A program made the position numbers and the translations under genes. Below are positions 1-48,025 of a stretch of 48,025 bases of DNA, in pieces. Positions within the stretch are counted from its first letter, which is position 1. Every line of letters starts with the position of its first letter. Origin of the DNA: Frankiaceae bacterium (GTDB lineage: Bacteria > Actinomycetota > Actinomycetes > JAFAQI01). The notes under the pieces were generated by a model, which was not told where the DNA came from, made no database searches, and saw nothing but the letters and a program-made list of their open reading frames with translations. Where the stretch lies: NCBI GenBank assembly GCA_030840585.1, contig JAVEEG010000211.1, positions 1-48,025 of the forward strand, written 5' to 3'.

Positions 1-28
1 GCGGCGGCGGCGTAGCGGTCGAAGGCAT
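1..28 (-). CDS. Possible 5' end of a gene leaving the window (MPSTATPPP...)
   Basis: ATG at 28 on the minus strand with GGGAG upstream, just after the stop of the 65..1189 gene; only 9 codons visible. Confidence 0.3.
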
Positions 29-64
29 CGCAAAGAACTCCCGTTCTCTGGTACGTGTGTCGGG

Positions 65-1189
65 TCAGGCGGATGTGGACGCGTACGACGCGATGTGCTG
101 CTGATGCGGCTTCGGCATCGCCGCGACGGCGGTGCCGCAGGCGAGACAGAACGCCGAGCCGGCGACGAGCGGCAGCCCGCACTCAGCGCAGTTGCCGCCG
201 TAATGTCCAGCCGGCGCAACCGTCGCCTCGGTCGCCTCGTCGAGCAGCGCGGCATGCGCCTCGTCGCGGATGCGGATCAACCCCACCGCCGCGGTGATCG
301 CCGCGATGATGAACGTCAGCACGACGCCGCGGTCGCCGTAGATCGCAAGCGTCGCGACGGCGGAGTCGTACACGCCGATCAGCAAGAAACCTTCGAGCAG
401 GCCGAGCGGGTACGCACTCGTGCGGCGGCGCAGCCGCATCACGGTGATCGCACCAGCGGCGGCGTAGATGATCGGCTTCGCGAACCCGAGGGTCAGCGCG
501 ATGAACGCGTCCCGCGCGCTGCTGGTGTTGTGCACGGTCGCCGACGAGAACGCACCGTGCTGCACGACGATCGACTCGGCCAACGCGAGCGACGCACCAC
601 CGAGTGCGGCGAACGTCAGCGCGTCCAACGTGTGCTTGAACCGGGGTCGGGACGTGACGATTACCGGCGCGACCTGTACGGCGATCAACGTCACCAACGG
701 AAGTACGACGCAGAGTTCGAGCAACCGGCCGGTCGACGGCAGGTTGTTGGTGAGCCCGATGATCGCGCCGGATCCGGAGAACGCGTTGGCCAACAAGCCA
801 ATGCCGACACCGAGCGCAGCCGCGAGCGCGACGCAGGCCGCGACGACCGTCAACGGATCGTCGGACCAGACCTCGTGGTCGTAGAGGTACATCAACAACA
901 CACCGGGGAGCGCGATGGCGGCGCAGATCAACGCGACCGGCAGGATGCCGAAGCCGGACGCGACGAGTGATGCGGCGCCGGCCAGCGCGAGACCCCACTT
1001 GTAGAGGTGGTGCCGCGAGCCGGACACGTGCGGCATCAACGTGCTGACGAGTGCCAGTGCGCGTACGGGTTCGCCGGGTGACGCGGCGTAGTGGCTGGTG
1101 CGATCGGCTGACGTCGTAAGGCCCGCACCACAGCGATAACAGAAGCGAGCGAGCTCCGGGTTAACGGTCGAGCACCGGGAGCAGGTCAT
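65..1189 (-). CDS. PrsW-like multi-pass membrane protein with N- and C-terminal zinc ribbons
   Basis: ATG at 1189 after GGAGG; CSRC..FCYRCG at the N-terminus, CAECG..FCLACG at the C-terminus; many hydrophobic helices; ALGGASLALAES resembles the PrsW GxGFAxxEN motif. Confidence 0.65.
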   Translation of the reverse strand: MTCSRCSTVNPELARFCYRCGAGLTTSADRTSHYAASPGEPVRALALVSTLMPHVSGSRHHLYKWGLALAGAASLVASGFGILPVALICAAIALPGVLLMYLYDHEVWSDDPLTVVAACVALAAALGVGIGLLANAFSGSGAIIGLTNNLPSTGRLLELCVVLPLVTLIAVQVAPVIVTSRPRFKHTLDALTFAALGGASLALAESIVVQHGAFSSATVHNTSSARDAFIALTLGFAKPIIYAAAGAITVMRLRRRTSAYPLGLLEGFLLIGVYDSAVATLAIYGDRGVVLTFIIAAITAAVGLIRIRDEAHAALLDEATEATVAPAGHYGGNCAECGLPLVAGSAFCLACGTAVAAMPKPHQQHIASYASTSA

Positions 1190-1368
1190 ATTTTCCTCCG
1201 CAGTCAGGAAGGGAGCGGCGGGAGCATGACACGACATTGAGTCTTCTAGTGCGTGTTTCGCGAAGAAGCAATCCGTGTCTAACCAGTTGGTGCGGAAAAC
1301 GTCACCACACGCGACGGGACGCAACCACAGGCGACGACGGACGCCAATCGGGGTGGCAGTATCGCCGC

Positions 1369-1962
1369 ATGCACAAAGACGACTCCGGTCAATGGCGCAG
1401 TGACGACGACGTGTGGGTGTGGAACGGATCGGCATGGGAGCCCGCGTCGCCCGCACCGAGCGATACGCCACCCACTGCGCCGAAGCCCGACGCCGAACAT
1501 CCGATGTCGCCGGACGGAACACAGGTGTGGGACGGCACCGCGTGGGTGCCGGTCGAGACCGCAACAGCCGGCGCGGACAGTGCCGCCGACGACACCCCAC
1601 CGGAGCCCCCGGTCGAGCATCCGATGTCGCCGGACGGTCACTGGCAGTGGGACGGCACGGCATGGCAGCCGGTCGGCGCGGCCGCACCGCAGGACGCTCC
1701 CACTCGCCAACTGTCACCGGACGGTAAGTGGGTCTGGGACGGGACCGCATGGCAACCGGTCGCGGACGCAGTCGCCGCGAGCAGTGCACCCGCGGCGAAC
1801 ACAACCGCGGCCGCGCTGATCGCGAGCGGCATGCCGGTCTCCGACGACGGCGCGTGGGTGTGGAACGGCACCGAGTGGATCGCGACCGCCGAGCCGGACC
1901 CCGCGCCGGCCGCTAAGAAGGCGGCGGCGAAGAAACGGAAAACCGCCGCGGCCAAGAAGTGA
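1369..1962 (+). CDS. Trp-repeat protein (5 x SxDGxWxW[DN]GxxW) with Lys/Ala-rich tail
   Basis: Five repeats in the translation, Pro/Ala linkers, DNA repeat catccgatgtcgccggacgg spaced 120 bp; start ATG 1369 inferred. Confidence 0.75.
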   Translation: MHKDDSGQWRSDDDVWVWNGSAWEPASPAPSDTPPTAPKPDAEHPMSPDGTQVWDGTAWVPVETATAGADSAADDTPPEPPVEHPMSPDGHWQWDGTAWQPVGAAAPQDAPTRQLSPDGKWVWDGTAWQPVADAVAASSAPAANTTAAALIASGMPVSDDGAWVWNGTEWIATAEPDPAPAAKKAAAKKRKTAAAKK

Positions 1963-3343
1963 GCGCCGTCGCCAGTGCGGCGACGATCACGGCGATCACG
2001 AAGACCCACACGCTGATGTAGCTGAGGCTGCCTTCAATGCCGGCCCAGAGCAGCGCGCCCGCGGCCACCATTGCGGCGCCGATGCGCAGCTGCTTCGTCA
2101 TGCGCCGCCGCCGTACGACGCCCGCCATCGCGACCAGGCCGGCGACGACGGGGATCGAGTACGGCTGGCCGCGCCCGGAGCCCTCGTAGTAGAAGCCCGG
2201 CTGGTAGTACTCGGTCGGGTTGTACGCGTACCCGCCGCTGTCGGCGTTGTAGGCGTACGGGTCGTAGCTGAGACCGCCGACGAAGTACCCGCTGGACGAG
2301 ATGGAGTTGGTGGTCCCGAACAGCGAAAGCACCGCGATCCCCAACGCGACAACCGCAATACCGACGCGGCTGCGCAACTCGATCGGACCACCTTCGGCCG
2401 CGAGCCGGCGCCATGCTTCGCGACCGAGGACGTACGCCGCGACGACCCACAGCAAGCTGGTCACCTGAAGCCGGGCCGACGCGACCGCGACACCTATGAC
2501 GAGCGCGGTCAGCACCCAGAAGCCCGCGGCCGCCACTGGTGCCGGCAACGACACGCGATTGGCCGGGAGCTTCGCAGTCTCGGCGACCACGGCCACTGCC
2601 GCGGCGAGCAGCAACACGACGGTCCAGAACCAACCCGGGCCGTACTGCCCAGGGAGCCAGCCAACGATGATCGCCACGACGGTGAGCACGGCACCGAACA
2701 ACGGCGCCGACTGGCGCAACACGGTCAGCGTCGGCGCAGCTGTCGTTGCCGCGGGCGGGCGGGAGCGGCGCGCTTCGCGAAGCACCGGGACAAGCACGCA
2801 CACCAGCGCGAGGAACCATGCCACCTGGGTGACGCCGAGGCTCAAGAAGTCGGCCTGCTGCGCGGCGAGCAGCAGCGCGAAGCTGGTGAGCAACACCGGC
2901 GATCCGATCACCGCCGGCACGCCGTTGAGGGCAGGCAACCGGCCGCCTTCGCGCAACTGCCCGGCGACCACGACGAGCCCGAGGACGAGAAGCACGATCA
3001 ACCACCGGACCGGCACGGCGTGCGAGGAATGCACCCGATCGGCGATGAGCGCGATGACGAGGAACCCGAAGCCGAGCACCGGCCAGACCGACCCGGTGCG
3101 GGCCGCCGTAGCGGCGCCGGCTGCGGATGGCTGGTCGTCGTCGGTGCCGAGACCGACCCGGCCGGCCTCGCGATCCAGCGCCGCAATCGCCTCGGCCCAC
3201 GCGCCCTTGACCATCGCGATCAGCGAGGTTGCTTGAGCCGGCAGCACGAACGATCGCGGCGCCGAGCCGGGCGGGGGTGGCGGTGGCTGTGTTGGTGGCG
3301 GCGGCGGTGGTGGCGGTGGTGACGTTGCCCCCGTGGTCGTCAT
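1913..3343 (-). CDS. Polytopic membrane protein of unknown function
   Basis: Pro-rich N-terminus, more than 10 hydrophobic segments, Tyr/Gly-rich loop near the C-terminus. Confidence 0.7.
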   Translation of the reverse strand: MTTTGATSPPPPPPPPPTQPPPPPPGSAPRSFVLPAQATSLIAMVKGAWAEAIAALDREAGRVGLGTDDDQPSAAGAATAARTGSVWPVLGFGFLVIALIADRVHSSHAVPVRWLIVLLVLGLVVVAGQLREGGRLPALNGVPAVIGSPVLLTSFALLLAAQQADFLSLGVTQVAWFLALVCVLVPVLREARRSRPPAATTAAPTLTVLRQSAPLFGAVLTVVAIIVGWLPGQYGPGWFWTVVLLLAAAVAVVAETAKLPANRVSLPAPVAAAGFWVLTALVIGVAVASARLQVTSLLWVVAAYVLGREAWRRLAAEGGPIELRSRVGIAVVALGIAVLSLFGTTNSISSSGYFVGGLSYDPYAYNADSGGYAYNPTEYYQPGFYYEGSGRGQPYSIPVVAGLVAMAGVVRRRRMTKQLRIGAAMVAAGALLWAGIEGSLSYISVWVFVIAVIVAALATALTSWPRRFSVSSPPPS

Positions 3344-3489
3344 CTGGCCCCGTCCTCTGTAGCGGCGAGAATCCGGTCGGCGCGACGATAACGCGAGCTA
3401 CGCGATGGTGACTCGAATATCGCAATACCGCGACGAACCGCCGTCGATCGGACCAGAATCAGCGGGAAGGAGACGACGCTCGGAGGATC

Positions 3490-4581
3490 ATGCGCCGGAC
3501 AGTTCGTATCCTCGCCATCGACGGGGGCGGGGTGCGCGGCCTGTTGCCCGCCCGTTTCCTGATGGAACTGGAAGCGATGAGCGGGCAGCCGCTGCATTCC
3601 CTGTTCGACATCATCGCGGGGACATCGGTAGGCGGGATCATCGCGCTCGGCTACGCGACACCGGGCGAGACCGGCGCGGGCTTCTCAGCCGCGACCGTGT
3701 TCGAGGACCTGCGCCGTTGGCTGCCCGACATCTTCCCGCCGTTGCAGACCGCTGCGTCGCTGGACGGGTTGCGCGACGTGCACGAGCGACATGCGCTGTC
3801 CCAACTCGTCGGCGCCGCGTTGCTGCCGCACCACTTCGGCAACGCCCGCTATAGCGCGGCAGCGCTCGAAGGTTGCGTGCTGCAGGCGTTCGGCACCGCA
3901 CGGCTCAGTGACGCGCTCACCGACGTGGTGGTGCCGGCGTACGACATGCACGGCGGCCAACCGATGGTGTTCCGCAGCCGCGACGCTCGCTCCGGTACGG
4001 CGGTTTGCGGTGACCCACTGATGGTGGAGGTCGCCCGGGCGACGTCGGCGGCACCGACGTACCTGCCGCCGTTGCGATTGCTGGCGGATCAGCAGGAGTC
4101 GGTGCTCATCGACGGCGGGGTGGTCGCGAACAATCCGGCCGCGATCGCGTACCTGGACGGGATGGATCGGGACCGCGACGACGACGGCGCCGCGCCCGAC
4201 GTCGTGCTGCTGTCGGTCGGCACCGGGCGGCCGTCGACCCAACAGCCCAGTTACGAGGAGATCTTCACCCGCAGCTGGGCGTCGCTCGGGATGGGGCTGC
4301 TAGGTGTCGTGCTCAACGGTGCCGGCGAGATGGCGCACCAACTCGTCGACCGCATGGTGTCGGGCCGGCCGGCACCCAATCAGTACGTCCGCGTGCAACC
4401 GACGCTGACACCGGACGCCAGCCTGCACATCGACGACGCGTCGCCGGCCAATCTCGACGCGCTGATCCGGTGCGCGGAGGCGACCGTGCAAGAACACCGG
4501 CCGGCACTCGAAGGGCTCGTCGAAACATTGACCGCGACCGGGCCGGTTCCGCGGCAGGCGGCCGGCTCGCCGGCGAGTTGA
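3490..4581 (+). CDS. Patatin-like phospholipase
   Basis: DGGGVRG oxyanion loop, GTSVG nucleophile motif, ATSAAPTY, DGGVVANNP; GGAGG RBS. Confidence 0.93.
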   Translation: MRRTVRILAIDGGGVRGLLPARFLMELEAMSGQPLHSLFDIIAGTSVGGIIALGYATPGETGAGFSAATVFEDLRRWLPDIFPPLQTAASLDGLRDVHERHALSQLVGAALLPHHFGNARYSAAALEGCVLQAFGTARLSDALTDVVVPAYDMHGGQPMVFRSRDARSGTAVCGDPLMVEVARATSAAPTYLPPLRLLADQQESVLIDGGVVANNPAAIAYLDGMDRDRDDDGAAPDVVLLSVGTGRPSTQQPSYEEIFTRSWASLGMGLLGVVLNGAGEMAHQLVDRMVSGRPAPNQYVRVQPTLTPDASLHIDDASPANLDALIRCAEATVQEHRPALEGLVETLTATGPVPRQAAGSPAS

Positions 4582-4586
4582 CCACG

Positions 4587-5372
4587 ATGAGCAAGAACGA
4601 CGGTGACGAGCTTCGCGCGTTGCGGGCCGACCTGCACGAGCGGATCCGGCGGGCGACCGACCTGCCAATGCTGTTGCTGTCGATCGCGTTCATCGTCGTC
4701 ATCATCTGGCCGATCGCGAGCCCGCACCTCGGCTCGACCGCGCGGACCGTGTTGACCGCGACGGACGACGGCATCTGGGCGCTGTTCGCGCTGGAATACG
4801 GAGCGCTGGTCGTGACCGCGCCGAGCCGGCGGCGGTATGTGCTGTCGCACATCCCGGATCTGCTGATGGTGCTGTTGCCGATGCTGCGGCCGCTGCGCAT
4901 GTTGCGGGTACTGCGGCTCAGCACGGTGGCGGTGTCGGGCGCGCAACGCTCCCGGCACCTGCTCATCTCGCGGGCGCCGCTGTACGCGGCCGGGCTTGCC
5001 GGGCTCGCCGTCGTATCCGCGGCGGTGATGGAACTCAACGCCGAGCAGCACGCGGCCGGCGCGCGGATCGTGAACATGGGCGACGCGATGTGGTGGGCAG
5101 TCACCACGATCACCACGGTGGGGTACGGCGACTTCTTCCCGGTCACCGTTCCCGGCAAGGTGATCGCCGCCGCGCTGATGCTGACCGGCATCGGATTGCT
5201 CGGCGTCATCACCGCCTCGGTGGCCGCGTGGTTCGTCGGTGCGGAAACGGACGAGGCGATGTCGCGCGAGGCCCGGCTGGAGGCGATCGTCGTACGGCTG
5301 GAACAACAGGTGGAAGCGCTCAGCCGGTCGGTGGCGCCGGGCGAGCTCGCCGATGCGGCGCGGGAGGGCTGA
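4587..5372 (+). CDS. Potassium channel family protein
   Basis: WWAVTTITTVGYGD selectivity filter; S4-like RPLRMLRVLRL. Confidence 0.92.
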   Translation: MSKNDGDELRALRADLHERIRRATDLPMLLLSIAFIVVIIWPIASPHLGSTARTVLTATDDGIWALFALEYGALVVTAPSRRRYVLSHIPDLLMVLLPMLRPLRMLRVLRLSTVAVSGAQRSRHLLISRAPLYAAGLAGLAVVSAAVMELNAEQHAAGARIVNMGDAMWWAVTTITTVGYGDFFPVTVPGKVIAAALMLTGIGLLGVITASVAAWFVGAETDEAMSREARLEAIVVRLEQQVEALSRSVAPGELADAAREG

Positions 5373-5373
5373 C

Positions 5374-6399
5374 GTGGCCGGCGATCGGCACTACACCGGG
5401 GATCGGGCCGCGCTCGGCAGGTTCGAGACGTTCTTCTTCGCCGCGATCTCGACCGTGGTGCTGGTGCGCGCATTTCTCATCGTGACCGGCTATCCCAAGG
5501 TGGGCGGGCACGGATTGCACGTCGCGCACGTGTTGTGGGGCGGGCTGTTCATGGGTGCGGCGATCGCGATCGCGATGATCTACCCGGGATCGCGTTGGCG
5601 GCATCGCGCCGCGATCCTCGGCGGCACTGGCTTCGGCCTGTTCATCGACGAGATCGGGAAGTTCCTGACCAGCAGCGTCAACTACTTCTACCGGCCGGCG
5701 ATCGCGATCATCTACGTCGTGTTCGTGGCGTTCTACCTGACCGTGCGCGAGCTGGTGATGCGCCGGCCGCTGTCCCAACCGCAACGGCTGGCGATCGCCT
5801 CAACCGCATTGGCCGATCTGTCGCTGGGACAACTCGGCAGTGGCGGTCGGGCGTACGCGTTGTCGGTGTTGGATGGCGCCAATCCTGACGATCTGGGTGA
5901 GCACATCCGATCCGCGCTGCTGTGCCAGCCGGTCCCTACGTCGGTCGCCGAGAGCCGGCTTACGGTGCTGCGGGAGAAGTTGGTCGAGCGGGCGCGGAAC
6001 ATGCTCGGGCATCCGCTGGCACACATCGGCGTCTACGCCGTGATCCTCACGCAACTGGTCGTGGTGCTCGGGCAACTCGCCGTGCTGATCGTGCAGCCGG
6101 CGCTCGGTGAGTCAAGCGGATCGAACACGACGATGCGGGTAGCGGAGGTGGTGACTGCGGCCAGCGGCGCCTACACGTTGTACGGCTTGGTGCGCGCTGT
6201 TCGCGGCGATCGCTCGGGTGCGTTGCGGGTGCTCTTCCGGTCGGTGCTCATCACGGTGCTGGTGACGCAGACGTTCGTGTTCGCGGAGTATCAGGCGCTC
6301 GGGATCATCGGGCTGCTGGTGGACCTCGGCTTGTTCGGGCTGCTGCGGGTCGCCGGTGAGGCGAAGCCGGACGCGTTCCTGGAACCGGACCTGGCGTGA
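5374..6399 (+). CDS. Conserved-type actinobacterial membrane protein
   Basis: GTG 1 bp after the previous stop; GYPKVGGHGLHVAHVLWGG and GFGLFIDEIGKF motifs; multiple TM helices. Confidence 0.8.
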   Translation: MAGDRHYTGDRAALGRFETFFFAAISTVVLVRAFLIVTGYPKVGGHGLHVAHVLWGGLFMGAAIAIAMIYPGSRWRHRAAILGGTGFGLFIDEIGKFLTSSVNYFYRPAIAIIYVVFVAFYLTVRELVMRRPLSQPQRLAIASTALADLSLGQLGSGGRAYALSVLDGANPDDLGEHIRSALLCQPVPTSVAESRLTVLREKLVERARNMLGHPLAHIGVYAVILTQLVVVLGQLAVLIVQPALGESSGSNTTMRVAEVVTAASGAYTLYGLVRAVRGDRSGALRVLFRSVLITVLVTQTFVFAEYQALGIIGLLVDLGLFGLLRVAGEAKPDAFLEPDLA

Positions 6400-6425
6400 C
6401 GGTGCCGCGGCGTTTGGGCGAGGTG

Positions 6426-6584
6426 TCAGTGCCAGCCGCCGTTGAGGTAGCGCCGCTCCTTCTCTCGCTTCGGCTTGCGGCTCGCCTCCCGGGTGCCGTC
6501 GGGCGGGCGGCTGGTGAGCACGATGGCGAGCACGCAGATGGTGCACACCAGCGCCAGGCTCACCGCGACAATCGGCTCGCTCAT
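6426..6584 (-). CDS. Small single-TM protein (52 aa)
   Basis: MSEPIVAVSLALVCTICVLAIVL followed by a basic tail. Confidence 0.45.
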   Translation of the reverse strand: MSEPIVAVSLALVCTICVLAIVLTSRPPDGTREASRKPKREKERRYLNGGWH

Positions 6585-6737
6585 AACGAACCCCGTTTCT
6601 CGTGCCGATGCCGCAAACACTGACAGAACGGACATCATGATCGGGTCGAAATCGCGGAATTGGCTGATGTTCGCCACTGCGTTGGTGCCGGCACCTCGGC
6701 TGACCCGAACTAGCCATCTTGGCCGGCTTGGCGGCGC

Positions 6738-7136
6738 GTGGCGATGGTGACCGGCGAGACTGCACAGATGAGACGCGTGCTGGTCGTCGACGACGAGCCG
6801 GACATCCTCGAGTTGTTGACGATCTGGCTGGACGACGATCCGCGTTGCTCACATGTGTTCCGGGCCAACGACCTCGAGGGCGCGCTGAGCCTCGCGATCG
6901 AGAAGCGACCGGACATCGTGGTCCTCGACTTCTGTTTCGGCCATCGGGTGAGCACCGAGATCCTGCCGCCGTTACGGGCCGCCTGCCCGGAGGCGCTGAT
7001 CGTCGTACACACGGCGAGCAAGCGGGCGGCGGAGCTGTCCGGCGTGCTTCAGGCCGGCGCGGACTCGATCGTGGAGAAGGGTGCCGAGACGATCGACGAG
7101 GTCATCGACAGCCTCTTCGTCACCGCCCGCCTCTGA
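6738..7136 (+). CDS. Stand-alone response regulator receiver (CheY-like)
   Basis: VLVVDDE, PDIVVLD phospho-acceptor, VVHTA, GADSIVEK; start may be ATG 6768. Confidence 0.88.
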   Translation: MAMVTGETAQMRRVLVVDDEPDILELLTIWLDDDPRCSHVFRANDLEGALSLAIEKRPDIVVLDFCFGHRVSTEILPPLRAACPEALIVVHTASKRAAELSGVLQAGADSIVEKGAETIDEVIDSLFVTARL

Positions 7137-7206
7137 CCGCTCGCCGCCGCTGACTGCTCGCGCCAGCACACAGGTTGACCTCCACGGCGATTCACGCCGG
7201 ATGTGC

Positions 7207-8802
7207 CTACGGGCCTGCCGGCCCCGGCGTTTGGTTGACGATCGCGGTCATCACTTGCGACGCCATCCAGTACGCCCACGAGCGGCCGCGTTCGTCGACC
7301 CGGCGGGTACCGGACGTCCATGACGAGGACTCCGGCGGCACCTTGATTCCCCACCGTCCCGTGTACGACCACCACGGGGGTGGATCGAGGTCCGGCGCAC
7401 CCTGGCGCGCGGCGGCGATCCGGCACAGCACCTTCATGTCGAAGTAGGCGACGTCCCAGCCGTCCGGGGAGCCATCGTTCGTCGCCCAGCCATCCGGCGC
7501 CGGCTGGTTCGGATCGGGTGGCGCGGACGAGCCGAACGCCGGATTCCCGACCTGACCACCAGGCTCCACGGTGCTGTCGGCCGATCGCGGAATGTCGGCG
7601 GTCGATTCGTCGTCGTCCCACAGCTCGGTGATGGCATTGATCAGCCAGGCGATCAGCCACCAGATCGGCCCACCCGCAAGGATCGTGGCGACCACACCAC
7701 CGGCATCGCCCGCGATCGCCGTACCGACCATGCCCGGGAGCACCGCGGGAGCGAGTCCTTCCATGTCCGAGCCGGGCTCGTAGTCGAGGCTCGGCCACGG
7801 CTCCTGCGGCTTGGTTGGCACCTCTGCGGACTGACCGACGAAGAAGCGGTGCGTCCCCGCGCCAACCCACACGCCGGCATGCGCTTCGTCGCCGTTGGCA
7901 CCGGTCGCGATCTGGATGAGGCCGTCACTCACCCGCAACGGGGTGCACGACCAGTTCTCCGGGTCGAGGCTGAGCACGACCCATTCCGGCCGCGGCTCGC
8001 CGCGCAGTTCGAGCCGCTTCGGGCGGTGATCGCCGTCGAGATCCTCGAGGTTGCCGGCCACCCGGTAGAACAGGCTGACCGCGGCCCATTGGCCTTCGAG
8101 CGTGGACACGTCCTGACCGGCGAGCGGTGTCCGCGCCGGGAAGAAGTAGTAGTAGGTGACCTGGAGGAAGTGGTCGAGCGGCGATGACGTCATCCCTGCG
8201 GCCGGCGGCGCTTCGCGGAAGTGAGCACCGGCCCAGTCGACCTCGCAGTAGACCGCCGGCGACACCGGTTGCGGCGTACCGAAGAACGGACGGTTCGGCT
8301 GCAGGGCTAACGATTCCCACACCACGTCGTGGTTGATGGCCGACGCGAGCTCGGAGAAGGCGGCGCGTACGTAGTCGACATCGCCACCCTTGTATGGCTC
8401 CTTCGGCTGCGCCCAGCCGCCGAACGACAGGAACAGTTCGTGGGCCGGATCCGGGGCGCCCGCGTACGCCGCGTTGCCGATGGCGTCGACGGCGCCAGAC
8501 GCTTCGACCCGCAACGGCGAGTCGTCAGGATTGGGCGGCCCGGCGAGCCGGACGTGGTCGGTGACCGAGTTGCTAGCTCGCAGCAGGCAGGTCCCGCGAT
8601 GGTGCGGATCGGCATCGAGCGCGCCGATGTCGTCCGGGTCCACCTCGGTGTCCCACGGCGCGGAGGTGGTGTGGGTGAGCCACGCCTCAGCGCGGATCGG
8701 ATAGAAGGCTTCCTTGTCCGAGAAGAACAGCGCCGGTATCGAGTTGGCGGCCAGCTTGCGGACCAAGTCCGGGTCGAGCGTCGTCATTTCGGGTCGCTCC
8801 AT
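7207..8802 (-). CDS. Vps62/NPP1-like hypothetical protein
   Basis: PALFFSDKEAFYP, LQVTYYYFFP, EGQWAAVSLF, WSYTGRWG resemble the recalled Vps62-related motif series. Confidence 0.55.
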   Translation of the reverse strand: MERPEMTTLDPDLVRKLAANSIPALFFSDKEAFYPIRAEAWLTHTTSAPWDTEVDPDDIGALDADPHHRGTCLLRASNSVTDHVRLAGPPNPDDSPLRVEASGAVDAIGNAAYAGAPDPAHELFLSFGGWAQPKEPYKGGDVDYVRAAFSELASAINHDVVWESLALQPNRPFFGTPQPVSPAVYCEVDWAGAHFREAPPAAGMTSSPLDHFLQVTYYYFFPARTPLAGQDVSTLEGQWAAVSLFYRVAGNLEDLDGDHRPKRLELRGEPRPEWVVLSLDPENWSCTPLRVSDGLIQIATGANGDEAHAGVWVGAGTHRFFVGQSAEVPTKPQEPWPSLDYEPGSDMEGLAPAVLPGMVGTAIAGDAGGVVATILAGGPIWWLIAWLINAITELWDDDESTADIPRSADSTVEPGGQVGNPAFGSSAPPDPNQPAPDGWATNDGSPDGWDVAYFDMKVLCRIAAARQGAPDLDPPPWWSYTGRWGIKVPPESSSWTSGTRRVDERGRSWAYWMASQVMTAIVNQTPGPAGP

Positions 8803-9863
8803 CCGGGCGGTCGATTGGCCGGCGGATAGCCGGGATAGTCGCCCTCGGCCGGCTCGCCGCCGAAGGGATCGCCGTGGCGCCGGTGGTCGTGCTTGCGCGG
8901 TGGCACGTCCGGCACACCGCAGAGGAGCCCGGGCAGGATCTCCCGCAGCCGACGATCCTTGGCGATCGGCGCGAGAAGGTCGTCGACGCCGCCGAGGGCA
9001 GCGGCAACGGCCTGCTGACCGAGAGCGGCGACGAGTACGTCGTAGAGGTGCATCGCGTACTGGGCGAACAGCGCGTAGTCGCCGGCGCGGAACGCAGCCG
9101 TGAGTCGCGGCGCCGTGCTCGCGACGTCGGCCCGAGCCGCCGCGGGGAGATGGGTGTACAAGCGGGCGACGATTCCCTGAATCTCCGTCAGCAGCTGGCG
9201 CAGCTTGTCGCGGTCATAGCCCAACCGCCGCAGTTCCGCCCCGGCTCGGGCCAATGCGTCGTCGTCCATGCAACATTTGTCGAGCGGGGAGTCGGGGCGG
9301 TTGCGCCACAACCACACCTCGCTGATGTCGCCGTCGAAGGCGTAGTTGTTGACCGGCTCGGGCCAGTGCCCGACGGTCAACCCGTTGGGCCCTACGGGCC
9401 GCACCGGACCCGGCACGTCGGAGCGGACGGCAACGACTTTGCCGTCGAGAGCCAGCCACCCCGTCGAGAGCCCGTCGTGGCCGCAGTCGGCGCGATGCCA
9501 GTTGCCGTCGTTGATCGGCAACGGCCCGGTCTGCGGTCCGGTCCACGACCCGTTGCCGTCGAGGATCGTCGCCTTCAGGGCGAAGCCGGGGATGATGTAG
9601 AGCGCGAACGACAGCTGTGACTCGGCCAGGTTGTAGCGGGCGTTTGCGTTGGTGCCCTCGAGCCGGAACCGAACCGAACACCGGAACCCGCCGAGGTCGC
9701 GCAAGGTGCTCGACGGCGGCACGTCGATCCGGGACGACGGATGCTTGAACCGGATCGCGCCCTGGTCGGGCCAGACGTCGTGGACGACACCGTGGTTGTG
9801 GAATCCCGACGTGTCCCACGCCAGGCCGGCGCTGTAACGGTGGTGGAGGATGAGTTCTCTCAT
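8784..9863 (-). CDS. LamG/concanavalin A-like domain protein with helical C-terminal domain
   Basis: DTSGFHNHG, DGNWH, LALDG, LTVG, FDGDISEVWLW are LamG-like motifs; ATGA overlap with the upstream gene. Confidence 0.75.
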   Translation of the reverse strand: MRELILHHRYSAGLAWDTSGFHNHGVVHDVWPDQGAIRFKHPSSRIDVPPSSTLRDLGGFRCSVRFRLEGTNANARYNLAESQLSFALYIIPGFALKATILDGNGSWTGPQTGPLPINDGNWHRADCGHDGLSTGWLALDGKVVAVRSDVPGPVRPVGPNGLTVGHWPEPVNNYAFDGDISEVWLWRNRPDSPLDKCCMDDDALARAGAELRRLGYDRDKLRQLLTEIQGIVARLYTHLPAAARADVASTAPRLTAAFRAGDYALFAQYAMHLYDVLVAALGQQAVAAALGGVDDLLAPIAKDRRLREILPGLLCGVPDVPPRKHDHRRHGDPFGGEPAEGDYPGYPPANRPPGWSDPK

Positions 9864-19646: not shown

Positions 19647-20123
19647 CTACGAGCGGCCCTTCGCCCGGCGACCGGCCGCGCGCTCGATCTCCCGCGCCGC
19701 ATCGCGCGCCGCGAGCGTCTGCCGCTTGTCGTACGCCTTCTTGCCACGCGCCAGCGCGATCTCGACCTTCGCCTTGCCGTCCTTGAAATACAACGACAAC
19801 GGAACGAGGGTCAGCCCGCTCTCCTTCGTCTTGCCGATGAGCTTCGCAATCTCCTCGCGGTGCAACAACAGCTTGCGCGACCGCCGCGGCTCATGGTTCG
19901 TCCACGATCCCTGGTCGTACTCCGGGATGTGCGCACCCTCGAGCCACACCTCGCCATCTTTGATCCGGCCGTACGCATCGACGAGCGAGGCGCGACCGGC
20001 ACGTAACGACTTCACCTCGGTGCCGAGCAGCGCGAGACCGGCCTCGTACGTCTCGTCGATGTGGTAGTCGTGCCGGGCCTTCTTGTTCTGCGCGATGAGC
20101 TTGCGGCCGGACTCGCGAGCCAA
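19647..20123 (-). CDS. smpB: SsrA-binding protein
   Basis: [37 protein letters not shown]. Confidence 0.98.
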
Positions 20124-20129
20124 CGAGAC

Positions 20130-21287
20130 TCAGCCCCGGCCACCGACGTCGGCGGTCAGGCCGGACAGCACCTCGACCGCGCGCTGCTCAATCACCGACG
20201 GCGGTATGCCGACCGGCATCTCGAGGTCAGGAGTGACGCCGACGCCATCAATCGAACGACCCGACGGCGTGAGGTAGTGCCCGACGGTCAACTCCAACGC
20301 CGACCCGTCCGACAGCTGGCTCGGCGCCTGCACACTGCCCTTGCCGAACGTCTGGCTGCCGATGATGACCGCGCGACCACGATCCTGCAGCGCCGACGCG
20401 ACGATCTCGGCCGCGCTCGCCGTACCGCCGTCGACCAGCACGACCAGTGGCACCCCCGTGTCGCCGCCGCCGAGCGCGTCGAGAACCTGCGGTGCCTCAC
20501 CACGTTGCTGGTACGAGACGACAGGACCATTGCGGAGGAACGCCGATGCCGTCTCCACGGCTTCGTCGAGCAAGCCGCCCGGGTTGTCGCGCAGGTCAAG
20601 CACCAACCCGCGAATATGGCGCGCCGCGGCCGCCCGTACTTCGGTGCGCGTCCAGCGCCCAACGCCCCGGGTGAACGCCGAGATGCGCAGCCGCTCGACC
20701 CCACCGCCGAGCGCAGTCGCCGACACGTCGTCGTCGCTGACCGCCGCCCGCCGAAGCACCGTCGTCACGACAGTCGAACCCCGCCGTACCTGTACGGCGA
20801 CCACCGTGCCGGCATCGCCACGCAAGCTCGCCACGACATCGGCCACCGATCGATTGCCGACCGGCCGGCCAGCCACCGCGACGACCACGTCACCCGCGCG
20901 CAAACCGGCCCGCGCGGCCGGCGATGACGGCTCGACCGACATGACCCGCAGCGCACCGTCGCTGCCGCGCCGGATCCACACGCCGACGCCGGTGTACGAG
21001 CCCGAGAGCACCTGTTCGAACCGGGTGTAGTCGTTCGGGCTGTAGTAGGCCGACCACTGGTCGTCGAGCGCGGCGAGCATCCCCTGCACCGCGGCCCGTT
21101 CAAGCGCCGCCTGCGAAACCGGGCGGGCCGCTTCGGCGCTGATTCGCTGCTCGGCCTCGTCGAGAACGCTCTGCGGAGCGTGCCCGTCGCGGGTGCCGGT
21201 CAGCGCCATCGTGACCGCGCCGGCGCCGTACGCCGTCAGCAGCGCGACGAACGCAGCCGCGATACGCAGCGGGCGGGGGGCGGGCAC
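20130..21287 (-). CDS. S41 family C-terminal processing protease with PDZ domain
   Basis: LDLRDNPGGLL, TASAAEIV, TFGKGSVQ, GVGVW PDZ loop. Confidence 0.93.
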   Translation of the reverse strand: MPAPRPLRIAAAFVALLTAYGAGAVTMALTGTRDGHAPQSVLDEAEQRISAEAARPVSQAALERAAVQGMLAALDDQWSAYYSPNDYTRFEQVLSGSYTGVGVWIRRGSDGALRVMSVEPSSPAARAGLRAGDVVVAVAGRPVGNRSVADVVASLRGDAGTVVAVQVRRGSTVVTTVLRRAAVSDDDVSATALGGGVERLRISAFTRGVGRWTRTEVRAAAARHIRGLVLDLRDNPGGLLDEAVETASAFLRNGPVVSYQQRGEAPQVLDALGGGDTGVPLVVLVDGGTASAAEIVASALQDRGRAVIIGSQTFGKGSVQAPSQLSDGSALELTVGHYLTPSGRSIDGVGVTPDLEMPVGIPPSVIEQRAVEVLSGLTADVGGRG

Positions 21288-21320
21288 TGGGCCAGGATAG
21301 TGGCGCCGGGGTAGTGGGGG

Positions 21321-22205
21321 TCAGACCCGCAGGTAGCGCTGCAGCGTGCCGACCGCCGTCAGGACCGACGCGACGATCGCCGTGAGCAGGAGGTACGGGA
21401 TCGCCTGCACGACCGTGCCCCACCCGATGATGTCGAGCAAATTCGTATTGAACGCATGCCCGATGCCGTGGTCGAACACCACCAGCTTGGTGAAGAACAG
21501 CAGTCCTGTGGCGATCGCGCCGCCGACAACGGCGCAGACCACGATCTCCAGCACGAACGGCGCTTCGATGTAAATGTCCGAGGCACCGACGAGGCGCATG
21601 ATGCCGACCTCGCGCCGGCGCGTGTACGCCGCCAGCCGGACGTTGTTGAAGATGAGCAACAGCGCCGCGATCAGCGCGGCCCCCGCGAACAACAGCACGA
21701 ACCGTTCCAACGTGTCGAAGAACGAGAACAGCTTCTTCAACGCGTCCGGTTCGGTCGCGACATCCTCCACGCCGGGCATGTCGCGGACCGCCTGCGCCAC
21801 GATGTTGAACTGCCGCGGGTTGTGCAGCTTCACCCGGAACGACTGCGGCATCTGCTGCTCGGACGAGTTGTTCACCAACGCCGGCGACGTCTTCGCGAAC
21901 TCTTTCTTGAACCGCTTCCACGCGGTGGACCGATCCTCGAAGAAGACCTGCTTCACCTGCGGGAGTGAGTTGAGTTCCTGCTGGATCGCGTCCTGCTGCG
22001 GGCCGGTGCTGTCCTGCTTGAGGAAGACCGACACCTCGATCTTGCCGAACCAGTAGTCGTGCGTGCGGTTGATCTGCGCATGGAACAGCCACGCCGCTCC
22101 GAGCGCGAACATCGCGATCGTGATCGTGATGGTGGTCGCGACCGTCATCGTCAAGTTACGACGAAGGCCCTGCCACATCTCGGTGAACACGAAGTTCCAG
22201 CGCAC
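21321..22205 (-). CDS. ftsX: Cell division permease FtsX
   Basis: GLRRNLTMT, RRREVGIMRLVGAS; follows ftsE. Confidence 0.96.
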   Translation of the reverse strand: MRWNFVFTEMWQGLRRNLTMTVATTITITIAMFALGAAWLFHAQINRTHDYWFGKIEVSVFLKQDSTGPQQDAIQQELNSLPQVKQVFFEDRSTAWKRFKKEFAKTSPALVNNSSEQQMPQSFRVKLHNPRQFNIVAQAVRDMPGVEDVATEPDALKKLFSFFDTLERFVLLFAGAALIAALLLIFNNVRLAAYTRRREVGIMRLVGASDIYIEAPFVLEIVVCAVVGGAIATGLLFFTKLVVFDHGIGHAFNTNLLDIIGWGTVVQAIPYLLLTAIVASVLTAVGTLQRYLRV

Positions 22206-22217
22206 GATCGGATCCTT

Positions 22218-22907
22218 TCAGCGGCTGTAGCCGTAGACGCCGCGGCTCTGGTCCCGGGTGACCTTGCCCTCTTCGAGCTCGATCACCCGGCGGCGCATCG
22301 AGTCGACGATGTGCGAGTCGTGAGTAGCCATGACGACCGTCGTACCGGTGCGGTTGATCCGGTCGAGCAACCGCATGATGCCGACGCTGGTCGCCGGGTC
22401 GAGGTTTCCGGTCGGCTCGTCCGCGAGCAGGATCATCGGGCGGTTGACGAACGCGCGCGCGACCGCGACCCGCTGCTGCTCACCACCGGACAACTCGTTC
22501 GGCATCCGGTCCTCCTTGCCGGCCAGCCCGACGAGGTCGAGCACCTCCGGCACCACCTTGGCGATCGAGTGCCGTGGCTTGCCGATGACCTCGAGGGCGA
22601 ACGCGACGTTCTCCGCCACTGTCTTATTCGGCAGCAGCCGGAAATCCTGGAACACGGTGCCGATCTGCCGGCGCAGCGCCGGGACCTTCCAGTGCGACAG
22701 CCGGGACAGATCCTTGCCGGCGACCCAGATGCCGCCGCGGGTGACCTTCTCCTCGCGCAGCACCAGGCGCAGGAAGGTCGACTTGCCCGATCCGGACTGC
22801 CCGACGAGGAACACGAACTCGCCCTTCTCGATCTCGACGCTGACGTCGTCGAGCGCGGGACGGGCGCTGGTCGGATAGACCTTCGTCACGGACTGCAACC
22901 GGATCAC
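22218..22907 (-). CDS. ftsE: Cell division ATP-binding protein FtsE
   Basis: [36 protein letters not shown]. Confidence 0.97.
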
Positions 22908-23052
22908 GGGAGGCCAGACTACCGCGCGTAGTTGGGAATCCCCGCCATCAACCGCGACCGGCTCAACCGCCGCCCCGCTTGCACCGATCTAGGAGCAGGG
23001 CCCTATCTAACGCGGGGCGTAGGGTGCCCGGCGCCTGGGAAGGATGTCCGGC

Positions 23053-23241
23053 ATGTGCTGCGAGCAGCTGGCCTGCGCCAATTGCACCCGGCCGGTCGTC
23101 GAAGCCAGTTGCCCGACCTGCCGGGCCGCCCGCGCCGAACTGCACGGCGCCAGCCCGGCGTTGAACCTCGCGGTGATCGCGTTGCTCGTGACCGCGCTAC
23201 TCGCCGCGGCCGCCGTACTGTACGGCCGCTTCGCGGGCTAG
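23053..23241 (+). CDS. Small Cys-rich protein with C-terminal TM helix
   Basis: MCCEQLACANC..CPTCR then a hydrophobic helix. Confidence 0.7.
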   Translation: MCCEQLACANCTRPVVEASCPTCRAARAELHGASPALNLAVIALLVTALLAAAAVLYGRFAG

Positions 23242-23254
23242 CCCAACTAGCGGG

Positions 23255-24505
23255 TCAGCGACCCTGGACGCCGCGCGCCGGGTAGCTGCGGTGGCGCGGG
23301 TAGTAGGCCATGCCCGGCGCTGCGAACACCGGCCGGCGGCGACCGGCCCGAGTCAGGAACGCACCGGAGGCGCACAGCCCGGCCGCGACGAGCGACATCT
23401 CCCACGTCGGCAGTCCGGTGAACGGCAGCCGGGTGACCTTCTCGCCAAGCACCGTCGGGTGCTTAGGCGTCCGGACGACCTTCTCGCCGAGCACGTGCGT
23501 GCACTTCTTCGCGTACGACTTGGTCGCGGTGGTCATGCCCGGCGCCGACACCGTGACGACACCGGTCTTGCCTTCAGCGACGTTGTACGTGCGCTTGACG
23601 ATGTGGTCGGCCGCGACGATGACGTGCTCGGTCGCGCCGGCCGGCGTCACGACGGTGAACGTGACGTCGTCGGTGGTCGTGTCGTCGAGCTTCATGTTGC
23701 TCATGACGACCTGGATGCCGTGGGCGCACGACGTACCGAACGAGACCTTGGGGTCGACCGCGCCACCGTCGGAGCTACCGCTGTCGCAGCTGGTGGGGCG
23801 CGAGTACGTGCCGAGCTGGTTCGAGTTGGTCTTGTCGGTCGCGGTCACCGTCGGGTGCGCGGCGCTGACGTCGATGTCGACGACCGACTCGGTGCCGGCG
23901 GGGACGGAGACGTCGTGCGCGGCGTCGACGCCGGACGGGTCGATGCGCACCGACGCGGCGTCGCTGCCGCCATCGATCGTGACGGTGGCCTTCGTGCAGT
24001 CACCGGTCACGCCACCACTCGTCGGGACGACCAGCGGGACCTCGGTCGGTTCGCCGTCACACAGGAACCAGTGGCTGATGGTGGGCACGTTGTCTTGCGC
24101 GAGGCCGACCATCGGTGCGTGCAGGCCGCTCACCGGGAGGGTCGCAAACACGCTCGAGGAGTAGACGTTGTAAGCGTCGCCGCCCTTGACCACCAATGCG
24201 TGGATTTGGGTGCCGTCCGGAATCGCCGAAACGGTGAGGTTGCTGCCGTCGCTGGTGATGACGAAGTCGTTCGCGGAGTAACCACCACTGCCGTTTACCG
24301 CGACCTCGGTGTCGCCATCGAAGCCGAGCTGACTGCACGCGCTGGTCTTGCCGTCGTGGAGGTTGCCCGGATACGCGGTCGCGCGCTGGTCACCTGCGGT
24401 GGGAGTGGAAGTCGTCGCGGCGAACGCGGCGGCCGCGCCGGCGAATGGTGCAACGACACAGACAGCGGCACCGGCGATCATTAACCGGGCGAAACGTGCA
24501 GACAT
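23255..24505 (-). CDS. Secreted LPxTG-type (LPFTG) cell-wall-anchored protein
   Basis: Signal peptide; VVKGG..YNVY..ISHWFLC domain; VLGEKVTRLPFTG + TM + basic tail. Confidence 0.82.
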   Translation of the reverse strand: MSARFARLMIAGAAVCVVAPFAGAAAAFAATTSTPTAGDQRATAYPGNLHDGKTSACSQLGFDGDTEVAVNGSGGYSANDFVITSDGSNLTVSAIPDGTQIHALVVKGGDAYNVYSSSVFATLPVSGLHAPMVGLAQDNVPTISHWFLCDGEPTEVPLVVPTSGGVTGDCTKATVTIDGGSDAASVRIDPSGVDAAHDVSVPAGTESVVDIDVSAAHPTVTATDKTNSNQLGTYSRPTSCDSGSSDGGAVDPKVSFGTSCAHGIQVVMSNMKLDDTTTDDVTFTVVTPAGATEHVIVAADHIVKRTYNVAEGKTGVVTVSAPGMTTATKSYAKKCTHVLGEKVVRTPKHPTVLGEKVTRLPFTGLPTWEMSLVAAGLCASGAFLTRAGRRRPVFAAPGMAYYPRHRSYPARGVQGR

Positions 24506-24628
24506 CCGGATACTCCCCCAACACGCGCCGTGGGCTGGCGCTTCCTTCACGGTGGTCAGTTCCTAACCGTCCGTCAAGCAGTACGACGACATTCGGTCCT
24601 TTCTCCCGGTACGAGAATCCTCCGAACG

Positions 24629-24670
24629 GACTATGGCCGCACCACCCACAAGGATGGTGCGGCCATAGTC
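24629..24670 (-). terminator. Strong hairpin after the large adhesin gene
   Basis: gactatggccgcacca / tggtgcggccatagtc, perfect 16-bp stem. Confidence 0.65.
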
Positions 24671-24680
24671 GTTGACTTAC

Positions 24681-27600
24681 TTAGGAATCTTCGCGCCGGC
24701 GAGCCGTCACCAGCGCCGCACCAACCGCGATCAGCAAGCTGGCGATCGCCACCGCGGTGACCGGCGGGAGGCCGGCCCCGGTGAACGGCAACGTCGGCGG
24801 CTTGCGGACCACCTTGATGCCCAACACCTGGATGATCGTCGTCTTCACTTCGTTGGACGGCTTGTCCGCGGTCTCGCCGGAGACGATGACACCGGAGTTG
24901 GTAACAGTCTTGGTCGGCAGCCCGACGGTCGAGTCGAACGCCGGCTTGTCGATCGTGACCTGGAACGTCACGTGCCGGGCATCCGCGCCGTGGGCGATGT
25001 CACCGAGCTCCCACGACACGGTGTGCGTCGCCGCGTCGTAACCGGTGGTGCACGGTCCCGCGTCGCTGCAGGCCGCGCTGCCGTCGACGTAGGTCGTACC
25101 GTCCGGCACCACGTCCGTGACGACGACGCCGGTCTGGTCGAGGTCACCGGTAGTGGCCGCGTCCAGCGTGTAAGTCAGCGTGTCGCCGTATGCCGCGGAC
25201 GTCTGGTCGACGTGCTTGACGAGGGTCAGGTCGCCGGTCGGCACGTGGTGATCAGTCGTGCACGGGTCGCTCCCCGCCGGCGCACCCGGGCACTCGCCGT
25301 CGATCAGGACCGCGTTGGTGAGCGTCGTACCTTCCGGCGCCGCCGCGTCGACCGTCACCGTGTAGGTGATCGTCGTGACTCCGTCGACTCCGTCCTGCGC
25401 GGCCGGCACGTCGACCAGCCAGGAGAGCTGGCCGTTGCTGTTGCTCGCCGCCGTCGGGGTCACCGACGAGTCGTCGAGCGTCACATTGGTCGGCAATGTG
25501 TCGACCACGGTGACGTCGTGCGCCGCGGCCAGGCCGGAGTTGCTCACCGTGATCGTGTAGTCGATCGAGTCGCCGCGCTGGACGATCGATCCGCTCGCCG
25601 GGTCGGCCGTCTTGGCCAACGCGAGTACGGCGAACTCGACCTCGTGGTGCGTCGTGTTCGTGTGGCACAGACTCTGCGCCGGGTCGAGGCAGTCGGCCGA
25701 CGACGTGTGCGTGTTCGCGAACGTGCCGGTGTTGTCGATCAGCGTCCCGTTGACGTCGGTCTCGACGACGTGGGCCTGGAAGGACACTGCCACCGAGCCA
25801 CCCGCCGCCACGTCGACCGACCACGACACCGTGTTGGTGCCGCTGTCGAACATGCCGCCGGTCGCGTCCGCCGATCCCTGCACGTACTCGGTGCCGTCCG
25901 GTACGACGTCACTGACCGGTACGCCGGTCGCGTCCGCCAGCCCGTCGTTGTGAACGGTCAGCGTGTAGGTGATGTCGTCGCCGGGGCTGACCGGTGTCGG
26001 CGCGGCCGCGCTGCCCGACTCGGGGTCGGACGCCTTGGTAACCCTGATCTCCGGGTACTTGACCACGTGGTCCGTGACGTTGGTGTAACGGGTCGTGTGC
26101 CCGCTCGTCACCGACGCCTGGTTGTAGATGTGGTCGCCGTCGCCATCGCTCGCCTTCACGGTCACCGAGAAGCTGACCGTCGCGGAACTGCCCGCGGCGA
26201 TGTCGGTGGTCCAGGTGATGACGCCACCGGTCACGTCGATCGATCCGGCGCAACCCGCGCTGGTGCCGGTGCCACATGCCGCGTCGTTGTTGTACGTCGC
26301 CTTCGCGAAGACGTTGACGCTCGGGTCGGCGGAGGCACCCGAGGCCGGCTCAGCGATCTGTACGTCGGTCGCCGTCACACTGCCGGTGTTCTGCACCGTG
26401 ATCGTGTAGTTGATCGTGTTGTTCGGCGCGTCCACCGACACGACACCGGAGGCCGGAGCCTTGACCGGCGCCGGGATCAGCGGCGAGTGCGAGATCTCGT
26501 TGTTGTCGACGGTGCCGCAACTCTCGACCGCGGAGTTGTTGTTGGCGTCGCCGTCGTACGTGACCTTCCAGTAGAAGTTCGTGTGCGTCCCGTCGACCGC
26601 GACGTTCGGCGACGTGGCGTCACCATTCGCGTCGAGCGCGACGTCACCGTCGGACGCGGTGGTCGGCCAGTACGCCGTTCCGCCGCAGCCGGCCGCCGTG
26701 TACAGCGCGAAGTGGACCGTCTCGCCGGTCACGCTGGACGCGAAGTCACGCAGGTGCGCGACATCGTGCACCGTGCCGTCGACAGTGCCGGTGTTGCTGG
26801 CGACCGTCGTCAGGTTCGGCGTGGCCTTGCCCACGATGACCTGCTCACCGGTGTCGGTGCAGCTGCCCGGCAGCTTGTCGCTGCCGATCGTCAGGACGGC
26901 CAGCCAGTGGTACGTGCCGGCAGTGCTGACGCTCGTCGTGATCGGCTGCGCCGGGTAGGTGCCCGGGCCGCTGACCGCGACCGACGAGCCGACCTTCTTC
27001 GCCGCGTCGGGCGAGTTCGGGTTGCAGGCCTGGCCGGTCTTGTAGAGGTAGAAGTCGATGGTGCCGGTGGCGGCCTGCTGGATGCCGCTGATCGTCGCCT
27101 GGTCGCCGATCGTCGCGGTCGGGTTGAGCGCGAGTGGGCTGTTCACCGTGGTCGAAGGTGACGCGACCGTGCCGAGGCTCGCCATCGGGTCGTGGACCTC
27201 GACGGTGAACAACGTGGTCGTCACGTTCGCCGACGTGATCGGCTGCACGGCGAAGACGTCATTCGGAGCGTCCGGCACCGTGTACGGCCACGGCACGCCG
27301 GTCTCCTTCCAGTAGTACTGGTTCGGCCAAGTCGCGTGCGTGTAGTTCGCGGTGCAGAAACCGTTACTGCCGGTCGTGCAGGTGAAGCCGACGCTGGTGT
27401 CCGCGTCGGTCTGGCCGCTGGCGGCGGTCTGCAGACCGGCCACGCCGTTGCTCTCGACCCACAGCGCGAACGTCGCGCCGGCGATCGGCGTCGTACCCGG
27501 CACGTCGGTCTTGTGCACAGTCAGCGAGGTTTCATGTTGCGCGTCGTGGACGTCGACCGAGACGTTCTGGTGAGTCTGGTCGACGACGACACCGGTGACG

Positions 27601-28865
27601 TTCGCGGCAGTGTCGTAGCCCTGCGGCGTCACGGATTCGTGCAGGTCGTAAGTGCCAGGGGCGACGTCACTGAAGACCAGCGTGCCGTCGCCGTCGCTGT
27701 CCGCGACGGTGTCGACAACGGCTTGGGTCGCGTGGTTCAGCAACTGGAAGCTGCTGTGCCCGAGTGCGGCTGAGCCGGCGGTCTTCTTGTGCACGGTGAT
27801 GCTGCCCTGACCATCGACGAACACCGGCACCGGCGAGTTCGCGGCGCCGGTCGGCACCGTCACGCTCGGCGACGACGAGTCGACGAAGTATCCGGAGGGC
27901 GGGGACTGCTCGGTCACGGTGTAGTTGCCCGGCGTCACCGGGTCGACCGTGATCTGGCCGTCGGCCGGGTCGCTGTCGTACGTGCCGTTGTCGAGCACGT
28001 CGAGGTAGGCGCCCGGGCTCGCGACCGGCCGCGGATCCGGTGTGATCCGGAAGGTCGCGCCGGCGAGCAACGCACCGGAGCCGTCGTGCTTCACGATCTT
28101 CAGCTGGCCACAGCTGGAACCGGCCGACAGCTTGAGCGGCTTGATGAAGTCCTTGAGGTTCTCGCCGGTCTCGCCGGTGACGTTGCGGAATCCGAGCGAC
28201 CCGAACAGCGGCGGGCAGGCCGGCTGCAGGTTGAGCAGAGTTGTCAGGTCGAAGGCGAACTCCAGGAACGACTCGTCCGCACTGATCGCGTAGTCGAAAC
28301 CGGCCTGGTTCACGCTCACCGACGTCCACGCGCCGCTGACCCACTTCGATGCGGACGCGAGCGCGATGACGCCGTTGCCCTTGTCATCCAACCGGAATCG
28401 CAGGTCGTTGTCGGAGCGGACTGGCGCGTAAGTCGTGGTGTTGGTCGGCTGCAGCTTGTTCAGTTCGAGGTAGTAGGAGTCGGTGCCCGAGGTCGCGCCG
28501 CGGTCGAATGCGAAGAACACGTCAGCCGTGTTCGGCTTCGCGTAGCCGTAGATGTTCGTCATGTCGTCCTTCGGCGGCGCACCGCCGGCGATCGTCCATG
28601 TCGACGGATCGTTGCTTTCCTTGCTACTCGCCGAATAGACCGTCGGGTCGCCGCCCGCGTCGTCGTTCTCGATCGGCTGCGTGCCGACGGCCGCACTCGT
28701 CCAGTCGAGGTTGGCGGCGTTGTCGACCGTCTTGTTGCCGTCGATCTCGAATCCCGCGTCGAGACCCGCGGCGCCGGCCTGGGTTACGAATGCCGCAGGC
28801 AGCCACATCACCGACAGCAGGAGTGCCGTAAGACCCGCGAAGAACCGGCGGCTGAAACGATGCAT
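24681..28865 (-). CDS. Large LPFTG-anchored adhesin with SpaA/CnaB-type and DUF11-like isopeptide domains
   Basis: Signal peptide; LAGATF..PGNYTVTE..P.GY repeats; K..DP..GD.I.YT.TV.N repeats; LPFTG + TM + RRR. Confidence 0.9.
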   Translation of the reverse strand: MHRFSRRFFAGLTALLLSVMWLPAAFVTQAGAAGLDAGFEIDGNKTVDNAANLDWTSAAVGTQPIENDDAGGDPTVYSASSKESNDPSTWTIAGGAPPKDDMTNIYGYAKPNTADVFFAFDRGATSGTDSYYLELNKLQPTNTTTYAPVRSDNDLRFRLDDKGNGVIALASASKWVSGAWTSVSVNQAGFDYAISADESFLEFAFDLTTLLNLQPACPPLFGSLGFRNVTGETGENLKDFIKPLKLSAGSSCGQLKIVKHDGSGALLAGATFRITPDPRPVASPGAYLDVLDNGTYDSDPADGQITVDPVTPGNYTVTEQSPPSGYFVDSSSPSVTVPTGAANSPVPVFVDGQGSITVHKKTAGSAALGHSSFQLLNHATQAVVDTVADSDGDGTLVFSDVAPGTYDLHESVTPQGYDTAANVTGVVVDQTHQNVSVDVHDAQHETSLTVHKTDVPGTTPIAGATFALWVESNGVAGLQTAASGQTDADTSVGFTCTTGSNGFCTANYTHATWPNQYYWKETGVPWPYTVPDAPNDVFAVQPITSANVTTTLFTVEVHDPMASLGTVASPSTTVNSPLALNPTATIGDQATISGIQQAATGTIDFYLYKTGQACNPNSPDAAKKVGSSVAVSGPGTYPAQPITTSVSTAGTYHWLAVLTIGSDKLPGSCTDTGEQVIVGKATPNLTTVASNTGTVDGTVHDVAHLRDFASSVTGETVHFALYTAAGCGGTAYWPTTASDGDVALDANGDATSPNVAVDGTHTNFYWKVTYDGDANNNSAVESCGTVDNNEISHSPLIPAPVKAPASGVVSVDAPNNTINYTITVQNTGSVTATDVQIAEPASGASADPSVNVFAKATYNNDAACGTGTSAGCAGSIDVTGGVITWTTDIAAGSSATVSFSVTVKASDGDGDHIYNQASVTSGHTTRYTNVTDHVVKYPEIRVTKASDPESGSAAAPTPVSPGDDITYTLTVHNDGLADATGVPVSDVVPDGTEYVQGSADATGGMFDSGTNTVSWSVDVAAGGSVAVSFQAHVVETDVNGTLIDNTGTFANTHTSSADCLDPAQSLCHTNTTHHEVEFAVLALAKTADPASGSIVQRGDSIDYTITVSNSGLAAAHDVTVVDTLPTNVTLDDSSVTPTAASNSNGQLSWLVDVPAAQDGVDGVTTITYTVTVDAAAPEGTTLTNAVLIDGECPGAPAGSDPCTTDHHVPTGDLTLVKHVDQTSAAYGDTLTYTLDAATTGDLDQTGVVVTDVVPDGTTYVDGSAACSDAGPCTTGYDAATHTVSWELGDIAHGADARHVTFQVTIDKPAFDSTVGLPTKTVTNSGVIVSGETADKPSNEVKTTIIQVLGIKVVRKPPTLPFTGAGLPPVTAVAIASLLIAVGAALVTARRREDS

Positions 28866-28891
28866 CGGGCACCCCTACTTCGAAAGACGAA

Positions 28892-28985
28892 GCACGGGTC
28901 GGTCTCACCAGTGGCTCCCCGCGACCGGGCACTTGTAAGTGCCGGTGACCGATACGTCAGTCGCGGATCAACGCCCCCCGAGCGC
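28892..28985 (-). promoter_or_regulatory. Candidate c-di-GMP-II riboswitch (GAG variant)
   Basis: Kink-turn-like TGA/GGAG flanking stem CCGCGACTG/CGGTCGCGG; pseudoknot TCGGTCACC with GGTGAGACCGA; 3' GGAGCCACTGGTGAGACCGACC; in the adhesin 5' leader. Confidence 0.78.
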
Positions 28986-29171
28986 GCCGGCAAAGGCCGA
29001 CAACGCCACATTCGGCGCTATGGGCGTTGCCGTCAAAGGCCACCGGTCCCCCTTGTAGGGCGATGTCGGATATGCCCCTGGAAGTGCAGCCGTTCGGACA
29101 TCGGGCGATAGGCCGACGTGACTACACATGCCGCCCCCAACCTGAGGGTGCGAATCGACCGATCGTTGAGA

Positions 29172-30275
29172 TCAGTCAGCCTGTTGGCGGCGCCAGCGGA
29201 TCTCGGCATCGACGAATGCGTCGATGTCGCCGTCGAGGACCGCGGCGGTATTGCCCACCTCGACCTCTGTGCGCGCGTCTTTCACGAGCTGGTACGGGTG
29301 CAGGACGTAGTGCCGGATGATGTCGTCGCTGCCGAACCCGACCGTGTTGCGGGATCCCTTGAGCCGCCGCATCTCGTCGGCCTCCTCTTGCCGGCGCGAT
29401 TCCAGCAGCCGCGCCTGCAACACCTCCATCGCACGCGCGCGGTTCTGGATCTGGCTGCGCTCGTTCTGGCAGGTGACGACGATCCCCGTAGGCAGGTGCG
29501 TGAGCCGGACTGCGGAGTCCGTGGTGTTGACGCCCTGGCCGCCTGGGCCGCTGGACCGGTAGACGTCGACGCGGATCTCGTCGTCGGGGATGTCGACATG
29601 GTCGGTGGCCTCGACCACCGGAGTGACATCGACGCCGGCGAACGAGGTCTGCCGGCGGGCTTGGTTGTCGAACGGCGAGATGCGCACCAGCCGGTGCACG
29701 CCGTGCTCGCCGGCCAGCGTCCCGTACGCGAACGGCGCCTTGACCACGAACGTCGCCGACTTGATGCCGGCCTCTTCGGCGTACGACGTGTCGTAGACCT
29801 CGGTTTGGTAGCCGTGCCGCTCGGCCCAGCGGGTGTACATCCGGAACAGCATGAGCGCCCAATCGGCCGCGTCGGTGCCGCCGGTGCCGGAGTTGATCGT
29901 GACGACGGCTTCCCGCGGGTCGTATTCGCCGGAGAGCAGCGTGCGGACCTCAAGGCCCGCGATGTCGGTGGCGAGCGCAGGCAGATCCGCCGTGGCTTCC
30001 TCGATCAGCGCGACATCGTCGAGGTCGATCGCGGCCTGGATGTCGTCGAGCCGGCCGCGCAACGCCTCGACCCGGGCCAAGTCGCTGCGCAGGTGCGACA
30101 TCCGGCTGGTGACCGACTGCGCCCGCTCCTGGTCGTTCCAGAGCTCGGGATCGGCGGCCTCTTCTTCGAGCACGGCCAGCTGCTTGCGCATGCCGTCGAG
30201 GTCGAGCACCGTTTCGACCGACGACATCGTCGCCGCGAGCTGTGCGACCCGCTCCCTCATATCTCCCGGCGGCAT
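29172..30275 (-). CDS. prfB: Peptide chain release factor 2
   Basis: [11 protein letters not shown] (SPF), GPGGQGVN (GGQ), NERSQ; single uninterrupted ORF. Confidence 0.97.
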
Positions 30276-30295
30276 GCGGGCAAGACTAGTCGCGG

Positions 30296-30757
30296 TCAGC
30301 ACCCAGCCGCCGACAGCGGCGACCGCGCGTGCGCGGTGACATCGACCCGCATGCTCCGTACGCCGAACAGCCCGCCGAACGGGACCTTCGCCGCACCGCT
30401 CAGGTGCACGGTCACCGTCCCCGCATCGACCTGCACGCCGGCCGGATCGAGTTCGCGGAACGCGCGCCGTAAGTCGGCCTCGTCGTCCGCGACGGCGACG
30501 AGCACACGCCTGCGAGCCACGTCCGCGTCGATCGGCAGCACCGCGCCGCAGCCGCCGGCCGCGCCGGCATAGATCGCCGTACGGTCGACGGCTTGGGCGG
30601 CGCCGAGCGCGGCCGCATCAGCCGTCGAGGCGAGCGCCCGCCGGGCCAGGAACACCGCGGACACGTCGACCCCGACCACGATGAGAACCAACGCGACGGC
30701 GGCGTACCCGATCAGCAGCAAGGTGATCTGCCCGCCGTCGTCGCGCCGGGTCAACAC
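30296..30757 (-). CDS. TadG-like pilus assembly protein
   Basis: DDGGQITLL prepilin-like N-terminus, [10 protein letters not shown]. Confidence 0.82.
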
Positions 30758-31137
30758 GTGCCCGCGCCAGGGCCGGCGTAGCAGTCCAGCCGCTCGCGGT
30801 GGTGCGCCGACACGACGATGCCGGCGACACATCGCTGCCCGCACAACCACGAGGGCACGAACGGCAGCGTCACGGTACGGCGAAGATCGACCGTGAACGT
30901 CGAGCCGGGCGCGTACGAGCAATCGCCGCACGAGATCACCCGGCCGGTCGGCGCCCAGCGCACGCCGTGATCGCGCATCACCAGCGCCACCGCCTGCTCG
31001 GCGCGCTGCTCACCCGCGGCGTCGGACCCTGCGGTTGCGTACGCCCGCGCGGCCTCTCGGGCCGCCGCCGTCTCCGCGAACGCCGCCCGCTGCACCGACA
31101 ACGCAGCCATGACGACATAGACGAGCGGCACCATCAG
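30751..31137 (-). pseudogene. 5'-truncated TadE-like pseudopilin
   Basis: LMVPLVY..AAAREAARAY; the prepilin leader is missing and the frame abuts the left inverted repeat. Confidence 0.75.
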
Positions 31138-31166
31138 GGTGATGAGTGACGTGACACACCAAGATC
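31138..31166 (+). repeat. Left terminal inverted repeat
   Basis: ggtgatgagtgacgtgacacaccaagatc; imperfect similarity continues inward (atcacggttcggtaac). Confidence 0.9.
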
Positions 31167-31399
31167 GTTAGCGCATCACGGTTCGGTAACGCGACGGGTG
31201 GACCGGGGCTTGGAGGGGCGCCACGAGGCAGCTTCAGCCCGGCCGTTGCCGGGTTATTTGACAAGAATTGAGCGTGGCGCGCGCTTAGTGCCGGGTTTGT
31301 CCGAATGTTTTTCTCGACAGCCGCGTAAGCAATAGTCATTCTCGCCGGTATCTCACTGGACCGTGAGGAGTCGTCTCCTCACAGAAAAGAGGTACGGCG

Positions 31400-32377
31400 A
31401 TGGCTAGAACGACACGGCGGCGAGCCGCGATCATCGGCGTAGGGGTCTGTCTGCTGGCAGCGTGGGCGGCACCAGCGTCCGCGCACTACGTCTACGAGGT
31501 GGGCTTCACCTATGAGTCCTCAGACTTCAACCAGTGCGTAATTGGCTACGCCGAAAGCTCACACGGCCAGGCCGGCAACGGATACATGAAGGGCTACGTG
31601 ATGGCCACGAAGTCCCACATCAGCGGCAGCGGCTCCCACGCGACAAGGTTCGATTGCAATGAAGACCTCGGTTCGCCCGCGTCGCACTGGATCCGGCCAC
31701 CACAGAACCTCGCCATCAAGGACTACTACTTCCGGCTCAACCCCAACCCGCAACACAACAAGGCGTTCCCAAGCGACTGGAGCGTGTGCGAGTACTCCGA
31801 CTGGTTCTACAACCAGAAGTCCTCGTATGTGTTGAGTATCGCGGGCGAGATGCGCGGGCCCACGATCTGCGGAAACGGCTACTACGGCACGCTCTCCTAC
31901 GGCGACGTCAACAACGGAGGATGGCTGACAGGCTCGATTTGGAGCGGCGGCCACAAGCTGCCTGTTGCCCCAAAGACCGACGTGAACTCGACCGGCGATG
32001 TCGGGATCAATAACGTCTACGCGGGCCTTGATGCCGCACTCGCTGGCACAACTGACGGCGAGGTGGGTACCGACGGCCTTCTCAACCCGAGCATCGGCAG
32101 CGTCACGGTCGCCGGACCTGACGGCAACCCCGTCCTCAACCCGAACACCGGTGAGCCCATCCTCGTGAACTTGGACGCGATGTCCACCCCGCCGACAAAT
32201 CTCCCCGGCAACGTGTTCCAAGTGGCAACGGACCTCGCCGGGCAACCTACTTTCGACCAATTGGGTCTGCCGACAGGCGTCAACGCGGGTCCGCACGTTG
32301 CCCCTGTCGACCTCGGTACCGAGTTCTATATCGTTCCCACTCATGTCGCGGCGGAAGCTCTCATCGGTGCCCCATAA
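31400..32377 (+). CDS. Secreted hypothetical protein (transposon cargo)
   Basis: GAGG RBS; RRR + hydrophobic signal ending ASA; aromatic/Cys-rich N-domain. Confidence 0.8.
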   Translation: MARTTRRRAAIIGVGVCLLAAWAAPASAHYVYEVGFTYESSDFNQCVIGYAESSHGQAGNGYMKGYVMATKSHISGSGSHATRFDCNEDLGSPASHWIRPPQNLAIKDYYFRLNPNPQHNKAFPSDWSVCEYSDWFYNQKSSYVLSIAGEMRGPTICGNGYYGTLSYGDVNNGGWLTGSIWSGGHKLPVAPKTDVNSTGDVGINNVYAGLDAALAGTTDGEVGTDGLLNPSIGSVTVAGPDGNPVLNPNTGEPILVNLDAMSTPPTNLPGNVFQVATDLAGQPTFDQLGLPTGVNAGPHVAPVDLGTEFYIVPTHVAAEALIGAP

Positions 32378-32543
32378 CCAGCGAAAGCGGCGCGCAGCCG
32401 CACTCGCGCTGCGCGCCGCCCTCGCTGGCGCTGTCGCGTTCGGCGCTGTCGCGTGCAAGGACTCGCCGCCACGCAACGATTGCAAGAAACTAGGGGTGTG
32501 CTTCCCAGGCCAGACGCCACCCATCACGCCGACGCCGACCTGA
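32367..32543 (+). CDS. Small putative lipoprotein
   Basis: Basic N-terminus, hydrophobic stretch, lipobox-like AVAC; overlaps the upstream stop. Confidence 0.5.
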   Translation: MPHNQRKRRAAALALRAALAGAVAFGAVACKDSPPRNDCKKLGVCFPGQTPPITPTPT

Positions 32544-32553
32544 CGCCCCGCAC

Positions 32554-32682
32554 CTACCCCGAAGTGCCCTCGTCCTCGGACGGGGGCGCTTCCTTTTTGT
32601 CGTCCGGCTTGACGGCCAGCAGGGCGCTCTCGGCGTCGAGTGGCGCGAGGCTCACCCGCTCGTCGTCGTCGCGCTCGGTCAC
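32554..32682 (-). CDS. Small acidic protein (VTERDDDERVSLAPLDAESALLAVKPD...)
   Basis: Resembles short ORFs I recall beside actinobacterial IS1595 transposases; not verified. Confidence 0.4.
   Translation of the reverse strand: MTERDDDERVSLAPLDAESALLAVKPDDKKEAPPSEDEGTSG
32561..32598 (+). terminator. Rho-independent terminator
   Basis: gaagtgccctcgtcc/ggacgggggcgcttc stem followed by cttttt. Confidence 0.7.
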
Positions 32683-32708
32683 GCGGTTCACGGTACGCCA
32701 CGGGCCCG

Positions 32709-32778
32709 TGGACCGGCCGGGAGTCGAACCCGAAGATCGGCTATCCAAGGGCCTTACGCGCACCGACGCAACCGGCCG
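32709..32778 (-). ncRNA. tRNA-like element (70 nt)
   Basis: T-arm TCGGG-TTCGACT-CCCGG; acceptor-like CGGCCGG/CCGGTCC-A; degenerate D and anticodon arms. Confidence 0.45.
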
Positions 32779-32874
32779 GGATTCGCCGTGATCAGCGAAT
32801 CCCGGCCGCCATCTTTGTCCACAACCGCGCCCGAAACAACGGGATTTCCCATTGCTACCGCCTAGGCTTCCGAT

Positions 32875-33900
32875 GTGCGTGAGGAGCCGACTCCGGGGCA
32901 GTTGGAGAGCAGCCGCGTGTCCCGGGTGGCCCGACAGCAGCTCGACCGGGTCGAGGTGGCCGTTCACTACATGGAGCAGGCTGCGCAACTGCTCGCCGAA
33001 AGCGGCTTGCCCGTTGACGCATCGTTGGATGACGCGATCAAGCGCACCCGCGACGCCCGCCGGTCCCTGCGGGCGAAGGTCTCCGGATGGGTGGAGTCGC
33101 GTCGCCGACCCAAGGCCAACCCCTCTGCCGAGCGATGCACAGTGTTTCTCGACGAGTGCGGTCAGCACATGGTCACCGCACCGGATTCCTTTCCCGTGTT
33201 CGTGCTCGCTGCCGTAATTATCCGTGATGTCGACTATCCGGTGGTCGACGCTGCCTGGAAGCGATGGAAGATCGAAAACCTCGGCAAGGACGCCCTGGTT
33301 CACGAGCCAGATATCCGGAGGCTGCGGTATGCCTTCATGGGCCAGGAGGAGGCAATTGAGCGGCTGCCCGCGATTCTGGCCTCTCTGGATTTTGTGGCAA
33401 TCGCGGTTGTGGTGCATCGCACGGATTACGTCGCCGATTTCGGCACCGGACCAATAGACGAAAGCCTCCCCCAACACGCCTACCTGCTGGCCCTCGACGT
33501 ACTGACCGAGCGGCTGGCGCTAGCCCTGGACCGACACTTCGACGGAGCGACAGCGCATGTGGTTGCGGAGTCTCGCGGCACCAAGGAAGATGCCCAGCTT
33601 CAACACGAGTTCGCCCGCCTTCACCTTCAAGGCACGTCGTACATCTCGCCGGCATGGTTCCGGCAGCAACTACATCCGGGCATCAAGTTCATGGGCAAGC
33701 AGGAGAACAACACCGGGCTTCAGTTGGCCGACTTGCTCGCTCGTCCGGTCGGCGAGAAAGTGTTGGATCCTGAAAGCGATCCCGACCGATGGAGTGTGTT
33801 CCGCGACAAACTCTGTCCGGGCGAAGAAACGAAGAATTCGATTCTCGGATTGAAGATTTTGCCGTGGCGCGAGAAGTACAAAGACATTTGGAAAAGCTGA
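32875..33900 (+). CDS. DUF3800-like RNase H-fold protein with N-terminal helical extension
   Basis: VFLDECG, FVLAAV, VAESRG, GLQLADLLARP, GLKILP. Confidence 0.85.
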   Translation: MREEPTPGQLESSRVSRVARQQLDRVEVAVHYMEQAAQLLAESGLPVDASLDDAIKRTRDARRSLRAKVSGWVESRRRPKANPSAERCTVFLDECGQHMVTAPDSFPVFVLAAVIIRDVDYPVVDAAWKRWKIENLGKDALVHEPDIRRLRYAFMGQEEAIERLPAILASLDFVAIAVVVHRTDYVADFGTGPIDESLPQHAYLLALDVLTERLALALDRHFDGATAHVVAESRGTKEDAQLQHEFARLHLQGTSYISPAWFRQQLHPGIKFMGKQENNTGLQLADLLARPVGEKVLDPESDPDRWSVFRDKLCPGEETKNSILGLKILPWREKYKDIWKS

Positions 33901-33960
33901 AGGGGCTGCTCGTAAGAGCAACCCCTATCCGCCGACCAGGCAAATGCCAAGCCCACTTGC
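33901..33960 (+). ncRNA. Candidate DUF3800-associated structured RNA
   Basis: Hairpin aggggctgctc-GTAA-gagcaacccct starting immediately after the stop, then gccgacc-a-ggca-aa-tgcc-aagccca; no U tract. Confidence 0.55.
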
Positions 33961-34030
33961 TGTCCACCCTACACAGTTGCTACGACAGTTCAAGCCGCCG
34001 AACGGGTGGACTTGCTTGACGTGTCGAGCG

Positions 34031-35024
34031 CTACGCCGCGCCGGTCAGTGGCTTGTACGTGAGCCGCCGACCCCCGGTCTGCTCGACCAGCACCCGCATC
34101 CGGGTCGAGTCGTCCAGCTTGTGCGTGGTCCGTAGGAAATCGTGCTGGGCGAGGTAGCGGGCCAGGTGCTCGCGGCTGACGTGGTGGTGCGTGCCGTCGA
34201 TCGACCGCTTGACATGGCCGAAATACGCCTCGACCTGATTGGTCGTATAGCCGTTGGCGTTCACGTACTCGTCGCGGCAATGGACGACGCGCTCATGGCC
34301 CTTCATCTCGCCGGAGAACGCGCCGTAGCCCTTCGCCTCGTCGGTGACCAGGGTTGTCGCGCCCATCTCGACCTCATCGGCGATAGCGGCGCGCAGCGTG
34401 CCGCCTTTCACGTCGGCGATCACACGGGAACGAACCTCGCCCGTGCGGGTATCCACACCAGCGCGAACACGACTGGCTTGTCGGTCTTGATGCGCGTGCC
34501 CATCCAGCCGCGCCGTGGCGCACGCTTCGCCTTCGATTGGTTCTGCGGCTTGCCGCCGTACCACGACTCGTCGGCCGCGACCGTGCCGGACAGCAGGCCT
34601 GCCAGTGGGTCGCGCTTCATCGCCTCACGGATGCGGTGGAGCATGAACCACGCGGTCTTGTTCGTGAGGTCGTACTTGCGCTCGATCTCTCGCGCGGCTA
34701 AGCCGTTCTTCGACGCGACCATTTCCAAGATCACCAGCACCCAGGTCCGCACCGGGATCTTCGTGCCGGGAAAGATCGTGCCGACCAGCACGGTGAACTG
34801 CTTGCGGCAGGCGTTGCACTTCCACACCCGCCGCTCGGTCGGCTTGCCCGTCCGGGTCGCGCGGGACACGCCGTTCACGGGCTGCAGGTGGGTCGCCTGG
34901 CCGACCGTGCCGCAATGCGGGCACACCGGCTCCGAACCCCAACGCAACTGCTCAAGCGGCTCATACGCCGCCGCTTCGGACGTGAGGCGGCGCATCAGCG
35001 ATGGGACCGAAACTCTTGCTTCAC
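34031..35024 (-). pseudogene. IS1595-family (ISXO2-like) transposase, frameshifted
   Basis: CPHC..CNAC zinc ribbon, TAWFMLHRIREAM, ADES, TDE, TNQVE, HHVS..HL.RYL; extra TG near 34455 splits the frame; possible 1-bp loss near 35010. Confidence 0.88.
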
Positions 35025-35106
35025 AACCCGATAGTGGCAGGCGGGTGCGACAGTTTTTCTGCCTTCCGACCTGCGACAACACCGGGAGGCAACACGGACT
35101 TTCCGA

Positions 35107-36555
35107 CTAGGCCGTGGCAGCGGCGGCGCCCTTGTCGCTCGCAACCAACTCCTCGGCCGTGGGCAGCGCGCGGCCCGACGTGGGCGGCGTGAGCGGGAGT
35201 TCCGTGACGACAGCACCTTTGGGCATCAGCGGCCCATAGAACTCGTCCTTGGCGTCGAGAAGCGACTGAACGGTGACCAGCGTGATGTCCAACCCGTCCT
35301 GCACTCGGGCGCGCGCCACCTCTTCACGTGCGTTGCGCGTGAACGAGAAGGCGATGATGTAGCCCGTCGTCTTGCCGGCTCGGCGCATTGCCGTCTCGAA
35401 GTTGTCGACCACGTTGCGCCCCACCTTGTCCGACTGTTTGACCTGGATGGGGTCGTGGACCATGAACGAGTAGCCATCGATTCCCATGTCTCCGGACTTG
35501 CGGGGGGCCGATGTGCCGAACACCTTGGAAATGATCCAGTTCTGGAACTCGAAGGGCTTCAGCGTCCGTAGGGCGTCGGCCGTTGTCGGGAGTCCAACGA
35601 GGCTGGCCCGCACAGCGCCGTTCGTGGCCTTGATCAGCCGCCGCTGCACCAGGTTGACGGCCGTAGGCGAAATGTCGATGCCCACCCATTGTCGACCAAG
35701 GCGCTGCGCCACCGCGATAGTCGTGCCGCAGCCACAGAACGGGTCGAGCACAACGTCGCCCTTGTCCGAGCTTTGCTCGATGATGCGTTCCAGCAGCGCC
35801 TCGGGCTTCTGCGTCGGATAGCCGAGACGTTCGCGCGCCATCGGGTTGAGCGCGTTCACGTCCGTCCACACGTCGTCGATCTGCACCCGGCCGCTGCTCT
35901 CGTTCAAGTACTGCTTGTAGGAATACTTCGCACCGGGCCGAACGGGCTGGATGAGGCGGTCCTCGCGCTCCAGGCGCTCCAACGTTTCCTGGCTATAGGT
36001 CTTCAGTAGCGTCTTGCGGTAATAGCCGCGAGAGTCTTTCCACTTGAACCGCGCCAGGTATTGCTGGCTGTACGGGAGGGTCGGTGGATGCCAGGTCCAG
36101 GTCTTGCCCTTCGTATAGAACAGGATCAGGTCGTGGCTGCGAGGTAACTGCTGCGCGCGGGCTTTGCTGCTTCCGGAGAACGGCGTTCGCTTCCACACCA
36201 CCTCATTGCGGAAATGCTCCGGGCCGAACACGGCGTCGAGCATCTGCTTCAGGTAATGACTGGCGTGAGGGTCGCAATGGAGGTAGAGGGAGCCTGTTGG
36301 CTTCAGTACCCGGTGCATCTCCTGCACGCGATCGCGCATCCAGCCGAGATAGACCTGAAGGCCGCCTTCCCAGCGGTCCTCGAATGATCGAACCTCGGCC
36401 TCATCGCCCCAAATCACCTCGTAGGTGCGGTTGCTGAAGAAGGGCGGATCCAGGTAGATGAGGTCAACCGATTCGGCCGGCATGTGCGCGAGCCGTGACA
36501 GGTTGTCCTCGCAATACAAGACGCCTGTTTCCAGCGTCGACCCACGTGTGGGCAT
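35107..36555 (-). CDS. N4/N6 DNA methyltransferase fused to a C-terminal Mrr-like endonuclease domain
   Basis: IYLDPPF, YPTQKPEALL, LDPFCGCGTT; then FEFQNW..GDMGIDG..IQVK. Confidence 0.88.
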   Translation of the reverse strand: MPTRGSTLETGVLYCEDNLSRLAHMPAESVDLIYLDPPFFSNRTYEVIWGDEAEVRSFEDRWEGGLQVYLGWMRDRVQEMHRVLKPTGSLYLHCDPHASHYLKQMLDAVFGPEHFRNEVVWKRTPFSGSSKARAQQLPRSHDLILFYTKGKTWTWHPPTLPYSQQYLARFKWKDSRGYYRKTLLKTYSQETLERLEREDRLIQPVRPGAKYSYKQYLNESSGRVQIDDVWTDVNALNPMARERLGYPTQKPEALLERIIEQSSDKGDVVLDPFCGCGTTIAVAQRLGRQWVGIDISPTAVNLVQRRLIKATNGAVRASLVGLPTTADALRTLKPFEFQNWIISKVFGTSAPRKSGDMGIDGYSFMVHDPIQVKQSDKVGRNVVDNFETAMRRAGKTTGYIIAFSFTRNAREEVARARVQDGLDITLVTVQSLLDAKDEFYGPLMPKGAVVTELPLTPPTSGRALPTAEELVASDKGAAAATA

Positions 36556-36666
36556 AGCGCCTCCTGGGGGAAGTCAGGACTCGCTGAGCCCGACTTGGAT
36601 ATCAGGGAATTCACAAACCCACTAGCCGGTCGTCCGGACGTGTTACTGAATCGTGATACCCGTGAT

Positions 36667-36695
36667 GATCTTGGTGTGTCACGTAACTCATCACC
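36667..36695 (-). repeat. Right terminal inverted repeat
   Basis: Reverse complement ggtgatgagttacgtgacacaccaagatc, 28/29 identical to the left repeat. Confidence 0.9.
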
Positions 36696-37095
36696 GCGGT
36701 CACCGAGCTGCGTCAACGCCTCCGGCAGCGAGAGACCGGCGCGGACCGCGGACGCGAGATTGTCGACGACGTCCGGCCACAGGTCGCGCCGTTCGGCCGC
36801 CCGCAACCGACCCCGGCGCAACACCAGCGCGACCGGTGCGTACGCACCAAACCCGCCGAACGCCAACGCGATCGCGAGCGATCCCGAGACCGCCGCCACC
36901 GCGAGGAACACGAACAGTCCGCAGCCGGCGACCCCGGCGGACAACCGGTGCCGCGACGAACCGGGGAGGCCGGCTCGGCTGCATGCCTCGGCCAGCCAGC
37001 CGGGGGCCCGATGGCGCCGCCGGCCGCGACCACCGGGCGCGCAGTAACAGCAGCGCACCGAGCCCGGCGAGCAGGCCGACGGCAGCACCGGTCAC
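36696..37095 (-). pseudogene. TadB-like (T2SS F family) gene, frameshifted and 3'-truncated
   Basis: GTGA overlap with cpaF; frame switch near 36995 (ccag-ccag duplication); WPDVVDNLASAVRAGLSLPEAL then the inverted repeat. Confidence 0.82.
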
Positions 37096-38333
37096 CGGCT
37101 GCCCTCGTCGGGCGGCGAAAACAGGAGCCGGGCCAGGTCGATGCCGGTGGCGACGAACCGTTCCGGGTGCGGCGGCCATCCGTCCGCGCGGACCAAACGG
37201 CCGCCGCGCGTGACGAACAGATCCGCCACCTCGATTACGTCGCCTTCGACCCGGCCCGGCACGCCGACGATCTCGCTCACGATGCGCCGGCCCTGTCCGT
37301 CGCGCGCAATATGCACGACGACGTCAACACTGTTGGCCACCGTCGGTACGACGAACGCGTGGGTCACGTTCTCGCCCGCGAGCAGTGGCAGCGTGCACAT
37401 CTTCGTGATCGCCTCACGCGCCGAGTTGGCGTGCAGCGAACACATCCCGGGGACGCCGGAGTTCAAGGCGACCAGAAGATCCAGGCACTCTTCCTGCCGG
37501 ACCTCACCGACGATGAGCCGATCCGGACGCATCCGGAGCGACTCTTTGACCAAGCGCCGCAACGTGATCTCGCCGGTGCCCTCGAGATTCGGTGGGCGGG
37601 TCTGCATGGCGACGACGTCGGGCAGCGACAGCCGTAGCTCGAACACTTCCTCGCACGTCACGACCCGTTCCCGCGCCGGGATCGCGGCGGCCAGGCAGTT
37701 GAGCAGCGTCGTCTTGCCGGCCTGAGTCCCGCCGGCGACGAGGATGTTCAGCCCGGCCGCGACAGCCGCGTCCAGGAACGCGGCCGCGGCCCGGGTCAAC
37801 GTGCCGAGAGCGACGAGTTCGTCCAGCGAGTACGCCGACAGCACGAACTTGCGAATGTTCACGGCCCAATGCCTTCGCGTGACGTCGGGGATGACGACGT
37901 GCAAGCGGGAACCGTCAGGCAAGGACGCGTCGACGAACGGCGCGCTCAGATCGAGCCGGCGGCCGGAGGTCTTCAGCATTCGCTCGACGAGTTCGCGAAC
38001 TTCGCGGTCGGCGAGCACCGTCGTCGTCAGTTCCGGTCCGGCCCGCCGGGCGACGAACACCCGGCCCGGCTCGTTGATCCAGATCTCCTCGACGCCGGGA
38101 TCGTCGAGGTAGCGCTGCAACGGCCCGAAGCCGGCGACCGCGTCGTACACCTCGCGGGCGGTCGCCGTAGCGTCACCGAGATCCGGCAGCGACGTCGTCA
38201 GCCGCCGCTGCGAGTAGCTGGCGACGACGTCATCGACGATGCGGCGGATTGCGGCGGCGTCGACCGCGGGGTCCAAGGCGCGGCTGCGCACCTGCTCCCG
38301 GACCTCGTCCTCGACAATCCCGACCGCCAGCAC
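37092..38333 (-). CDS. cpaF: CpaF/TadA pilus assembly ATPase
   Basis: GGTQAGKTT, CEEVFEL, LRMRPDRLIVGEVR, SLHANS. Confidence 0.93.
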   Translation of the reverse strand: MLAVGIVEDEVREQVRSRALDPAVDAAAIRRIVDDVVASYSQRRLTTSLPDLGDATATAREVYDAVAGFGPLQRYLDDPGVEEIWINEPGRVFVARRAGPELTTTVLADREVRELVERMLKTSGRRLDLSAPFVDASLPDGSRLHVVIPDVTRRHWAVNIRKFVLSAYSLDELVALGTLTRAAAAFLDAAVAAGLNILVAGGTQAGKTTLLNCLAAAIPARERVVTCEEVFELRLSLPDVVAMQTRPPNLEGTGEITLRRLVKESLRMRPDRLIVGEVRQEECLDLLVALNSGVPGMCSLHANSAREAITKMCTLPLLAGENVTHAFVVPTVANSVDVVVHIARDGQGRRIVSEIVGVPGRVEGDVIEVADLFVTRGGRLVRADGWPPHPERFVATGIDLARLLFSPPDEGSR

Positions 38334-38551
38334 GACAACTCCCGACTACGACAAGTGAGAAACGTGTCGGTAGGTATACGTGCTCAAGCGGGTCGGGCGC
38401 AACCCCCCTTGTGGACAACCCGGTTTCCGGGCCACCGCGGGCCCACGCTACGGGTGTGCCTACCCGTCAAACCTATGTTGCCAGCCGATACCGACGCATG
38501 GGAAGGTCCGGAACGTCGTCTATGTGCCACTTGTCGGGAGGTATCCACCGC

Positions 38552-38701
38552 ATGATCCGCCTTGCCATCGTGGTCGCGGCCACGGCCGTTGCGTCGCTGC
38601 TCGCCGCCGCGCCCGCATCGGCCACCGAGAGCTGCCACACGATCCACGGTCCCTTCCCGACGGTCGAGATGTGCATCAACATCCCCGTTCCCATCCAGTG
38701 A
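38552..38701 (+). CDS. Small secreted peptide (49 aa) with a Cys pair
   Basis: Signal ending PASA; mature TESCHTIHGPFPTVEMCINIPVPIQ. Confidence 0.65.
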   Translation: MIRLAIVVAATAVASLLAAAPASATESCHTIHGPFPTVEMCINIPVPIQ

Positions 38702-38709
38702 GGTCTCGC

Positions 38710-38967
38710 ATGCACGTCAACAAGCTCACCGCCACGCTCGTCGGGGCAGCCGCGCTCACGGCCGGGCTCGGCACCGCTGCGTCAGCCAGCACGGCCACCA
38801 CGGCGTCCAACCTGCCGATCGTCACCGTCACGCACGACAACGGCGGCGTGCAGGTCTACACCGGCGTGCCCGGTCAGCCGCTGCTCAGCGCCTCGGTCGA
38901 CAACCGCGGCATCTGCGGCGGCTTCAGCTACGAGGAAGGCTTCTGCATCCCGGTCAGCGTGGGCTGA
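38710..38967 (+). CDS. Small secreted protein (85 aa) with a Cys pair
   Basis: GAGG RBS; signal ending ASA; ends ICGGFSYEEGFCIPVSVG. Confidence 0.72.
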   Translation: MHVNKLTATLVGAAALTAGLGTAASASTATTASNLPIVTVTHDNGGVQVYTGVPGQPLLSASVDNRGICGGFSYEEGFCIPVSVG

Positions 38968-39131
38968 CCAACCGACCCGCCCGAGCGGCCGCAACCGGCG
39001 GCACCTTCGGGCAAAGCGTGGCCCCCACCAGCGGGGTGTAATCCACTTCAACAGTGAGGCTGTAACAGATCGTGGCCAGCACCCGCTGATCACGGTCAGG
39101 CCCAGAGGTAGGCATCGGCAGCCGCATCGAA

Positions 39132-48025: not shown

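Follow-up and report, generated by a model that had tools for sequence, protein, structure and literature searches.

A stretch of DNA of 48,025 nt from a Frankiaceae bacterium (contig JAVEEG010000211.1 of assembly GCA_030840585.1, hereafter the window) carries, upstream of a gene for a large adhesin-like protein, a short segment that an earlier note, made from the letters alone, had read as a GAG variant of the c-di-GMP-II riboswitch with an additional hairpin. The locus raises the questions of the class to which this RNA belongs, how it would act on the gene behind it, and which ligand it would sense.

A search of the window with Rfam cmscan at gathering thresholds, the check proposed in the earlier note, gave two matches, a tmRNA (19535..19177) and c-di-GMP-II-GAG (RF03169, 28987..28888, minus strand). 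The latter scored 66.9 bits (E 2.7e-11; gathering threshold 40 bits), spanned the model at full length (positions 1-86 of 86) and had an E-value of 4.8e-13 against the whole 3.56-Mb genome. The match bears out the coordinates first given for the element, which reads on the minus strand. It lay above the cut-off, so the lack of a covariance-model hit, which had been named, together with the lack of a ligand-dependent structural change, as grounds for dropping the reading, was not observed. At the same locus the GCG-variant model (RF03170) passed its cut-off of 47.9 with 58.9 bits, but below the GAG score, and the canonical c-di-GMP-II model (RF01786) reached 39.2 bits, short of its cut-off of 53.5. 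The GAG model was thus the best in its clan (CL00127), and the order of the three scores agrees with the assignment to the GAG variant of class II. The aptamer resembles RF03170 in having a G at position 69, but has A where that variant has C in the middle of the triplet, and its score is 8 bits lower with the GCG than with the GAG model. The RF03169 family was reportedly described in the 2017 survey of riboswitch variants from the Breaker laboratory. The features of the locus are, on the minus strand:

23255..24550, minus strand: second cassette protein, 431 aa, with a signal peptide and an LPFTG anchor
24681..28865, minus strand: open reading frame of the adhesin-like protein, 1394 aa, with signal peptide, SpaA, DUF11 and LPFTG
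28888..28987, minus strand: c-di-GMP-II-GAG aptamer (RF03169), full-length cmscan match
29172..30302, minus strand: prfB (release factor 2), the upstream neighbour, with its stop codon 184 nt before the aptamer

The gene behind the aptamer starts with an ATG at 28865-28863, on the same strand and 22 nt past the Rfam 3' end (28888); the gap of about 26 nt reported earlier is correct from the end coordinate used there. Its product of 1394 aa contains an N-terminal signal peptide, three SpaA (prealbumin-like) domains, four DUF11 domains, DUF7927, DUF7507 and an isopeptide-domain match, and its C-terminus has, in this order, an LPFTG motif, a hydrophobic stretch and RRRED. By these predicted features it is a sortase-anchored, adhesin-like surface protein, so that the adhesin named in the earlier note was found with its signal peptide, SpaA and DUF11 domains and sorting signal. 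Two sortase genes are present elsewhere in the genome. The 431-aa protein encoded behind it matched no Pfam or NCBIfam family. The position in the 5' leader of an exported, cell-wall-anchored protein is shared with RF03169 at large, and the locus adds one copy of a catalogued riboswitch type in its usual genomic setting.

Homologous aptamers were collected from the host genome and its relatives. RF03169 matches were found in 28 of these 41 genomes (over cut-off in 27) and in 20 of the 24 genomes of the same family, with 94 matches in total. The examination covered 77 of them, the 17 left out being the lowest-scoring ones (44.9 bits or less); a pattern parsed 62 of them and was too strict for the other 15, which were assigned by eye. 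The 20 relatives used for the structural comparison are the parsed aptamers whose pseudoknot contains an A-U pair, in a plain MAFFT alignment fitted to no structure. Percentages in the following list are paired cells in this alignment; parts are given in their 5' to 3' order on the minus strand:

28977..28983, minus strand: P1 5' strand, GCTCGGG, pairing with 28898-28892
28975-28973 with 28915-28913, minus strand: P2, GGC/GCC, 100% paired
28968..28975, minus strand: P2 5' strand, GTT bulge and kink-turn G-A, with partners at 28918-28913 (GGA, then GCC)
28966-28959 with 28926-28919, minus strand: P3, 96% paired, with two-sided changes in two pairs
28951-28944, minus strand: pseudoknot (P4) 5' strand, CGGTCACC, within the P3 loop
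28943-28928, minus strand: extra hairpin, GGCACT/TACA/AGTGCC, between the pseudoknot 5' strand and the P3 3' strand
28909-28900, minus strand: pseudoknot 3' strand, GGTGAGACCG, with the GAG triplet at 28906-28904
28892..28898, minus strand: P1 3' strand, CCCGTGC, also part of the 5' arm of a hairpin that could sequester the Shine-Dalgarno sequence

The proposed helices were paired in 83% of the cells of the alignment, against 38-45% when their 3' partners were slid, and the covariation score was 0.234 against 0.065-0.136 for the slid partners, a value reached by none of 500 shuffles. The pseudoknot, also named in the earlier note, is formed by CGGTCACC and GGTGAGACCG, which are complementary except for two unpaired bases (the middle A-G of GGTGAGACCG); its eight pairs were formed in 99% of the cells of the 20 relatives. 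Since the pseudoknot is absent from the covariance model, it is an independent test of membership. One of its pairs covaries among the 62 parsed aptamers, being A-U in 20 and G-C in 42 with no mismatches; it is invariant within the A-U sub-group and covaries between the sub-groups. The kink-turn-like motif noted earlier consists of the 3-nt bulge GTT followed by G-A facing G-A, between P2 and P3, and this G-A/G-A signature is unchanged in 20 of 20 relatives. The GAG triplet was found as claimed, at 28906-28904 on the minus strand; it is G-A-G in 19 of the 20 relatives, with the following A, C and C invariant. Among the 62 parsed aptamers the pocket triplet is GAG in 54 and GAA in eight.

P1 is the least regular part. 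In the 20 relatives it is paired in 61% of cells overall, with the outer half poorly supported, although the three pairs at its inner end are G-C in 16-20 of the 20; the low figure is partly explained by the varying length of P1 and by an alignment that is not structure-aware. The copy in the window has one U-U mismatch in P1, and the four outermost of the 11 model pairs are non-standard. This poorly paired outer P1 is what would be expected of a chance or decayed look-alike without regulatory function, but such an origin is highly improbable given the E-value of 4.8e-13 against the whole genome and the pocket and kink-turn positions, which are all intact in this copy. In addition, the order prfB-aptamer-adhesin is kept in both same-genus genomes, whose orthologues are 91-92% identical for prfB and 81% and 77% identical for the adhesin, and the element standing before the orthologous gene differs there by compensatory changes. 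Full-length match, GAG triplet, kink-turn, P1, P2, P3 and pseudoknot all place the aptamer in RF03169, and none of the features tested speaks against it.

The additional hairpin of the earlier note is a 14-nt insertion relative to the Rfam model, 16 nt long, with a predicted energy of -8.5 kcal/mol in the copy of the window. The helix is present and covaries, as discussed below, but the stem of 7 bp closed by a 2-nt loop that had been described is, sterically, a stem of 6 bp with a 4-nt loop. The hairpin is real as well, but no peculiarity of this copy, since all 29 aptamers of the A-U sub-group carry an insertion at that site. This sub-group (GGTCAC... with ...GGTGA) comprises 20 parsed aptamers and nine classified by eye, and the insertion lies 3' of the pseudoknot 5' strand in 29 of 29. 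It is 10-21 nt long in the 20 parsed members and longer in some others. Folding covered the 20 parsed inserts, all of which form a hairpin, with quite different stem sequences; the nine others were judged by inspection. In the G-C sub-group (48 aptamers; 42 parsed and six by eye), in contrast, no hairpin was seen at this site in any of the 48, and the spacing there is 0-9 nt in the 36 aptamers where it was measurable. Most G-C aptamers have a hairpin of 14-57 nt on the 5' side of the pseudoknot strand instead, and a few are minimal. No defining feature separates the copy of the window from RF03169; its 16-nt hairpin is an insertion to the model, and its pseudoknot pair is A-U, as in its sub-group, not G-C.

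The columns of the extra hairpin were paired in 74% of cells of the 20 parsed A-U aptamers, with two-sided changes in six of six pairs. The orthologous hairpins, GGCAC/GTGCC and GGCGTC/GACGCC, differ from GGCACT/AGTGCC of the window by compensatory changes. This covariation and the changes between orthologues show a real, selected helix, which is the norm for the A-U sub-group in this lineage. The split between the sub-groups (29 with and none without in one, none of 48 in the other) may simply mark two old paralogous lineages, since related sequences are not independent. The hairpin would be a structural decoration of the P3 loop, lying outside the switch. A role as anti-Shine-Dalgarno element was considered for it, as GTGCCCG occurs both in its 3' arm and after the Shine-Dalgarno sequence, and was rejected because this similarity is lost in the two same-genus orthologues.

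How the aptamer would act on the adhesin gene was examined in the short segment that follows it. No terminator-like site was found between the aptamer and the ATG, and a promoter scan found no sigma-70-like promoter, although actinomycete promoters are poorly covered by that scan. With only 22 nt to the ATG in addition, the lack of a terminator points to control of translation initiation, and the translational control proposed in the earlier note fits, as the Shine-Dalgarno sequence can pair with the P1 3' strand. Two features of this expression platform are:

28871..28899, minus strand: candidate hairpin sequestering the Shine-Dalgarno sequence, with 5' arm ACCCGTGCTTCG, loop TCTTT and 3' arm CGAAGTAGGGGT
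28876-28872, minus strand: Shine-Dalgarno sequence AGGGG, inside the 3' arm CGAAGTAGGGGT

In the minimum-energy fold of the leader, ACCC at the start of the P1 3' strand pairs with GGGT of the Shine-Dalgarno sequence, and a CTTCG/CGAAG stem lengthens this pairing. When the stretch between pseudoknot and ATG was folded alone, it formed the hairpin 28899-28871 (-17.6 kcal/mol), in which nine of the first 10 nt after the pseudoknot 3' strand pair to the Shine-Dalgarno region. Only one of 100 dinucleotide shuffles matched this pairing. Both same-genus orthologues keep the design with different loops (eight pairs in L008, matched by 4 of 100 shuffles; nine pairs in L013, 2 of 100), and it recurs with different sequences in the unrelated copies L036, L062 and L065 (0, 3 and 0 of 100). 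Only six of 18 loci of the hairpin sub-group beat 95 of 100 shuffles, and the signal in the other sub-group is weak (a mean of 3.9 pairs against 2.9 in shuffles).

One and the same CCC serves either P1 or this hairpin, so that a ligand stabilising P1 and the pseudoknot should expose the Shine-Dalgarno sequence. In the proposed mechanism, the P1 3' strand (ACCC...) would pair with the Shine-Dalgarno sequence (...GGGGT) in the absence of ligand, in a hairpin of 29 nt that hides the ribosome-binding site. Binding of a cyclic dinucleotide would lock P1 and the pseudoknot, the CCC would be drawn into P1, and the freed Shine-Dalgarno sequence would allow translation of the adhesin. A translational ON switch is thus what the folding models suggest, and we consider it probable, on modest evidence for the direction; with c-di-GMP or a close relative as ligand, sortase-anchored surface proteins would then be made when the 'sessile' signal is high.

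Whole-leader folds are ambiguous. The bound state was mimicked by enforcing the aptamer helices and blocking the pseudoknot strands, and the unpaired fraction of the Shine-Dalgarno sequence was 0.14 against 0.14 in the window copy, with no clear opening; the values for the other three loci were 0.33/0.50, 0.25/0.29 and 0.30/0.28. In the minimum-energy fold obtained without constraints, CCCGA at the start codon also offers the P1 5' strand a partner. Moreover, a pairing of 5 bp between the 5' flank (GGCRC) and the segment after the Shine-Dalgarno sequence (GTGYC) is possible in all three orthologues and could coexist with the bound aptamer. These observations would suit a functional aptamer that acts in another way, as an OFF switch or through transcription, Rho access or mRNA stability. 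Such a mode of action is unlikely, though, considering that there is no terminator-like hairpin with a T-run between aptamer and ATG, that these are separated by only 22 nt, and that the hairpin between the P1 3' strand and the Shine-Dalgarno sequence recurs with different sequences in several loci. For the ON switch we relied on the local hairpin and on comparison, because nearest-neighbour folding of a G+C-rich leader together with coding sequence is too noisy.

The ON direction has a parallel in Clostridioides difficile, where c-di-GMP-II riboswitches precede the genes for the sortase-substrate adhesins CD2831 and CD3246 and a pilin operon, and where high c-di-GMP raises adhesin production (PMC11477304). 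The association with a sortase-anchored adhesin is common to both systems; the ON response was shown in C. difficile, while here it is predicted.

Which ligand the aptamer would sense depends on its pocket. In the pocket described for a class II derivative an adenine directly after the first P2 pair forms the ceiling; the adenine eight positions past it (A69 in 3Q3Z, the counterpart of A64 of the Bh RNA) reads the alpha base of the ligand by its sugar edge, the next adenine intercalates, a guanine three positions on reads the beta base, and a purine-purine pair of P1 is the floor (PMC13715770). We mapped these residues by spacing, A56, A64, A65 and G68 of the Bh RNA being equated with alignment columns 85, 93, 94 and 97; this spacing holds in the alignment (columns 84/85/93/94/97 and 13/98). 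The ceiling A and the intercalating A are kept in 20 of 20 relatives and the beta-reading G in 19 of 20, and the floor pair is G-A in 10 and A-G in six. In these residues, as in its overall architecture and the spacing of the pocket, the aptamer resembles canonical RF01786 (3Q3Z).

It is unlike the canonical class in the remaining contacts. The alpha reader is a G in 19 of 20 relatives (G at 28904 here), in place of the canonical A, and the first P2 pair is G-C in 17 of 20, while the two crystallised RNAs have A-U. The letters at positions 68-69 are A-G here, in place of the canonical C-A that the earlier note and the family names imply. The host, a high-G+C actinomycete, also differs from those of the canonical examples. 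By score (39.2 bits) and, as far as the mapped residues indicate, by pocket, the aptamer is outside canonical RF01786. Canonical class II matches over cut-off were found in none of the 41 genomes, and the sub-threshold matches that were compared sit at GAG loci; the GAG form is therefore the only class II form in these genomes.

Binding of c-di-GMP cannot be assumed, because the alpha reader is G and the first P2 pair is G-C. The difference lies in a contact by which one of the ligand's bases is read, and so the altered specificity suggested in the earlier note is still a candidate. A literature search, with the original variant survey outside its reach, found no ligand-binding data for the GAG variant and no experiment with the RNA described here or another of its type, and the variant was named only in bare mentions. 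The most probable ligand is c-di-GMP or a cyclic dinucleotide very close to it, with c-di-GMP itself somewhat favoured; another dinucleotide is a possibility of lower rank, and a different ligand or none takes the small remainder.

The genome is well equipped for c-di-GMP signalling, with 31 GGDEF and 22 EAL matches (one GGDEF inside the window), one diadenylate cyclase, and three class I c-di-GMP riboswitch matches over cut-off. The last of these could be taken to suggest that the same aptamer, in the same cis role, has a GAG pocket that senses something else, such as 3',3'-cGAMP, some other dinucleotide, be it cyclic or linear, or an unknown signal, since with three class I matches a second sensor for c-di-GMP is not required. 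C. difficile, however, has both classes of c-di-GMP riboswitch. A change of ligand would also account for the G in place of A at position 69, the A in place of C at position 68 and the G-C pair that opens P2 in 17 of 20 relatives. Small changes of the pocket re-rank cyclic dinucleotides in class II RNAs; exchanging the A-U of P2 for G-C made the binding of one cGAMP isomer about 3-fold tighter and that of another about 3-fold weaker (PMC13715770). A precedent exists in class I, in which a change of one or two nucleotides in the pocket of GEMM-I variants leads to sensing of c-AMP-GMP and both forms coexist in one genome (PMC5473149). GEMM-I (c-di-GMP-I) has a different fold, and its ligand switch is only a precedent for the GAG form of class II.

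The coexistence of two pocket types bears on the same issue. The 'GAA' copies, which keep the A at position 69 (eight of 62 parsed), occur in the same genomes as GAG copies, and they precede different genes, encoding small secreted proteins; one of them is in this genome. Two observations weigh on the other side: the lack of canonical class II matches over cut-off in 41 genomes rich in GGDEF and EAL domains fits a lineage-specific build of the same sensor, and the association with sortase-substrate genes is classical for c-di-GMP-II. On balance, sensing of a messenger other than c-di-GMP by the GAG pocket is a tentative proposal, and it would imply that the adhesin regulon answers to a messenger separate from that of the class I riboswitches.

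The other copies in the genome indicate what such a regulon would contain. Seven RF03169 matches were found, six of them over cut-off, and six have the GAG and one the GAA triplet; the copy in the window scores best. All seven lie 5' of open reading frames with signal peptides. The genes behind them encode the adhesin described here, a secreted subtilase, a small secreted protein and three further proteins (two with weak matches to a LAXTG-type anchor), and one copy precedes a short open reading frame ahead of an Lrp-type regulator. In the A-U (hairpin) sub-group as a whole, the downstream genes encode SpaA/DUF11 surface proteins and secreted subtilases. If the GAG pocket sensed a different messenger, which is possible though not what we expect, these soil actinomycetes would have two parallel nucleotide-signal regulons. 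Class I aptamers would read the one for c-di-GMP, perhaps together with the class II copies of the 'GAA' type, and the GAG copies would read a separate one of sortase-anchored adhesins, secreted subtilases and the Lrp-type regulator; the coupling of the A-U pair to the 3' hairpin (29 of 29 against none of 48) would then mark a structurally distinct sub-class.

Our preferred explanation, held with fair but limited confidence, is a functional GAG riboswitch that leads an adhesin operon between prfB and ftsE, probably acting as an ON switch and with c-di-GMP as its likely ligand. The analysis shows its place in the family, the helices with their covariation and the surrounding genes; which way it switches, at what level it acts and what it binds are the parts that we infer. 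As an annotation the locus is routine and of modest interest, which comes from the putative ligand of the GAG pocket and from the clean architecture of two sub-groups. Its value lies in the question of the ligand of the GAG family. If the pocket bound c-di-GMP, class II would be seen to tolerate A69G; if it bound something else, there would be a new signalling input to adhesion in actinomycetes. The genome offers a compact test set of six GAG, one GAA and three class I aptamers with 31 GGDEF and 22 EAL matches, and the orthologues of the window copy can serve as natural compensatory mutants.

The neighbourhood of the aptamer varies between lineages. Past the gene for the 431-aa protein lie ftsE, ftsX, an open frame, an SmpB-like frame and the tmRNA gene, and in three 'Mycobacteriales bacterium' metagenome-assembled genomes (L076-L078) prfB adjoins ftsE and the aptamer is absent; outside the genus, their prfB is the most similar one (76-79% identical). 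The cassette of aptamer, adhesin gene and gene for the second LPFTG protein is therefore inserted in a conserved prfB-ftsE-ftsX-smpB-ssrA backbone. The prfB-aptamer arrangement was also found in three more distant genomes (L012, L017 and L090). The sequencing runs listed as containing this DNA are of soil metagenomes, none of them of RNA. Similarity of prfB places the host, an uncultured soil actinomycete, close to Mycobacteriales, Frankiaceae and Acidothermus.

The riboswitch-adhesin cassette breaks into a conserved-order backbone, prfB-ftsE-ftsX-smpB-ssrA, whose last two members lie together in the window: the tmRNA gene (ssrA) is matched over its full length, and an SmpB-like frame of 160 aa is found directly upstream of it on the same strand.

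Window 23255-28987, minus strand: insert in the prfB-ftsE gap, compared with L076-L078, L090, L012 and L017
Window 19177-19535, minus strand: tmRNA (ssrA), 170 bits
Window 28988-29040, minus strand: candidate hairpins just 5' of P1, read from the sequence

Both genomes of the same genus have the gap filled, as do three that are more distantly related (loci L090, L012 and L017); it is empty, with ftsE directly adjoining prfB, in the three closest MAGs from outside the genus (L076-L078). The prfB-ftsE gap is a recurrent home of a secreted-protein gene under predicted GAG-riboswitch control. Immediately 5' of P1, the window copy has a small candidate hairpin (CGGC/GCCG), which both orthologues share (GCCGG/CCGGC), and ahead of it is a 9-bp stem, GGCAACGCC/GGCGTTGTC. 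These elements may be the prfB terminator, a leader structure or neither.

Other pocket triplets also occur. In the 'GAA' aptamers the alpha-base-reading position stays A; most are minimal and lack the extra hairpin, and the genes that follow them encode small secreted proteins that belong to no known family. GAG and 'GAA' aptamers occur together in the same genomes, and the latter offer a natural comparison set for ligand specificity. Besides the copy in the source genome (G000), they comprise L028, L052, L065, L068, L071, L073 and L074, with L032, L033, L051 and L070 classified by eye. The triplet GGG replaces GAG in a single aptamer, L060, which still has the usual 3'-side hairpin.

G000:C171:26128-26213: 'GAA' aptamer (L005)
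G009:C10:50852-50953: aptamer with GGG triplet (L060)
G000:C369:12312-12437: long-form aptamer (L006)

The long form (L006, L023-L027, L029, L030 and others) spans 120-130 nt and carries a long hairpin on the 5' side of the pseudoknot strand. Downstream of it are a short reading frame (MRTVL...) and a regulator of the Lrp/AsnC type. Since it is the sole match reported in several relatives, this aptamer may be the regulon's most conserved member.

The source genome also contains three matches to the class I c-di-GMP riboswitch model (51.7-53.5 bits, cut-off 35).

G000:C139:713-806: class I match
G000:C51:25012-25091: class I match
G000:C364:12148-12230: class I match

The ORF downstream of the C364 match has in its N-terminus the stretch GFTLIELLVV, which we take to be prepilin-like and which would therefore suggest a type IV pilin-like gene. 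Two further proteins share the window with the riboswitch.

Window 42146-42601, minus strand: GGDEF-domain protein, 536-aa frame
Window 30296-30931, minus strand: TadE/G-like Flp-pilus assembly protein
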